A model generated the notes under the pieces. It did not search any database, was not told the DNA's origin, and was given only the letters and a program-made list of their open reading frames with translations. From NCBI GenBank assembly GCA_041641305.1, contig JBEPYN010000001.1:352001-416000 (forward strand): 64,000 bases of DNA, given 5' to 3'. This document shows positions 1-64,000 of the stretch, in pieces (the stretch's first letter is position 1; every line of letters starts with the position of its first letter). This DNA comes from Nitrososphaerota archaeon (GTDB lineage: Archaea > Thermoproteota > Nitrososphaeria_A > Caldarchaeales > Caldarchaeaceae). The translations under genes and the position numbers were made by a program.

Positions 1-1230
1 CACATTCCACGTCTCGAGACACGCTCAGTCATAGACAACGACTACAAGATAGAGGGTGAGATAGAGGAGTTTAGAAGCTATTTTCTCAGCAGATACCATC
101 TCATCAAACGCATCCTCTCGAAACGTCGTCTCGAGTTCACACCGGTCTCCGAGGTCCCCGCGCTGCGGGACGGCGGAGAGACTGTTGTGGCTGTGATGAT
201 TCTTTTTAAGAAGGAGGGGCCCAGCAACATAAGGATAACTTGTGACGACCCATCTGGGCAGATGGAGGTCGTCGCCTCCAAAAGAAACCAGCAAATCTAC
301 AAACATGCTCTCGAGCTTTTGACAGACACGGTTGTGGCCATGAGGATAAAACGTTTAGGCGGAGTCAACATACTCACCGAAATAATTCATCCCGACGTCG
401 ATGAACAACAGCTGAGAAAAACGCCGCAGACCGAGGAAGCCTACGTATGCCTCATCTCAGACATACATGTCGGGAGCAGACATTTCCGGCGGGATTATTT
501 CGAGAATTTTCTCGACTGGCTTAACCGTGGGAGAGATGGTGTTGTCAAACGCTTGACTCATCTCGTCATAGGCGGAGACCTTGTTGAGGGTGTAGGCATT
601 TACCCTGGCCAGGAAAAAGACCTACTGTATAGGAATGTTGAGGAGCAGCTCAGGGAAGCGGGAAAACTCCTCGCCGAAATACCCCAGAACATCGAGATAA
701 TCTTCATACCCGGCAACCACGAGCCTGTACGGAAAGCTTTGCCGCAGCCGCCTCTACACGACCGTCATAGAAAACTGCTGGACGAGCAGAGAAAAATGAT
801 TCATTTATCCAATCCCGCGGAGCTTGTTTTTGACGGTAAGAGGATAACCGTCTACCACGGTCAAGGCCTCGACGACATCATACAATCTCTTCCAACCGCG
901 TCCTACAGCACTCTCCCCGAAAACGCGGCCGAAGTCGTTACAGCCCTGCTGAGATATAGGCATCTCGCACCCATCTACGGAGGCAGTGCACAGCTTCTCC
1001 CCTCTAAGGAGGATATGCTGGTGATTGTTGAGCAGCCGCATCTCCTACAGACGGGTCACATCCATGTTTTGGTCAACACATCATACAGGGGAGTCAGGCT
1101 AGTGAACGCCGCTGCTTGGCAGGACCAGACTGATTATCAGAAGTCCCTTGGGCTTGAGCCGGATGTTGGATACGCAGCGGTCCTAAACCTAGCATCCATG
1201 AACGTGGAGATGAAGTCTTTCGCATCCTAA
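1..1230 (+). CDS. polD1: DNA polymerase D small (DP1, proofreading exonuclease) subunit, 5'-truncated by window edge
   Basis: Frame is open from base 1. OB-fold-like region followed by calcineurin-like phosphoesterase motifs SDIHVGS, GDLVEG, PGNHE, YHG, HLAP and GHIH typical of DP1. Confidence 0.93.
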   Translation, partial: HIPRLETRSVIDNDYKIEGEIEEFRSYFLSRYHLIKRILSKRRLEFTPVSEVPALRDGGETVVAVMILFKKEGPSNIRITCDDPSGQMEVVASKRNQQIYKHALELLTDTVVAMRIKRLGGVNILTEIIHPDVDEQQLRKTPQTEEAYVCLISDIHVGSRHFRRDYFENFLDWLNRGRDGVVKRLTHLVIGGDLVEGVGIYPGQEKDLLYRNVEEQLREAGKLLAEIPQNIEIIFIPGNHEPVRKALPQPPLHDRHRKLLDEQRKMIHLSNPAELVFDGKRITVYHGQGLDDIIQSLPTASYSTLPENAAEVVTALLRYRHLAPIYGGSAQLLPSKEDMLVIVEQPHLLQTGHIHVLVNTSYRGVRLVNAAAWQDQTDYQKSLGLEPDVGYAAVLNLASMNVEMKSFAS

Positions 1231-1775
1231 ACAGGCTTCGCCAACGCCTTCCAAAACAACATACCTTTCCTGAAGCCGGTTACCTTGTACCCCGTCTCCT
1301 CGAGAATGGATAGAACATGGCGGGGGCTCGTACCATGTCCCAGCATCCGTGAGCTGATTGGGTCGAGAATGTAGACCAACCCATCGTCCACAAGCTTGCT
1401 TCGAAGCGTTTCGAGAGATTTTCTGATGTCGGCTAGGTGATGGAGGCTGAAGAGATACGCGGCCCGGTCGACGACGTGATTGGGTACACCCTCTAAATCT
1501 TCTCCAGCTGTTTTCAGAACCTTTACGTTATCCATACCCAAGGCCGAGGCCCTCTCCTTAACCGTCTCAAGATACTCCTCCGAAACATCCACAGCATAGA
1601 CCACGCCCCCTTCTCCAACAACCCTGGCCGCGGGGAATGTGAGAAACCCTTTTCCGCATCCAATGTCGAGAAAACGATGCATATGCTTCAGCCCTATTTC
1701 CTCGAGGATTTTGAAAGGGTTTTGGATAAGCCTTCTCAGAGGAGACCCTATCACAGCAGACTCGCAGCCACCCAC
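1227..1775 (-). CDS. Class I SAM-dependent methyltransferase
   Basis: Motif I FLDIGCGKG, then VYAVD and SLHH. Confidence 0.85.
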   Translation of the reverse strand: MGGCESAVIGSPLRRLIQNPFKILEEIGLKHMHRFLDIGCGKGFLTFPAARVVGEGGVVYAVDVSEEYLETVKERASALGMDNVKVLKTAGEDLEGVPNHVVDRAAYLFSLHHLADIRKSLETLRSKLVDDGLVYILDPISSRMLGHGTSPRHVLSILEETGYKVTGFRKGMLFWKALAKPV

Positions 1776-1855
1776 ACCAACGCAAAATAATGAACGATAT
1801 ATATGGATACATGTGTTGTAGACAACTTTTTTAGGCGAAAAACGGGTTCGGAACC

Positions 1856-2164
1856 GTGTCCCATCGGGTTAGGGTCTGCAGAGAGGATGAGCTTGGCGAA
1901 GGTGATATGAGGGTTGTTGAAGCGGGCGGTGAACAGGTTCTTGTCCTCCGTCACAAGGGAAAAATCTACGCAGTCTCCAACATATGCACACATGAATATG
2001 CCGAGCTCGTCAACGGGCTCGTGGTCGACGGAACAATAACATGTCCCGTGCACCTTTCACGTTTCCGGCTGGAGACGGGGGAGGTTCTCAACCCGCCCGC
2101 GGCAAAAAACCTCAAAACCTACAAGGTTCAAGTTCTCGAAGGCGAGATATTTGTCGAAACCTGA
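1856..2164 (+). CDS. Rieske [2Fe-2S] ferredoxin
   Basis: CTH...CPVH ligand motifs, 102 aa. Confidence 0.92.
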   Translation: MSHRVRVCREDELGEGDMRVVEAGGEQVLVLRHKGKIYAVSNICTHEYAELVNGLVVDGTITCPVHLSRFRLETGEVLNPPAAKNLKTYKVQVLEGEIFVET

Positions 2165-3105
2165 CTTATCTTCTCCATTTCCCCCCTCTCGATAAACCTT
2201 ATGGCCTCCATCGCGGCCATGCAGCCGAATCCAGCAGCTGTAATCGCCTGCCTATACTTCTTATCATGAACGTCGCCCGCGGCAAAGACTCCCTTCACAC
2301 TCGTCATCATACCATCCTTGAGCTTGATGTATCCCTCCTCATCCATTTCAAGCTGTCCCGCGAAAATCTCGGTGTTGGGTTTGTGTCCAATAGCCACGAA
2401 AACCGACTCCGTTTTGATGATCTTTTCCTCACCTGTTTTGAGGTTCCTGACACGCACCGCCTCAACCTTGTTTTCTCCCAAGATTTCGGTGACCACGCTA
2501 TTCCATATGAACTCTATACGTGGGTTGTTTCTCGCCCTCTCGGCCAAAACTTTTGAAGCCCGTAGTGTATCTCTTCTATGCACCACGATAACTTTCTCCA
2601 CCAAGTTGCTGAGGTAGAGGGCGTACTCCATAGCAGTGTCCCCGCCACCCACCACAACCGATGTAGAAGATCCCTTGAAGAGTGGGCCGTCGCATGTGGC
2701 GCAGCTGGAGACACCTCTTGCCAGAAGCCTCTTCTCACCCTCAACCCCGAGCCACTTCGGCGAAGCGCCCGTCGCCACGATCACGACCCTTGCCCTGTAA
2801 ACATCTTCACCGACGTAAACCTCGAACGGGTGCTTGGAGAAATCCACACCGGTCGCGTTGTCGTAAATAATTTCAGCTCCCTGGTTTTCAGCCTGCTGCC
2901 TCATGTTCTCCATAAGCTCTGGGCCGATAACACCGTTTGCGAAACCGGGATAGTTCTCCACCTCACGCGTCAGCATAAGCTGTCCACCTGCCTCAATCCC
3001 CGCTATAACCAGTGTCTTCAGGTTCGCTCGGCAAGTGTATATCGCGGCCGTGTACCCCGCGGGGCCTCCACCAATCACCACCACATCATAGACATCATCC
3101 ATCAT
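2128..3105 (-). CDS. trxB: Thioredoxin-disulfide reductase
   Basis: GGGPAG FAD motif, CATCD redox centre, GGGDTA and HRRD NADPH motifs, AAGD. Confidence 0.95.
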   Translation of the reverse strand: MMDDVYDVVVIGGGPAGYTAAIYTCRANLKTLVIAGIEAGGQLMLTREVENYPGFANGVIGPELMENMRQQAENQGAEIIYDNATGVDFSKHPFEVYVGEDVYRARVVIVATGASPKWLGVEGEKRLLARGVSSCATCDGPLFKGSSTSVVVGGGDTAMEYALYLSNLVEKVIVVHRRDTLRASKVLAERARNNPRIEFIWNSVVTEILGENKVEAVRVRNLKTGEEKIIKTESVFVAIGHKPNTEIFAGQLEMDEEGYIKLKDGMMTSVKGVFAAGDVHDKKYRQAITAAGFGCMAAMEAIRFIERGEMEKISQVSTNISPSRT

Positions 3106-3198
3106 GAATTATCACTTCATCCACATAATTAAATGTTAAACATCCACGAACGGTGTAGGTTGAAAACCTATATCAAACGGTTGCGTCGCAGTTTTGAT

Positions 3199-3510
3199 AT
3201 GGCGAAAGCTGTTAAAGTGGCCACCGCCTCTGAGCTTCCGCCAGGAGCTATGAAGACTTTCGATGTCGAGGGCAAGCTCATTCTCGTCGCTAACGTTGAC
3301 GGCGTTTATTATGCCATGGACGCTATCTGTAGCCACGAGGAGTGGGACCTTTCGGAGGGTATGCTGGAGGATACACGAGTTACATGCGCGGGACACGGCG
3401 CTGTATGGGACCTGAGAACAGGCACCGCCGAGTTTGACGAGGAGCTTCCTCCACTAAAAACCTATAAAACCCTCCTCAAGGACGGTGAAGTGTTCATCGA
3501 GATCGAATAA
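3199..3510 (+). CDS. Rieske [2Fe-2S] ferredoxin
   Basis: CSH...CAGH ligands; ATG 3199 preferred to the track's 3133 start. Confidence 0.9.
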   Translation: MAKAVKVATASELPPGAMKTFDVEGKLILVANVDGVYYAMDAICSHEEWDLSEGMLEDTRVTCAGHGAVWDLRTGTAEFDEELPPLKTYKTLLKDGEVFIEIE

Positions 3511-3512
3511 AC

Positions 3513-4037
3513 ATGAAGAGATATCCATTTGTGTGCACAAACTGTGGCGCCGAATACATGCTTCAGGCGTGGAAGGCTGTTTGCCCTAACTGCGGCGCCG
3601 AGTATACGCTTGAGGCGAAGCCTGAAAAACCTCTGAAAAGCAGCGCGGCACCCCAGATAATTGGAGCGGCTGCACTGTTTGGATATGTTGTTAGCAGCTT
3701 CTTCTTACCAGATGTTTTCTCTGTTCTCGGCCCTGGGCTGGCTCCATTCGCCATGGGGGCCGCTGTTCTTCTGGCTTTGCTCATGCTAACCGGCTCCTAC
3801 ATCTTCATCGGCGCGGCTCTAACGCTGTCTCTAGCCACCATGGCTTACCATTTCCTCGGGTCTTCGGTGGATGCGTTGCCGGGTCTGGTTTTAGCAGCCG
3901 TGACAGCGGCGGGTTCAGGTATAGCCCTCAGCAGAATAAGACTTCATGGAAGAAGGAAGGCGAAGGAGACTGATGCGAGAGCTATGCCCGAGTATTCCGG
4001 ATGGGGTGCTCCTCGAGAAGACGCTGAAAAACCCTGA
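3513..4037 (+). CDS. Hypothetical membrane protein with N-terminal Zn ribbon
   Basis: CTNCG...CPNCG followed by about 4 hydrophobic helices; begins 2 nt after the ferredoxin stop. Confidence 0.7.
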   Translation: MKRYPFVCTNCGAEYMLQAWKAVCPNCGAEYTLEAKPEKPLKSSAAPQIIGAAALFGYVVSSFFLPDVFSVLGPGLAPFAMGAAVLLALLMLTGSYIFIGAALTLSLATMAYHFLGSSVDALPGLVLAAVTAAGSGIALSRIRLHGRRKAKETDARAMPEYSGWGAPREDAEKP

Positions 4038-4566
4038 ACGCGTTTTCGTCATAGAGGACGAACATCACCTTCTTGAGGCCGCTGTTTTCTCGGAGCAGAT
4101 AATCTATCACAGCTGTGACAATTACTCTTGCGGCGTCTTCGAGCGGGTACCCGAATGCTCCGGTTGAGATGGCGGGCATCGCTATCGATGTGAGGTTGTA
4201 GGTGTCGGCGAGTTTGAGGCTGTTGATGACCGCGTCCCTCAGCTTCCGCTCTTCGTCTCCCTCACCCATCCGAGGCCCAACAGCGTGAATAACATACCGG
4301 GCCCTAAGCTTTCCAGCACCTGTTATCACCGCCCCACCAACAGGGCAATACCCAATCCTGTCACATTCCTCCTGAATGCTTGGGCCTCCTTTCCGCAGAA
4401 TAGCCCCCGCGACACCGCCACCCATTTTAAGCCACTTGTTAGCAGCGTTAACAATAGCGTCAGCCTCAACCTCCGTAATATCACCCTTTAAACAAATCAC
4501 CTCGGTCTCTCGGACCTTAACCATTACAGGACCATTTTCGCGATTGGTCTCTATAAATTTCACCAT
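3982..4566 (-). CDS. Macro domain protein (O-acetyl-ADP-ribose deacetylase type)
   Basis: GDIT, AIVNAAN, GGGVAGAI, HAVGP, PAISTGAFG; start probably ATG 4566 or slightly downstream. Confidence 0.92.
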   Translation of the reverse strand: MVKFIETNRENGPVMVKVRETEVICLKGDITEVEADAIVNAANKWLKMGGGVAGAILRKGGPSIQEECDRIGYCPVGGAVITGAGKLRARYVIHAVGPRMGEGDEERKLRDAVINSLKLADTYNLTSIAMPAISTGAFGYPLEDAARVIVTAVIDYLLRENSGLKKVMFVLYDENAFRVFQRLLEEHPIRNTRA

Positions 4567-4583
4567 GCTTAGCTTTCTCTGGG

Positions 4584-4901
4584 ATGGCCTGGCTCGTGGA
4601 GGTGTTTGTTCAGGGCAGGGGATGGACACCGCTTCGGCAAGTCTTCGGCCACAGCGGTGTTGTCGAGGGGTTTGATGAGGCTCTTTCTCTGGGATGCTCG
4701 GTTGTTTTGAAAAGTGTTGAGAGGGCGTCGCGGGCTGCGGGGGCTAGCGCAGGAGATGTTGTCGGTTTCCGTGTTAGAGAGGTCTCTAGCGAGCCTGAGC
4801 CGTTGCCGCCGGATGCTGTGAAATGGGATGATGTACGTCACAGGTTTTTCCGGCGAGGTAGCGCATATCTCCTCTACAAGTCTTGGAGCTGGCCCGATTG
4901 A
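4584..4901 (+). CDS. Hypothetical protein
   Basis: 105-aa ATG ORF filling the gap; its stop overlaps the next start (TGATG). Confidence 0.65.
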   Translation: MAWLVEVFVQGRGWTPLRQVFGHSGVVEGFDEALSLGCSVVLKSVERASRAAGASAGDVVGFRVREVSSEPEPLPPDAVKWDDVRHRFFRRGSAYLLYKSWSWPD

Positions 4902-5629
4902 TGGATCAGCATTTTCTCGTGGACAGGGCTGTTGTGGAGCGTCTGGTTGAGGCGGCTGAGCTTACCAGCGATGATGTTGTTCTCGACGTTGGGGCGGGGA
5001 CAGGCGTGCTGGCTTTCGAGGCGGCCAAGTATGCCAAAAAGGTGTACGCTGTCGAAAGCGACCCACTGGTCTTCAAGAGGTTGAACGAGGAAGCACAGAC
5101 TTATGGTAACGTTGTGGCCGTGAGAGGCAACATCCTCCGCCTAAGGCTTCCATCCTACACCAAGATTGTCGCCAACCCGCCTTTCAGCGTGCTCGAGCCA
5201 CTCATCATCCGACATCTCAAAAACCCTGTTACCATGTCACTTCTCACACCCAAACACTTCGCAGACAGCCTCCTCTCCACAGACACAGTCATCGGGTTCA
5301 AAACACATCTAAGCTACATCGTCGAGGAGAAAGGTGTTTACGACGGCAGGGTATGTGATCCTCCCTACCCCGGCAAACTATCCCATGTCTTGTTGAAACC
5401 TGTCGAAAATACGGCGCTTCAGAATGCTATGGTGATGTTTCTTCTTCAACCCGGCTCCAAGGTGAGGAACAGCCTACGTAACGTGTTGTGGAAAAAATGC
5501 ACCAAACGCGAGGCCACCAAGCTCGTCGAGCTATCCAGCCTTCCAGACACTCTGCTGGAAAAACGCGTAAGCCGCACCACAATCCAAGACCTGAAGCAGA
5601 TCTACGGCTTTTTGGCGGAAAACGTTTAA
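4883..5629 (+). CDS. rsmA: SSU rRNA adenine dimethyltransferase (KsgA/Dim1 family)
   Basis: QHFL, DVGAGTG and NPPF motifs; start may be ATG 4901. Confidence 0.85.
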   Translation: MELARLMDQHFLVDRAVVERLVEAAELTSDDVVLDVGAGTGVLAFEAAKYAKKVYAVESDPLVFKRLNEEAQTYGNVVAVRGNILRLRLPSYTKIVANPPFSVLEPLIIRHLKNPVTMSLLTPKHFADSLLSTDTVIGFKTHLSYIVEEKGVYDGRVCDPPYPGKLSHVLLKPVENTALQNAMVMFLLQPGSKVRNSLRNVLWKKCTKREATKLVELSSLPDTLLEKRVSRTTIQDLKQIYGFLAENV

Positions 5630-5665
5630 GAATAGACCGTTCAAGCTGATGGTTGAGAGCTTGTT

Positions 5666-5739
5666 GGCCGAGGTGGGGTAGCCTGGTAGCCCTCAGGGCT
5701 GTGGACCCTGCAGCGCGAGTTCGAATCTCGCCCTCGGCC
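5666..5739 (+). tRNA. tRNA-His(GTG), intronless, encoded G-1, CCA not fully encoded
   Basis: Acceptor GCCGAGG/CCTCGGC, anticodon arm CAGGG-CTGTGGA-CCCTG, T arm GCGAG-TTCGAAT-CTCGC, discriminator C. Confidence 0.96.
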
Positions 5740-5772
5740 CTTATATACACCATAGAAATTTGTTGAACAGGT

Positions 5773-7230
5773 TTGAGGATAAGCCTGGTTCTGACAGTTG
5801 TCACCGCCTTTGCGACGTTGGTGCTGATACCTTTCGCTGTGGGCAGCTTGTCAGTGTTTCTGGCTTTCGTTGTCTCGGTTGTATTCGCTCTCATTCTATT
5901 AGTTGATGCTCTGATTTCAGACGGCGGCCGCCGTAGGATGCATGTTCCCTCGATGGTTTTGGGTTACTCCACCGTGGTAGTTCCAAGCCTCGCGACGCTG
6001 CTCATCTTCGTTGAGGAGTTCAACTTTTTCAGAGACTGGTATAAGCCCATCATGCTCGCCAGCTACGCGGCCCTGTTTCTCACTAACCTGATGTTCCTAC
6101 CACTGGCCGCCGCCAACTACAGGCGGGAGGAAAGAGCCCTAGCCGAGCAGACCTATTTTCCACCGGTCTCGGTCATCGTCCCGGCCTACAACGAGGAGAA
6201 ATGGATAGGACACTGCATAGAGGCCCTGCTTGAGAACGATTACCCCAGCAAGGAGATCATCGTCGTCGACGATGGCAGCGTTGACAGAACCTATGAGATA
6301 GCAAGCAGATACGTTAGAAGAGGCGTTACCGTTCTGAGGAAACCCAACGGCGGAAAAGCCTCGGCCCTCAACTATGGAATGTTGTTCGCCACCGGTGAAA
6401 TCATCGTCACCGTCGACGCGGACAGCATCTTGACGAGGGATACACTGCGGCGGATTGTGCTACCTTTTAGGGATGAGAAGGTGGTCGGGGTCGCGGGCAA
6501 CGTCCGGGTCGTGAACCGGGTCAACTGGCTCACCAAGAACCAAGCCCTCGAATACGTCACACAGCTAAACATAACGAGGAGAGCAACGTCTTTTCTCGGC
6601 GTTGTGCAGGTGATGCCTGGGCCTCTGGCGGCCTTTAGACGCAGCATAGCCGCAACACTTGGAGGATACGACCGCATCACTTTGACCGAGGACTTCGACC
6701 TCACCGTGAAGCTTCTCAAAACAGGCGGAGTCATACAAGCTCCACCCGGCGCCTTCGCCTTCACAGAGGCTCCGTCTAGTCTCCGAGACCTTTACAGGCA
6801 GCGTCTCAGATGGTATAGGGGGAACACGCAGGTTTTAATGAGGCATTCCGACGCCTTCAGGGTGAGGAGATACGGGCGGCTGAGCCAGCTTGTGTTTCCT
6901 CTCATGGTTTTGCAGCAGATAGTTATTCCTTTGCTGGGGGTAGCATCTATTCCAGCGGCCGTACTCATCATACTCGCTGGTGGACTGGGTTATGTGCTGC
7001 GCCTCCTCGCGGTCTTCAGCGTTCTCCAGCTATGTCTCTCGCTTATTGCTTTGGACATGCAGGATGAGGATGTTAGGCTTGGTATCTATGCGCCCTTCGC
7101 AGTAGTCGGCTACAAGCATCTCCTCGACATCATCGCGTTGAAGGCAGTTTTCGACATCCTTGTTCTGAGACGGAGGCCGGGGTGGACTCGGGCGGAGAAG
7201 AAGGGGCTGGAGGTTACACTCCGTTCCTGA
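5773..7230 (+). CDS. Processive GT2 membrane glycosyltransferase (PgaC/IcaA/cellulose-synthase-like)
   Basis: DDGS, KASALN, VDAD, TED and QRLRW motifs; N- and C-terminal TM helices. Confidence 0.9.
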   Translation: MRISLVLTVVTAFATLVLIPFAVGSLSVFLAFVVSVVFALILLVDALISDGGRRRMHVPSMVLGYSTVVVPSLATLLIFVEEFNFFRDWYKPIMLASYAALFLTNLMFLPLAAANYRREERALAEQTYFPPVSVIVPAYNEEKWIGHCIEALLENDYPSKEIIVVDDGSVDRTYEIASRYVRRGVTVLRKPNGGKASALNYGMLFATGEIIVTVDADSILTRDTLRRIVLPFRDEKVVGVAGNVRVVNRVNWLTKNQALEYVTQLNITRRATSFLGVVQVMPGPLAAFRRSIAATLGGYDRITLTEDFDLTVKLLKTGGVIQAPPGAFAFTEAPSSLRDLYRQRLRWYRGNTQVLMRHSDAFRVRRYGRLSQLVFPLMVLQQIVIPLLGVASIPAAVLIILAGGLGYVLRLLAVFSVLQLCLSLIALDMQDEDVRLGIYAPFAVVGYKHLLDIIALKAVFDILVLRRRPGWTRAEKKGLEVTLRS

Positions 7231-7582
7231 CACTCTTTAAAATGTGTTGAGGAAGCTTCTCCCCCCACTTCTCGATAAAGGATTTGTCTAGCTTCCTATC
7301 CCTCATCTCATCGGGCAGCATCCTCGGAATCTCGTCGACCACAGGATACCATCTACCGCATCCACTGCATTCAACAAACCCAGCTGCTATCTCCAGGCCA
7401 TAGCATCTCTCACAATCGGTTTTAACAAGATCACGCACATAGCCGCCGTGAAAAGCGCAGTAAAGCTCACACTGTCTAACGAAAGGGGGCTTCTCGATAG
7501 ACTTCTCCTCGAAAACAACAAGCTTCAGCGGAAAAGATTTGCACATCGGGCAGGCGAGAATATCCATCAGCCGGTACTTCAT
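7214..7582 (-). CDS. trm112: Trm112 family methyltransferase activator
   Basis: LMDILACPMCK...CSGCGRWYPVVDEIPRML signature. Confidence 0.88.
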   Translation of the reverse strand: MKYRLMDILACPMCKSFPLKLVVFEEKSIEKPPFVRQCELYCAFHGGYVRDLVKTDCERCYGLEIAAGFVECSGCGRWYPVVDEIPRMLPDEMRDRKLDKSFIEKWGEKLPQHILKSVRNGV

Positions 7583-7649
7583 GTAGACAAGCTTATATGG
7601 AATGATTTAAGCCATGAGCAGCTACACAAACACTATATAGCGTAAAATC

Positions 7650-8249
7650 TTGTCAAAAGCTTGGATGACTTCTGTCAAGGGTGTTGAAAAACCGCTCGAT
7701 GTCCTCGACCTGTTCATGGAAAGGTTTAGGATGCTCGGCGGATACGCGGCTTTAGCAGACAACCCTGAAACAGCCGCCGCAGTCGCTGCAGATTTTCTTA
7801 AACAACATGGGTCAAGGACTGTTTTCATCTCGAAGCTGCCGAAGGAGGTCATGCAACTGCTCGAGAAAAAGTTGGAGGAAATGGGCATCCAGATCTACAC
7901 ACATGAATCATCCAAGGACCCTGTCGCAGTAGTGAAAATGGTCGATGCAGGTATCTCCACGGCCGCGGCAGCGGTGGCTGAGACGGGGACATTCGTCGAG
8001 GTTGCCTTTGATGATGTTGAGCGACTAGTCTCGAGCTTCCCCAAAACCTATGTATGCTTTATCAACGGCTCCTCAGTAGTCAAGTCTGTATACATGACTG
8101 CTGGTCTTCTCCGCTCAGCTATGGAAAAGGATAGAGTTGCTGTGACGTTTATCTCGGGCCCGAGCAGGTCGGGTGATATTGAGCAGAGACTGGTTCTGGG
8201 CATTCACGGACCTCATCACGTGTTGGCGGTGGTGTGCGGCTGGCTTTGA
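7650..8249 (+). CDS. lutC: LUD domain protein (LutC/YkgG-like)
   Basis: AETGT and ISGPSRSGDIEQRLVLGIHGP motifs. Confidence 0.88.
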   Translation: MSKAWMTSVKGVEKPLDVLDLFMERFRMLGGYAALADNPETAAAVAADFLKQHGSRTVFISKLPKEVMQLLEKKLEEMGIQIYTHESSKDPVAVVKMVDAGISTAAAAVAETGTFVEVAFDDVERLVSSFPKTYVCFINGSSVVKSVYMTAGLLRSAMEKDRVAVTFISGPSRSGDIEQRLVLGIHGPHHVLAVVCGWL

Positions 8250-10372
8250 AAAACGCTTCCGAACTCCATCGTATTCTCTCTGGGAAGGTGGCAGCCGTCC
8301 TTCCGAGAAGCGAATGGAGAAGGTATCTACGGGAGGCTCTTTTCAGGACACTTGATAAAAGGAGAGAAGCTATACAGATTATGGCCCCCGACTTTGAAAA
8401 GTTTAGGAACGACGCGCGGATGGCGAAAGCGCATGCTGTGGAGAAGCTCGACAAGCTTCTGCAATTGTTCATCCAAAACTGCGAGAAAAAGGGGGTGAAG
8501 GTCTATGTCGCTAAAGATGCGGAGCAGGCGTGCCATTTCGTCTACCGCATAGCTATGGAGAAGAACGCGCGGCTAATCACGAAGAGCAAGTCGATGACCA
8601 CTGAGGAGATTGGGCTTAACCAGTTTCTCGAGAAGCAAGGGCTCAGGGTTGTTGACACAGATTTGGGGGAGCTGATTGTCCAGCTCGCGGGAGAAAGGCC
8701 CTTCCATCTCGTCTACCCCGCTGTCCACAAAACACGCCAAGATGTTGCAAAACTCTTCAGCCAAGAAGCAGGCAGAATGCTGAGCGACGACATCAGCGAG
8801 TTGATGAACTTCGCCCGCGAATATTTGAGAGAAAAGTTTCTCACAGCCGATTTAGCAATAACAGGAGTAAACATAGCTATTGCGGAGACAGGCACCGTAG
8901 TTGTTGAGACAAACGAAGGAAACGATAGACTGGGCAACATCCCTGCCAAAACATACATAGCCGTCATGGGTATGGAGAAACTGGTCGAAAAAATTGAGGA
9001 CGCGCTCAAGCTCATAGTCGCACATCCTGTAAGCTCAACAGGCCAGTGGCTCACAAACTACGTCTCATTCCTCACCGGGCGAACACCGTTAGCGGACAGC
9101 CTTGAAGACCGTGAGATGCACGTCGTCATAATCGATAACGGACGCTCGGCGATGCGCGATGACCCCGTTTTCCGCGAAGCACTCTACTGCATAAGATGCG
9201 GAGCATGTATGAATATCTGCCCCACATTCTCATCTCTCGGCGGACACGTTTTCGGACACATCTACACAGGCCCCATAGGAATTCCTTGGACAGCCTTTGT
9301 ACACGGCCTCGAGAAAGCCGCGGAATTCGCCCCACTATGCATTTCCTGCGGACTATGTAGAGAAATCTGTCCAACGATAATCGACATGCCCTACATGATT
9401 GCCGAGGTAAAGCACCGCTACATACGCGAGGGTGGACAACTCTTCGTCAACAAGGTCGTCGAAAGCTATGAAACAGCCTACAGAATAGGCTCCAAGTTTC
9501 CAAGGCTCTTCAACCGCCTAATCTCCTCCTCTACAGTTCGCGCCTTGATGGAAAAGTTTCTGGGGATAGAGCGTAGAAGAACGCTGCCGGAGATCGCCGC
9601 CCGACCTCTAGACAAACTTCTAAATGGAAAAGTTGTCGACAACGGTGCCGATGCCGTGTTTTTCGCGGACTTTTTCGCGAGATATCTGAGACCTGACATC
9701 GGGGCGAAGGCTGTAGAGGCCCTTAAAGCAGCGGGCTACAGGGTTTCGTTTCCACCTCAGCGCTCAAGCGGATATCCATACTTCGCCTACGGAGACCTCG
9801 ACAAAGCACGGAAACACGCCGAATTCAACGTCCGAAGCCTATCCAAAGCACTCGGAGACGATGCAGTAATCGTCTCCATAGAGCCGACGGCAACCTACAC
9901 CCTAAAACATCTCTACCCTAAGCTACTGAACCACGTCGCGGAGGCAGAGAAAGTCGCCGATGCAACCATCTCCCTAACCATGTTGCTACACAACCTTGTT
10001 GAAGACGGTAAACTGGAGTCAAAAGCCATGATAGAGGGCCGTGCGGCGGTCCACGTTCCATGCCATGAGCGAGCATTCAACTCATGCCGCGAAGTCGTAG
10101 CACTTCTAAACACGGCCGGAATAGATGCAACAGTCGTCGAGACGGGAACATGCTGCGGCATGGCTGGCACATTCGGCATGAAGCATGGCGTACTTGGGTA
10201 TGATCTATCCAACGCTGTGGGAGAGGAGCTTTTCAGCAGGATGAGAGCAAGCGGCTGCAGCTACGTCGTCTCCACAAGCAGCGTCTGCAAAATACACATC
10301 AACGACGCAACGTCTCTCCCAGTCTACCACCCTCTCGAAACTCTCGAATTCACCGCCCAGCATACGCGATAA
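8234..10372 (+). CDS. lutB: LutB-type LUD/4Fe-4S protein fused to a LutA-like CCG domain
   Basis: KSKSMTTEE, TDLGE, NEGN, CIRCGACMNICP, CISCGLCREICP, C-terminal CCGMAG. Confidence 0.88.
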   Translation: MRLALKNASELHRILSGKVAAVLPRSEWRRYLREALFRTLDKRREAIQIMAPDFEKFRNDARMAKAHAVEKLDKLLQLFIQNCEKKGVKVYVAKDAEQACHFVYRIAMEKNARLITKSKSMTTEEIGLNQFLEKQGLRVVDTDLGELIVQLAGERPFHLVYPAVHKTRQDVAKLFSQEAGRMLSDDISELMNFAREYLREKFLTADLAITGVNIAIAETGTVVVETNEGNDRLGNIPAKTYIAVMGMEKLVEKIEDALKLIVAHPVSSTGQWLTNYVSFLTGRTPLADSLEDREMHVVIIDNGRSAMRDDPVFREALYCIRCGACMNICPTFSSLGGHVFGHIYTGPIGIPWTAFVHGLEKAAEFAPLCISCGLCREICPTIIDMPYMIAEVKHRYIREGGQLFVNKVVESYETAYRIGSKFPRLFNRLISSSTVRALMEKFLGIERRRTLPEIAARPLDKLLNGKVVDNGADAVFFADFFARYLRPDIGAKAVEALKAAGYRVSFPPQRSSGYPYFAYGDLDKARKHAEFNVRSLSKALGDDAVIVSIEPTATYTLKHLYPKLLNHVAEAEKVADATISLTMLLHNLVEDGKLESKAMIEGRAAVHVPCHERAFNSCREVVALLNTAGIDATVVETGTCCGMAGTFGMKHGVLGYDLSNAVGEELFSRMRASGCSYVVSTSSVCKIHINDATSLPVYHPLETLEFTAQHTR

Positions 10373-10760
10373 AGTCAATCTCCACCAAAAACTCTTTCCT
10401 AGGAAAATGAGCCACTACAGTTGTTCGAGCCGGAGGGCTCTTTGAAAAATATTGGCTGTAGACTTCGTTCATCGCCGCAAAGTCATCGGGGTTTCCCAGA
10501 TACACCGTCGCCTTTACCACGTGTTCTAAAGACAGGCCGGCTGCCTCGAGAATAGCCTTCGCGTTCTCGATCACCCGCCTAGTCTGAGACCTGATGTCTG
10601 TATCCTCAACTTTTCCGGTCGCAGGGTTTAGCGCAATCATTCCCGAGAGAAAAAGAAAATCGCCAACGCGAACAGCCTGCGAGTATGGGCCTATCGGCTT
10701 AGGAGCCTTCTCCGTGAAAATGATACCCTTTTGCATGGACGGTGACATACTGCACCTCAT
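10350..10760 (-). CDS. ridA: RidA/YjgF family enamine/imine deaminase
   Basis: GPYSQA, LSG, MNEVY..YF, PART, LVEID; true start is probably a few codons downstream. Confidence 0.92.
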   Translation of the reverse strand: MRCSMSPSMQKGIIFTEKAPKPIGPYSQAVRVGDFLFLSGMIALNPATGKVEDTDIRSQTRRVIENAKAILEAAGLSLEHVVKATVYLGNPDDFAAMNEVYSQYFSKSPPARTTVVAHFPRKEFLVEIDFIAYAGR

Positions 10761-10772
10761 TTAAGCTTTGCA

Positions 10773-11099
10773 TCATCTGGACCGTAAAGCATATGTTACC
10801 AGTCCAAGTGCTACGCCGATGATGAACCCGAGGGCAGAGTAGTTGTTTGATGCTAGTAGGGAGGCTAGTAGGTTAATGCCGTTGAAGAACGCGGCGATCA
10901 CCTGCTCAGATGAAATCGGTGAGCTAACACCTGCGAGTGATACGATAAATGGCAGCAAAACAGCCAAAACCACAACCACGATCAACACTTTCCAGAACCG
11001 CATCAACGCGAGCCCTGCTCCAAACCCTATGAAGAACCAAATAACCGCGAGAACAGTCGACTGATCTATCTGCAGGTTCATCAAACTAATTTTCCCCAC
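10773..11099 (-). CDS. Small membrane protein, possibly FUN14-like
   Basis: Three hydrophobic segments with GFGAG and GFIIG..LG glycine patterns. Confidence 0.55.
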   Translation of the reverse strand: MGKISLMNLQIDQSTVLAVIWFFIGFGAGLALMRFWKVLIVVVVLAVLLPFIVSLAGVSSPISSEQVIAAFFNGINLLASLLASNNYSALGFIIGVALGLVTYALRSR

Positions 11100-11143
11100 A
11101 TCAGCCTATATACTTTTTATCCACGGCATAGAAAGAACGTCAG

Positions 11144-11551
11144 ATGTCGTTCGTGGACGACTGGCTGGCGGAGACGATGAGACACGTCAACGACTCTCTA
11201 CCCCGCCGAGCCGCGAAGCTTTCATCGCTGCTGGAGATGGAGAAGCCATATGTTGAAACAGTTGGAGGAGGACGACACTACTTCGACAAAAGAGAGCTTG
11301 GAGAACTTTGGAGAAAACTGCCCCGGGAAGTCTCCGAAAACCTCTACCTGCCAATCGTATTCGCGAAAAACCTCGAGATGGGTGAGAACACATACATAGT
11401 AAGGGCCAGGGGCTCGGAGGCGGAGGCGTTCCGCATACTCATGGGCCTCAGAGAGCTCCCCACAGTCGACGGCCAGCCCTACACCTACAAACCCCTCGTC
11501 GCAGAATTCATCAACAGATACCCAACCCTCGCAGTAATGGGATACATATAA
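11144..11551 (+). CDS. DUF61 / UPF0216 family archaeal protein
   Basis: N.SLP...L..LL...P....GG.HYFDK.EL...LYLPI pattern. Confidence 0.75.
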   Translation: MSFVDDWLAETMRHVNDSLPRRAAKLSSLLEMEKPYVETVGGGRHYFDKRELGELWRKLPREVSENLYLPIVFAKNLEMGENTYIVRARGSEAEAFRILMGLRELPTVDGQPYTYKPLVAEFINRYPTLAVMGYI

Positions 11552-11597
11552 GCGACGTCTCCAAAGCAAGCTGATGAACAACGAAGACGCTGCGAAA

Positions 11598-11672
11598 CGG
11601 GCCCGGTGGGACTTGAACCCACGACCCCCGACTTAGAAGGCCGGTGCGCTATCCATTCTGCGCCACGGGCCC
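11598..11672 (-). tRNA. tRNA-Arg(TCT), intronless
   Basis: Reverse strand reads GGGCCCG...CCGGC-CTTCTAA-GTCGG...GTGGG-TTCAAGT-CCCAC-CGGGCCC-G. Confidence 0.96.
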
Positions 11673-11729
11673 ACGGTAAAAAACTAAACCGACACCTAAT
11701 AAACATCGACTTCGCCACATTTGTTGAGC

Positions 11730-13160
11730 TTATTTTGTTCGTAGCCTGGGGTTTACTACTGGCTCCATACCCAGAGCTATGAGAACGAATCCGACAGCCG
11801 TAGAGACGATGAGCAAACCGGGTGGGAGAATCCACCACCAATACCCGAGGTAGATTGCGTTGTTTCTGAACCCCATTTCAAGAATTTGCCCCCATGTTGG
11901 TAGTGAGGGGTCTCCTAAACCAAGGAAACTTAGCGCTGCCTCAAGTAGAATGAAGTTTGGAACGAAGAAGATCATCTGAGCTATTATGAAAGGCGCTACC
12001 TGTGGAAATATGTGTAAGAAAACTAGTCTATAAACTGAGCTTCCAAGGACTCTGGCCACTTCTACAAACTGGGATTCCCTAATTTGCAGAACCAAAGACC
12101 TAACTACTATGGTTAGTCCAGGCCATCCAAAAACGATAAGCACCAAGATAATGTTGTTGATTGACGTTCCCAAGATAAAAATGAGGAAAATAGAAAGTGG
12201 CAGAAGTGGGATGTTATTTACTATGTCTGCTGTCCTTTGAATTATCTCGTCGACCCGTCCTCCTAGATAACCGCTCAAAACTCCAAGTATCGCTCCAATA
12301 ACTGTTACGATGATTGAAGTCACAATGCCTACGAAGAGTGATGTTGGAAAGCCGAGGATAAGTCCAACGGCAAGGTCGCGTCCAATTATGTCTGTGCCCA
12401 TTAATCCATAAACGGTTCCGCCCAAGACAAGAGCCATTTTAGAGAACGAGTCTCTTTCGTCGAATACTCTTGCAGTGATCTGGAACTCGTAAACGCCTTT
12501 CAGAACATCGGTATCGCCGTTATCTGAAATTTTCCCGAAAAGGTATCTCTGCACACCGATGGATCCCAATTGATCGGGTGAAATATCTAAACCATATCTT
12601 TCTCTTAGAAATATTGATGTCGCACGCCAGACTGAAGGCTCTGCATCCAGCTTAACTCTGAATGGAGAAGTGTCATACCTGATGTAGGGCGGGGTTTCAT
12701 TAGGTCTTGCAGGTGGAGGAATTACGGTTAGCAGGTCAATTCTATATCCGTCGGGTCGTATGAGCGACACTGTTATGACCGGGTTTAAGCGCCAGTAGCT
12801 CAGCTTTTCTATTCTGAGAAGGATGAATGTGGGGAACTCGTCCGCTGTGTATCTGTAACGAAGGGACCACCGTAGAATTCTCTCGTTTCCAACTGCTTCA
12901 ACCCGTGGTTCACCAGTTTCCAAAATCGTGTTTTCCAGACGGTTAAATCCTGTAAATATGGCGGTCCAGCCTGGAGGCGCGTTTTTTGGGTATTCTTCCC
13001 AAGCTGCCGGGTTGTTCCAAACAAACCTTGTGTAATCAGGGGTATAAACCACAACTACATAAATGGATGCTACGGCGAAAACCACGAGCATGGCGACACC
13101 GATTTTGGATTTTTTATATGACCAGAATACTCTGAAGGATTCTGCTGGTGAGAGAGCCAT
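11730..13160 (-). CDS. dppC: Peptide/nickel ABC transporter permease (DppC/OppC) with large extracellular loop
   Basis: MGTD..GRD, EAA-like loop FVEVARVLG, EAALSFLGLG, WWW..PPG. Confidence 0.92.
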   Translation of the reverse strand: MALSPAESFRVFWSYKKSKIGVAMLVVFAVASIYVVVVYTPDYTRFVWNNPAAWEEYPKNAPPGWTAIFTGFNRLENTILETGEPRVEAVGNERILRWSLRYRYTADEFPTFILLRIEKLSYWRLNPVITVSLIRPDGYRIDLLTVIPPPARPNETPPYIRYDTSPFRVKLDAEPSVWRATSIFLRERYGLDISPDQLGSIGVQRYLFGKISDNGDTDVLKGVYEFQITARVFDERDSFSKMALVLGGTVYGLMGTDIIGRDLAVGLILGFPTSLFVGIVTSIIVTVIGAILGVLSGYLGGRVDEIIQRTADIVNNIPLLPLSIFLIFILGTSINNIILVLIVFGWPGLTIVVRSLVLQIRESQFVEVARVLGSSVYRLVFLHIFPQVAPFIIAQMIFFVPNFILLEAALSFLGLGDPSLPTWGQILEMGFRNNAIYLGYWWWILPPGLLIVSTAVGFVLIALGMEPVVNPRLRTK

Positions 13161-14207
13161 TTAGATTCGAACCCTCGGGTCGAGCAAAACGTAGAGGATT
13201 TCCAGAACGAACCTTGCCGCGACGTACACAAGCGTGAAAATGTATGTCAGCCCTAGTATGAGGGCCTCGTCTGATGTGGTGATGGCTTGATAGAATAGGG
13301 AGCCTAGACCTGGCCAGGAAAAAACTGTCTCGGTAAGTATTGCTCCACCGATTGAACCCGCTAGGGCGAGAATAATGTTTGTTAAGATTGGTGGAGCAGA
13401 CACGCGCATCACATATCTTCTTCTGACGACGTTTTCGGGGAGTCCCCGGGCCTTGGCAGCCGTTACAAAGTCTTCCTGTGACACGTTGATGACGAGTGTT
13501 CTAGTAACGTAAATGCTTACCCCTACGTTTGCCAATACCAATACAGTGATTGGTAATGCCGCGTGCCATAGTAGGTCAAGAAACTTTCCGATTTCTGATT
13601 CGGGTGGAGGTGTACTGAACATTCCTCCAAATGGGAAGAGCCTAATATAGAATGCGAAAACGAGAATAAAAAGAATACCAACCCACCATGTTGGAAGTGC
13701 ATATGATATTGCCGAGAAATATGAGAATGATTGGTCTGTTTTGGAGCCAATTTTCATCGCAAGCCTCGGCCCGACCAGTAATCCGATCAACGAGTTGATG
13801 AGTATTGCTGTCGTGACTAAGAGAACTGTGTTAGGAATTCTCTCAACGATTATATCTGAGACTTTTTTGCTTCCGCTGAAGCTCTGTAGGTTTTTGGCGT
13901 TTCCGAGGTCGAGAAATATGATTCTCAAAACCATGCTACCCAACCTCGTGTACCACGGCTGATCAAGTCCATAGCTTTTGATGAGTTGTTGCTCATATTC
14001 GGTAACGGCTTTGTTTAGAGCCTCGGGGTCCGTAACCTGTCGTGTAATGCTTTGACGAAATGCTCGCACTTCTTCGTTGATTATTGCTCTTAACAGTTTA
14101 TCCGAGACACCTGTTGCGCCGATTAAGGCCGCGGTGAAGAAGAGAACTCCGAATAAAACAAGGGTTAAAGTTACTGCTTTGATAGCGAGAGACCTCTCCA
14201 GCCCCAT
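13161..14207 (-). CDS. dppB: Peptide/nickel ABC transporter permease (DppB/OppB)
   Basis: GLDQP, FVTAAKARG, ETVFSWPGLG, LDPR. Confidence 0.93.
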   Translation of the reverse strand: MGLERSLAIKAVTLTLVLFGVLFFTAALIGATGVSDKLLRAIINEEVRAFRQSITRQVTDPEALNKAVTEYEQQLIKSYGLDQPWYTRLGSMVLRIIFLDLGNAKNLQSFSGSKKVSDIIVERIPNTVLLVTTAILINSLIGLLVGPRLAMKIGSKTDQSFSYFSAISYALPTWWVGILFILVFAFYIRLFPFGGMFSTPPPESEIGKFLDLLWHAALPITVLVLANVGVSIYVTRTLVINVSQEDFVTAAKARGLPENVVRRRYVMRVSAPPILTNIILALAGSIGGAILTETVFSWPGLGSLFYQAITTSDEALILGLTYIFTLVYVAARFVLEILYVLLDPRVRI

Positions 14208-14316
14208 GTACTGTTTACAGTTAAGTGTTCTGGAATATTAAGCATTTTTGGACAGACCGGGCATAACTTACAGTGTTGTGAAAAAATATAATTACCCCTT
14301 TGTCAGTTCATATAAC

Positions 14317-17067
14317 GTGATCGGGAAAACTCAAGCATTAAGGGTTCTGGCTGCGTTGATTTTGCCCTTGTTGTTGGTGGCTTTGGCCCCGACAGGCTTT
14401 GCCCAGTACACAGCACCGCACACTCGTCCAGGACCAGCCGCTGATGTCGTTGAATACACTAGGGTGCCGTTGGACTTGGCTCCTGAAGCAGTTAAGCGTG
14501 GCGACATCGATATTTACCAATTTGGTCTAAGGGCGGCTCAGGCTAAAGCCCTTGTTGGAGATAGGGACATCAGACTTTACACAGCACCTTCAGGCGTTAA
14601 CGATGTCATCGTCAACCCTGCACCAGCTCCCGAAGGCAAGCTTAATCCATTTTCAAACCAAAAAATACGATTCGCACTCAACTACATCTTCAACAGAGAC
14701 TTCATGGTTAGAGACGTTTTCGGAGGCCTTGCCCTGCCCATGGTTACCTTCCTAAGCTCGGTAGACCCAGACTTCACCACGATCTTCGACATTATCGCGA
14801 AGTATGAGTTCAAGTATGACCCCGCTTTGGCAGCAGCCATTGTCGATGAGGAAATGCGACAGATGGGTGCTGAAAAGATTGCTGGAAAATGGTACTATAA
14901 CAGAGAGCCTGTGACTTTGAAGTTTATCATAAGAATTGAGGACGAGCGTCGGCAAATGGGTGACTCGTTCGCAAGCGAGTTGGAAAAACTTGGGTTCACT
15001 GTTGAGCGGATCTACCTTCCATTTGGTCCGGCTATTGAAATTATCTATGGCACGGACCCCGCTGAGTTTCAGTGGCACCTCTACACAGAAGGCTGGGGGA
15101 AACCGGGGGTAGACAAATACGATAGCACAAGCATTAATCAGTATAATGCGCCATGGTATACTTATATGCCCGGATGGGGTGAGTCTGGGTTCTGGCAGTA
15201 CCAGAACGACCGAGCAGACGAATTAGGTCAGAGAATATTCACGGGCGAATTCAAAGATAAAGAGGAAAGGGATAGACTATACAGGGAGCTCGCTGAATTA
15301 GGAATATTGGAATCGGTTAGAATTTGGGGTGTCACCAGATTGGACGCCTACATCACGTCCGTTAATGTGGTCGGTGTAACTAACGATGTGGGTGCGGGGC
15401 TGCGGGCGTGGCACGTCATACGAAATGCCTACGTGCCCGGTAAAAGCACTCTCAAAGTTGGCCACCTATGGGTTTGGACTGAGAGAACAACATGGAACCC
15501 CGTGGGCGGCTTTGAAGACGTTTACTCGGTCGACACCGCGGCCAGTACGTGTGACCCCGCGATCGCCCTGCATCCTTTCAACGGTTTACCCATACCGATA
15601 AGAGCAGCCTTTGACGTGACAACCGCAGGCCCTGATGGAAAGCTTGACGTGCCATCCAATGCAGTGGTATGGGATGCACAAAATGACAGATGGGTGCAGG
15701 TAGGCACAGGCGTGCAGGCAACAAGCAAAGTAACCTTCGACTACTCAGGATTCTTCAACTCGAAATGGCACCATGGAATACAGATATCTCCAGCTGACCT
15801 TCTGTTCAATCTCGCGAGCTTATGGGACATCGTAGCAGACCCAGCAAAGTCTGAGCTAGAACCTGCCGTAGCCTCAGCGAACACCCCGCTCTTCGAAACT
15901 CTCAAAGGAATAAGAATCCTGTCCGACAACAGGGTGGAGGTATACATTGATTATTGGCATTTCAATCCCAACTATATAGCTTCATTCGCCAACGTCTGGA
16001 TCTCATCTTATCCATGCATGACAGTGCCTTGGGAGATACGTGCAGCCATGGATAGACTTGTCTTCGAGGAAAGGGCCTTCGCCTACACTGACTCGGCTTC
16101 AACGGCCAGAGGCGTTCCATGGCTTAGCCTCGTCTTAAGAGACCACGCTGCAGCAGTCGTTGAAACGGTCAACGCCATGAGAGCTGAAGGTTTCTTACCA
16201 GAGGGCTATTTCAGAGTAGGAGACAGTGTTTATGAGTCAGCCGAGGATGCGCAGGCAAGGTACAACGCTGTCCGTGACTGGTTCACCCGCTATGGGATTG
16301 TGTGGATAAGCAACGGGCCTTTCATGCTCACAGCGTTCGACAGCGCCGCCCAGTACCTACGGCTGGAAGCCTTCAGAGACGAAACCTACCCGTTCAGACC
16401 TGGAGACAACTTCTGGGGACTCCCGCCGACGGTAAGCATCGTTAACGTGGGCAGGTCCACCATCACACCAGGAGGCGAATCACTTCTACTACTGGATGTC
16501 GAGGGGCCAGCACCCCTCTACGCAAAATACCTTGTCAAAGACCCTGTAACAGGTGAGATACTGACAGTCGGGGAAGCAGAACGTGTAACGCCGACAAGAT
16601 TCATCATCAGACTCCAGCCCGACTTCACCAGAACACTTAGACCGGGAGGACTCTACGAGTTCACTTTAGCAGCCTACAGCGACGAAGTCGCTGCAGTCGC
16701 ATCAGTTAAAGAATTTGTCGACGTCCTCAACATAGAGCCCATCACCCAAAGCATAGAAGTGGTGAGTAAAGAGCTCCTCGACAGACTTGGACAGGTCTCA
16801 AGAGACCTCGCTCAGGCTCTCACGGGTGTGCAGTCAGCAATCAACACAGTCAATGAAAGAGTTGGAGGAGTCGACAATAGAGTCGGTAGAGTCGAGACAA
16901 GCGTAAACACGTTGTCATCATCTGTCACAACGGTCAACGAGAGTGTTTCACAGCTAGCCAACACAGCTTCAGCAATTCTGCTGACTGCTCAGATAGTTTT
17001 GGCGGTCTCAGTCATAGCGCTAATAATCTCCGTCATGGCGTTGCTGCGCAGGCCTAAACCAAGCTAA
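14317..17067 (+). CDS. dppA: Family 5 ABC substrate-binding protein with C-terminal coiled-coil and TM anchor
   Basis: Signal peptide after GTG 14317; NPF...IRFALN family-5 motif; heptad-rich tail followed by hydrophobic helix and RRPK. Confidence 0.85.
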   Translation: MIGKTQALRVLAALILPLLLVALAPTGFAQYTAPHTRPGPAADVVEYTRVPLDLAPEAVKRGDIDIYQFGLRAAQAKALVGDRDIRLYTAPSGVNDVIVNPAPAPEGKLNPFSNQKIRFALNYIFNRDFMVRDVFGGLALPMVTFLSSVDPDFTTIFDIIAKYEFKYDPALAAAIVDEEMRQMGAEKIAGKWYYNREPVTLKFIIRIEDERRQMGDSFASELEKLGFTVERIYLPFGPAIEIIYGTDPAEFQWHLYTEGWGKPGVDKYDSTSINQYNAPWYTYMPGWGESGFWQYQNDRADELGQRIFTGEFKDKEERDRLYRELAELGILESVRIWGVTRLDAYITSVNVVGVTNDVGAGLRAWHVIRNAYVPGKSTLKVGHLWVWTERTTWNPVGGFEDVYSVDTAASTCDPAIALHPFNGLPIPIRAAFDVTTAGPDGKLDVPSNAVVWDAQNDRWVQVGTGVQATSKVTFDYSGFFNSKWHHGIQISPADLLFNLASLWDIVADPAKSELEPAVASANTPLFETLKGIRILSDNRVEVYIDYWHFNPNYIASFANVWISSYPCMTVPWEIRAAMDRLVFEERAFAYTDSASTARGVPWLSLVLRDHAAAVVETVNAMRAEGFLPEGYFRVGDSVYESAEDAQARYNAVRDWFTRYGIVWISNGPFMLTAFDSAAQYLRLEAFRDETYPFRPGDNFWGLPPTVSIVNVGRSTITPGGESLLLLDVEGPAPLYAKYLVKDPVTGEILTVGEAERVTPTRFIIRLQPDFTRTLRPGGLYEFTLAAYSDEVAAVASVKEFVDVLNIEPITQSIEVVSKELLDRLGQVSRDLAQALTGVQSAINTVNERVGGVDNRVGRVETSVNTLSSSVTTVNESVSQLANTASAILLTAQIVLAVSVIALIISVMALLRRPKPS

Positions 17068-17070
17068 ACC

Positions 17071-17090
17071 TTATTTCCCTTTTTTTATTC
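17071..17090 (+). terminator. Putative oligo(T) archaeal terminator after the binding-protein gene
   Basis: ttatttcccttttttt just after the TAA. Confidence 0.5.
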
Positions 17091-17106
17091 ATTAAGTTGA
17101 GCCAGA

Positions 17107-18063
17107 TTGCATCTGGAGGTCAAAAACCTCACCCTGCATTACGAGACAAATAACGGTATTGTTAAGGCGGTGAACTCGGTTAGCTTTAGCTTACAAAAGG
17201 GCGAGACCTTAGCAATTGTCGGTGAAAGCGGCTCCGGCAAATCCTCACTGGCATATGCGATAATCAAGCTACTGCCCAAAAACATTGCAACATACGATGG
17301 GGAGGTTATCTTCAACGGCTTTAACATAGTCAGTCTTCCCGAGAACGAATTACGTAAGAGAGTGAGGGTTAACGGCATATCCATGGTATTCCAAGGAGCC
17401 ATGAACACACTCAACCCAGTTCTCACTATTGGGGACCAAGTTGCCGACCCTCTGGTGACCGGCCTCGGAATGAGTAGAAAAGAAGCTTTCAACAAAGCTG
17501 TAGAAGCCCTCTCCCTTGTGGGAATAAGGCGAGAATTCGCAAAACGGTATCCACATGAGCTTAGCGGAGGAATGAAACAACGCGTAGCCATCGCCATGGC
17601 CCTCGTCGTAGACCCACAGATAATAATCCTCGATGAACCGACGTCAGCCTTAGACATCATAACCCAAGCAAACATAATGAACCTTCTGAAGAAACTGAAA
17701 AACGAACTTAAAAAAACATACATATTTATTACACATGACTTGGCCCTTGCAAGCGAACTCGCCGATAGAGTCGGCATAATGTATGCTGGAAGGCTAGTGG
17801 AAATAGGGCCAGCGGAGTCGGTTTTCATAAACGCGAAACACCCCTACACACAACTTTTGATCGACAGCGTACCAACTCTGCGGGTGGACAAAGAGCCGAG
17901 GTTCATACCAGGCTCTCCACCAGACCTTATTAACCCCCCATCAGGCTGCCCGTTTCATCCCAGATGCCCATACATAATAAAAGGTAAATGCGAGACAGAA
18001 GAACCAACCCTAAAACAAGTCGGCGAAAACCACTACGCAGCATGTTGGCTGAACGAGACATGA
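17107..18063 (+). CDS. dppD: Peptide ABC transporter ATP-binding subunit (DppD)
   Basis: GESGSGKS, LSGGMKQR, DEPT, C-terminal CPFHPRC. Confidence 0.94.
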   Translation: MHLEVKNLTLHYETNNGIVKAVNSVSFSLQKGETLAIVGESGSGKSSLAYAIIKLLPKNIATYDGEVIFNGFNIVSLPENELRKRVRVNGISMVFQGAMNTLNPVLTIGDQVADPLVTGLGMSRKEAFNKAVEALSLVGIRREFAKRYPHELSGGMKQRVAIAMALVVDPQIIILDEPTSALDIITQANIMNLLKKLKNELKKTYIFITHDLALASELADRVGIMYAGRLVEIGPAESVFINAKHPYTQLLIDSVPTLRVDKEPRFIPGSPPDLINPPSGCPFHPRCPYIIKGKCETEEPTLKQVGENHYAACWLNET

Positions 18064-19040
18064 ACCGAAAAGAACTCGTAAAAGTTGAAGGGTTGAAAGT
18101 CTACTTTCCCATCAGAAAACTTTTTAAAACCATCGGGTATGTCAGAGCAGTCGACAACGTTCAACTACACATAGATCGTATGGAGACTCTGGCTGTTGTT
18201 GGAGAGAGCGGCTCTGGAAAAACAACTCTTGGCAGAACAATACTCTGTTCAGTGAGGCCAACCGCTGGAAAGGTATTCTTCGACGGGGTTGAAATATCAC
18301 GCCTTGACGAAAAAAGCCTTAAACCGTTTCGCAGAAGGATGTCAGCAGTATTCCAAGACCCTTACTCAAGCCTAAACCCCATGTTCACAGTCTACAAGAT
18401 AGTGGAAGAACCTCTCGTAGTACATCAAATAGGTACTCCAGAAGAAAGAAGAGAAAAAGTGTTCAAAGCTTTGTCTGACGTGAAGCTGACGCCGCCCGAA
18501 GACTTTGCATCCAAGTATCCACACCAAATTAGCGGAGGACAAAGGCAGCGCGTCGCCATCGCACGGGCAATAATTTCCAACCCTGAGTTCATCGTAGCCG
18601 ATGAACCAGTCTCAATGCTCGACGCATCAATCAGGGTGGAAATGCTTCTACTGCTAAAAGATCTTCAGACAAAATACGGGCTCTCAATCCTTTACATAAC
18701 TCATGATATTGCTACGGCTAAGTATTTCTCTGATAGGATTGCTGTTATGTATGGTGGTAAGATTGTGGAGCTTGGCTCGACCAAGGATGTTCTAAGGAAT
18801 CCTCTACATCCCTATACTCGGGCGTTGATTGAGGCTATTCCGGACCCGGACCCGCGTAACAGGCTTGTCATGAGGAACGTCATCTCAGGTGAGCCGCCGA
18901 ACCTAGCAAATCCTCCGACTGGGTGCAGGTTTCATCCACGCTGCCCCAAGTTCATCCAAGGCAAATGCGACTTAGAGGAGCCCGCGTCCTACAAAATAGA
19001 GGGCAGAGAGGTCTCTTGCTTCCTATATGAGACAGAATAA
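18060..19040 (+). CDS. dppF: Peptide ABC transporter ATP-binding subunit (DppF)
   Basis: GESGSGKT, ISGGQRQR, DEPVSMLD, CRFHPRC; ATG 18060 overlaps the dppD stop. Confidence 0.94.
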   Translation: MNRKELVKVEGLKVYFPIRKLFKTIGYVRAVDNVQLHIDRMETLAVVGESGSGKTTLGRTILCSVRPTAGKVFFDGVEISRLDEKSLKPFRRRMSAVFQDPYSSLNPMFTVYKIVEEPLVVHQIGTPEERREKVFKALSDVKLTPPEDFASKYPHQISGGQRQRVAIARAIISNPEFIVADEPVSMLDASIRVEMLLLLKDLQTKYGLSILYITHDIATAKYFSDRIAVMYGGKIVELGSTKDVLRNPLHPYTRALIEAIPDPDPRNRLVMRNVISGEPPNLANPPTGCRFHPRCPKFIQGKCDLEEPASYKIEGREVSCFLYETE

Positions 19041-19069
19041 CTGATGCATGGTCATATTGTTTGCGGTGT

Positions 19070-19849
19070 TTAGCGGTAGGCCCATCCGACGAGACGTTTT
19101 TCGAGGAGTGCGAAGACGAGAAAGAGACTGATCCCTATGAAGGAGATTACGAGGAGGCCTGCGAAGACGAGTGGGACGTCGAAGCGTGATGACGCGGCTA
19201 TCATGAGGTATCCTGTTCCCTCGTTGCTTGCCACTGATTCGGAGATGACTGCGCCGACGAATGCGAGGGTGGATGCCACTTTTAGTGAGCCGAAGAAATA
19301 GGGCATGGACCTCGGTATCCCAATTTTCGTGAATATCTGCGTCTTTGATGCGCCGAGGGAGCGTAGAACATCTCTTATCTCGGGCTCTATTGTGGCGAGT
19401 GCGACGGCGACGTTGACCACTATCGGGAAGAAGGAGATGAGGAAAGCTGTGAGAACCGCGGGCACTTTGCCTATGCCGAACCATATCACGAGAATCGGGA
19501 CGATGGCCACTTTGGGGATTGTGTTGAAGGCTACGAGAAGAGGATACACGGCTCGGTAGATTATGGCCGAGTATCCGACGGCAAGTCCCAGCAAAAGGCC
19601 GAAAACGATTGAGAGCCCGAAACCAATCAAGGTTGCTTCAAGGGTTGCGTAGGAGTGGCGAATGATGACGGGGAAGTTGGCGAGCATAACCTCTACTGTC
19701 CGAGAGGGGGAGGGCAGGATAAACTCGGGAATTGAAAACACTATCGTCACAAGCTCCCATAGAGCGAAGAAGCCGGCGAAAACGGCTATCGGGAGAGCAT
19801 ACTCTTTTACGGCTGAGACAAACAGGGAGGAGAGAGACTGTTTCGACAT
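19070..19849 (-). CDS. NitT/TauT family ABC permease
   Basis: LPSP, PKVAIVP..V.WFG, SLGAS...F. Confidence 0.9.
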   Translation of the reverse strand: MSKQSLSSLFVSAVKEYALPIAVFAGFFALWELVTIVFSIPEFILPSPSRTVEVMLANFPVIIRHSYATLEATLIGFGLSIVFGLLLGLAVGYSAIIYRAVYPLLVAFNTIPKVAIVPILVIWFGIGKVPAVLTAFLISFFPIVVNVAVALATIEPEIRDVLRSLGASKTQIFTKIGIPRSMPYFFGSLKVASTLAFVGAVISESVASNEGTGYLMIAASSRFDVPLVFAGLLVISFIGISLFLVFALLEKRLVGWAYR

Positions 19850-20635
19850 CTACTTCACCTGGATCATTTCACGGAGCCTGTGCATCTGTTCGACGAAACG
19901 CTCCTCATATGTTATATCTATCTCTCTTGGACGCGGGTAGTCGGAGACCATCGAGCCAATTACCGTCCCAGGCCTCTTGCTCATGACATAGATGACGTCT
20001 GACAGGTATATGGCTTCTCTGAGGTCATGAGTCACCATCAATACTGTGCATCGTGTCTGGAGCCAAACGTTTTGAAGCACGTTCCAGAGCTCTTCGCGGG
20101 TGAAGAGGTCGAGGGCTCCGAAAGGCTCGTCGAGCAACAGTATCTCGGGGTCATGTATGAGGGCTCTGCAGAGTGAGACACGCTGCTGCATTCCTCCCGA
20201 AAGCTCCCATGGCTTTTTGTCGGCGAACCCCTCGAGACCAACCAGCCTCAAAAGCCTCAAAGCTTTCTCGACGTAGGTTTTCCTGTTTTTCTGGAGCTGT
20301 GACCTATGTGGCTCTACCACCTCAAGTGGTAGGAGAATGTTCTCGAGCACGGTGCGCCATGGGAGAAGCACCGGGTTCTGGAAAGCCATGCCAACAATCG
20401 GCAGAGGCTTCTCCACGCGTTTACCGTCAACATAGACCTCGCCCTCGGTCGGGCGTAGTAGACCAGACACGATTTTCAAGATTGTTGTTTTGCCGCATCC
20501 GCTGGGGCCTACTATAGACGTGAAACTACCCTTCTCAACCACTATGTTCACATTTCGGAGAGCCTCTAACTCGTTTAAGGTCCTGAACCCTGACTTGGAG
20601 ACATACCTGAGGCTGACGTTTCTAAGCTCTATCAA
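19850..20635 (-). CDS. NitT/TauT family ABC ATP-binding protein
   Basis: GPSGCGKT, LLPW, LSGGMQQR, DEPFGALD. Confidence 0.93.
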   Translation of the reverse strand: MIELRNVSLRYVSKSGFRTLNELEALRNVNIVVEKGSFTSIVGPSGCGKTTILKIVSGLLRPTEGEVYVDGKRVEKPLPIVGMAFQNPVLLPWRTVLENILLPLEVVEPHRSQLQKNRKTYVEKALRLLRLVGLEGFADKKPWELSGGMQQRVSLCRALIHDPEILLLDEPFGALDLFTREELWNVLQNVWLQTRCTVLMVTHDLREAIYLSDVIYVMSKRPGTVIGSMVSDYPRPREIDITYEERFVEQMHRLREMIQVK

Positions 20636-20669
20636 GCGGTTCCCACAGAGATAAAAAATGTGGATGTTT

Positions 20670-21716
20670 TTAGATTGTGCGCTCCTCTTTCGGCGGGAGG
20701 AACCTGTCGGTGAACACTTCGTCTACAGACGGTGTTCTCGGAAGACCGAATGCCTCTACGACGCTTTTGATTGCTCTCTCGAGCCGTGCCTTGTCAACAG
20801 CCCCCAGCCCGTTTCTCCTAACCTCCTCCGTCACCATGTTGTCTCTGATGGCGAGTTTAAGCCTCTCAAGCTCCACGTTTCTGTCAACCAGCGGGTCACG
20901 TTGCTTTACATAGTCAGCGGCCATCTCGGGGTTGGCTATCACCTCCTTGAAAGCGCGGTTCACGGCTCTGACGAACTTTGCCACAGCGTCGGGATACCGC
21001 TCCACAAAGTCTTTCCTAACCATTATAGCGTTTCCATAAAGCTCGACACCGTAGTCGGTGTACTTGAATGCAACTATGTCGCCTGGGTTCACGTTTAAGG
21101 CGAGGAGGTTGAGGTAGCCTGTGAAGTAGAACCCTGTTATGGCGTCGACCTCGCCTTTTACGAGTGAGGGTTCTCTCAACGGCGGCGACATGCTCACCCA
21201 TTCAACCTTGTTGGGGTCTATGCCTGTTGCTTTGGCGAAGACTGGGAAAAGCCGCCTCGGAGCATCACCCTCAGGCGCCCCAATTTTCTTACCCTCCAGA
21301 TCTTTAGGAGATTTGATTCCCTTGTCTTTCAGTGTGATCACGGAGTAGGGCGGGTTGTTTAGGACAACGTACACGGCTATCAATTCTTTACCCGGGTTCT
21401 TGACGTTGAATTCAATCATGGCGTCGAGGCTTCCGTAACCCATTTGATAAGCTCCAGAAGCAACTTTTGTGACTGCGTCGGCCGAGCCGTATCCTCTGTC
21501 CAGAATGACCGCCAAACCCTCCTGCGCAAAATATCCCTTCTCAAGAGCGACAACAAACGGTGCCTGCGGCCCCTGAATCGCCCAGTCGAGGACAAACTTT
21601 ATCGACACAACCTCAGCTCTCTGCGGCGGCATCACGATGGGGCTGAGGAACAATCCAGCGACGAGGCCTATAACGAGGAAGACAACCGCAACACCTACAA
21701 CCTTAACAGACACCAT
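20670..21716 (-). CDS. NMT1/THI5-like ABC substrate-binding protein
   Basis: N-terminal TM, LDW, KGYF..EGL, DLEGK; ATG 21716 with GAGGTGG SD upstream. Confidence 0.88.
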   Translation of the reverse strand: MVSVKVVGVAVVFLVIGLVAGLFLSPIVMPPQRAEVVSIKFVLDWAIQGPQAPFVVALEKGYFAQEGLAVILDRGYGSADAVTKVASGAYQMGYGSLDAMIEFNVKNPGKELIAVYVVLNNPPYSVITLKDKGIKSPKDLEGKKIGAPEGDAPRRLFPVFAKATGIDPNKVEWVSMSPPLREPSLVKGEVDAITGFYFTGYLNLLALNVNPGDIVAFKYTDYGVELYGNAIMVRKDFVERYPDAVAKFVRAVNRAFKEVIANPEMAADYVKQRDPLVDRNVELERLKLAIRDNMVTEEVRRNGLGAVDKARLERAIKSVVEAFGLPRTPSVDEVFTDRFLPPKEERTI

Positions 21717-21865
21717 GGCGCATCCACCTCTACTACTCAATCCTAAATAAGCATTACGAGGGTTGAACATGACTCCCAGCATGCAAAGCATGTTGGGAGA
21801 CGTGGTACTGCTGTTTACATGTTGCGTAACGTCTTTAACCCACTCCACATCACATTGGTGATGTC

Positions 21866-22252
21866 TTGGGAACATGGGAAACATGGTTTGAGAAAGCGAG
21901 AAAATTCATCAAATATGCTGAGGATGATTATCGTCTGGGCCGGTATGATTCAGCCTCTTTTTTCGCACAACAATCCGTAGAAATGCTTCTCAATGGGTTG
22001 CTTTTAGAGAGGACAGGGGCAAGACCATTCACTCACTCCATTTCAGAGATGCTGAACACGCTCTCTCTGGTGTATCAGAAGGATGTTCCACATGATGTTC
22101 TGGTCTGTGCGTCCAAGCTGGAGAGACATTATGCTGCGGCGAGATATCCTGACACCGGAGTAGTTCATTATAATGTGTGGGATGCCGAAGAAGCGCTGGA
22201 ATGTATGAGGAGGATAATCAGGTATGTCGACGAGTTGGGCGAACATATCTAG
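21866..22252 (+). CDS. HEPN domain protein
   Basis: A..D...G.Y..A.F.AQQ.VE..L, THS and Y..ARYPD signature. Confidence 0.9.
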   Translation: MGTWETWFEKARKFIKYAEDDYRLGRYDSASFFAQQSVEMLLNGLLLERTGARPFTHSISEMLNTLSLVYQKDVPHDVLVCASKLERHYAAARYPDTGVVHYNVWDAEEALECMRRIIRYVDELGEHI

Positions 22253-22640
22253 GAAGCTGTCGACGTTGAAGGAGAAGATGTTTGAAGAGATTAGGGATGA
22301 ATTATGTGGAGATTCTTTTCTTGTGATTTTGTTTGGGTCGCGGGCGAGAGGTGAGGAGACTCCGTTAAGTGATTATGATCTTCTAGTAATTAGAGAACAT
22401 GGTGGTGATAGGGTCGTGTTAAAGTGGCCTGCTCAAATCTTCAGCTACACGGTTGACGAGGTGTTTGAGGAGCTGCGGCGTCTCAATACCTTGGTTCTGG
22501 ATGCTGTTTTGGAGGGGCGTTTTCTATGCGGGGATGCACAGCTCTTTGAGAGATTGAGGAAAGAGGCGGAGACAATCGTCGAGAAGAGGCGGTTGAGGAA
22601 GGCTGAGAATGGATGGGTTTTCCGAGACGACGGTGTCTAG
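22224..22640 (+). CDS. Minimal nucleotidyltransferase (MNT), partner of HEPN
   Basis: LFGSRARG....SDYDLL motif; overlaps the HEPN 3' end. Confidence 0.9.
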   Translation: MSTSWANISRKLSTLKEKMFEEIRDELCGDSFLVILFGSRARGEETPLSDYDLLVIREHGGDRVVLKWPAQIFSYTVDEVFEELRRLNTLVLDAVLEGRFLCGDAQLFERLRKEAETIVEKRRLRKAENGWVFRDDGV

Positions 22641-22993
22641 AAGGTGAGGATGGTGAAGCCGTTCAACGCGGCTTCGGCGACGACTGCGGTTGAGTCATCT
22701 GCTATGAAGAGGGTTTTGTCTATTTTTTCCTCGAGTTTGTATACGCGGAGGTTGCCCGCGCATACTGTGCATCTTGCACCTGCTTGGTTCAGTTCTGTTG
22801 CATATTTTTTGACGATGTGGTAGTTTTGGTTTTCGGGGTCGAGGAGAGTGGTTCCTGGTCCGACGAAAAGTAGTTTCACCTCGCTTGCGATTTTTTCCTT
22901 GGCAATGTTTCTGGCTATGCGGAGGCCTTGTCTTGCTTTCTCGAAGTCGTTTGGGCCTGAGAGGATGATGAAGAGGAGGCGGGTCTGGCTCAT
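22637..22993 (-). CDS. DsrE/DsrF-like protein
   Basis: LLFVGPG...VC pattern, 118 aa; overlaps the leuS stop. Confidence 0.7.
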   Translation of the reverse strand: MSQTRLLFIILSGPNDFEKARQGLRIARNIAKEKIASEVKLLFVGPGTTLLDPENQNYHIVKKYATELNQAGARCTVCAGNLRVYKLEEKIDKTLFIADDSTAVVAEAALNGFTILTF

Positions 22994-25926
22994 TTCACTA
23001 CAACGTATATGGCTGGCTTAAGCGGCAGGGCCTGCCTCGCCTTAGCCCTCTCCCTATCATCAGATGCGTCATTCTCACCGTGTAATATCGCCTCTATGCC
23101 GAGCTCGTGTCGGATAAAGTCCGCGAGGTCTTTGACGAGTTTTGCCTCGTTCTCCAGCAGCTGTGCGACCACCGATGCCGGCTGCTGTGTCAGCGAAGAT
23201 GCTTTCTGAGTCAAGTCTCTGATGTGATCGGCTATTTTCCGGATTGTGGCTGGGTCTTGTCTGAGGAGGTCGGGCCTGTTTCTTTTCACCGCCTCGAAGC
23301 CGTTTTGCTCTTGGCTGGATAGCATCACCTTCGCCGCCTCGTGTTTCCACCCAGCTGCGCTGTATAGCTTGACCTCGACGGGCGTGCCTTTCACCAGGCC
23401 CAGAACCTCACGCACATCAGAGACCAGACCCTCTAACACCATTTCCGAGAAAAGCACCCTCGCCCTCTCCATGCCCGTCGATGACCTGGGCCACTCCTGA
23501 AGAGAGGCATATCCCTTTTTTCCTAGCCTCTCCCACGCCTCTTCGGCGGCGAAGGGCGCGAACGGAGAGAGGATGAGAACCCATTTCTCCGCGAACATCT
23601 TTGCCGCACGTGTTATCTTCTCTCCGTTTCTTCTAATGTACCAGCGCCAGTTGTTGAGCATGCCGTAGACAGCTTCGCTGCACGCCGACCTCGTCTTCAG
23701 CTTCTCCAAGTTCTCTGAAACAATCTCGCAGCTTCTATCTGTGGCCGCGAGAAGCCATTCATCGCAGGGCCCCTGTTCATCGCTGGCCTCGTTGGCTATT
23801 TTCTCGATTATTGAGAGGAAGTTTTTGACGAATGCGCCTGCTTCCTCCGCTGCTTTTTCACGCCAGTCAGGGTCGTCAAGGTCCTCGGCGCTTAGTAGAA
23901 GAGCGAGCCTCGTCGCGTCGCTTCCATGCCGTGCAAGGGCCTGCTTGAGCGTCACGAAGTTTCCCCTGCTCTTCGACATCTTGTTTCCCTCGATGGTTAT
24001 CATACCGTTCACCGCCACACCCCTTGGCCAATGCCTCTCCTCGAAAATCCCCGTGTGGTGGAAAAGGTAGAAGGTTAGATGGTTTGCGACGAGATCCTTC
24101 CCCGAAACACGGAGATCTACACCATACCAGTGGAGAAACTCTCTCCTCATGGATTCGATGTGCTCCAGCTCTATGCCGTATTTTTCGGCGAGGCGGCGGG
24201 GGTCTCCCAGCCCGAGGAAAACGTAGTCGAAGACGTCGACGCCGAGCTTTGCAGCCTTCTCGGGGAACTTGTTGAGGATGTTGCTTATTGTGTAGAGTGC
24301 TGGGTAGATGGTTGAGTCGCTGAGCGTCTCTATTATCCATGACGGGTCCCATGGAAGACGTGTGCCTAGACCGGTTCTCCGCGTGCATGCCCAGTCATGA
24401 AGCCAGTCAACAACATTCAGCAGCCAAGACCGCGCAGCCTCCGGATACACATTCATCGAGGAGATGAGACGCTTCACCTTTGCTTTCCACTCCGGGTTTG
24501 AGAAGTTGAGGAACCACTGGTCATCAACAATCTTGACTATGCACTCGTCGCCTGACCTGCAGATGACTTTGCCCGAAAGGTCGTAGAAAACATCGCCGTC
24601 ACCGTTTTGCTTTAGCCGCTCAATGACCTGTTCCCGAGCAGCCGAGACCGAGACACCGCGAAATTCTTCGACAACCATTTTCCCAGAGTAGAACTCCTTG
24701 GAATAGATTTCTCTGGTCAAATCCTCGAGCCGCTCATCCAATTGGCTTGTTATCCCCGCTTTCTCAACCGCATCTACAGCAGGATGCTCTCCCAATCCCG
24801 GTGTCTCTATCACCTTGATGAGCCGTATCATTTCTGCGAGCTTGGGGTCCAATCCTTTTTCCCGCAGCTTGTCGGGGTTTGTTTTGAGTTCTTTGACGGC
24901 GATGTAGTCGTAGGGTGCATGGGCTGGTACGCTGTAGACAACTCCCGTACCGAGCGAGACATCCACAAACTCTGCGGGGAGAATGGGGACACTCCTGCCT
25001 GTGAACGGTGACTTGACATATCTGCCCAGAAGCTCGCGGCCATGTATCTCCTCCAACACTTTGCCAAGACCAAGCTGCTCTCCCAGCTTCGCTGCAGCCT
25101 CCCTGCTCATCATGAGCCTGACACCGTTCCGCTCAACCACCTGGTAAACACCTTCGGGGTGTATCCAGAGGTTTGTCACACCGAATATCGTCTCGGGCCT
25201 CAGAGTAGCGGCCGCGAGCTTAACCCCATCCAGCTCGAAGAAGACCATGGTGTATTCCTCAGGGTATATGCCTTCTCCACGGAGTCTGTCGTGGTCGCCT
25301 GTCGCGCTCTGGCATTTTGGGCACCAGACGACGGGGTGACGTCCCTGAACAAGCATCCCACTGCGCCTAAGCACATGATACTGCCACTCGATGAACCTGC
25401 TATAGTAGGGGTGGAGATCTGTCGTGTGAAATTCGCGGTTCCAGTCAACCGACCAGCCCATCGCGTCCACGACTTTCCTGTTTTCGGCGGTGTAGTATGC
25501 GCAGATGAACTCGGGATGCGTGAAGTGGCTTAGTAGGCTTTCGGGGACGCCGTCTATCTCGAGAAGCATTCTTCTGACGGATTCGTCGCCTTTCTTCAGC
25601 CTCTCGCTGGTCCCTGCCACAGCCTCGCCAGTCCAGTGCCACGCCCATGGAAACAACACGTTATAGCCCCTCATCCGCATGTAGCGTGCGACAGCGTCTC
25701 CGCGCGTGAAAGTGAAGCCGTGCCCGAGGTGGAGAGGACCGTTCTGGTAAGAGTAGGGAACGCAGACGAAAAATTTTCGACGCTGTGGGTCAGGCCTCGC
25801 TTCGAAAATCTTGTCTCTACGCCATCTGCTCACCCACTTTGTTTCATGAGGCTTAGGCGAGGAGATGGGTATGGAACCTCCTAGCCGAAACCCCAGCTCA
25901 AGCAGCTGCTTAACTTCCTCCGTCAA
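22990..25926 (-). CDS. leuS: Leucine--tRNA ligase (archaeal type)
   Basis: HLGH (HIGH), ATLRPET, SVPAHAPYD editing domain, KMSKS. Confidence 0.96.
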   Translation of the reverse strand: MTEEVKQLLELGFRLGGSIPISSPKPHETKWVSRWRRDKIFEARPDPQRRKFFVCVPYSYQNGPLHLGHGFTFTRGDAVARYMRMRGYNVLFPWAWHWTGEAVAGTSERLKKGDESVRRMLLEIDGVPESLLSHFTHPEFICAYYTAENRKVVDAMGWSVDWNREFHTTDLHPYYSRFIEWQYHVLRRSGMLVQGRHPVVWCPKCQSATGDHDRLRGEGIYPEEYTMVFFELDGVKLAAATLRPETIFGVTNLWIHPEGVYQVVERNGVRLMMSREAAAKLGEQLGLGKVLEEIHGRELLGRYVKSPFTGRSVPILPAEFVDVSLGTGVVYSVPAHAPYDYIAVKELKTNPDKLREKGLDPKLAEMIRLIKVIETPGLGEHPAVDAVEKAGITSQLDERLEDLTREIYSKEFYSGKMVVEEFRGVSVSAAREQVIERLKQNGDGDVFYDLSGKVICRSGDECIVKIVDDQWFLNFSNPEWKAKVKRLISSMNVYPEAARSWLLNVVDWLHDWACTRRTGLGTRLPWDPSWIIETLSDSTIYPALYTISNILNKFPEKAAKLGVDVFDYVFLGLGDPRRLAEKYGIELEHIESMRREFLHWYGVDLRVSGKDLVANHLTFYLFHHTGIFEERHWPRGVAVNGMITIEGNKMSKSRGNFVTLKQALARHGSDATRLALLLSAEDLDDPDWREKAAEEAGAFVKNFLSIIEKIANEASDEQGPCDEWLLAATDRSCEIVSENLEKLKTRSACSEAVYGMLNNWRWYIRRNGEKITRAAKMFAEKWVLILSPFAPFAAEEAWERLGKKGYASLQEWPRSSTGMERARVLFSEMVLEGLVSDVREVLGLVKGTPVEVKLYSAAGWKHEAAKVMLSSQEQNGFEAVKRNRPDLLRQDPATIRKIADHIRDLTQKASSLTQQPASVVAQLLENEAKLVKDLADFIRHELGIEAILHGENDASDDRERAKARQALPLKPAIYVVVK

Positions 25927-25961
25927 CCTCTTTGGAGAACCCTTGAGGCCTCTAATTTATG

Positions 25962-26540
25962 TTATGTTATGAAGTGTCCCGACTCGATGTCTGGCATGTC
26001 TCTCTTAAGTCTCTGGGCTGCAACTTCTGAGGCCTCTTTTAGAATAGCCTCGGCCTCGGGGTCAGTGGTTGACGTCCCTATGTAGGTGTCTGAAACGGTG
26101 CCGACGCTCACTGAGAGGTCTTCGAGAAGGTCTTGGACGCCGCGCAGCCCGCTGGAGATCTCGGGCATCACGCCGCCGACATCTTTCTGAACAGCCATAA
26201 CAACTGCCGCGACAGGGCCGATGACCTTCCTCACCTCATTATAGTCTCTGACAGCCTCGAGCCTGAGGACAACACCTTCGAGCGAGGCCTGGCTCCTAAC
26301 CGTCGCATGCATCATCTTACGAAGCTGAGCAAGCTCGTTGGCATAAACAGCTGCGCGCTCCTCATCTTTCTCCATCTTCGCACGGACAATCTGGTTGAAG
26401 AGCTCCCTACCCCTCATCTGCATGGCGCGGGCCTTAGAATCCATCCTGTTCTGAATCGTCATTAGCCTTGTAACTATTTCTGACATCCTCTGGTCAAAAG
26501 GCGGCTTAGGCGGCTCCTTCTTCCTAAACAAGCGAAACAT
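25962..26540 (-). CDS. ESCRT-III / CdvB-like (Snf7 family) paralogue
   Basis: All-helical; ELF..IV.A....D..RA.VYANELAQLRK, MPEIS and EAEAILKEA match archaeal CdvB core; no C-terminal winged helix. Confidence 0.85.
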   Translation of the reverse strand: MFRLFRKKEPPKPPFDQRMSEIVTRLMTIQNRMDSKARAMQMRGRELFNQIVRAKMEKDEERAAVYANELAQLRKMMHATVRSQASLEGVVLRLEAVRDYNEVRKVIGPVAAVVMAVQKDVGGVMPEISSGLRGVQDLLEDLSVSVGTVSDTYIGTSTTDPEAEAILKEASEVAAQRLKRDMPDIESGHFIT

Positions 26541-26628
26541 CTCCGATGGCTTCGATTACCCTCTCTGGGATAAAAATGCTGCATCAAAAAAATTGGGGAT
26601 GTATCTTGGGGTATTATCTTGGGATGGC

Positions 26629-27186
26629 CTACTCTACTCTCTGTCGCCACATCAGTATGTAGCCGAGGCCTCCGCACGCCACTCCAATCGCCAGCAGGAA
26701 GATGAACAACGCAATCCATGTCGGGTAACCCAGCGGAATGCCGTAGAAGATGTTTGTATGGACTTGTCCAGCGTTCCATCCACGGCCGCCTACCTCAGGT
26801 GGAAGCATCGCCGCGCCTCCGAGATACCCGCCAACCATCATCAGCCAAGTTGCTCCAATGACGCCGACGTTCATCAGAATCAGGTGAAGCCACGCGAGGC
26901 CGTTGGCGAGGCCTTTGTAGGGTTTGCCGAGGACGTTCTCGATGTAGTGGTAGAAGAGAGCTGTTACCGCAACGCCGATGACGCCGACTATTAGGTAGCT
27001 AAGATAGCCGACGGTAAACCAATTCCCAGCGCTGCCAAATGCTATCACCCTGCTGAACTCAGGCTTCATGAACCCCAGCTGCCCAATCACCCAGAACAAC
27101 GTGTTACCTACGGCTAAAGCTCCCTGAACATACGCCGCCACAATGAACCTCGAAGCCCACTTTCCCTTAACAACCTCCCGCGCCAT
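26629..27186 (-). CDS. Hypothetical 4-TM membrane protein
   Basis: Four hydrophobic helices, LAWLHL motif; ATG 27186. Confidence 0.7.
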   Translation of the reverse strand: MAREVVKGKWASRFIVAAYVQGALAVGNTLFWVIGQLGFMKPEFSRVIAFGSAGNWFTVGYLSYLIVGVIGVAVTALFYHYIENVLGKPYKGLANGLAWLHLILMNVGVIGATWLMMVGGYLGGAAMLPPEVGGRGWNAGQVHTNIFYGIPLGYPTWIALFIFLLAIGVACGGLGYILMWRQRVE

Positions 27187-27260
27187 CACGCCTGCAATAT
27201 GCATAAAGATGATTAAAACAGTTTATGTACAAACTCATGAAAATGTGCACCACTTTGTAG

Positions 27261-27272
27261 GAAGTATATAAG
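27261..27272 (+). promoter_or_regulatory. TATA-box candidate for tRNA-Arg(GCG)
   Basis: gaagTATATAag about 30 nt upstream of the tRNA. Confidence 0.5.
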
Positions 27273-27297
27273 AAACGGCGTATACAACAGCGGCGAA

Positions 27298-27372
27298 GGG
27301 CCCGTGGCCTAGAATGGATAGGGCGTCGGCCTGCGGAGCCGGAGGTCGTGGGTTCAAGTCCCACCGGGCCCG
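27298..27372 (+). tRNA. tRNA-Arg(GCG), intronless
   Basis: GGGCCCG...TCGGC-CTGCGGA-GCCGG...GTGGG-TTCAAGT-CCCAC-CGGGCCC-G. Confidence 0.96.
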
Positions 27373-27443
27373 AATAATCATTTTATGATTCATGGGATTT
27401 TCCGTGAAGAAATTTATGCGCGTTACATATTTTCCGTGGTGGC

Positions 27444-29417
27444 ATGCTGCTGTGGAGCCCGTCATCAGATTCTGTCTCACAGGCTAACATGAAATCTTTC
27501 ATCGAGTTTGTTGACGACCGCGAAGGCCTTGGCGTGGATGCGTTTGAAAAAGGAGCCTATTTCAAGCTGTACCGCTGGTCGGTCTCCAATATACCACGGT
27601 TCTGGGAATATGTCTGGGATTTTTTCGACATAGTTTGTTCGCGGCGTTTTATGGCTGTGGTGGATGATTTGTCAAAGTTTCCTGGGGCGCGTTGGTTTGT
27701 TGGTGCGCGGCTTAACTTTGCCGAGAACCTTCTCCGACACCGTGGACACGAAAAAGGGTTGATTGGTGTGCGGGAGGATGGTGAGAAGCGTGAGTATAGG
27801 TTTGTCGAACTTCATGGTGAGGTTGCGGCTGTTGCCCGCGGGTTGAGAGAGGTTGGTGTAGGCCTCGAGGACAGGGTTGCAGGATATATTCCCAACATTC
27901 CGGAAAGCGTTGTGGCGATGCTAGCTGCAACATCGCTCGGAGCCACATGGTCCTCGGTGGGCACGGAGCTGGGTGTCGACGCCGTCGTCGACAGACTGGG
28001 CCAAGTCGAGCCGAAGGTGTTGTTCACAGTCGATGGCTACTATTACAGGGGCAGGGCCTTTGACGTCTTGGAGAGAATAGAGAAAATTGTTGAGAGAGTT
28101 CCGTCCATAAGACGGGTCGTTGTCATTCCGTATCTCAGCCAAAACCCGCGCCTAGATAACATCGAGAAGGCCGTTCTCTATGGCGATTTCAAAGGGCCGA
28201 CGGGTGGCGCCGTTGACTTTGCTCAGGTGTCCTCCTCGACACCGGTCTACGTCATGTTTTCTTCGGGGACGACCGGAAAGCCTAAGTGCATGGTCCAACC
28301 CGTGGCAGGTATTCTGGTCAATCAGCTCAAGGATGTGGTTATTCACAGTGACTTGAAACGGGGAGAGGTGATTACTTACATCACTACGCCGAGCTGGATG
28401 ATGTGGAACTGGAGCGTCTCCTCTCTCGCCGCTGGAGGAACTGTGCTTCTATACGACGGTGACCCAAATTACCCTGACTGGAGGAAGATGTGGCGCCTCA
28501 TAGACGAGTATGAGGTATCTATCTTCGGATGTAGCGCAAGCTACATCAATCATTTACGGGGGGCAGGCGCCGCACCCGGCGACAAGTTTGGTCTTGAGAG
28601 CTTGCGTGAAATTTCTCAGACGGGTTCGCCGCTTTTATCCAATGGGTTCAAATGGGTCTACGACACTGTGAAAAAAGACCTCCACTTTAACTCGATCTCA
28701 GGCGGGACTGATATCAACGGCTGCTTTGCAATCGGCTCGCCTATTCTGCCCGTATACGCTGGCCAGGTCCAGTCTCCGGGGTTGGGGATGAAGATTATGT
28801 GTTACGATGAGAGGGGTGAGCCTGTGTTTGACAGGGAGGGTGAGCTTGTCTGCGAAGCTCCGGCTCCACCGATGCCGCTCTACTTTCTCAACGACCAGGC
28901 TTACGAGAAATACCTCGACGCATACTTCCGCTTCTACACGCATAAGCGTGTCTGGAGACATGGCGACTATGTCATATTCCACAGCGACACGGGTGGGATA
29001 ACTTTTCTCGGAAGGTCTGACGCAACGCTCAAGCCATCGGGCGTCAGGATAGGTACAGCCGAGATATACTCAATCGTCGAGGGCTTCAGAGAAGTTGCGG
29101 ACAGCTTGGCTGTTGGACAGGATTGGAGAGGCGATCAGCGTGTAATCCTGTTTGTTAAGATGGCTCAGGGCTATGTGTTGACGGATGAATTGAAGGAGAG
29201 GATTAAGCGTGCCTTGCGTGAGAAGGCTTCGCCCCGTCATGTTCCAGCCATCATCATGGAAGCTCCAGACATCCCCTACACATACAACATGAAGAAGGTC
29301 GAAATAGCTGTCTCAAACATCATCAACGGAAGAAAGGTAACCAACAGAGAAGCCATACGAAACCCCGAGACGCTTGAATTCTTCGAAAAAGTGGCAGAAA
29401 CGTTGCGTAGCGGCTAA
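27444..29417 (+). CDS. Acetoacetate--CoA ligase (acetoacetyl-CoA synthetase)
   Basis: LNFAENLL, FSSGTTGKPKC, WMMWNW, SISGGTD, GRSDATLKPSGVRIGTAEIY. Confidence 0.92.
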   Translation: MLLWSPSSDSVSQANMKSFIEFVDDREGLGVDAFEKGAYFKLYRWSVSNIPRFWEYVWDFFDIVCSRRFMAVVDDLSKFPGARWFVGARLNFAENLLRHRGHEKGLIGVREDGEKREYRFVELHGEVAAVARGLREVGVGLEDRVAGYIPNIPESVVAMLAATSLGATWSSVGTELGVDAVVDRLGQVEPKVLFTVDGYYYRGRAFDVLERIEKIVERVPSIRRVVVIPYLSQNPRLDNIEKAVLYGDFKGPTGGAVDFAQVSSSTPVYVMFSSGTTGKPKCMVQPVAGILVNQLKDVVIHSDLKRGEVITYITTPSWMMWNWSVSSLAAGGTVLLYDGDPNYPDWRKMWRLIDEYEVSIFGCSASYINHLRGAGAAPGDKFGLESLREISQTGSPLLSNGFKWVYDTVKKDLHFNSISGGTDINGCFAIGSPILPVYAGQVQSPGLGMKIMCYDERGEPVFDREGELVCEAPAPPMPLYFLNDQAYEKYLDAYFRFYTHKRVWRHGDYVIFHSDTGGITFLGRSDATLKPSGVRIGTAEIYSIVEGFREVADSLAVGQDWRGDQRVILFVKMAQGYVLTDELKERIKRALREKASPRHVPAIIMEAPDIPYTYNMKKVEIAVSNIINGRKVTNREAIRNPETLEFFEKVAETLRSG

Positions 29418-29538
29418 AGCTGTTCAGGCATTTTCCACAGCCACAGCCCCATCAGCCATCATTTATAGATGCAGTTGGTTGAGACATAGATAATGTGTTT
29501 TGGGAAAACTTATTTATTGTAAAGTATGTAAGGTTGAT

Positions 29539-30672
29539 GTGCTTTCCGATGAGCAGGTTATGGTTCTCCAGACTGCGGAGAAGGTTGGTGAGAGGTTTGG
29601 TCGGCGGAATTGGTTGGCTTGTGGTCGTGAGAGAAGGGAGCCGGCGGCTCTTTGGGAGGAGCTTCGGAAATCAGGCTTGACAGGAGCTGGTGTGATGGAG
29701 GACTCGGGCACCCTCGACGCGGTGCTTGTTCAGGAGGGGTTGGCTAGAGCAGGGATACCTCTTCTACATTTTTTGACGACTCATTTCTCACGGGTCATGA
29801 TAGTGAGGCATGGCACGCGTAAACAGTTTGAAAGATTTGTGGAGCCAACGGTTAAGCATGCTAAGAAAATTAGCTTTGCTTTGACGGAGGCTGAGGCCGG
29901 CTCCGAGACATGGCGGATAAAGACCTTCGCCGAGAAGAAGAACGATGGATTTGTTCTCAACGGCCAGAAAACATATATCACAGGGGCCCGCGAGTCCGAT
30001 TACCTCATCGTCGTGGCGCGGACAAAGCCTCTACAGCAAGTTTCGGATAAGAAGGATGGCATCTCTGTGTTTGTGCTTGATACGCATATGAGCGGTGTGA
30101 TGTTTGAGCCCCTCAACATCGAGCTCTACTCTCCCGAGACACAGTACACGGTGTATTTCGACAATGTTGAGCTTGATGAGGAGAATCTTGTGGGTAGGCT
30201 GCATTGTGGTGTCGAGGTTTTGTTTGACGGGTTGAATGTTGAGCGTATGCTTATCGCCGCGTGTAGCATGGGCTTGGGTGAACATGTTTTGCAGCGGGCT
30301 GCTGAGTATGGGCGTCAGAGAGTTGTCTTCGGACATCCCGTTGGAAGTTATCAGGGGCTGCAGTTTAGGATGGCGAGGGCCAAGGCTAGGCTTGAGGCGG
30401 CTCGTGTGCTGAACTACGAGGCGGCGAGGCTTTTCGACGCCGGCAAACCCTGCGGAGCAGAGGCAAACATGGCGAAGCTTGTCGCGTCAGAGGCCAGTTT
30501 AGAGGCTTTCGAAGCCGCTATGCAGACCTTCGGCGGAAACGCCTACGACCTCGACACAGACATCATCACCTTTTACCCAGTCATAAGGCTCTTTCTCACA
30601 GCACCCGTAGCCAACGAGCTAATACTCTCCTACATCGGCACCCATGTCCTCGGCCTCCCCAAATCATACTGA
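29539..30672 (+). CDS. Acyl-CoA dehydrogenase
   Basis: FALTE..AGS, LNGQK, R.VFG.P.GSYQG, QTFGG; GTG 29539 preferred. Confidence 0.9.
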   Translation: MLSDEQVMVLQTAEKVGERFGRRNWLACGRERREPAALWEELRKSGLTGAGVMEDSGTLDAVLVQEGLARAGIPLLHFLTTHFSRVMIVRHGTRKQFERFVEPTVKHAKKISFALTEAEAGSETWRIKTFAEKKNDGFVLNGQKTYITGARESDYLIVVARTKPLQQVSDKKDGISVFVLDTHMSGVMFEPLNIELYSPETQYTVYFDNVELDEENLVGRLHCGVEVLFDGLNVERMLIAACSMGLGEHVLQRAAEYGRQRVVFGHPVGSYQGLQFRMARAKARLEAARVLNYEAARLFDAGKPCGAEANMAKLVASEASLEAFEAAMQTFGGNAYDLDTDIITFYPVIRLFLTAPVANELILSYIGTHVLGLPKSY

Positions 30673-30683
30673 GAGGTGAGTGT

Positions 30684-31784
30684 TTGACCGAGGTATATGT
30701 AGCCGGGGTCGGGGAAATACCCTGCAAACCATCCTATCGTAAGGATTTCCGCGAGATACTTTTCAACGCTTTCCAAAACTGCCTCCACGACGCAGGCATA
30801 GAAGTATCTGAAATAGATGCGGTTGTTGCCAGCGGCCTCGACTTTTTCGAGGGCATCAGTATAACCGACTCTTACACGCCTGACCAGGTTGGTGGAAGAC
30901 TCAAGTTCAACACACTTGTCTCAAACGACTCGCTCAACGCCTTCATCCACGGCTACATGCTCATCAAAACAGGATGGTTCAGAAACGTTCTGGTAACAGC
31001 CTATGCCAAGCCCTCTAACATACTCAACTACGCCGAAGTCGTGCTGAACACCTGGGACCCGTCTCTCATCCGCCCGCTCCTTATACATCACTACTCGATA
31101 GCGGCGCTTGATGCACAGGCTTTCCTTACCCGTAGGGGCGGCGACAGCCGTGACCTATCTCTCGTAGCAGTCAAGAACATCCGCAACGCCCAACGTAACC
31201 CCATCACCGCGTATGATGAGGATGTGGACTTGGAAAAAATTGAGTCTTCTCAGTTTGTTTCGGAGCCTCTTAGATGGGGTCATGTTGCGCGTCTCTGCGA
31301 CTATGCATGTGTTGTTCTTTTGTCGGCTGATGACAGTTCTGCGAAGGCTGTTGTTAAAGGTGTTGGGTTCGCCCATGGCTCGCATTCATCAGATTTGGCG
31401 GGCAGGGTTTTCGGAAAGTTTGCATGGGTTAAGCCCGCTGTTCTAAACGCTTTTAGGAATGTTTCGAGGAGGGTTGTGGAGTTTGTGGAGGTTTCGGAGC
31501 CTTTTGCCTCGACTGAGTTGATGGTTTTGGATGAACTGGGTGTTTATGATGGCGATGTTTTGAAGGGGCTTCGCGGTGGTGATTTTATGTTTGATGGTGC
31601 GTTGCCTGTTAATCCGTCGGGGGGTTGTATCGGGATGGGGTATCCGCTCAACGCTGCAGGGCTGCAGAGAGTTGTGCAAGCGGTCAAGCTTCTGAGGATG
31701 GGGAGGTGGAGCGGGTGCCTGGTTGCGTCGGTCGATGGCGAGGTTGTTGACGGCGGCTCTGTTGCCGTCCTCTCCGTAGGGTGA
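30684..31784 (+). CDS. Thiolase-superfamily protein (degenerate, no catalytic Cys)
   Basis: VAVKN..NA..NP and LPVNPSGG..G.GYP...GL. Confidence 0.85.
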   Translation: MTEVYVAGVGEIPCKPSYRKDFREILFNAFQNCLHDAGIEVSEIDAVVASGLDFFEGISITDSYTPDQVGGRLKFNTLVSNDSLNAFIHGYMLIKTGWFRNVLVTAYAKPSNILNYAEVVLNTWDPSLIRPLLIHHYSIAALDAQAFLTRRGGDSRDLSLVAVKNIRNAQRNPITAYDEDVDLEKIESSQFVSEPLRWGHVARLCDYACVVLLSADDSSAKAVVKGVGFAHGSHSSDLAGRVFGKFAWVKPAVLNAFRNVSRRVVEFVEVSEPFASTELMVLDELGVYDGDVLKGLRGGDFMFDGALPVNPSGGCIGMGYPLNAAGLQRVVQAVKLLRMGRWSGCLVASVDGEVVDGGSVAVLSVG

Positions 31785-31790
31785 TGATAT

Positions 31791-32945
31791 GTGAGACGTC
31801 GTGTAGCTATCGTTGGTGCTGGGATGACGTATTTCCGCTCCATGTCGCCGATGACCTCCGAGGAGATGGTTTTCGAGGCCGTGAGGAAATGTCTCGACGA
31901 CGCTGGAGTTGATGTAAATGATGTTGATGCTGTGGTAGGTGGCTCGGCTCCCGACGCCTTCGACGGCTATCATCACAAAGGCCTCGTGGCTGTTGAGCCG
32001 GCTGGAGCCTTTGCCAAGCCTTTTTCACGCGTGTTCGTAGGCGGTGGAACTGGTGTGGGAGCGGCCATAGCTGGGTGGTGGCATGTTGCCTCGGGGCTTT
32101 TTGACAAGGTCCTTGTTGTGGCGTGGGAGAAGATGAGCCACCCCTATCCTCATGCACAGCCACTATTCCGCACAATCTTCGAGCCGATAATTGAGCAGCC
32201 TCTCGGCCCCAACCTAATCTGGATATTCGCCCTGGAGATGCGCCGCTACATGGAGATACACCGCCTCGACAAAGAGCTTATCGCGAGGGTGGCGGTCAAA
32301 AACAAAGCCAACGCCCTCGACCATCCATACGCACAGCTCGGGGCAAAAATAACGGTGGACGATGTCCTCAAGTCACCTGTGCTCGTCTGGCCGGTGAATA
32401 GGCTTGACATCAGCCCCACATCAGACGGCGCCGTCGCACTCTTGTTCGCATCCGAACACGAGGCCAAGAAGATAACCGACACACCTGTGTGGCTGGACGG
32501 CGTGGGAGCATGCCTCGACAGCCAATACTGGACAAACAGGGACCTGGGATACCCCTACTACGTCTACCTCGCCGCCCAGCAGGCTTACAAAATGGCGGGC
32601 ATAACCAACCCGCTCAAAGAAATCGATGTCTTCGAACCCTACGACCCGTTCACCTACAAGGAGCTCCACCACCTCGACGCATTACTCGGCAAACCGGGTC
32701 TCGCACCACAGCTACTCAAGGAGGGGCAGCTGGAGAGAGACGGCGACCATCCAACATCGCCTTCAGGTGGATTGCTTGGCGTAGGTAACCCTATAGCAGC
32801 CGCAGGGCTGATGAAGGTCGCGGAACTCTATTGGCAGCTGAGCGGAAGAGCCGGGAAACGTCAGGTGCCAAACGCGTATGTCGGGGTTGCGCAGGCTTGG
32901 GGTGATTTGATGCAGGTTGGGCAGGTGGTGGTATGCAGAGTATAA
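31791..32945 (+). CDS. Thiolase-superfamily (SCP-x/Ltp-like) protein
   Basis: VAVKN, SDGA.A, YDPF, SPSGGLLG.GNP, AGKRQV. Confidence 0.9.
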   Translation: MRRRVAIVGAGMTYFRSMSPMTSEEMVFEAVRKCLDDAGVDVNDVDAVVGGSAPDAFDGYHHKGLVAVEPAGAFAKPFSRVFVGGGTGVGAAIAGWWHVASGLFDKVLVVAWEKMSHPYPHAQPLFRTIFEPIIEQPLGPNLIWIFALEMRRYMEIHRLDKELIARVAVKNKANALDHPYAQLGAKITVDDVLKSPVLVWPVNRLDISPTSDGAVALLFASEHEAKKITDTPVWLDGVGACLDSQYWTNRDLGYPYYVYLAAQQAYKMAGITNPLKEIDVFEPYDPFTYKELHHLDALLGKPGLAPQLLKEGQLERDGDHPTSPSGGLLGVGNPIAAAGLMKVAELYWQLSGRAGKRQVPNAYVGVAQAWGDLMQVGQVVVCRV

Positions 32946-33577
32946 CAAGCAGAATAGTATACTCACAGGATTACCTGAAACAGCTGCCGCTAACCATCAA
33001 CACATACTTTGCTCAAAACGGCCTCGACAAAGAATATGGAAAGGATTGGGAGGATGCATTAAGCAGAAAGTATTCTGAGATGTGGAGTGTTGAACACCTC
33101 ATCCTCAGCCACTGGAGAATAGTGTGCAGGTATGCGCATACACCGGGTGAGGCTCTTGAAAAGTTTCTCCAAGGCCTGCGAGAGGGGAAGTTACTCGGGA
33201 CAAGGTGCAGCGGATGCGGAAGAGTGTTGATACCGCCGCGTCTCTTCTGCGAATGGTGTGTGAAAGAGGTTTCTGACTGGGTTGAACACAGCGGAGAAGC
33301 TGTTGTCTCAACATATTCGCTTGCCTACATCGGCACCGACCCTTGGGTGAGGCTATCCGAGCCCAACATCGTCGCCGTCCTCTGGCTCAAAGACACCATA
33401 CGACAAACATCCTCGTCAAAAACAGTTCTCCATGCTGCAGGGCTGATGCACCTAATACGTGACTGCGGCCCCGACGATGTCAGGATAGGTATGAGGGTGA
33501 AACCCGTCTGGAAACCAGCCGAGCAGCGGAGCGGAAGCATCCTCGACATAAGCCATTTCAAACCACTGGGTGACTAA
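32933..33577 (+). CDS. DUF35 Zn-ribbon/OB-fold protein
   Basis: CSGC...PPR.FCEWC, IGMRV. Confidence 0.88.
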   Translation: MQSITSRIVYSQDYLKQLPLTINTYFAQNGLDKEYGKDWEDALSRKYSEMWSVEHLILSHWRIVCRYAHTPGEALEKFLQGLREGKLLGTRCSGCGRVLIPPRLFCEWCVKEVSDWVEHSGEAVVSTYSLAYIGTDPWVRLSEPNIVAVLWLKDTIRQTSSSKTVLHAAGLMHLIRDCGPDDVRIGMRVKPVWKPAEQRSGSILDISHFKPLGD

Positions 33578-33986
33578 CTTGGACATCGAAAGCTACTACG
33601 AATACCCGGCAGGCGTCGCACTTTCAAAATTCCTTGAAGGCCTCAGCAACGCCAAAATCATCGCAAGCAAATGCGGAAAATGCTCCTCAAAATATGTGCC
33701 GCCGCGGGCATACTGCCTCGACTGCTTCACACCCATCAAAGAATACATAGAGAACAACCCCGTAGCCGAAGTTCAAACCTACACACGTACACGTCTGCTT
33801 GCAGTCGGTGAAGCCGGTGAGGAGGTTGTGTGGGTTTTTGTGAGGTTTGTGGATACCTTGGGCGGGTTGCTTCACATGCTTGACCCGTCAACGAATCCTC
33901 GGAAGGGGTTGAGAGTCAGGCCCGTCTTCCGGGAAAAACGTGTCGGCAGCATCCACGACATCAAATGGTTCACCGCAGCCGACTAA
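33570..33986 (+). CDS. DUF35 Zn-ribbon/OB-fold protein
   Basis: CGKC...PPR.YCLDC, G.RV.PVF. Confidence 0.88.
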   Translation: MTNLDIESYYEYPAGVALSKFLEGLSNAKIIASKCGKCSSKYVPPRAYCLDCFTPIKEYIENNPVAEVQTYTRTRLLAVGEAGEEVVWVFVRFVDTLGGLLHMLDPSTNPRKGLRVRPVFREKRVGSIHDIKWFTAAD

Positions 33987-35013
33987 ACTCTTCTCTCTCC
34001 TCCGCGAGATGCCAAGGCTCGGAGGCGTAGACATCTTCGAGTATCGACTCCGGGGGAAGCGGTGGAATGTTCTCGCATTCTTCTATTGTTTTGCGTATGG
34101 TTTCCTCGGTTGTTTGCCATAGTTTCTCATCCTCGTCCATGCTCCAGAGGCCGCGTTTTATCAGGTGGTTTCGCAGCCTTGATATTGGGTCTTTTCTCCG
34201 CCACATTTCAACCTCCTCATCAGTCCTGTATCGCGATGGGTCGTCGGCTGTGGTGTGGGGCCCAATCCTGTAGGTCACAGCCTCGATCAACGTCGGGCCC
34301 TCACCGCTCCTCGCCTTCTCAACAGCACTCCTCGCCGCGAGATAACAAGCTATCACGTCGTTTCCATCCACGCTAACCCCTTCAAACCCATATGCAAGAG
34401 CTTTTACCGAGAGACGCTCAACAGCTGTCTGCCTACTTACTGGAACAGATATGGCATACTGGTTGTTGACACAGACAAAAACGATGGGTGCCTTGAAGAC
34501 GCCTGCGAAGTTGAAGGCCTCGTGAAAATCTCCTTTCGATGTTGCGCCGTCGCCGAAATAGTTGATGACAACTTCTTTCAGCTTCTTGTATTTGAGGGAG
34601 AGGGCGAAGCCGACGGCTGCCGGAATATGCACAGCGACAGGAATGGGTGCTGGAACTATGCGGCATCCGATGTCTCCGTACACGGCGAAGTCTCTGCCCT
34701 TTAGAGGATCTGCCGAGTTTGCGAGATTTCTGTTCACGATCTCTGCTATGGGAACCCGCCGTGCCACAAACACCGGCAGCTCACGGTAAAGCGGGAATAT
34801 CCAATCATTTTCACCAAGAGCGTAGGCCGTCCCTACTCCGGCGGCCTCCTGTCCCTCAGAGGGTGCATGGATACCTATTTTCCCCATGCGTTGAAGACGC
34901 ATAAGCCACCTATCCAATACACGTGCGACAACCATGTCACGATACATCGACGATAGCAGCCCGGGTTCAAGCTCCTCCTCGGCGAAACCCTCGGGCGAAA
35001 GAACCTGAAACAT
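33970..35013 (-). CDS. 2-oxoacid dehydrogenase E1 alpha subunit (pyruvate or branched-chain)
   Basis: GQEA, YRE, GDGATS..DFHEA.N...NNQYAIS TPP motif, HTTADDP..YR. Confidence 0.93.
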   Translation of the reverse strand: MFQVLSPEGFAEEELEPGLLSSMYRDMVVARVLDRWLMRLQRMGKIGIHAPSEGQEAAGVGTAYALGENDWIFPLYRELPVFVARRVPIAEIVNRNLANSADPLKGRDFAVYGDIGCRIVPAPIPVAVHIPAAVGFALSLKYKKLKEVVINYFGDGATSKGDFHEAFNFAGVFKAPIVFVCVNNQYAISVPVSRQTAVERLSVKALAYGFEGVSVDGNDVIACYLAARSAVEKARSGEGPTLIEAVTYRIGPHTTADDPSRYRTDEEVEMWRRKDPISRLRNHLIKRGLWSMDEDEKLWQTTEETIRKTIEECENIPPLPPESILEDVYASEPWHLAEEREEFSRLR

Positions 35014-35062
35014 ACCTTCTATTCAATATATTCCTCTGTGGAATAATTAAATCTTGCCAGAA

Positions 35063-35347
35063 TTAAAGCAAGTAACGGATTCTGAACCCTTTCTCAACAC
35101 TTTCGGGGTTGATTTCCACAATATCCACTCGTGTTACATGGGCAAGAGGAGGCCCTCTCTTACACCATTCGAGAATTTTCTTTACCGCCTGCTCTTCTCC
35201 TGCTACGACGGCCTCCACTGAGCCGTCATCCATGTTTCGCACATAGCCGTCTACGCCAAGGCTGTCCGCAACCTCTTTCATCGACGCCCGGTAAAAAACT
35301 CCCTGAACCCTACCATACACACGCAGCCTGTAACCCACGCGGGCCAT
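35063..35347 (-). CDS. acyP: Acylphosphatase
   Basis: GRVQGVFYR, GYVRN..DGSVE, GPP.A.V. Confidence 0.95.
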   Translation of the reverse strand: MARVGYRLRVYGRVQGVFYRASMKEVADSLGVDGYVRNMDDGSVEAVVAGEEQAVKKILEWCKRGPPLAHVTRVDIVEINPESVEKGFRIRYLL

Positions 35348-35377
35348 GTAAGAGCTAAAGCATGCACCGCAAAAAAG

Positions 35378-36526
35378 TTGACGGCAGAAATGGACTATGA
35401 CGTCGCGGTTGTAGGCGGAAGCTCAACGGGCTTGATCGCAGCGCGTGAGACGGCTAAACGCGGTCTCCACACAGTTGTCTTTGAGGAGGATAGGGTCATA
35501 GGCCGACCCGAGAAATGCGCAGGCCTCTACAGCATAGATGGGATCAGGTCCCTTAACATTCCCGTTCATGGGCCCTATTTACAGAACATCGTTAGAGGCG
35601 CCGTCTTCGTATCGCCTTCGGGCAAACGCTTCGAAGTTGAAGCATCAAGAGACATCGCCGTTGTTTACAACCGTGAAAGGCTCGACCTCTATCTTGCACA
35701 GAAGGCGGCAGAGGCTGGGGCGGAAATCCATGTAGACACACGGGTGACAGAAGTCAAAACCAGCGGTCAAAACTTCCATGTCAAAACATCCAACCAAACA
35801 ATATCAGCAAAACACGTCATCTCGGCCGAGGGGCGGACAGCCACAGTAGCACGCCAGATATTCCCCCGTTACCGCACAGGAAAATGGCTCCCCATAATAC
35901 AATACATGATAGCAGACCACGGCCACAGCCCCGACATGGTCCATCTCTACTTCAAAAAATATGTGCCAGAGTTCTTCGGATACCTCGTTCCCGTCGACGG
36001 TGAGTTTGGTAAACTGGGTGTCGCGGCGTCAAAAGCACCTCATCTACTTGCCGAGAAATTGTTACGGGAAAATTTTCCACATGCGACAGTTGTCGGCACA
36101 ATGTCGTCTGCCATTTATGTGGGCGGCCCAGTGGAGCCGATGAGGATTGGCAACTTTCTCCTAGCGGGCGAGGTTGCTGGCCAGGTCAAGGCAACCACGG
36201 GAGGCGGCGTCGTGACAAGCGGCAAAGCAGCGGAGGCTGCGGCACAACACATCGCAGGACAAGGAACATACGAGCAGCTCTACCGCGAAACTCTCCGCGA
36301 GCTCCAAGGCACCTACACCCTGCGCCGCATCGTCGAACATCTCTCCCCCAAATACATCGACCTAATTCTTTCATCCCTCGCCGACTCAGACTACGGCCAA
36401 GTTTTGGCAAAAGTGGGCGACATGGACAAACACCTCTCTACACTTGTGAGGGCCCTCGCATCGAAGGCCTCTATCAAGCTAATGCTGAACACCGTGGCGA
36501 AGATACTTATGGGTGCATACGTTTAA
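35378..36526 (+). CDS. Geranylgeranyl reductase family FAD oxidoreductase
   Basis: N-terminal VVGG...G, IG.P..CAG, R..LD, GE.AGQVK.TTGGG. Confidence 0.85.
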   Translation: MTAEMDYDVAVVGGSSTGLIAARETAKRGLHTVVFEEDRVIGRPEKCAGLYSIDGIRSLNIPVHGPYLQNIVRGAVFVSPSGKRFEVEASRDIAVVYNRERLDLYLAQKAAEAGAEIHVDTRVTEVKTSGQNFHVKTSNQTISAKHVISAEGRTATVARQIFPRYRTGKWLPIIQYMIADHGHSPDMVHLYFKKYVPEFFGYLVPVDGEFGKLGVAASKAPHLLAEKLLRENFPHATVVGTMSSAIYVGGPVEPMRIGNFLLAGEVAGQVKATTGGGVVTSGKAAEAAAQHIAGQGTYEQLYRETLRELQGTYTLRRIVEHLSPKYIDLILSSLADSDYGQVLAKVGDMDKHLSTLVRALASKASIKLMLNTVAKILMGAYV

Positions 36527-36551
36527 ATTGACGGCCTGTGGCGTGGATGTG

Positions 36552-36731
36552 ATGAGCGGGCTGCTGACGCTTCCACAGTGCTCATGGTGCCACAGACCCA
36601 TACTGCCATCCGAGTCAGCCGTCTCATTCCCATGCCCCAACTGCGGCAAATCAACCATCTGGCGGTGCAAAATCTGCAGGGAACTCGCCAAACCCTACGT
36701 CTGCCCCACATGCGCATTCCAAGGCCCGTGA
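36552..36731 (+). CDS. Small zinc-finger protein (DUF1610 / HVO_2753 family)
   Basis: Four CxxC motifs ending C.F.GP. Confidence 0.88.
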   Translation: MSGLLTLPQCSWCHRPILPSESAVSFPCPNCGKSTIWRCKICRELAKPYVCPTCAFQGP

Positions 36732-36744
36732 ACAAATTTATAAA
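36731..36744 (+). promoter_or_regulatory. BRE/TATA promoter of the 23S rRNA transcription unit
   Basis: aacaaaTTTATAAA about 150 nt upstream of the rRNA. Confidence 0.7.
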
Positions 36745-36859
36745 CAGCCAAAAACAATAGATTATTTGCGCTTAGAAGATGAAGACATCCATCCGCGGAT
36801 GGATGTCCGAATGCGGTGTTTGAGAAGCTTACGCTTCAATGACCGCGTCCATAGGGTTT

Positions 36860-36897
36860 GGATGCGTCGCCAACTGGACGGCAGACGCCTTAGGCCA
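36860..36897 (+). other. 5' arm of the 23S pre-rRNA processing stem (BHB)
   Basis: GGATGCGT-CGCC-AAC-TGGACGGC...CCTTAGGCCA pairs with 41773-41807. Confidence 0.9.
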
Positions 36898-38125
36898 AAA
36901 TACGCCAGCCGGTGGATAACTCGGCTTGGGGGCCGAAGAAGGGCGCGGCAAGCTGCGAAAAGCCCCGGGTAGCCGCAAGCAGGCGTTGATCCGGGGATGC
37001 CCGAATGGGATTTCCCGGCATCCCGCGCTTCGGCGTGGGATGTCGCTCCACTGCCTCGAGCTGTGGAGCGGGAACCGGCCGAACGGAAGCATCCAAGTAG
37101 GCCGAGGAAAGGAAATCAAAACGAGACTCCCCTAGTAACGGCGAGTGAACGGGGACCAGGCCAAACCGAACCCGCATGGGAAACCATGTGGGGATGTGGG
37201 GTGTGGACCAGCCGCCCTCCTGTGCCCAGCGACCCGAAGCGACTTGGAAAGGTCCGCCATAGAGGGTGACAGCCCCGTAGGGGAAGCTGGGAGTGGAGAT
37301 GGGCTGGTTCCCGAGTACCGCACCTCGGATATGGTGCGGGAAGACAGGAGCCACTGGCTTCTAAGCCTAAGTACCTCCCAAGACCGATAGCGCAACAGTA
37401 CCGTGAGGGAAAGTTGAAAACTACCCCGAGAGGGGGGTGAAAAGCGGTTGAAACCGGCTGGTAATAGACGAGGGCGGCGCGCAAGGTACTCCGTCCGAAC
37501 ACGCCGCGTAGGTGTGGAGGGCGGATTATCCGGCGTCGTCCGCTCCGTCTTGAAACACGGGCCGGGGAGTTCACCGTCGTGGCGAGCTTAACCGCGGAAA
37601 GCGGGTAGGCATGGGGAAACCGAGAAGCCCGCAACCGACTCTTGTCGGCGAGGGGCCGGGTCCGAACAGGGCCTGTAGTCACGGCGGTGAGGCTAGAAAC
37701 CGGGCGATCTAGCCCTGGGTAGGGTGAAGCCGGGCGAAAGCTCGGTCGAGGCCCGAACGCGTCCTGACGTGCAATTCGGTGCGTTGACCTGGGGCTAGGG
37801 GCTAAAAACCAATCTAGCCCGGTGATAGCTAGTTCCCCCCGAAGTGTCTCGCAGGACAGCCTCGGCGGAGGTGGTCCGCGGGGTAGAGCACCGATGGGGT
37901 GGTAAGGGCTCGAAAGGGCCCGCCATCCTTTCGAACTCCGAATCCGCGGACGCCGTAGATGCCGGGAGTGGGGTGTGCGGGGTAAGCTCGCACGCCGAGA
38001 GGGGAACAACCCAGACCGCGGGTTAAGGCCCCAAAGTGCCCGCTAAGTGACAAACCAAAGGGCGTCTCCCTCCTAAGACAGCGGGGAGGTAGGAATAGAA
38101 GCTGCCATCCTCCAAGGAGTGCGTA

Positions 38126-38817
38126 AGTTGCGGAATCTCCGGCGAAAACTAAATTACCCGACTGCTTCTGCATCACGGTGGTGTTGGTTAACGAGGCCTA
38201 TATCGCAGGTGCTCTACGCGATGGCTACGTCGGAAGATACATCGACGTATATGGGAAGGTCCACAGCGTCGTAACACTTTACAACAATGACATCGATTGG
38301 CTAAAACGTGTGGCGGACTTGTTAAATTCCACATATGGAGTCAATGCGAGAATTTTTGTTAACCCCAATCGAACACCGTATCTTCGTGTATATTCAAAAA
38401 GACTTGTACAATATTTTGCTGAAAAATTCTGCCATCCCATAGGAAAGCAGACAAAATGGTGCACGCCTTTATTCATCAAGAACAGCGATGACCCCGAGCT
38501 TTGGAGGACCTACATCGCAGGATACTTTGATGCAGAAGGCGGAATTGATACGATTAAAAAACAGATCAAGTTTCACACATCTTTTGAGGGCTCAACATGC
38601 CCACCCCTTGTAGATATTAAACTAGCGCTCGCACGGTTCTTCGAAATCAGAACCGGAAACGTATGCATGTACCAAAACAATAGGGGAAAAATTCCCAGAT
38701 TTGTTCTACGCATACTCAAGTCGGATAATAGAAAGTTTTTCGGAACATTTCCACTACTTAACACTACAAAAATCCAAAGACTGTTGAAAATTATGCCGGA
38801 GCGTTCGCAACCGCAAG
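38126..38817 (+). mobile_element. Archaeal BHB-type rRNA intron (692 nt) after A1095 (E. coli numbering)
   Basis: Removal restores GTGCGTA^ACAGCTCAC. Central helix TGCG/CGCA, bulges TA^A and AG^A, intron stem GTTGCGGA/TTCGCAAC plus CTCCGGC/GCCGGAG. Confidence 0.92.
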
Positions 38818-38855
38818 ACAGCTCACCCGCCGAGGAGGGGGGCCCCGAAAATTGA
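38178..38855 (+). CDS. LAGLIDADG homing endonuclease (two motifs) of the BHB intron; stop lies in exon 2
   Basis: YIAGALRDG and YIAGYFDAEG; AT-richer than the flanking rRNA. Confidence 0.9.
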   Translation: MVLVNEAYIAGALRDGYVGRYIDVYGKVHSVVTLYNNDIDWLKRVADLLNSTYGVNARIFVNPNRTPYLRVYSKRLVQYFAEKFCHPIGKQTKWCTPLFIKNSDDPELWRTYIAGYFDAEGGIDTIKKQIKFHTSFEGSTCPPLVDIKLALARFFEIRTGNVCMYQNNRGKIPRFVLRILKSDNRKFFGTFPLLNTTKIQRLLKIMPERSQPQDSSPAEEGGPEN

Positions 38856-39339
38856 CGGGTCTAAGCGGGCCGCCGAAACCCGGGTTCACCCAGTTGTTGC
38901 TGGGTGGAGGTAGGGGGGCGTGGCGGTTGGGTGGAAGCAGGGCCGTGAGGTCCTGTGGACCGGCCGCCAATGTAGATCCCGGTGGTAGTAACAGCGGAGC
39001 GGGGTGAGAATCCCCGCCGCCGAAGGGGCAAGGGTCTCCCGGCAACGCGTCGTCGGCCGGGAGTAAGCCGGTCCTAAGCCCGACCTTAACCGGGTAGGGC
39101 GAAAGGGAAACCGGTTAATATTCCGGTGCCTCCGGAGTACGTGCGGCGACGCAAGGCCGGTGTCCGACGCTTCGGGGTAGGCTGAGCGGGGCCGTAGCCC
39201 CGTCTAAACGCATAAGCCTGGGGAGTGGCGTAAAGCCGAGAACCAGGTGAAAACGTGAACGGCCGCCCGTATGGGCGGTTCAGCTGATCCCTGGAGCCCA
39301 TGAAAAGGACACCGGCAAGGATCTCCGGAGACCGTGCCA

Positions 39340-39386
<47 letters not shown>

Positions 39387-39408
39387 TCACTCCAGGGCGA
39401 GGGAACTC

Positions 39409-39441
<33 letters not shown>

Positions 39442-39635
39442 TGCCTGAGGCCTTGGCCGCGAGGCTGGGGCCTTAGGTCGCAGTGACTAGGGGGTCCTGA
39501 CAGTTTAATAAAAACCTAGGTAGCCGCGAGACCGAAAGGTTTTGAACGGCTATTGAATCCTGGCCAGTGCGGGTACTCGAAAACCGGGTTCAACCGGCAT
39601 AAGGGCCCGTAAACGCCGGGAGTAACTCTGACTCT

Positions 39636-40772
39636 CGAGCTAAAAGGGAGTCGTTAAACCCGGCTATATGCGGGGAATTCCAGAACCCTTAACTACCTTA
39701 AAAGGTAACAATGTTGAGGGTTATGAGGAAGACCCGCAGGAAACCCCTGCCAACGTGGTCGCCATGCTCACCGAATTCTCCGACATAATTGATCCAAAAG
39801 ATCTTCCGAACAAGCTAAGCCAACTCAAGTGGCATATAACGGGGTTCGTCGACGGCGACGGGAGCTTTCCAATCATTCTCTCTCCAGAGGAGACAAAGAA
39901 ATTCGGCTGGTTGATACAGCCACGCTTCGAGTTGGAGCTGAGAAGCGGCGAAGACTCCGAGACGATGCTCAGAGTGGTTTGCAGAGCAGTGGGGATTAAG
40001 CCGAAAATATTGACGAGCGAAAACTACGTCAAACTAATCGTCACAAACAGGAGACTCCTCCTGGAAAAAGTGGTGCCATTCTTCGAGAAATACAGGCCCG
40101 TAATCAAATGGCGCGACTTCAAGACGATGAGCGAGGTTGCGAAAGACCTACACCAGAAAAAGCATCTAACATATGAGGGCTTCAAGGAGATCATCCGAAA
40201 AATTTACTCGCTACCAATGAATGGCGAGTCGCGGAGAAAGTGGAGGTTCAGCGACATCATACAGGATGAGGAGCCTCCTCAACACGTGGAGAAAAAAGAA
40301 GAACATAGATTTCCCAGGGGACTTGTTCCACTGAAACACTACGTCGCCGGCTTCATAGACGCCGAAGGCTCGTTGGGATTCGTCATAAACAAGGAGACCA
40401 AGTCGATAACACCGTATCTAACAATAACCAGCTCCGAGACAGTTGTGCTACAGAAAATAAGATGGCTTCTGGGATGCGGAGAAATCAGCACAGGAAGGCT
40501 CCAAATCTACGGCGTCGACAACTTCGTCAACAGTGTTGCACCGTTTCTCGACAGACAAAAGCTCATAGCGAAAAGGACAACATACAAGATGTTTAAGCAG
40601 ATTCTTGAGACGGTGGTCAGAGGCGACCACAAAAGAAACTGGGAAGAAACCGTAGCGTTCGTCAAAATGTTGAATAAAAAGGCAGGGGGATCCTCAGAGA
40701 CCATACGCCGGGCGTCCTCATCGAAGACTGGGGGCGAAGATATGGTCCAGCACCCGTAAACCCTGGGTGTTG
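39636..40772 (+). mobile_element. Group I intron (1137 nt) at LSU position 1923
   Basis: Removal restores GACTCT^CTTAAGGTAGCC. 5' exon ends in U, intron ends in G. IGS GGGAGTC, P3 CCCGGC/GCCGGG, P4 TGCGGG/CCCGCA, R TCAGAGACCAT, S AAGATATGGTC. Confidence 0.93.
39764..40759 (+). CDS. LAGLIDADG homing endonuclease (two motifs) in the P6 loop of the group I intron
   Basis: HITGFVDGDGSF and YVAGFIDAEGSL. Frame is open from ATG 39668; ATG 39764 is the first ATG inside the loop. Confidence 0.92.
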   Translation: MLTEFSDIIDPKDLPNKLSQLKWHITGFVDGDGSFPIILSPEETKKFGWLIQPRFELELRSGEDSETMLRVVCRAVGIKPKILTSENYVKLIVTNRRLLLEKVVPFFEKYRPVIKWRDFKTMSEVAKDLHQKKHLTYEGFKEIIRKIYSLPMNGESRRKWRFSDIIQDEEPPQHVEKKEEHRFPRGLVPLKHYVAGFIDAEGSLGFVINKETKSITPYLTITSSETVVLQKIRWLLGCGEISTGRLQIYGVDNFVNSVAPFLDRQKLIAKRTTYKMFKQILETVVRGDHKRNWEETVAFVKMLNKKAGGSSETIRRASSSKTGGEDMVQHP

Positions 40773-41412
40773 CTTAAGGTAGCCAAATGCCTTGTCGGGT
40801 AAGTTCCGACGTGCATGAATGGATCAACGAGGGCCCCGCTGTCCCCGCCTGGAGCCCCGTGAACCCACGTAACGTGGGCGAACAGTCCACGAACTCCCAA
40901 CGGGGAAAGAAGACCCTGTGGAGCTTTACTGCAGCCTGTCGCTGGGATGTGGACGAGTGTGCAGAGCGTAGCCGGGAGCCGTCGATCCCCGTCTCTCCGG
41001 GGGCGGGGGGAGGCGCCCATGTAACACCGGCCACGCTTGTCTGCATCTCTCACCGGCGCGGAAGCGCTGGAACAACGGCAGGTGGGCAGTTTGGCTGGGG
41101 CGGCACCCCCTTGAAAAGATATCGAGGGGGCCCAAAGGTCGGCTTAGGCGGGACAGAAACCCGCCGTGAAGTGCAAGGGCAAAAGCCGGCTTGACAGGGC
41201 CCTTGAAAGCCAGGGGCCCTGAGGGGAAACCCAGGCCTAGCGATCCATCGGCTCCTACCAGTGGGGGCCGGTGGTGACAGAAAAGTTACCCCAGGGATAA
41301 CAGGCTCGTCGCGGGCGAGAGTCCCCATCGACCCCGCGGCTTGGTACCTCGATGTCGGCTCTTCCCAACCTGGCCGTGCAGAAGCGGCCAAGGGTGCGGC
41401 TGTTCGCCGATC

Positions 41413-41452
<40 letters not shown>

Positions 41453-41772
41453 ATCGGATTTTACCTGTTGGGAGTGCTGGCTGCCTGAGGGGAAGGTGTT
41501 CCCAGTACGAGAGGAACGGAGCGCCGGGGCCAACGGTGTACCGGTTGTCCTACAGGGCAGTGCCGGGCAGCTGCGCCCCCGCGGATAAGGGCTGAAAGCA
41601 TCTAAGCCCGAAGCCGCTCCCGAAAACAGGCAGCCACTCGCCGGGTAAGGGCTCGGCAACGGGCCTATACCGGCGACGAGGGCTCCCGTAGAAGACGGGT
41701 TTGATGGGGCGGGGGTGTACGGATGGAGGCTTCGGCCGGACATCCTCAGCCCGCCGCTCCCAACCGCCCGAG

Positions 41773-41807
41773 TGGCCTAAGGAAGCCGTCCAGGCGAAAA
41801 CGCATCC
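41773..41807 (+). other. 3' arm of the 23S pre-rRNA processing stem (BHB)
   Basis: TGGCCTAAGG-AA-GCCGTCCA-GGCG-AAA-ACGCATCC. Confidence 0.9.
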
Positions 41808-41859
41808 CACCCTACTTGGACGCGTAACACTTTATACCGCCTTATCTCATGGTTCCGAC

Positions 41860-43203
41860 ATGTTTATCGTCAGAGGACGGTTTGTAGTTACTGTAGATGA
41901 TTTTAACCGTGTTTTAAGGGACGGGGCAGTGGTTGTGGAAGACAATAGGATAGTCGATGTCGGGTATTTTGGAGACCTTAAGAAGAAACACCGCTGCGAC
42001 ACTGTTATCGGAGATGAGTGGAAAATAGTTTTGCCGGGTCTCGTGAACTGCCATTACCACTCTCGTGAGCAGCTTTCTCAAACCATGTTTCCAGACGGGC
42101 ACGGCGAAACAACATGGTTCAACAACTATTGTCTACCCTATCACGCCGCCTTGACCCCCGAGGAGGAGAAGACTGCTTTCAAGCTTGCTCTCTACGCGAT
42201 GGCTTTGAACGGTGTGACAACATTCGCCGACGGAGGATTGCTCTACCCCTCGTCATCCCTCGAAACGTTGAACGAGGTCCCTCTCCGCTGTCTCACATCA
42301 ACATGGTGCTGGGACAGGGCTGACATCATTCCCAAGACAACCGACGAGGCTTTCAAGGAGCTAACACATTTGCATCATGAGCTCAACGGAGGATATGGAG
42401 GCCGCCTCTCCATATGCGCCACACCTATCAGCGTAACCACATGCAGCGAAAACCTGCTTCGACAGGTGGTGGAGTGGGCTCGGGAAAATGGTGTGAAAAC
42501 ATTCATACATGTTTCGTCGTTCAGGGAAGAGGTTGAGAAAACTTTGTCAAGCTGGGGCGTTACCCCTGTGCAGTATCTATCTGAACATGGTCTTCTCAAC
42601 CGGGATGTTAACATTCTTCACGGCATTCATCTGAGCATGGATGATGTTGAGCGGCTTGTTGCCTCGGGGGCTGGTGTTGTTTCCTGCCCCTATTCTTCGC
42701 TCAAGAAGGGGAAGGGCCTCAGTGTTAGTGGCGTGTTTCCCGAGCTGCTTGAGAGAGGCGTGCGTGTTGGGCTGGGTGGTGACGGGGCGCCCTCCGCTCA
42801 ACACGTAGACATGTTGAGGACCTTGTCTCTTTTCACAGGGCTTTGCAGAGACATGAGAATGAATGCCTCGCTGCCACTTGCAAAAGACGCTGTCAGAGCT
42901 GTTACGTCGACAGCCGCAGACCTTCTCGGACTCGGAAACCAAATTGGCTCGCTGGAAAAAGGAAAGAAAGCAGACATCATTCTCCTCGACATGCGTGGCC
43001 CCGACTTCACCCCCCTACGCGACGTGTTCCAGGCCCTGGTCTTCTCCGCTACCGGTGCCGCCGTTGACACGGTTATTGTGGACGGGAGAGTTGTCGTCGA
43101 AGGGAGAAAAGTCAAGGGAGTGGATGCCGAGAAGCTGGTTAAAGAGTCTGAGATAGCTGCTGAAAATGTTGCGGAGAGGCTTGGTCTTCAGAGGCCTATG
43201 TAG
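41860..43203 (+). CDS. Metal-dependent amidohydrolase (SsnA / 5'-deoxyadenosine deaminase-like)
   Basis: PGLVNCHYH, H...E, HGIH, G.DG, GSLEKGKKAD; ATG 41860 with TTTATA at 41831. Confidence 0.88.
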   Translation: MFIVRGRFVVTVDDFNRVLRDGAVVVEDNRIVDVGYFGDLKKKHRCDTVIGDEWKIVLPGLVNCHYHSREQLSQTMFPDGHGETTWFNNYCLPYHAALTPEEEKTAFKLALYAMALNGVTTFADGGLLYPSSSLETLNEVPLRCLTSTWCWDRADIIPKTTDEAFKELTHLHHELNGGYGGRLSICATPISVTTCSENLLRQVVEWARENGVKTFIHVSSFREEVEKTLSSWGVTPVQYLSEHGLLNRDVNILHGIHLSMDDVERLVASGAGVVSCPYSSLKKGKGLSVSGVFPELLERGVRVGLGGDGAPSAQHVDMLRTLSLFTGLCRDMRMNASLPLAKDAVRAVTSTAADLLGLGNQIGSLEKGKKADIILLDMRGPDFTPLRDVFQALVFSATGAAVDTVIVDGRVVVEGRKVKGVDAEKLVKESEIAAENVAERLGLQRPM

Positions 43204-43904
43204 CTCTCTCTTATCTTCGGCGAGTTGAGTAGCCCGGTGCCGGATCCTTCAAGGGCTATTCTTCCTCCCTCCATGACGTAGGCTCTGTCGGCTGTTTGTA
43301 GAGCGAGAGCGGCGTCCTGCTCCACCACTAGGATGGCGATACCCTGCCTCTCCCTGATCTCTCTAACCTTCTCAAAAACGGCTATACGTGCTATGGGAGC
43401 CAGCCCCACACTAGGCTCGTCGAGAAGAAGAATCCGGGGCCTCGCCATCAAGGCCCGGGCAAGCGCAACCATCTGCTGCTCACCACCGCTGAGAGTGCCC
43501 GCAAGCTGTTTCCGCCTCTTCTCGACGATGGGGAAAAGCTCAGACACCATTTCATAATCCTTCATGATTTCTTCTCTATCTTTTCGTCTGTAGGCGCCCG
43601 CCATCACATTCTCATACACAGTCATGTCGGGGAAAAGCCGTCTTCTCTCCAGTGATAAAACAAGGCCTTTGACGACGCGGTCATAAGGCGGAAGCCGTGT
43701 TACGTCCTCGCCGTTGAGCAGTGTCTTGCCTGATTTGACGGTTGCAAGCCCGGCCAGCGCAAGCATGAGCGTCGTCTTTCCGGCGCCGTTAGGCCCAATA
43801 ACGGCCACTATCTCCTTCTCATGAACCTCGATGTTGATGTTCTCGATGATTGTCACAGGGCCGTAGCCCGCGGTCAGATCCACAGCCTCAAGCATTTTCC
43901 CCAA
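43188..43904 (-). CDS. livF: Branched-chain amino acid ABC ATP-binding subunit
   Basis: GPNGAGKT, AGTLSGGEQQM, DEPS.GLAP, VEQ. Confidence 0.92.
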   Translation of the reverse strand: MGKMLEAVDLTAGYGPVTIIENINIEVHEKEIVAVIGPNGAGKTTLMLALAGLATVKSGKTLLNGEDVTRLPPYDRVVKGLVLSLERRRLFPDMTVYENVMAGAYRRKDREEIMKDYEMVSELFPIVEKRRKQLAGTLSGGEQQMVALARALMARPRILLLDEPSVGLAPIARIAVFEKVREIRERQGIAILVVEQDAALALQTADRAYVMEGGRIALEGSGTGLLNSPKIRESYIGL

Positions 43905-44621
43905 TCAAATCACCGTGCCGGTTCCCAGATACGCTTTTATGACTGCCTCGCTCTTAGCAACATCGGCAGGCGCACCCTCGAAAATCAGCTTACCCTGGTC
44001 CATCACCAGAGCCCGTTGAATAAGCTTCATCAACTCACGCAGCCTATGCTCAATAATCACAAGCGTACCTCCCTCTTCATAATACTCTCTTAGCACAGAG
44101 GTGACTTCCCCTATTTCTGCGACAGTCAAGCCGCCGAAGGGTTCGTCAAGCATGAGGATGCGGGGCTTAGCTATAAGGCCTCTCGCTACTTCGAGCTTCT
44201 TCATTTCTCCATGTGTGAGATAAGCTGCGGGGATGTTTCTTTTTTGAATCAGACCGAGTTTTTTGAGAAGCTGAATGGCCTCCTCCTGGTTGAAGTGGAT
44301 TTTTCTAACGGTGAGAGGCGCGTGGAGGTTTTGTTCAACTGTGAGAGATTTGAAGGGCCTGACTATCTGGAAGGTTCTGACGAGCCCTTTGAGGGCGCGG
44401 TGATATGGTTTTGTGTTGGTGATGTCTTCGCCGTTTAGGTAGATTTTTCCCGAGTCAGGTTTCTCCGTCCCCGAGATGAGTGAGAAAAGCGTTGTTTTGC
44501 CGGCGCCGTTGGGCCCAATGATTCCAAGTATCTCGTTTTTTTGGAGAGTGAAGGAGACGTTGTCGACGGCGACTATTCCGCCGAAGCGTTTAATCAGTTG
44601 CTCAGCCCGCAGTATCTCCAT
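43905..44621 (-). CDS. livG: Branched-chain amino acid ABC ATP-binding subunit
   Basis: FGGIVAV, GPNGAGKT, RTFQ, IEH, AYLG. Confidence 0.92.
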   Translation of the reverse strand: MEILRAEQLIKRFGGIVAVDNVSFTLQKNEILGIIGPNGAGKTTLFSLISGTEKPDSGKIYLNGEDITNTKPYHRALKGLVRTFQIVRPFKSLTVEQNLHAPLTVRKIHFNQEEAIQLLKKLGLIQKRNIPAAYLTHGEMKKLEVARGLIAKPRILMLDEPFGGLTVAEIGEVTSVLREYYEEGGTLVIIEHRLRELMKLIQRALVMDQGKLIFEGAPADVAKSEAVIKAYLGTGTVI

Positions 44622-45540
44622 AAACCTTCCTCCTCAGAAAACCGACTATTCCGCTGGGGAAAATCATGAAGATAAGTAAGGCTAGAGCCGAGTATATCAG
44701 GAGACGTGCTCTAACCAATACTTCTATCTTCAGCGTCTCTATCAGTATCTCGATTATGTAGGCCCCGACGACTGGGCCGAGTATGGTTGCTCTTCCCCCG
44801 AGCAGCGTCATTAACAGGGGTAGGCTGGCTTTCTCGAGCTCATAGGTGGCTGGGCTAATGACTCCGTTGAGATAGGCGTAGAAAGCGCCGGCGACACCTG
44901 CTATGAAGATGCTGATGGCTAGGCCGAGAAGCTTGTAGCGTGGAACATCTATTCCCGCGGCTTTCGCAGCTATTTCATCATCCTTTATGCATGTGAAGAT
45001 TATTCCGAGACGGCTTCTCATGACGAGGTAGCTGACCATCACGCTTCCAGCCATGGCGGCCAAGCTCGCGAGGTAGAATGCTTCAGCGCTCTGGAAGAGA
45101 GACGGTATTCCGAAGATGCCGTCATGTCCACCTAGCTGGGGGATGGCGTTGGTCACCTGATAAGCTATAATGGGAATTATTAGTGTGACGAGCGCGAAGA
45201 AGTGGCCTCGTAGCTTGAGGCTCGGCAAACCAATCAAGCTTCCTAGACCCGTGATGACCAAGGCCCCGAGAAAAACAGCGGCCACAGGAGGCACACCGTA
45301 GGAGATGCTCAAAATGGCTGCGGCGTATCCTCCTCCAGCGAAGAAAAACGAGTGGCCGAGGCTGAGCAGCCCCATGTAGCCTGAGAGGAGGTTCCAGCTG
45401 ACCGCGAGCATGGCGAATATGTTGGTTAGCGTGAGGATGAATATGATGAATCGCAAGTTCAGCGCTATTGGCAATACCGCCATCGCCGCTAAGACCGCGA
45501 GCAAGGTTACCACAAAAATTTTGTCGAGCCTTTTCATCAT
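44602..45540 (-). CDS. livM: Branched-chain amino acid ABC permease
   Basis: SWNLL.GY.G..SLGH, LRG.FFAL.T, IKDDE.AA; start ATG 45540. Confidence 0.9.
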   Translation of the reverse strand: MMKRLDKIFVVTLLAVLAAMAVLPIALNLRFIIFILTLTNIFAMLAVSWNLLSGYMGLLSLGHSFFFAGGGYAAAILSISYGVPPVAAVFLGALVITGLGSLIGLPSLKLRGHFFALVTLIIPIIAYQVTNAIPQLGGHDGIFGIPSLFQSAEAFYLASLAAMAGSVMVSYLVMRSRLGIIFTCIKDDEIAAKAAGIDVPRYKLLGLAISIFIAGVAGAFYAYLNGVISPATYELEKASLPLLMTLLGGRATILGPVVGAYIIEILIETLKIEVLVRARLLIYSALALLIFMIFPSGIVGFLRRKVYGDTAG

Positions 45541-46403
45541 TCTACACTTCTGCCAAATATTCCTTTTGGCCTCAGCCACAGAGTCAACAGCACGGTGATG
45601 AGCGACGCCGCTCCCGAGTAAAGCGGGCTTACGAGGTTCTGGACAGCTATCTCCACATAACCTATGACGAAGGCTGCGAGAAGAGTTCCACGGTAGTCGC
45701 CAAGGCCTCCGAGCACGACGATGGCGAAGGCTAGGGTGAGCATGGGCCATCCGAGAACTGGTGTGATGGTGCTCTGTGGTGTGACCAACAGGCTTGCGAG
45801 TCCTGCTAAAGCCGTTGAGAGGCCGAGGACAAGGGCCATGGTTCTTTCGGGTCTTATTCCCACGCAGACAGCAGCGTCAAGATCCTGAGCAACGCTCCGT
45901 ATCGCCAGCCCAACCTTGGTTCTGTAGATAAGTAGCCAGAGGAGAATGAGCAGCGTCGATGCGGCAATAGCCGCGGCCAGCTGCTGGTTGAATACAGAGA
46001 CTCCGAAAACCAACGTCGACCCGGGCAGAACCACGGGCGTCGACCACGGAAAGTTGGTGAAGAGAAGAACTATCAGGTTTTGGATGACCAAGGCGATGAG
46101 GAAAGTGGTCATAATCATTTCTATGTGGTCCTTTATTCTGCGCAGCACAGCCCAATAATAGACGAACCCCGCTGCGAAAAGAGCCGCGATCGTTGCGAAA
46201 AAAGTCACCAAAGAAGGAATATTGTATACCGTTACGAGGGCGAAGGACATGTACGCGGCTGCCGTGTACCACATGCCGTAGGCGGCGTCAATCATCCGGG
46301 CCACACCAAAAATAAGGGAGAAGCCCTCCGCGAAGAGGGCGTAGACGAGGCTGGTTATGAATCCGTAGACCAGTACTGTCGCCGCGGCCTCTGAGGTTAT
46401 CAT
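45537..46403 (-). CDS. livH: Branched-chain amino acid ABC permease
   Basis: YAL.A.G.SLIFG, T..G.AIR.VAQD, VVLGGLG. Confidence 0.9.
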   Translation of the reverse strand: MITSEAAATVLVYGFITSLVYALFAEGFSLIFGVARMIDAAYGMWYTAAAYMSFALVTVYNIPSLVTFFATIAALFAAGFVYYWAVLRRIKDHIEMIMTTFLIALVIQNLIVLLFTNFPWSTPVVLPGSTLVFGVSVFNQQLAAAIAASTLLILLWLLIYRTKVGLAIRSVAQDLDAAVCVGIRPERTMALVLGLSTALAGLASLLVTPQSTITPVLGWPMLTLAFAIVVLGGLGDYRGTLLAAFVIGYVEIAVQNLVSPLYSGAASLITVLLTLWLRPKGIFGRSVE

Positions 46404-46404
46404 G

Positions 46405-47733
46405 TTACGGCAGCACTAGGTTGCGGACTGTCTGTGGTTGGTCTGGGCTCCACACAGGCACGAGCTCGCCGTTCTGCCACTGTCCAAAATACCAGTAGAG
46501 GTTCGGTAACGCGAGGTTGAGGCCGTGTAGTTTCCTGTTAAACTGTATCCGCCCGATCACTCCCTCGTAGTCTGTCTGCTCCAAGGCGGCTACCAGTCTA
46601 TCGGCTTTCCATGTGTTTGCTCTCTCGAGGGCCTCTTTAAGGACATATATGGCGTCGTAGGTGTCGAAGGCGGCTGTGTTCGGTGTCTCCTTAAACCGTC
46701 CCGTAAACTTCTCTATGAAGGGTATGGTCTTCGGCGTGACGGGGACTTTGACCGTGGCTGGCCACCAGATAGTTCCCTGTGCAGCACCCTCAGTCTGCGT
46801 CCAGAACCATGAGAAGCCGCCCAGCAGCCCGGGTCCGAAGATTATCGGTTTCTTACAGGGGGACCAGTCATAAGCAGCCCACTGCTTGGTGAAAGCCACT
46901 CCGGGCGGGCCTGAGAACAGGAGGATAATCAAGCCGGCGCACTTCTCTTTGATTCTTGCAAGGTAGCTGGAGAAGTCTGATTGAGTGGTTGGGTAGAGCT
47001 CTGCGAAGACTAGGTCGAAGCCTTGGGCCTGCAGTCTCTTGAAGAACGTGGAGTTGCCCGCAGGCCTGCCGGCCAAGCCAACAGTCCAGAGAGCGTTCTC
47101 GGCAACAAGAGCAATCCTAGTCACGTTGGGATAATTGGGGTTGTTTTGTGCAGCGTTTCGAAGCGCGCTGGGGATGGCTGCTATGTAGGGCCCTGCGCTG
47201 GAGTTGCGTCCTCCAGCGAAGAAGTGGAAATAGTACTTGTAATTCTCATAGTCGTTTTGGACAAGGTCCTCGACGATGCGCTGGTTGGACTCGATGTCTA
47301 GGTAGACAATCTTGTACTGGGATAGTAGCTGAGTTTGTGCGACGACGATGTCTGTTCTCACACCTCCCACGATGACGTGGGCTCCGTGAACCTCGACCAG
47401 CCTCTTAAACGCTGTAACGCCTTGGTCTACTGGGATGAGCGGGTCCATCTCGTTAGTGTCCTCGGCTACCAAAACGAGCTCATATCTTGTTCCGTTGAGT
47501 ACTACTCCGCCTGCGGCGTTTATCTCCTCGACAGCCATCTCGGCGGCGTATTTGGCGTGGATGCCTACAGGGTTGGTGAGAGGAAGCGAGAGCCCTATGA
47601 TGATCTGTCTCTTCTGCTGCTCAGGTGTAAAGACACCGGTTAGAAAAATTCCCGCGACAGCGGCGACCGCTATCACGACAACGACCAGTGCTACAACAGC
47701 CGTTCTACTTACAGCCTTTATACTCTTGTTCAC
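46405..47733 (-). CDS. Branched-chain amino acid-type ABC substrate-binding protein
   Basis: N-terminal TM, AVEEINAAGG, YDA.Y....A, G..G.I.F. Confidence 0.88.
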   Translation of the reverse strand: MNKSIKAVSRTAVVALVVVVIAVAAVAGIFLTGVFTPEQQKRQIIIGLSLPLTNPVGIHAKYAAEMAVEEINAAGGVVLNGTRYELVLVAEDTNEMDPLIPVDQGVTAFKRLVEVHGAHVIVGGVRTDIVVAQTQLLSQYKIVYLDIESNQRIVEDLVQNDYENYKYYFHFFAGGRNSSAGPYIAAIPSALRNAAQNNPNYPNVTRIALVAENALWTVGLAGRPAGNSTFFKRLQAQGFDLVFAELYPTTQSDFSSYLARIKEKCAGLIILLFSGPPGVAFTKQWAAYDWSPCKKPIIFGPGLLGGFSWFWTQTEGAAQGTIWWPATVKVPVTPKTIPFIEKFTGRFKETPNTAAFDTYDAIYVLKEALERANTWKADRLVAALEQTDYEGVIGRIQFNRKLHGLNLALPNLYWYFGQWQNGELVPVWSPDQPQTVRNLVLP

Positions 47734-47804
47734 GCAGTTAATCGCTTATGTGAATTATTTATAGGTTATCCAGAAAGGGGTGTGTTTAAAACGACCGCGG
47801 GCTG

Positions 47805-48488
47805 ATGTTTTTTATGATTGTGGTTGACAGCAACGAGGCTTCTGAAAACAGTAGGTTGGTGGAGTCGCTGGCGAAAGTTGTCGAGACTGCTGTGAAGCCT
47901 CTGCAGGCAGGCGATTACTTGATTGTCGGTAGGGAGAAGCATGCTTTGGTGGAGAGGAAAACTGTGATGGATTTTCTAAACAGCCTGAAGGGGAGGCTGT
48001 GGGAACAACTCTCAACCATGAAAATGTTTGAGGGAGAGAAGGTTCTCATCCTTGAGGGATACCTCGGGCTGTATAGAAAACGGGGATGGAAAGAGGTCTC
48101 CATCCTCGCTTTGATGGACAAAATTGTGCATGACTGGGGGATACCCATCATCCCCACACCAGACATCCGTGGAACACTCACATACCTCGTGTGGAAAAAC
48201 AAGTCCCTCGGCGAGGTTGAGGAGTTCCGCGAATATCCGCTGCGAGTTAAGAGAAAAGGGCTGACGGCGGAGGAGCAGGCTTTATTCGTTCTCGAAGGCC
48301 TCTGCGGACACGAGACAGCCAAAGCGCTTCTCAGCCATTACAGGACACTCAGAAACGTCTTCACTGCGCTGACACCTGAAAATATGCATGAGCTGGGAAA
48401 AATCAAGGTCGGTGGTAGGAGAATACCGGAGAAAACTGTGAAAAAAATGGTTGAGGTGGCTAACACTGTGTATGGTGGGGAGGGTTAG
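47805..48488 (+). CDS. xpf: XPF/ERCC4 structure-specific endonuclease (short, helicase-less form)
   Basis: VD..E, GDY, ERKT..DF..S..GRL..Q; C-terminal HhH-like region. Confidence 0.88.
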
Positions 48489-49885
48489 GCGCCGAGGAAC
48501 TGTTTCTCAACCTCGGGCAGCCAATCCAGCTCCTTCCTTAGACGCTCTATGGATTTCTTGATCTCCTCCTCAGGATACTGCCATGGCGGCAGCTTGCCCT
48601 CGAAGAACTCTTCGTATGCGTGGAGGTCGAAGGCACCGTGTCCACAGAGGTTGAACAGTATCACCTTCTCCTCACCCGTTTGCTTGCATCGCAGGGCCTC
48701 GTCGATGACGAAGCGAATTGTGTGCGATGGCTCGGGCCCTGGCAGGAACCCTTCAGCCCTCGCGAAAGTCACCGCCGCCTCAAACACAGACACTTGGTCG
48801 TATGCGTATGGTTTTATCCAGCCTTCGTGGAGGAGAAGACATAGTGTCGGTGCGTCGCCGTGGTAGCGTAGCCCGCCTGCGTGGATTGGTGGAGGTACGA
48901 AGTCTGAGCCGAGGGTGTACATGGGTAGGAGCGGCGTCATCTTAGCTGTGTCCCCGAAGTCGTAGGTGTATATACCCTTGGTCATGGTTGGGCAGGCTGT
49001 CGGCTCTGTGGCGACGAACTGAACCTTCTTAGGAGCCTTCTTCGAAATCACTTCATAGTAGAACGGCCACGTCAAACCAGAGAAGCTGCTTCCACCGCCG
49101 ACGCATCCCGCAACTATGTCTGGATAATCGTCAACCTGTTTCAGCTGCTCAAGAGCCTCGAGGCCCTGGACCGTTTGATGCATAAGCACGTGGTTGAGGA
49201 CGCTGCCGAGACTGTATTTGGTGTTCTCATGGGTTACACAATCTTCGAGGGCTTCGCTTATGGCTATGCCGAGGCTGCCGGGATGGTTCGGGTCCTTTGC
49301 AAGCATGCTTCTACCAAAGTTTGTTCTGTCGCTTGGGCTTGGATAAACCTCCGCACCCCATGAATGCATCAACATCTTGCGCGCGGGTTTCTGCAGGTAG
49401 CTCGCCCTCACCATGTAGACGGTGCACTTAAGCCCAAACATCCTCGTGGCGAAGGACAAAGCGCTTCCCCACTGTCCCGCACCAGTCTCCGTCGTCAACC
49501 TCTCCACACCCTCTTTCATGTTGTAATAGGCCTGCGCCACCGCTGTGTTTGGCTTGTGCGAACCAGGAGGCGAGACACCCTCGTGCTTATAGTAGATGCG
49601 TGCAGGTGTCTTGAGCATCTTCTCGAGATTGACTGCTCTATAGAGCGGAGTCGGTCTCCAAATTCGGAGAATTTCCCGCACCTCTTCGGGAATGGGTATC
49701 CACCGCTCCGGGCTCAGCTCTTGCCGAATCAGCTCTTTGGGAAAGATTCTCTCGAGCTTGGCGGGGTCGATGGGCCCTTTTGTCGACGGGTCTATCGGCG
49801 GTGGCAGAGGCTTCGGCAAATCAGGCAAAATGTTGTACCAATATTTCGGCAGGCTGTTTTCATCTAGGACGATTTTACGGTTCAT
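48485..49885 (-). CDS. trpB2: Tryptophan synthase beta chain, type 2
   Basis: [11 protein letters not shown] lysine, [28 protein letters not shown]. Confidence 0.95.
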
Positions 49886-49971
49886 TCACATTTCAAATAT
49901 TTGTGAAATATATAAGCTTTAGAGAATTGACATGAAATATCCTAAAGAATAGCAGCATTATCTTTTGTGAT

Positions 49972-51141
49972 GTGAACTTCGAGGAAGACGAGGAAATATT
50001 GTTCATAAGAAGATCGGTTTCCGAGTTTATGAAACGGTTTCCGCTCGAGTATTGGCGTAAGGCTGATGTAGAGAGGCGTTTTCCAGAAGAATATTGGAAA
50101 ACGGCGGCTGAGCAGGGGTTTCTCGGCATCTGCATCAGTGAGCAGTATGGTGGGCTTGGTCTCGGGCTGCAGGCGGTCTCGGAGGCGATTATCGGTGTGG
50201 CGGCTGAAGGCGGAGGATTACCGGCGGGAGACTTGTTGATGCGGACAAATGTTTTCGCCGGCATGACTATCGAGAGGCTTGGCAGGGAGGAGGTTAAACA
50301 AAATTATTTGCCTAGACTTGTCAAGGGCGAGCTCATATGCTCCTTCGGACACACGGAGCCAAACGCCGGCGTAAACACCTTCGACATACAAACATCGGCC
50401 GTTAGAGAAGGAGACGGCTACAGACTTAACGGTCAGAAAATCTGGATAACCCTCGCACACCTCGCCGACATCATAATTACAGTTGCACGCACCACACCCA
50501 AAGATAAAGCAAGAAAAAAGTCTGAAGGCCTAACCCTCTTCCTCGTAGACGCAAAACAGCCCGGCGTCAAGACATCAAAGATACCTGGAATGGCTTTGAG
50601 GCCGCTTACGAGCAACGTGGTCTACTTTGAGGATGCTTGGGTTCCGGCGACTCATGTCCTCGGCGAGGTGGACAAGGGGTGGGAGGCGCTTACATCTCTC
50701 CTAAACGCCGAACGGGTTTGCACAGCCTCCATATCAATAGGTGTAGCCGAGCACCTGCTCAACAGGTCCGTGGACTACGCCTCCAACAGACGTGTTTTCG
50801 GAAGACCCATCGGAAGCAACCAAGCCATACAGTTTCCCTTGGCCGAGGTGAAGGCTGAGCTCGAGGTTGCACGGCTGATGACGCGAAAAGCCGCTTGGCT
50901 CTTTGACAACGGCAAAGAATGCGCTTTTGAAGCAAATGTTGCTGCCTTCACAGCCGCGAGGGTCGCGTTCAAGGCCGCTGACAGAGCTGTACAAACATTC
51001 GGAGGAAACGGTTTCGCCGAAGACAACGATATCGAGAGGTTCTTCCGCGACGCCAGGCTGTTCAAAACAGCGCCAGTTCCTGAGGAGATGGTTCTCAACT
51101 ACATCGGCACACGGGTCCTCAACATGCCGAGGAGTTTCTAA
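49972..51141 (+). CDS. Acyl-CoA dehydrogenase
   Basis: TEPNAG, LNGQKIW, LNAER, RVFGRPIG.NQ, QTFGG. Confidence 0.92.
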   Translation: MNFEEDEEILFIRRSVSEFMKRFPLEYWRKADVERRFPEEYWKTAAEQGFLGICISEQYGGLGLGLQAVSEAIIGVAAEGGGLPAGDLLMRTNVFAGMTIERLGREEVKQNYLPRLVKGELICSFGHTEPNAGVNTFDIQTSAVREGDGYRLNGQKIWITLAHLADIIITVARTTPKDKARKKSEGLTLFLVDAKQPGVKTSKIPGMALRPLTSNVVYFEDAWVPATHVLGEVDKGWEALTSLLNAERVCTASISIGVAEHLLNRSVDYASNRRVFGRPIGSNQAIQFPLAEVKAELEVARLMTRKAAWLFDNGKECAFEANVAAFTAARVAFKAADRAVQTFGGNGFAEDNDIERFFRDARLFKTAPVPEEMVLNYIGTRVLNMPRSF

Positions 51142-51172
51142 CTTTAATAATTGACACACTTCTATCTATTTG

Positions 51173-53551
51173 ATGAATTTCCAAGTGGTAGGCTCTCCAG
51201 TTAAAACCAAGGAGGGGCTGAGACATGTTAGGGGCCGCGGAAGGTTTGTCGACGATGTTGTTCTCCCACGCATGGCCTATGTTTCTTTTCTCCGTTCTCC
51301 TTATCCGCATGCATTGATTAAATCGATAGATGTTTCGCGTGCGGCTAGGGCTGATGGTGTTCTGGGAGTTTTTACAGGAGCGGACATAGCGGCTGTCACC
51401 AAACCATTTCCCCAGTTGACTGTTCCACCTGCGTCGAAGGTTGTTGACTACTCGATGGCTGTGAAGAAGGTGAGGTTTGTCGGCGAACCTGTTGCAGCGG
51501 TTGTTGCAGAAAGCGTGTACCAAGCCCGTGACGCTGTTGAGCTTATTGATGTAGAGTACGAGCCTCTTGAACCTATTGTAAACCCAATGAAGGTTTTGAG
51601 TGGAGAAGGGCCGCTTATCCACGAGGAAGCCGGCACGAACATCGCAGCCACCGTTGACTACAACTACGGCGACTACGATAGCGCAGCAGCTCAAGCCGAC
51701 CGCATTATCCGCACAAGCCTCGTCTTCCACCGCTTCAGCTCAACACCTCTTGAGCCGAACGGGGTCCTCGCATCCTACGACGAAAAAGACGGATACACAA
51801 TCTACTGCAACAACCAGATGCCCATGTTCCTTTCCCCATCCATCCTCAGGGCCCTCGACACAGACATCACACACGTGAGAATAATCACGCAAGACATCGG
51901 AGGAGGGTTCGGCGTCAAGATCATCAACTATACATACATGGTTCTGGTAGCCGCCTTGTCAAGGCTTGTGGGAAGACCTGTCAAATGGATAGAGACGAGG
52001 TCGGAGCACATGATGGCGAGCTCCCACGGAGCCGATAGATATTTCAACGTTGAGGCGGCTGTGAAGAACGACGGCACCCTTCTCGGGCTAAACGTTGTCA
52101 CAGTCGATGACATAGGTGCCTATGCGCGTCACGAGCCGGCTGGGCTGACTGTCTGGGCTCAGGTCGCCTCGGGCTGCTGCAAATTCAAGCATCTCCGACA
52201 ACGGATGTACGCCGTTTTCACAAACAAGTGCCCTGCCGGGCCCAACAGAGGCTTTTCCAGAGCACCTCACCAGTTCATGATTGAGCGGGTTCTGGACAAA
52301 ATAGCACATGAACTGGGCAAAGACCCTGTAGAGGTGAGGAGAATCAACTACGTGACAAAAGATATGCAGCCCTACCGAACCCTCAACGGATGCGTCTACG
52401 ACGGCGGAGACTATGTTGGAGCTCTTGAGAAGGCGGCTGAGATGGTTGATTACTGGGGCTGGAGAAGAAGGCAGGAGCAGCTAAGGGCTGAGGGCAGATA
52501 CATAGGTGTGGGGGTAGGTGTCACGATTGACTCGGGCGCGGCCAACTTTGGGCAGGTAAGGATGCTCAACCCATCTCTCCCAAACGTCGGCACAAGCGAG
52601 GCCGCCACAGTACAGATGACACCCGACGGAAAAATCCTCGTCAAACTCGGCACCATTCCACAGGGCCAGTCCCATGAAACCATCGCATCCCAGATAGTCG
52701 CAGACGTGCTTGGCATAGACTACGAGGACATCACTGTCGCAACCGGGTTTGACTCAGGCTCCCATCCCTACACCCTCCACTCGGGAACCTATGCGAGCAG
52801 GTTCGCCGGCACAGGAATGGTTGCCACATACTTGGCCGCTCAGAGGCTCAAGGACATGGTTGCAGCCGTTGCGGCTAAGATTCTCGAGGCAAGGAAAGAG
52901 GACATAGTTGTGCAGGGCGGGGTTGCATATGTCAGGGACGCGCCGGAGAGAAAAGTCTCCTTCAAACGGATTGCGCGAACGGCTTACGCCAACCCGTTTG
53001 AGCTCCCCGAAGGCATGGAGCCCGGGTTGACAGCCCATGCCGTATTCAGCCCACCATTCCAGCCCCCTGACGAAAACAAGGTTGGCAACCTCACCCTAAC
53101 ATACTCCTACCAAGCACACGCAGTAGTCGTCGAAGTAGACCCAGAAACAGGCAAAGTGAAAATCCTCGACTACGCCATAGTCGACGACTGCGGACGTGTC
53201 ATCAACCCCGCTATAGTAGATGGACAGGTTCACGGGGCCGCTTACCATGGCATCGGCGCAGTTCTCTACGAGAACTTTGAATACAACGAGGACGGTGTTC
53301 TTCTCACATCCAATTTCTCAGATTATCTCGCGCCAACAGCTGTGGAGATACCTATGTTCAAGATGGAGAGGTTTATGATACCTTCGCCGTTCACACCTCT
53401 CGGAGCCAAGGGTGTTGGCGAGGGATGCGGCGCACCGATTCCCGCGATAGTGGCCGCCGTCGAAGACGCTGTCCAAACAGAGATAACGTCTTCACACATC
53501 AAGCCTGAGCAGCTGCAGAAAATTCTCCAGAAAACTTCTCGCAACCAATAA
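51173..53551 (+). CDS. Xanthine dehydrogenase family molybdopterin-binding large subunit (CoxL-like fold, not form I CODH)
   Basis: RSPYPHA, GGGFG, NRGF, QGQSHET, GQVHG, KGVGE. Confidence 0.9.
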   Translation: MNFQVVGSPVKTKEGLRHVRGRGRFVDDVVLPRMAYVSFLRSPYPHALIKSIDVSRAARADGVLGVFTGADIAAVTKPFPQLTVPPASKVVDYSMAVKKVRFVGEPVAAVVAESVYQARDAVELIDVEYEPLEPIVNPMKVLSGEGPLIHEEAGTNIAATVDYNYGDYDSAAAQADRIIRTSLVFHRFSSTPLEPNGVLASYDEKDGYTIYCNNQMPMFLSPSILRALDTDITHVRIITQDIGGGFGVKIINYTYMVLVAALSRLVGRPVKWIETRSEHMMASSHGADRYFNVEAAVKNDGTLLGLNVVTVDDIGAYARHEPAGLTVWAQVASGCCKFKHLRQRMYAVFTNKCPAGPNRGFSRAPHQFMIERVLDKIAHELGKDPVEVRRINYVTKDMQPYRTLNGCVYDGGDYVGALEKAAEMVDYWGWRRRQEQLRAEGRYIGVGVGVTIDSGAANFGQVRMLNPSLPNVGTSEAATVQMTPDGKILVKLGTIPQGQSHETIASQIVADVLGIDYEDITVATGFDSGSHPYTLHSGTYASRFAGTGMVATYLAAQRLKDMVAAVAAKILEARKEDIVVQGGVAYVRDAPERKVSFKRIARTAYANPFELPEGMEPGLTAHAVFSPPFQPPDENKVGNLTLTYSYQAHAVVVEVDPETGKVKILDYAIVDDCGRVINPAIVDGQVHGAAYHGIGAVLYENFEYNEDGVLLTSNFSDYLAPTAVEIPMFKMERFMIPSPFTPLGAKGVGEGCGAPIPAIVAAVEDAVQTEITSSHIKPEQLQKILQKTSRNQ

Positions 53552-53575
53552 ATTAACCCAAATAGGTGGAGACGC

Positions 53576-54757
53576 ATGACCAAAATATTTGTTACAGCAT
53601 ATGCGGAGACACCTGTAAGCAGAGCACGCGTCGACAAAGGTGAGAAGAAGCTAACAATTGAACAATATTATGCATGGGCCCTGAACATGGTTCTCGAGCA
53701 GACGGGCCTATCTCTAAGTGATTTTAGGGGGATAGGTGTGGGTGTGACCGGGTCTGCTTATCCGCGTGCGGAGATTTGGTCGGCTGAGGTTGTTCAAAAC
53801 CTTGGACTGGAGCCGCGGTTGCTGCTACGAGGAGACCATGGCGGAGCTAATGGGGCTGCTCTGCTTGTGGCGGGAGCCTTGGCAATACAGGCCGGCTACG
53901 TCGACCACTTCCTCATCCTCGGTGCCGACACACCCATGAACATCACGGGAGAAGCTGCTCTAACCTGGCGGTATGAGCTCGACTACCTGATGCCCGTGGG
54001 GATGATGGGGCCCAACAGCATGGCCGCTATGATGATGCAGCGCCAAATACATCAATACGGCTACAAGCCCGAACACTACGGCAAAATATCGGTCTCCCAG
54101 CGGGAGAACGCGTCCAAAAACCCCAACGCATACTTCCGCACACCCTTAAAGATGGAGGAATATCTCAACTCGCCGCTTATCTCAGACCCGCTGCGGATGC
54201 TCGACATCTGTCCATTCGTAAACGGAGGCTTCGCCCTACTACTTTCAAGAGACACCGTCGCGAAAAAGGTCACAGACAAGCTTGTTAAGGTAGCGGGCTT
54301 CGGCTCATGGCACAACCTCGACGCATCCAACAGCCTAAAGGACATCACGACAACAGGTGTCAAAAACGCTGTCAAACAAGCTTTGGAGATGAGCGGGATC
54401 AAGCTAAAAGATATCGGGCTTTTCAACGCCTACGATGACTACACCCCCGTCGTGATAATGCAGCTGGAGGACGCCGGGTTCTGCGAAAAAGGTAAGGCTG
54501 GAAAATTCCTCGAGGAGACAGACATAACCTATAGGGGAGAACTGCCTCTGAACACGGGAGGCGGCCTCCTCTCATACGGACAAGCTGGAATGGCGGGCGG
54601 CATGCATCATCTCGTCGAAGCTGTGCGGCAGCAGAGGGGCGAGGCAGGTGAGAGACAGGTCAAAGACCTCCGATACTCACTCGTAACATCGGTGGGAGCG
54701 CTGGAACACGGCGGAACATTCATCAACAACTATGCCATAATATTCGGAGGTGAGTAG
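53576..54757 (+). CDS. Thiolase-superfamily protein lacking the catalytic Cys (Ltp2-like aldolase candidate)
   Basis: DHGGAN at the Cys position, YDDY, PLNTGGGLLSYG, AGERQV. Confidence 0.85.
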   Translation: MTKIFVTAYAETPVSRARVDKGEKKLTIEQYYAWALNMVLEQTGLSLSDFRGIGVGVTGSAYPRAEIWSAEVVQNLGLEPRLLLRGDHGGANGAALLVAGALAIQAGYVDHFLILGADTPMNITGEAALTWRYELDYLMPVGMMGPNSMAAMMMQRQIHQYGYKPEHYGKISVSQRENASKNPNAYFRTPLKMEEYLNSPLISDPLRMLDICPFVNGGFALLLSRDTVAKKVTDKLVKVAGFGSWHNLDASNSLKDITTTGVKNAVKQALEMSGIKLKDIGLFNAYDDYTPVVIMQLEDAGFCEKGKAGKFLEETDITYRGELPLNTGGGLLSYGQAGMAGGMHHLVEAVRQQRGEAGERQVKDLRYSLVTSVGALEHGGTFINNYAIIFGGE

Positions 54758-54759
54758 CG

Positions 54760-55173
54760 GTGAGCGAATACAAACGCCCGCTTCCGCAAATAACCGAATA
54801 CACACAGGCTTTTTGGCAGGCTGCGAAAAACGGGCAACTGATGATTCAAGAATGTAGAAGATGCGGCCATAAACAGTGGTATCCGAGGCCATCCTGCACC
54901 TCATGCGGATCTCTCGACCTCGGGTGGAGACAGTCTTCCGGAAAAGGATCCATACACTCCTTCACCGTCATTCGCAGGGTTGTGGCTAATTCGCCTGATT
55001 TCCAGCGTGATATTCCTTTCGTCATTGCTGAGGTTGACCTAGACGAGGGTGTGAGGATGTATGCGCGTGTTGAGGCATCTCCCGAGCAGGTAAGAGTTGG
55101 TCAACGGGTTAAGGTAAGTTTCAGAGAAGCAACTCCAGAGATAACACTCTACACTTTTTCCCCATCCGCATGA
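54760..55173 (+). CDS. DUF35 Zn-ribbon/OB-fold protein
   Basis: FW......L.IQ.C..C....YPR..C..C, LDEG.R. Confidence 0.9.
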   Translation: MSEYKRPLPQITEYTQAFWQAAKNGQLMIQECRRCGHKQWYPRPSCTSCGSLDLGWRQSSGKGSIHSFTVIRRVVANSPDFQRDIPFVIAEVDLDEGVRMYARVEASPEQVRVGQRVKVSFREATPEITLYTFSPSA

Positions 55174-55595
55174 CTAGGTTCAGGATAGGGTTTCAGGACA
55201 CCGACTCCACGGGCCGCGTCTACTTCCCAACATACGTCAAATGGTTTGACATAGCTTTCATAGAGCACCTACGCAGCCAGGGGGTGGTTTTCGACAAACA
55301 GGGCCGTTTGAGGATGGGAGACACTTTGTTGAACTCAACCCTCGTCATAGGAGAGTACCACTGTAGAATAGAGAAGCCGTCTGGCTATGATGACGAGGTC
55401 GAGGCGGAGATTGTATCGGCTGAGGCGGGGAACAAATCCCTCAAAGTCGTCTTCAAACTGATGAACATGCAAGGCGAGGTTCTGGCCCATGGGCACATAA
55501 CCTACATCATGGTCGACATAAAGACAGGAAAGGCTGTCCCGTTACACGAAATAATTCTTAGGAATATTTTAGACATTTCGAGTGCAAAAACGTAA
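55170..55595 (+). CDS. Hot-dog acyl-CoA thioesterase (4HBT/YbgC family)
   Basis: DTD..G.VY...Y..WF motif. Confidence 0.88.
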   Translation: MTRFRIGFQDTDSTGRVYFPTYVKWFDIAFIEHLRSQGVVFDKQGRLRMGDTLLNSTLVIGEYHCRIEKPSGYDDEVEAEIVSAEAGNKSLKVVFKLMNMQGEVLAHGHITYIMVDIKTGKAVPLHEIILRNILDISSAKT

Positions 55596-55628
55596 AAACA
55601 TCGTCAACCGTTTGACACCTCGTCCCCT

Positions 55629-56297
55629 ATGACGCCTCTCGAGGCCCTCGCAGTTGCCCTGACAGGGGCGACAGCAGCCCTAATCGCATACAGCCTCCAG
55701 AGAGCACGCAGCGGCAAAAGCAGGGCCTCGGAGTGGCCCTTCTCGGTTCTAGGAGTAGACCCGGACGACTCCCTTGACGAGATAAAGAAAACATACCGAA
55801 GTCTTGTGAAAAAATTTCACCCCGACAACCTTCCCCGAGAAGCTTCTCCACAGGTGAGAAAACTGTATGAGGAGCGGCTCATCAAGCTGAACACAGCCTA
55901 CAAAACTATTTTGTCGCTTCGTGCAGTTGAGCCCAGAAAGCTGACACTTAGGGAAGAGGAGCTGGCGCCGGTTGAGGAGATGCTCAAGTCAGCGAGAATA
56001 GCCGTGGATAAGGAGGTGAGAAAAGCTCTGGAAAACGCCTACACAGCCGCGGAAACACTCGTCAAATCCCTACACAGGGCCGCCGGCCTTGTAGGACGGA
56101 CAGCCCACTACTATGACCTTTTGACAGACCTCATGATCAACGACGTCATCAGCGTAGAAGAGTTCGAGATACTCGCAGCCGCACGCCGCTACACCAGCAC
56201 AGGAAACGGTCGAGAAAATACACCCAAAGAAGTTCACGACCTTGTTGAGAAACTTTGGGAAGTCTACCTAAAAATAAGGCGGCGATACATCCGCTGA
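55629..56297 (+). CDS. Membrane-anchored J-domain protein with C-terminal HEPN-like domain
   Basis: N-terminal TM; PFSVLGV...EIKKTYR.L.KKFHPD...LN.AY J domain; HEPN-like tail assigned by eye. Confidence 0.8.
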   Translation: MTPLEALAVALTGATAALIAYSLQRARSGKSRASEWPFSVLGVDPDDSLDEIKKTYRSLVKKFHPDNLPREASPQVRKLYEERLIKLNTAYKTILSLRAVEPRKLTLREEELAPVEEMLKSARIAVDKEVRKALENAYTAAETLVKSLHRAAGLVGRTAHYYDLLTDLMINDVISVEEFEILAAARRYTSTGNGRENTPKEVHDLVEKLWEVYLKIRRRYIR

Positions 56298-56301
56298 CGG
56301 T

Positions 56302-57024
56302 ATGGAGAGGGCTGCCGACGTGTGTGTGGTCATCCCCACTTACAACGAGGCGATGAACATAGGGAGAGTGCTCCACCAGCTTATGGAGCTGCCTATCCCC
56401 AACCTTTGGGCGGTTGTTGTCGATGACGGAAGCCCCGACGGCACAGCTGATGTCGTGAAAAAAATTGGCGAAACAAACCACCGCGTAATTTTGCATAACA
56501 GAGGCGCGAAGAAAGGCCTCGGCTCCGCATACTACGAAGGCTTCAAAATAGCTCTCACCCTAAGTCCACGTGTCATACTTTCTATGGATGCCGACGGCTC
56601 CCACCCGGTTGAGCTGGTTCCCGAGCTTGTCAAAGCCGTTGAAAGCGGCGCCGATGCCGCTGTTGCTTCGCGCTACATCAAGGGAGGCAAATGGTCATCG
56701 AACCTTATCCGCATGCTTGTCAGCAGAGGAGCAAACCTCCTCGCACGCATATCCACGGGAGCGGGGGTAAGGGACATGACCTCGGGCTACAGAGCCTACA
56801 GCCAAAGAGCCGTCAAACACCTTGTCGAAAAACCATTTGAAAGGGGCTACGTCTTCCAAGTGGAGCTGCTGTATCGCCTGCTGCGCGAAGGCTACAAGGT
56901 CGTCGAGATACCCTTAGTCTTCATGCCGAGAATGGCGGGCGAATCGAAGCTCTCGAAAAAAGAAATCTTCAACTTCCTCCGCTGGTGTTTGAAGACGATG
57001 CTTAAAAGAATGATGAGACGGTGA
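56302..57024 (+). CDS. Polyprenol-phosphate mannose synthase (Dpm1-like GT2)
   Basis: IPTYNE, DDGSPDGT, GLG.AY..G, MDAD.SH, D.TSGYR. Confidence 0.9.
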   Translation: MERAADVCVVIPTYNEAMNIGRVLHQLMELPIPNLWAVVVDDGSPDGTADVVKKIGETNHRVILHNRGAKKGLGSAYYEGFKIALTLSPRVILSMDADGSHPVELVPELVKAVESGADAAVASRYIKGGKWSSNLIRMLVSRGANLLARISTGAGVRDMTSGYRAYSQRAVKHLVEKPFERGYVFQVELLYRLLREGYKVVEIPLVFMPRMAGESKLSKKEIFNFLRWCLKTMLKRMMRR

Positions 57025-57030
57025 ACAGGG

Positions 57031-57990
57031 TTGGCGAAACTATCGGAGCTCGGGGAGAGATATTTGATACGATACTTGGTTGAGCATCTTGACTGGCCCG
57101 AGAACGGTCTTCTGCCGCCCGGTGACGATGCCGCAGCCTTCTGGTTTACAGGCCAGCTTGTCGCATCTGTGGACACCCTCGTCTGGGAAACGGATGTTCC
57201 ACCGGGGATGACGGCCCGTCAAGCGGGCTGGAAAGCGGTAACAGCCGCTGTTAGCGACTTGGCTGCAAAGGGAGCGCGGCCAAGATACATCCTTCTCTCT
57301 CTTTCGATCAACCCCTCTACAGAGTTCAACGATTTTGTCGAACTCATAACCGGCGCCCAAGAGGCTGCGAAAAAATATGGAGCATCAATTGCCGGCGGAG
57401 ACATAAACGAAACCAGTTCACCATCCATATCCGTAACCGCGCTCGGCTCCTCCGAAAAACTTCTCAGCCGCGTCGGAACATGTCCGGGAGACATGCTCGC
57501 CTGCACAGGCTTGTTCGGCAAAACATTCGCCGGCCTACATGCGGCTATGAATTCTCGGCCAGTTGAACAAGTTTTGTCTGAGGCGGTTTACTTCCCAGTG
57601 GCCCGTGTTGACGAGGGTGTGGCCCTCGCCGGCTGCGGAGGCGTCTCGGCCTGTATAGATTCGAGCGATGGATTGGCGGAGTCGCTGTACCAGCTTAGCG
57701 AGCTTAACAGGGTGGGCTTCATGGTTGAATCGCTGCCCATCGACTCCACAGCACAGAAATACTGTGTCGACAACATGCTTGACGTCGTGGAGGCTGTTTT
57801 CTACGGCGGTGAAGAGTATGAGCTGGTTCTCACCGTCAAGCCGGGATGCCGGAATTTTGTGGAGAATGCTTTGGAGCGTTTGGGGGGAAGGGTTGTCTGG
57901 ATAGGGTCTGTCATCGAGGAGCAGGGTGTGTTTTATCGGGGTAAGCCTGTGGAGAGAAGAGGCTGGCAGCACTTCAGCCCAATCCGTTGA
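57031..57990 (+). CDS. thiL: Thiamine-monophosphate kinase
   Basis: LGE..LI, GDDAA, SDLAAKGA, GGD, DSSDGL, GEEYEL, GWQHF. Confidence 0.93.
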   Translation: MAKLSELGERYLIRYLVEHLDWPENGLLPPGDDAAAFWFTGQLVASVDTLVWETDVPPGMTARQAGWKAVTAAVSDLAAKGARPRYILLSLSINPSTEFNDFVELITGAQEAAKKYGASIAGGDINETSSPSISVTALGSSEKLLSRVGTCPGDMLACTGLFGKTFAGLHAAMNSRPVEQVLSEAVYFPVARVDEGVALAGCGGVSACIDSSDGLAESLYQLSELNRVGFMVESLPIDSTAQKYCVDNMLDVVEAVFYGGEEYELVLTVKPGCRNFVENALERLGGRVVWIGSVIEEQGVFYRGKPVERRGWQHFSPIR

Positions 57991-58504
57991 CCAGTCTAGC
58001 GAGGGAGAGGGCTGCGATGCTTTTCGCGTCCCTTATCCTCCCCCTCCGAACCATCTCAAAAGCTTCTTCCACACCGCAGGTGATGACTCTGATCTTCTCG
58101 TCTGGCATATTGCGGCTCGCCGTTTTACGCAGGTTTTTCGCGAGAAAGACATGCATCAACTCGGTTGAATAGCCTGGGGCAAGATAGAATTCCCCGATTT
58201 TCTCAATAGAGCCTGCTATGTAACCGGTCTCCTCCTCCAGCTCACGTACCGCACATTCTTCAGGCGATTCATTTTCCAAAGTGCCGGCGGGAACCTCGAC
58301 AAGCACCTCATCCACAGCAGCCCTATACTGCTCAACCAAAACAAGCTCTGAATCGCTAATCAAAGGAACAATCGCGACTGCGCCCGGATGGACAACAATC
58401 TCCTTAACAAACCGAGCCCCATCAACCTCGTGAACAACATGCACCACGTCAAAGAGTTTTCCCCGGTAAACCGTCGAACCCTTCATAGAGACCCGTTGAG
58501 GCAT
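57974..58504 (-). CDS. NUDIX hydrolase (ADP-ribose pyrophosphatase type)
   Basis: HPGAV, QYR, PAG......CA.RELEEETG, DAKS. Confidence 0.92.
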   Translation of the reverse strand: MPQRVSMKGSTVYRGKLFDVVHVVHEVDGARFVKEIVVHPGAVAIVPLISDSELVLVEQYRAAVDEVLVEVPAGTLENESPEECAVRELEEETGYIAGSIEKIGEFYLAPGYSTELMHVFLAKNLRKTASRNMPDEKIRVITCGVEEAFEMVRRGRIRDAKSIAALSLARLVNGLG

Positions 58505-58512
58505 GATGTTTA

Positions 58513-58558
58513 TTTAGGCTTAAATTTAGGCATAACCTAATATTAGGACGTGCCTAAA
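58513..58558. promoter_or_regulatory. Tandem palindromic operators TTAGG-N5-CCTAA (DtxR/MntR-type)
   Basis: TTAGGcataaCCTAA (58526-58540), TTAGGacgtgCCTAA (58543-58557) and a TTTAGG half-site at 58513. Confidence 0.75.
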
Positions 58559-58987
58559 ATAAGTCTCCAACAGGTAGAAACATCCTATCTCCTACAGCTG
58601 TACAGAGCTCATGAAAACCAGCACACACCAACTACAGGAGAGCTCGCCAAGACATTCGCTGTCAAACCAGCCTCTGCCATAGATGTTCTCAATAGGCTTT
58701 CCGAGAAAAAATTGGTCGCCAGAACAGGGTGGGGAAAATTTAGGCTCACACCACGGGGACACGCGCTCGCGTTGCGGGTCATACACAACCACCGCATCCT
58801 CGAAACATTCTTTCACAGAGAACTAGGGTTGGAAGCCGGTGAAGCCTGCATAGAAGCTGGGCGAATAGACTATCTCATCGGCGACGAAGTGGTCAAAAGA
58901 CTTTGCCAACGCCTCAACAATCCCGCAACATGCATACACGGTAAAGAGGTGAAGCATCTCAGATGCGTGCAAAAACAGCAATCATAA
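58550..58987 (+). CDS. DtxR/MntR/TroR family metal-dependent repressor
   Basis: YL..LY, ELA....V.PAS, LT..G...A....HRILE.F, P..C.HG. Confidence 0.92.
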   Translation: MPKISLQQVETSYLLQLYRAHENQHTPTTGELAKTFAVKPASAIDVLNRLSEKKLVARTGWGKFRLTPRGHALALRVIHNHRILETFFHRELGLEAGEACIEAGRIDYLIGDEVVKRLCQRLNNPATCIHGKEVKHLRCVQKQQS

Positions 58988-59898
58988 CCCTCTCCATAGT
59001 CGCTGCAGCAGTTCTCGCCACATTATTCATAGCATCGCAAAATATCTTGACTCAGGGGCAGCAAGACAGTGAGACAGTGGCGGTGACTTGGGGTCTTTTG
59101 GGCGAAGTGGTGCATAGGCTGACGGATGGCACTGTTACGGTTTACCAGATTCTCCCACCCGGCGCAGAGATCCATGACTGGGAACCGGCTCCCGACGTGC
59201 TGGAGAAGGTGAGGAACTCGAGGATACTCTTCTGGACAGTGGAGGGGTTTGACGACTGGGGGGAGAAGCTTGCGGCATCAGCTAACGTAAAGGCCTTTAA
59301 GGTGTCAACAGGGGTCGAGTTAATGCCTTATGAAAACGGACACGGCGACGCCATGAACCATGAACATATAATCGGAGCCTATGACCCGCATTTCTGGCTC
59401 GACCCAGAAAGATTCGCCGCAGTCGTCCGAAACATGGCACAAATCCTCTCCGACGAGTTTCCGGAAAAAAAGGAGGCTATACAGAAAAACAGCGAGGCAT
59501 ACATCCGGGAAATACTGCAGCTCAGGCAACAGTTTGAGGAGGCGCTGTCGAGACATCGTGGAAAAACCTTCATCACGCAGCACAACGCTTTCAGATACCT
59601 CGCCACAGCCTTCGGCCTCGAAACGGTGGCTGTGCTAAGCGGTGAAGAGGAGGAGCCGTCGGCGGCGCATCTCGCAGAAATTTATGAACTAATTGAGAGA
59701 AATGGTGTCAAGACCATCTTCGCGGAGGATGGTAGCATCAGCCCCGTGTTAGAAAACATAGCCCGCGACCTCGGAATGGAAATCAAAACACTATACACGA
59801 TGGAGACTCTACATTACGACGACTATCTAAGGGGACAAGGATATATCATGAAGATGCGTCATAATTTGTCGGCGCTGGTCGATACGTTTGAACACTGA
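58963..59898 (+). CDS. Zn/Mn ABC transporter substrate-binding protein (ZnuA/TroA)
   Basis: H.WEP, His-rich loop, DPHFWLDP, HNAF.YL. Confidence 0.92.
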   Translation: MRAKTAIITLSIVAAAVLATLFIASQNILTQGQQDSETVAVTWGLLGEVVHRLTDGTVTVYQILPPGAEIHDWEPAPDVLEKVRNSRILFWTVEGFDDWGEKLAASANVKAFKVSTGVELMPYENGHGDAMNHEHIIGAYDPHFWLDPERFAAVVRNMAQILSDEFPEKKEAIQKNSEAYIREILQLRQQFEEALSRHRGKTFITQHNAFRYLATAFGLETVAVLSGEEEEPSAAHLAEIYELIERNGVKTIFAEDGSISPVLENIARDLGMEIKTLYTMETLHYDDYLRGQGYIMKMRHNLSALVDTFEH

Positions 59899-60637
59899 AC
59901 CTGCGGTAGAGCTAGAGGATGTCACGGTCTCATATACCCGAGACCAACCTATACTTTCCAAGGTCAGCTTGAGGGTCAACATGGGTGAGAGGCTCTTCAT
60001 TATCGGGCCAAACGGCGGAGGTAAGACAACGTTGCTAAAGACCATGGTCGGTGTACTGAGGCCCGACAGCGGTGTGGTCAGGCTTTTTGGCGTCGCTGTT
60101 CAACGGTTCAGAGAATGGTGGAGGGTTGGGTATGTGCCTCAGAACGCTGCCACACTCTTCGAGAGAACTCCGCTCAGCGTCGGGGAGCTTCTCCGCTCGG
60201 GTATGCATACAGGTAAAGCGCTTGACCCCGTCGAGACCCTTTCACTGGTTGGGGTGGATGAACCGGACAAAATCATACACAGACGTGTCAGCGACCTCTC
60301 CGGCGGAAACTTGCAGAAAACCATGCTAGCCCTCGCCCTGATAAACAAGCCGCAGCTCCTCATCCTCGACGAACCCACCGTATACGTTGATCAGACAGGC
60401 GTCGCGGCTTTGATGAATGTTATCAACAGGGTTAATAGGGACTGGGGTGTGACGGTGATAATAGCGACACATGATGTGGCGGCCATCTCAACCCTTGCAT
60501 CAAGAGTTGTATGCATTAACCGGACGGCTCTCTACGACGGCGACATAACTCATCTTCTCAGCTCAGAGGAGCTCTGCAGAATATACGGCTTCCACGTCTA
60601 CACGATTCAGCATGGTCATAGATGGTCTGAGACATGA
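59888..60637 (+). CDS. Zn/Mn ABC transporter ATP-binding protein
   Basis: GPNGGGKT, GYVPQ, LSGG, DEPT, THD. Confidence 0.92.
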   Translation: MNTEPAVELEDVTVSYTRDQPILSKVSLRVNMGERLFIIGPNGGGKTTLLKTMVGVLRPDSGVVRLFGVAVQRFREWWRVGYVPQNAATLFERTPLSVGELLRSGMHTGKALDPVETLSLVGVDEPDKIIHRRVSDLSGGNLQKTMLALALINKPQLLILDEPTVYVDQTGVAALMNVINRVNRDWGVTVIIATHDVAAISTLASRVVCINRTALYDGDITHLLSSEELCRIYGFHVYTIQHGHRWSET

Positions 60638-61437
60638 TTGATGTCTTGTCGCAACCGTTTATGCAGAGGGCTTTAGGTGCAGCGGTTGTGACAGGGCTGC
60701 TGCTACCCCTAATAGGAAACTATCTCGTTCCCAAGAGGCTCTCTCTCCTAGGCGACGCCTCCTCCCACGCAGCATTCGCAGTAATCGCTTTATCGAGCCT
60801 TCTCGGCTTCAGAGAAACTCTTCTCACATACCTTGCTCCCGTTGCAGCTATCTACGCAATTCTCCAGCTTATGAGACGGTTTCACGTATCAGGCGACCAA
60901 GCCCTCGCTGCATTACTCGCAGTAGGCGGGGCAACAGCCTCCCTCGCCATCTCCCTAGGCGCAAGGGTGAACCTCAACGCCGTCCTCTTCGGAAGCCTCC
61001 TGCTAGTCCAAGTCGAAGACATCATTTTGGGAGTATCTGTCGCCGCGGCTGTAACCCTCTTCGTCGCCGGAAACTTCGGGAAAACACTGGTCTATACGGT
61101 GAGCGAGGAGCTCGCGAAAGTTAGAGGTGTGCAGGTCGGGGCATACACATTTGTCTTCGCCGTAGCCGCGGGACTCTCAATCGTTACCGGCATAAAGATA
61201 GCCGGCGTCCTTCTCGTCACGGCGCTTCTCGCAATACCGACTATGGCGGCTTCGCTCATCTCAAACTCTTTCAAAATATCAATCCTGCTATCTATCCTGT
61301 TCGGCACAACGGCTACGACCTTGGGTGTCTTCATCTCATACTACCTCGCCCTCGCTCCGGGCGCATCCTCTGTCATGGTTTTGATGATTTTCCTGATTCT
61401 ATGTCTGGTTTTGAGAAGTCTTAGGATAAGGATATAG
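60634..61437 (+). CDS. Zn/Mn ABC transporter permease
   Basis: FMQRAL, GDA.SH, LFGS.L, G.LLV.ALL.IP. Confidence 0.92.
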   Translation: MIDVLSQPFMQRALGAAVVTGLLLPLIGNYLVPKRLSLLGDASSHAAFAVIALSSLLGFRETLLTYLAPVAAIYAILQLMRRFHVSGDQALAALLAVGGATASLAISLGARVNLNAVLFGSLLLVQVEDIILGVSVAAAVTLFVAGNFGKTLVYTVSEELAKVRGVQVGAYTFVFAVAAGLSIVTGIKIAGVLLVTALLAIPTMAASLISNSFKISILLSILFGTTATTLGVFISYYLALAPGASSVMVLMIFLILCLVLRSLRIRI

Positions 61438-61461
61438 AGTGGGAGCGGGTTTTTTCTCGGT

Positions 61462-61914
61462 GTGGCAGAGGTTTTGCTCGCGGTTCCTCCGCGGGTCAAG
61501 GTTTTGGAGGCTCTGGGCGCTGTGGCAGGCGGCAGGATCAAGGTCTTGGATGATAGAAATTGTTTGGTTGACGCCTCCGAGGGCACGCGAACCTACAAGG
61601 TCTACGTCGACATAGAGAAAAAAATCGCCAACAGCGACGACAACGGAACCTTCTACCGAAACTACATAGGATACCCTATAATCGCCTTCCTGATGGTGAA
61701 GGGGCTGCTTAGCTATGACCCAGCCATAGCCACGCCTCTTGCGGAGATAAAATGGCGGACCCTCAACGAACGCTACAAAAGCTACTGGAAAGTTGAGACA
61801 CTCATTAAGAAGATGCTGGCGGAGAAAGGTGTCAAGCCGGAGGATGTAGACAGATTCGTCTCAAAGGTTCTCGACGAGCTTGCCGCCCTTGGTCTCCGCA
61901 AACAGGCTACTTGA
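61462..61914 (+). CDS. Conserved hypothetical protein
   Basis: PPR.KVLEALGA.A.GR and S.DNG...Y.GYP.IA.LM..G recalled as a conserved family of unknown function. Confidence 0.75.
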   Translation: MAEVLLAVPPRVKVLEALGAVAGGRIKVLDDRNCLVDASEGTRTYKVYVDIEKKIANSDDNGTFYRNYIGYPIIAFLMVKGLLSYDPAIATPLAEIKWRTLNERYKSYWKVETLIKKMLAEKGVKPEDVDRFVSKVLDELAALGLRKQAT

Positions 61915-62347
61915 CGACGAGGACTGAGCAGTGGGCGTGGGACACGACCCCGCTCGCCACGCTTCCCAGCACCACTTTCTTGAAGCCGCTTAAACCCCTC
62001 GTCCCAGTAACGACAAGGTCTACACCATGTGTTTCGGCGAAGCCGGTGATGGCCTCGACAACCGAGGGCCTCATCTCCAACACCTCTCCAACAGCCTTCA
62101 CACCCATCCTCGCAGCCGTCTCAACAGCCTCCTCAACATAGCGTCTCCCCTCCCTCACAGCATCTTCATAAAACTGCTTCAAAGCCGCTGGAGGAACACC
62201 CGACGCGGCGAACAGATAAGGCGGCTGCTGCACAACGTGAAGGAAAATAAGCTCGGCTCCCATCTGTTTACATAAACCAACCGCCACATCTACAGCCTTT
62301 CTGCTAAACTCGGAGCCATCCACAGCGACCAAAACTTTCCTAAACAT
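61907..62347 (-). CDS. Universal stress protein (UspA family)
   Basis: KVLVAVDGS, DLVV.G.RG......LGSV...V...AHCSVLVV; ATG 62347 with GAGGAGG SD. Confidence 0.93.
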   Translation of the reverse strand: MFRKVLVAVDGSEFSRKAVDVAVGLCKQMGAELIFLHVVQQPPYLFAASGVPPAALKQFYEDAVREGRRYVEEAVETAARMGVKAVGEVLEMRPSVVEAITGFAETHGVDLVVTGTRGLSGFKKVVLGSVASGVVSHAHCSVLVVK

Positions 62348-62525
62348 ACCTCCTCTAAACATATCCGGGTAAAAACTGTTTACACCCTCCACGGAAAATA
62401 ATCTACCCCGTCTCCGAAAAGATCGTTGAAAGCATTTGCCCAAACTATTAAGGTATTTAGATAATATTTTTCCAAAATGAGGGCAGATAAGAGTATATTT
62501 ACCGCGGCCATGATCTTCGGCGAGG

Positions 62526-64000
62526 GTGTTGTTGGAGGACTTTGGACTGTTGAGTTTTTTCACGGGAAGCTGGCTGGGGGTACTGGTTCTGGCGGGGGTG
62601 GTGATAGCCGCTTCTTTGGCGGCGGTGCGTCTATTCAGGAAGCGGAAGAGTGATGATGTTGTGGTGGAGGAGGTTTTAGAGGTTGAGGAAACCTCTTCTC
62701 CCGAAGTCATCGACCGGTATAGAGTAGACGAGATTATTGAGGTCAGTATAATTAGGCAGGAGAACCGGTATAGGTATGTCGTTGAAGAGCCCAGCCTATC
62801 GGATGAAGAGGAGGAGATTATTAGACGGGTTGAGCAACAGTATTTGAAGAAAGGTGTGGACCCCTTCAAGCTTCTTGAAGAATATGATATAGATGAGGAC
62901 CGTGTAAAGGTGTTGAGATATTTTCTGTGGAAGAATTTGCGGGGTGGTTGGAAGCTTGAGCCTCTTCTGAGGGATGAGGGTCTCGAGGACATAACCATTA
63001 CGAAGCCGGGTCCGGTATACGTCATTCACAGGCGTCACCCAGACCTCGGCTGGATAGAGACCAGCATCGTGCTCACGGCTGAGGAGCTTGATAAACAGGC
63101 GAGGCTGCTTGCCGAGCGGAACGGGGCGGAGCTGAGCATCGCCAAACCCGCAGCCGAGATCATGACAGTCGAAGGCGACCGAATAGCGCTAACCTACGCA
63201 GGCGAACTCACTCCAGGCACAAGCACGATCACTGTACGCAAGTTTCCACGCAGCCCCTACACCATCATCGACCTGATAAAAAAGGGAACCTTGACGGTCA
63301 TAACTGCCGCCTACCTCTGGACAGCTCTCGAGAACAAGAAATTCGTCATGGTTGCTGGGCCGACGGGAAGCGGTAAAACAACGCTTCTCTCGGCACTTCT
63401 CCAGCTGCTTCCATCCAACGCTAAGCTTTTGACGCTCGAGGACTATCATCCCGAGATAAACCTCTCATGGCATAGAAACTGGCACCGATTCGTCACGAGG
63501 CGAACCCTTGGCGAAACAGCCTACTCCCTGGCAGATATCCTGAGGCTCAGCCTCCGACACAGGCCTGACTACACCATTGTGGGGGAGGTTAGGGGTGTTG
63601 AGGCAAGGGTTATGTTTTCGGCAGCCGCAACAGGCCACGGTATGGCGTCGACCATTCACGCCGAAAGCCTCGAGGATGTTTACCAGAGGCTGACCGGTGC
63701 CAGCATGGGTGTTCTAAAGGAGGAGCTCTCGTTCCTCAACGTGGTGGCGATTGTGCGGAACACCTCGAAGGGCAGGAGGGTTATCGGTGTCTGGGAGATT
63801 GAGAGGACTGGGAGCGAGCATTTGATAAGCTGGTTCGACGAAGATACTGGAAAATTCTTTCCCGAGACAGCTAAGCAGCTGATCGTGAATTCACCTATGT
63901 TGGTGCACAACCCATCACTCAGAAGAGACTACGAAAACAAGCTGAGCATTCTCGAGACCGTACTTTCCTCGGGGGAGGAGCTGAGGGCGGAGCAATTATC
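62526..64000 (+). CDS. Type II/IV secretion / type IV pilus assembly ATPase (VirB11/ArlI-like), 3'-truncated, absent from the ORF track
   Basis: Hand translation gives a hydrophobic N-terminus, L.PLL.D..LEDI, VRKF, Walker A GPTGSGKTT, RHRPDYTIVGEVRG and TGHG..STIHA; no stop before the window end. Confidence 0.9.
   Translation, partial: MLLEDFGLLSFFTGSWLGVLVLAGVVIAASLAAVRLFRKRKSDDVVVEEVLEVEETSSPEVIDRYRVDEIIEVSIIRQENRYRYVVEEPSLSDEEEEIIRRVEQQYLKKGVDPFKLLEEYDIDEDRVKVLRYFLWKNLRGGWKLEPLLRDEGLEDITITKPGPVYVIHRRHPDLGWIETSIVLTAEELDKQARLLAERNGAELSIAKPAAEIMTVEGDRIALTYAGELTPGTSTITVRKFPRSPYTIIDLIKKGTLTVITAAYLWTALENKKFVMVAGPTGSGKTTLLSALLQLLPSNAKLLTLEDYHPEINLSWHRNWHRFVTRRTLGETAYSLADILRLSLRHRPDYTIVGEVRGVEARVMFSAAATGHGMASTIHAESLEDVYQRLTGASMGVLKEELSFLNVVAIVRNTSKGRRVIGVWEIERTGSEHLISWFDEDTGKFFPETAKQLIVNSPMLVHNPSLRRDYENKLSILETVLSSGEELRAEQL

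Follow-up and report, generated by a model that had tools for sequence, protein, structure and literature searches.

What kind of intron interrupts the 23S rRNA gene in the window (the whole 64,000-nt stretch analysed), and how would it be removed from the rRNA? The insert, 1,137 nt on the + strand (39636-40772), lies between U1923 and C1924 in E. coli numbering. We set its boundaries by rRNA alignment and by the uninterrupted alleles of relatives. The alignment breaks at ...GACUCU / CUUAAGG..., which places the insertion at LSU/1923; relatives carry the uninterrupted sequence AGTAACTCTGACTCTCTTAAGGTAGCC, and in two of them (G019 and G034) the empty site reads AGTAACTCTGACTCTCTTAAGGTAGCCAAA. 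Occupancy of the site is patchy: an intron is present in four relatives of family f1 and seven of family f2, while the site is empty in other relatives, including some within genera g5 and g8. The host, whose source appears to be a hot spring, belongs to the same genus as the BA000048.1 organism (Aigarchaeota), which we take to be Candidatus Caldiarchaeum subterraneum. Its genome, 99.3% complete, holds a single 23S rRNA gene, and removal of the intron must therefore be obligatory. We are confident that this insert after U1923 of the archaeon's only 23S rRNA gene belongs to the mobile group I introns, subtype IB4. An earlier note on this DNA had proposed a group I intron at L1923, IB-like, and this is borne out by covariation, by folding, by the absence of a BHB motif and by identity with a published intron, IB4.9.

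Table 1. The predicted ribozyme, its exon borders and its endonuclease gene (positions in the window).
Feature	Positions	Strand	Remarks
5' exon end, P1 exon strand	39630..39635	+	GACUCU, last base = E. coli U1923; pairs with 39647-39652
Group I intron, probably IB4-type, LSU/1923	39636..40772	+	rRNA alignment, empty alleles, IB4.9 orthology
Internal guide sequence	39644..39652	+	39647-52 GGAGUC = P1 strand; 39644-46 AAG = possible P10
P3 5' strand	39659..39664	+	CCCGGC; pairs with 40707-40712; 100% paired in homologs
P4-P5 domain	39669..39738	+	P4, P5, P5a, P5b; MFE fold and homologs
P5	39678-81 / 39727-30	+	UUCC/GGAA
P5a	39684-93 / 39713-22	+	10 bp
P5b	39694-97 / 39704-07	+	4 bp; 5-nt ACAAU bulge; caps P5a
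P6 5' strand	39744..39751	+	CCCCUGCC; pairs with 40681-40688
Predicted homing endonuclease gene	39764..40759	+	331 aa, two LAGLIDADG_1 domains
P6 3' strand	40681..40688	+	GGCAGGGG
P7 5' strand	40697..40703	+	GAGACCA, bulged A40698; part of conserved R element UCAGAGACCAUAC
P3 3' strand	40707..40712	+	GCCGGG; core pseudoknot together with P7
P8 hairpin	40713..40736	+	CGUCCUCA / UGGGGGCG; strands 40713-20 / 40729-36
J8/7 and P7 3' strand (S element)	40737..40748	+	AAGAUA and UGGUCC; invariant in 11 homologs
P9 hairpin	40749..40771	+	AGCACCC / GGGUGUU; endonuclease stop UAA 40757-59 in loop
Terminal guanosine (omega-G)	40772	+	G before CUUAAGG, 11/11 homologs and L168
3' exon start	40773..40779	+	CUUAAGG = E. 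coli 1924-1930; rRNA alignment and uninterrupted alleles

The insert contains a P3-P9 core with its P4-P6 and P3-P8 domains and a P3/P7 pseudoknot (Table 1). P1 is formed by the 5' exon and the guide and places a U.G wobble (U39635.G39647) at the 5' splice site, a group I hallmark that the earlier note had already picked out. This helix is paired throughout 11 homologs (100%), the U.G pair is kept in all 11 copies, and base 39633 of the exon varies in step with base 39649 of the guide, the pair being U-A in four sequences and C-G in seven. Read by eye, the AAG at 39644-46 could form a 3-bp P10 with the CUU of the 3' exon. Only 6 nt (GUUAAA) separate P1 from P3, in agreement with the claimed absence of P2, and the two P3 strands pair where they had been placed. 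Among homologs, P3 pair 39660/40711 occurs as C-G, U-A and G-C; in the copy at locus L168, P3 reads CCCAGC/GCUGGG, with A-U replacing G-C at a different pair. P4 (UGCGGG/CCCGCA, 39669-74 / 39733-38), also correctly recognized before, is invariant among homologs except for a change from G-C to G.U in one sequence. The helix formerly described as an extended P5 exists, with 10 bp, but its proper name is P5a, P5 itself being the short UUCC/GGAA stem. Both-sided changes affect all four of the four P5 pairs in the 11 homologs, and the changes in P5a of L168 are fully compensated.

In P6, the outer five pairs are 100% paired in the 11 homologs and two pairs show both-sided changes. This helix had been said to enclose the open reading frame; the frame does start in the P6 loop, but it continues beyond P6'. 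For P7, the pairing GACCA/UGGUC first proposed is present, but the complete helix has 6 bp with a bulged A40698: G40697 pairs with C40748, and the helix then runs from G40699-C40747 through A40703-U40743. C40748 is thus a base of P7 and not of P9. A G-C pair lies beside the bulged nucleotide of P7, flanked by the R and S elements; this pair, G40699-C40747, is the putative guanosine-binding pair, an assignment that we assume after P7 of Tetrahymena. The P7 5' strand (R element) is invariant in the 11 homologs and aligns to the RF00028 consensus UUCAaAGACUAAA, and the S element (J8/7 and P7') aligns to AAGAUAUAGUC of the same consensus. P8 lies where it had been predicted, is 98% paired in the 11 homologs and has two pairs with both-sided changes; P9 has three such pairs. 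P9 and the terminal G40772, both claimed beforehand, are present, and G40772 is better left unpaired than included in P9.

We then compared the 45 core pairs across the 11 homologs with controls in which the partners were slid. In the observed alignment 96.3% of the cells are paired, versus 36-50% with slid partners; there are 13 both-sided pair changes, versus 1-3, and the covariation score is 0.264, versus at most 0.079. For four of five measures the observed value was reached by none of 500 shuffles, although the 11 homologs are kin of one order, which makes the shuffle statistics overstate independence; comparison with the slid partners is fairer. P4 and P7 have no both-sided change in any of the 11 homologs and are both uninformative on covariation. 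Unconstrained minimum free energy (MFE) folding of the ORF-deleted core recovered all nested helices together with P7 (z = -7.5), namely P1, P4 (5 of 6 pairs), P5 (4/4), P5a (10/10), P5b (4/4), P6 (8/8), P7, P8 (8/8) and P9 (7/7).

The covariance model RF00028 gave no match at its 50-bit threshold, whether applied to the window, to the region or to the genome in full. The earlier note had held that such a result would refute a group I intron, a criterion that proves invalid: RF00028 also misses the L1923 introns of two control loci (L092 and L041), and it detected none of the archaeal introns in a 2018 study (PMC6125680). We rejected it as a group I test on these grounds, and a negative RF00028 result is no ground for dismissing such introns. 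When the isolated 3' core was searched, RF00028 was the top scorer among 4,227 families, with a weak match of 11.7 bits (E 0.48), far below the 50-bit threshold; R/P7/P3', P8 and S/P7' were aligned correctly, if weakly.

The open reading frame runs from an ATG at 39764 to a stop in the P9 loop and reads through P6', P7, P3', P8 and P7', its last ~78 nt overlapping the 3' core, an overlap that could constrain the function of either. Its product matches PF00961 in two stretches (Pfam, E 4e-22) and has two LAGLIDADG motifs, GFVDGDGSF and GFIDAEGSL, both intact in translation; the predicted enzyme thus bears both motifs, with their acidic residue at the end, on one chain of ~300 aa. Its nearest solved relatives are monomeric enzymes of the I-OnuI family (E 4e-25), the PDB matches spanning both halves, and ~64 homologs share 47-80% identity with it. 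A longer open frame of 363 aa from 39668 was rejected as the gene start, since it would cross P4-P6 and the starts of the homologs align with ATG 39764.

The subtype is supported by a published ortholog. IB4.9 is the LSU/1923 intron of an aigarchaeon (BA000048.1, 1314432-1313300), which was matched by the GISSD IB4 covariance model with an E value of 2e-7 and has a P7 of GAGACCA/UGGUCC and a LAGLIDADG_1 gene (Nawrocki, Jones and Eddy 2018, Table 1, PMC6125680). Our search returned a sequence with these very coordinates, G009:C1:1313300-1314432(-), at 82% nucleotide identity over the whole intron, and it is from the IB4-model match of this ortholog that we assign the present intron, by sequence likeness, to IB4. 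The two share the insertion site, the P7 sequence and a double-motif LAGLIDADG_1 enzyme in the equivalent loop; their lengths are 1,133 nt for IB4.9 and 1,137 nt here. The hosts are congeneric, and the BA000048.1 23S gene also shares the upstream intron, which is of BHB type in the present genome. The present intron differs in coming from another species-level genome and in its 18% nucleotide divergence, part of which consists of compensated substitutions within P5a, P8 and the P9 loop, and no difference in kind separates the two. The novelty implied by the earlier note is hence unsupported, the ortholog in a sister species having been published in 2018; archaeal LSU/1923 group I introns have been known since then, and the present one carries little weight as a discovery. 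Its use is practical: with its intact two-domain LAGLIDADG enzyme it is a second hot-spring group I intron of this kind, diverged from the first (82% identity), and with nine shorter relatives and a copy annotated as Bathyarchaeota it forms a set ready for covariation work.

By analogy with established group I chemistry, the intron would splice itself by guanosine-dependent transesterification. The pre-rRNA would fold into P1-P9, and an external guanosine held at the P7 pair G40699-C40747 would attack the phosphate after U39635, which is in the P1 U.G pair with G39647. The guanosine site would then be occupied by the terminal G40772, and the 3'-OH of U39635 would attack the junction between G40772 and C40773, aligned by P10 (CUU with AAG 39644-46), joining GACUCU to CUUAAGG and releasing the intron. 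At the DNA level, the LAGLIDADG_1 enzyme would cut intron-less 23S rDNA around position 1923 and repair would copy the intron in (homing); we infer both this activity and its target.

Could the insert be an archaeal BHB intron instead, cut by the tRNA splicing endonuclease, joined by a ligase and merely bearing a LAGLIDADG gene? The BHB type is the classical one for archaeal rRNA introns, many of which have such a gene, and a BHB intron is present within this same 23S gene (38126-38817). That neighbour served as positive control in a scan that covered both junctions for every 4-bp central helix flanked by a pair of 3-nt bulges, and it displays a canonical motif (UGCG/CGCA, bulges UAA and AGA, 8-bp inner helix). 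The scan returned no candidate excising 39636-40772 or 39637-40773. The sole candidate of correct length has no flanking helices and would yield the wrong rRNA junction. The scan therefore agrees with the earlier claim that the intron ends lack a BHB; moreover, covariation supports the group I fold, and the endonuclease is of LAGLIDADG_1 type, whereas that of the neighbouring BHB intron is of LAGLIDADG_3 type. We consider a BHB intron at this position extremely improbable, and the gene is another clear case of group I and BHB introns side by side in one rRNA gene. Just as improbable is a decayed insertion that is no longer spliced, be it an intervening sequence that is cut out with no ligation to follow or part of a pseudogenised rRNA gene. 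It is favoured by the lack of any recovered spliced-junction read: no joint from 39635 to 40773 is listed among the RNA reads mapped to the stretch. Raw RNA reads from one data set (X22) cover both exons and leave the intron uncovered, the exon reads carrying variants of related strains, and an RNA library (X7) yielded a 977-nt contig of the intron interior, whose source may be intron RNA, a precursor or carried-over DNA; these data have no weight for or against splicing. Decay is opposed by the gene being the sole 23S copy of a 99.3% complete genome, by the 2,551 bits that the remainder of this gene scores over the full rRNA model, by the U.G pair, terminal G and P1 covariation retained in 11 of 11 copies, and by an endonuclease frame that is intact in three species.

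A more serious question is whether the group I fold splices unaided at high temperature or relies on a protein helper to fold or to catalyse, whether one from the host or its own LAGLIDADG product in the role of a maturase. In favour of a helper, some organellar group I introns have LAGLIDADG maturases, and the endonuclease frame runs from P6' to P9, which couples the RNA with the protein; in the literature searched we found no splicing data for archaeal group I introns. Against it, no element of the catalytic core is missing and its conservation is high (P3/P7 pseudoknot, P7 with bulged A, J8/7, terminal G) and the helices are G+C-rich, 42 of their 65 pairs being G-C. Relatives with the same core bear three different endonuclease types, which argues against dependence on one specific protein. 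We therefore regard the need for a helper as improbable, though less so than either BHB splicing or decay, and favour the self-splicing group I intron. The ribozyme may be thermostable, as the earlier note had supposed, and the intron would suit a first biochemical assay of a group I ribozyme from archaea, presumably one that withstands heat.

Further archaeal LSU/1923 introns have been described (IB4.7,.11,.13,.17,.18,.20,.21 and.28; PMC6125680), and we found shorter L1923 copies of 755-842 nt in G004 and family f2. Other archaeal LSU/1923 IB4 introns share with the present one the core blocks GUUAAAC-P3-GCUGUAUGCGGGGAA, GACCCGCAGGAAACC, UCAGAGACCAUACGCC and GAUAUGGUCC; they differ in their P5 extensions and in their genes. 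In place of the two-domain enzyme, G004 and G020 carry a single-motif LAGLIDADG_1 and six others (G023, G029, G031, G033, G035 and G039) a LAGLIDADG_3 gene, while some have no ORF. Nearly all L1923 introns of unrelated hosts in the loci examined have ORFs (583-819 nt). The chloroplast LSU intron of Chlamydomonas eugametos that encodes I-CeuI also lies at site 1923 (PMC3315327), as had been claimed. It shares with the present intron the rRNA site and an endonuclease of the LAGLIDADG_1 family, but I-CeuI, a homodimer of single-motif chains, resembles the enzyme here only distantly (E 3e-6), whereas the present enzyme is monomeric and two-domain, nearer to the I-OnuI family. Vdi141.L1927, which encodes I-Vdi141I, is an archaeal BHB rRNA intron with a LAGLIDADG gene (PMC2602781); the 24-bp rDNA target stretch CTGACTCTCTTAAGGTAGCCAA is identical. 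Introns of this type resemble the present one in being mobile, in bearing an endonuclease and in residing in the rRNA of thermophilic archaea, but Vdi141.L1927 is inserted 4 nt downstream and is spliced by a protein endonuclease at a BHB, which the present intron lacks. No link emerged between the f2 LAGLIDADG_3 enzyme and the type of I-Vdi141I: in the PDB the f2 enzyme matches 2dch alone (E 0.0045), and an L1927-like insert in G012 has no ORF of at least 80 aa.

It may be, though to us this is rather doubtful, that the Caldarchaeales L1923 intron is a naturally heat-adapted, protein-independent ribozyme active at the temperatures of hot springs, into whose core endonuclease cassettes (two- or single-domain LAGLIDADG_1, or LAGLIDADG_3) have been swapped. 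If such exchange of cassettes is real, it would suggest that genes pass between group I and BHB introns, or even a conversion of one class into the other. The site lies in an rDNA hotspot, with BHB-like introns only 4 nt away in sister lineages. The intron may also have a history of cross-domain transfer, as suggested before. The pattern TCAGAGACYA...GATATRGTCC was tried as a tracer of the cross-domain donor or direction and rejected, being a mark of group I cores at large. Matches occur in more than 120 bacterial and archaeal genomes, and among the 131 matches listed, 16 adjoin the 1923 exon motif, some of these really lying at about 1917.

The window carries a complete archaeal 23S rRNA gene (36887-41783; 2,551 bits), whose length of 4,897 nt against the 2,987 positions of the model implies about 1.9 kb of inserted sequence. 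Set against relatives and the rRNA model, this gene shows two inserts, at 38126-38817 (692 nt) and 39636-40772 (1,137 nt). The second interrupts the gene between ...GUAACUCUGACUCU and CUUAAGGUAGCC..., that is, at E. coli 1923/1924 (L1923), with a one-base uncertainty in the boundary because a C is found at both ends; in relatives whose site is empty, AGTAACTCTGACTCTCTTAAGGTAGCC is continuous. Since this is the only 23S gene copy in a genome of 1.66 Mb that is 99.3% complete, the insert must come out for a ribosome to be made.

Using the sequence and a pair table, we found every group I helix that the earlier note had proposed, each at the position it gave. P2 is indeed lacking, the spacer between P1 and P3 being six unpaired bases. 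The helix described as an extended P5 exists as 10 bp, but it is P5a, capped by P5b and standing on a 4-bp P5 proper. Similarly, P7, given as GACCA/UGGUC, is real but longer: it has six pairs with a bulged A40698, which places C40748 in P7 and leaves G40772 unpaired. The ORF begins within the P6 loop but is not fully enclosed by P6, as its frame continues to the P9 loop. From this anatomy we infer the catalytic steps: exogenous guanosine in the P7 site would attack after U39635 (standard group I chemistry), the terminal G40772 would next take the P7 guanosine site, and the 5' exon would attack between G40772 and C40773, helped by a 3-bp P10.

Features of the L1923 intron, and related elements in relatives (L0xx and L1xx are loci, G0xx genomes)
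Feature	Position or locus	Remark
P1	GACUCU 39630-35 / GGAGUC 39647-52	U39635.G39647 at splice site
P3	39659-64 / 40707-12	
P4	39669-74 / 39733-38	
P5 proper	39678-81 / 39727-30	4 bp, below 10-bp P5a
P6	39744-51 / 40681-88	
P7	GAGACCA / UGGUCC	six pairs, bulged A40698
P8	40713-20 / 40729-36	
P9		closes immediately 5' of terminal G40772
ORF	ATG 39764 to UAA 40757-59	starts in P6 loop, crosses P6', P7, P3', P8 and P7', stops in P9 loop
Endonuclease cassettes	window	double LAGLIDADG_1
	L004, L005	single-motif LAGLIDADG_1
	L006, L013 and kin	LAGLIDADG_3
Downstream inserts	L147 (G012), L149 (G030), L150 (G028), L151 (G036)	locus position ~1440-1500

When the ORF-bearing loop was swapped in silico for a tetraloop and the core was folded without constraints, all pairs of P1 (6/6), P5 (4/4), P5a (10/10), P5b (4/4), P6 (8/8), P8 (8/8) and P9 (7/7) formed, together with 5/6 pairs in both P4 and P7; P3 is missing from this fold because it is pseudoknotted with P7. 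The folding energy of the core was -105.6 kcal/mol, versus -68.2 +/- 5.0 in shuffled sequences (z = -7.5). Searching 40 related genomes at the DNA level yielded ten homologous introns at L1923. Homologous introns were aligned with 12-nt exon flanks and 45 shared core pairs were tested, P7 being entered as a pseudoknot. Paired cells amounted to 96.3%, against 36-50% when partners were slid by 1-3 columns; both partners had changed in 13 pairs (1-3 in the slid controls), and the covariation score reached 0.264, compared with at most 0.079. None of 500 shuffles matched the observed value in four of the five measures, but the aligned introns are kin and these counts therefore exaggerate independence; the fair comparison is with the slid controls, which are decisive for a fold beyond chance. 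Compensated positions lie in P1, where an exon U-A became C-G in step with the guide sequence, in P3, whose pair states among homologs are C-G, U-A and G-C, and in P5, P6, P8 and P9. P4 and P7 had no both-side change in any aligned sequence, the expectation for the catalytic centre, and the U.G pair and terminal G are kept in all copies. An intron of 1,129 nt from a Bathyarchaeota-annotated lineage (L168), located via its endonuclease, has fully compensated variants of P3, P5a, P8 and P9. In this locus (2385-2497) the S element reads GAUAUGGCCC, producing an A.C mismatch in the otherwise invariant P7 (A40700-U40746 equivalent).

A BHB intron was the alternative identity for this insert. We searched around both junctions for the canonical geometry, in which two 3-nt bulges flank a 4-bp helix and the cut follows the second bulged base. 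In the upstream insert, the leading candidate is a textbook case (UGCG/CGCA helix, bulges UAA and AGA, 8-bp inner helix) and predicts excision of exactly the 692 nt (38126-38817) delimited by comparison. The same scan of both junction regions of 39636-40772 gave no candidate with the correct junction. The BHB identity is rejected, and the absence of a BHB at the ends, claimed from the sequence, is borne out with the upstream intron as the positive case. One 23S gene thus holds a protein-spliced BHB intron, with a LAGLIDADG_3 endonuclease, and a group I intron, with a LAGLIDADG_1 endonuclease. The LAGLIDADG_3 ORF (38178-38855, 225 aa) runs out of its intron and terminates in the exon downstream; the BHB intron is present in a relative of the same genus, G009, and missing from most relatives.

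RF00028, the Rfam group I model, gave no match in the window, the region or the genome. The earlier note named the lack of a covariance-model hit among what would refute a group I intron, yet the model overlooks other such introns too: in control runs it missed those at L1923 in an archaeal (L092) and a bacterial (L041) locus. Nawrocki, Jones and Eddy (2018) report no significant archaeal match for it and 39 introns from the GISSD subtype models IB4 and IA3 (PMC6125680). What falls short here is the model and not the intron. With the 3' core searched alone, RF00028 ranked top of 4,227 families, weakly (11.7 bits, E 0.48), and its alignment was structurally correct, with R/P7/P3' on UCAGAGACCAUACGCCGGGC, P8 on P8 and S/P7' on GAAGAUAUGGUCC. 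In the bacterial control, a 23S gene from Saccharibacteria, two or more group I introns lie near each other (900-1134 and 1155-1959); RF00028 detects the upstream one (66 bits) and misses the 805-nt intron at L1923.

The homologous intron of G009, whose genome is a single contig of 1.7 Mb, lies at G009:C1:1313300-1314432 (minus strand), exactly the coordinates of IB4.9 of BA000048.1 (Aigarchaeota) in Table 1 of PMC6125680. IB4.9 is recorded there as LSU/1923, 1,133 nt, with an IB4 model E of 2e-7, and its supplement entry gives P7 GAGACCA/UGGUCC and a LAGLIDADG_1 ORF (PMC6125680), the same P7 and endonuclease family as in the window. The two introns are 82% identical and the flanking exon 98%. 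Given the coordinate match and the shared P7 and ORF family, the window intron is the ortholog, in another species, of IB4.9. The initial observation is confirmed, and its interpretation as an IB-like group I intron at L1923 is supported. This kind of intron is already known through the published ortholog; its worth now is chiefly that of a candidate on which an archaeal group I ribozyme from hot springs could be tested biochemically for the first time.

The ORF encodes a 331-aa protein with two LAGLIDADG_1 domains (motifs GFVDGDGSF and GFIDAEGSL), and the closest solved structures are monomeric I-OnuI-family enzymes (E 4e-25), a family encoded by group I introns of fungal mitochondria. As the earlier note had stated, L1923 is also the I-CeuI site; that enzyme cleaves at 1923 in a chloroplast (PMC3315327) and is only a distant match in sequence (E 3e-6). 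Public data hold ~64 homologs at 47-80% identity, mostly on metagenomic contigs of 1-3 kb, and in its N-terminal half the protein shares 35% identity with the single-domain enzyme encoded in the 755-nt intron of another relative, G004. The last ~26 codons are also the sequence of P6', J6/7, P7, P3', P8 and P7' (40681-40759); the ORFs of shorter relatives stop 35-50 nt short of the intron 3' end, and letting coding and catalytic sequence overlap is therefore habitual in this family.

In the relatives whose site can be read, four genomes from family f1 and seven from family f2 have the intron at L1923, and the site is empty in three 23S copies from two f2 genomes, in three f3 genomes and in five f4 genomes; genera g5 and g8 have filled and empty alleles side by side. 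The endonuclease would carry the intron into such empty alleles. The same core bears endonucleases of three types (LAGLIDADG_1 with two domains, LAGLIDADG_1 with one domain, and LAGLIDADG_3), and their presence in the P6 loop of one core at one site implies cassette exchange independent of the ribozyme. A history crossing domains is plausible in general terms: the matches listed for the R...S core signature come from more than 120 genomes of bacteria and archaea. This signature is generic, and names no donor or direction of transfer.

Thermostability of the ribozyme is likewise plausible; 42 of the 65 core pairs are G-C, and the public runs with this stretch are mostly hot-spring metagenomes. 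Among the joints listed for public RNA reads on the window there was no spliced exon-exon joint, which is uninformative on splicing. A microbial-mat metatranscriptome (X7) contains a 977-nt contig of the intron interior (39682-40647, 2 mismatches, depth 20.5) that begins directly after adapter sequence; possible sources are excised intron RNA, precursor RNA and DNA carry-over.

Four relatives have a different insert four bases downstream of L1923 (~56, 150, 555 and 560 nt), bounded by terminal inverted repeats, in the context ...UCUCUUA / ACGGG...GGGAGA / AAGGUAGCC; the 555-nt insert has no ORF of at least 80 aa. Its position matches the site name of the Vulcanisaeta L1927 intron, and it looks like that described BHB intron site. 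I-Vdi141I, the enzyme of the Vulcanisaeta intron, targets CTGACTCTCTTAAGGTAGCCAA in the same rDNA stretch (PMC2602781). Relatives have further 23S inserts at positions left unoccupied in the window (L002 ~1156-1375, L004 ~771-1370, L009 ~259-867), equivalent to about 39511 (~218 nt in G013, ~600 nt in G004) and about 39010 (~600 nt in G031). Introns are frequent in the 23S genes of this order, and which sites they fill varies among genomes.
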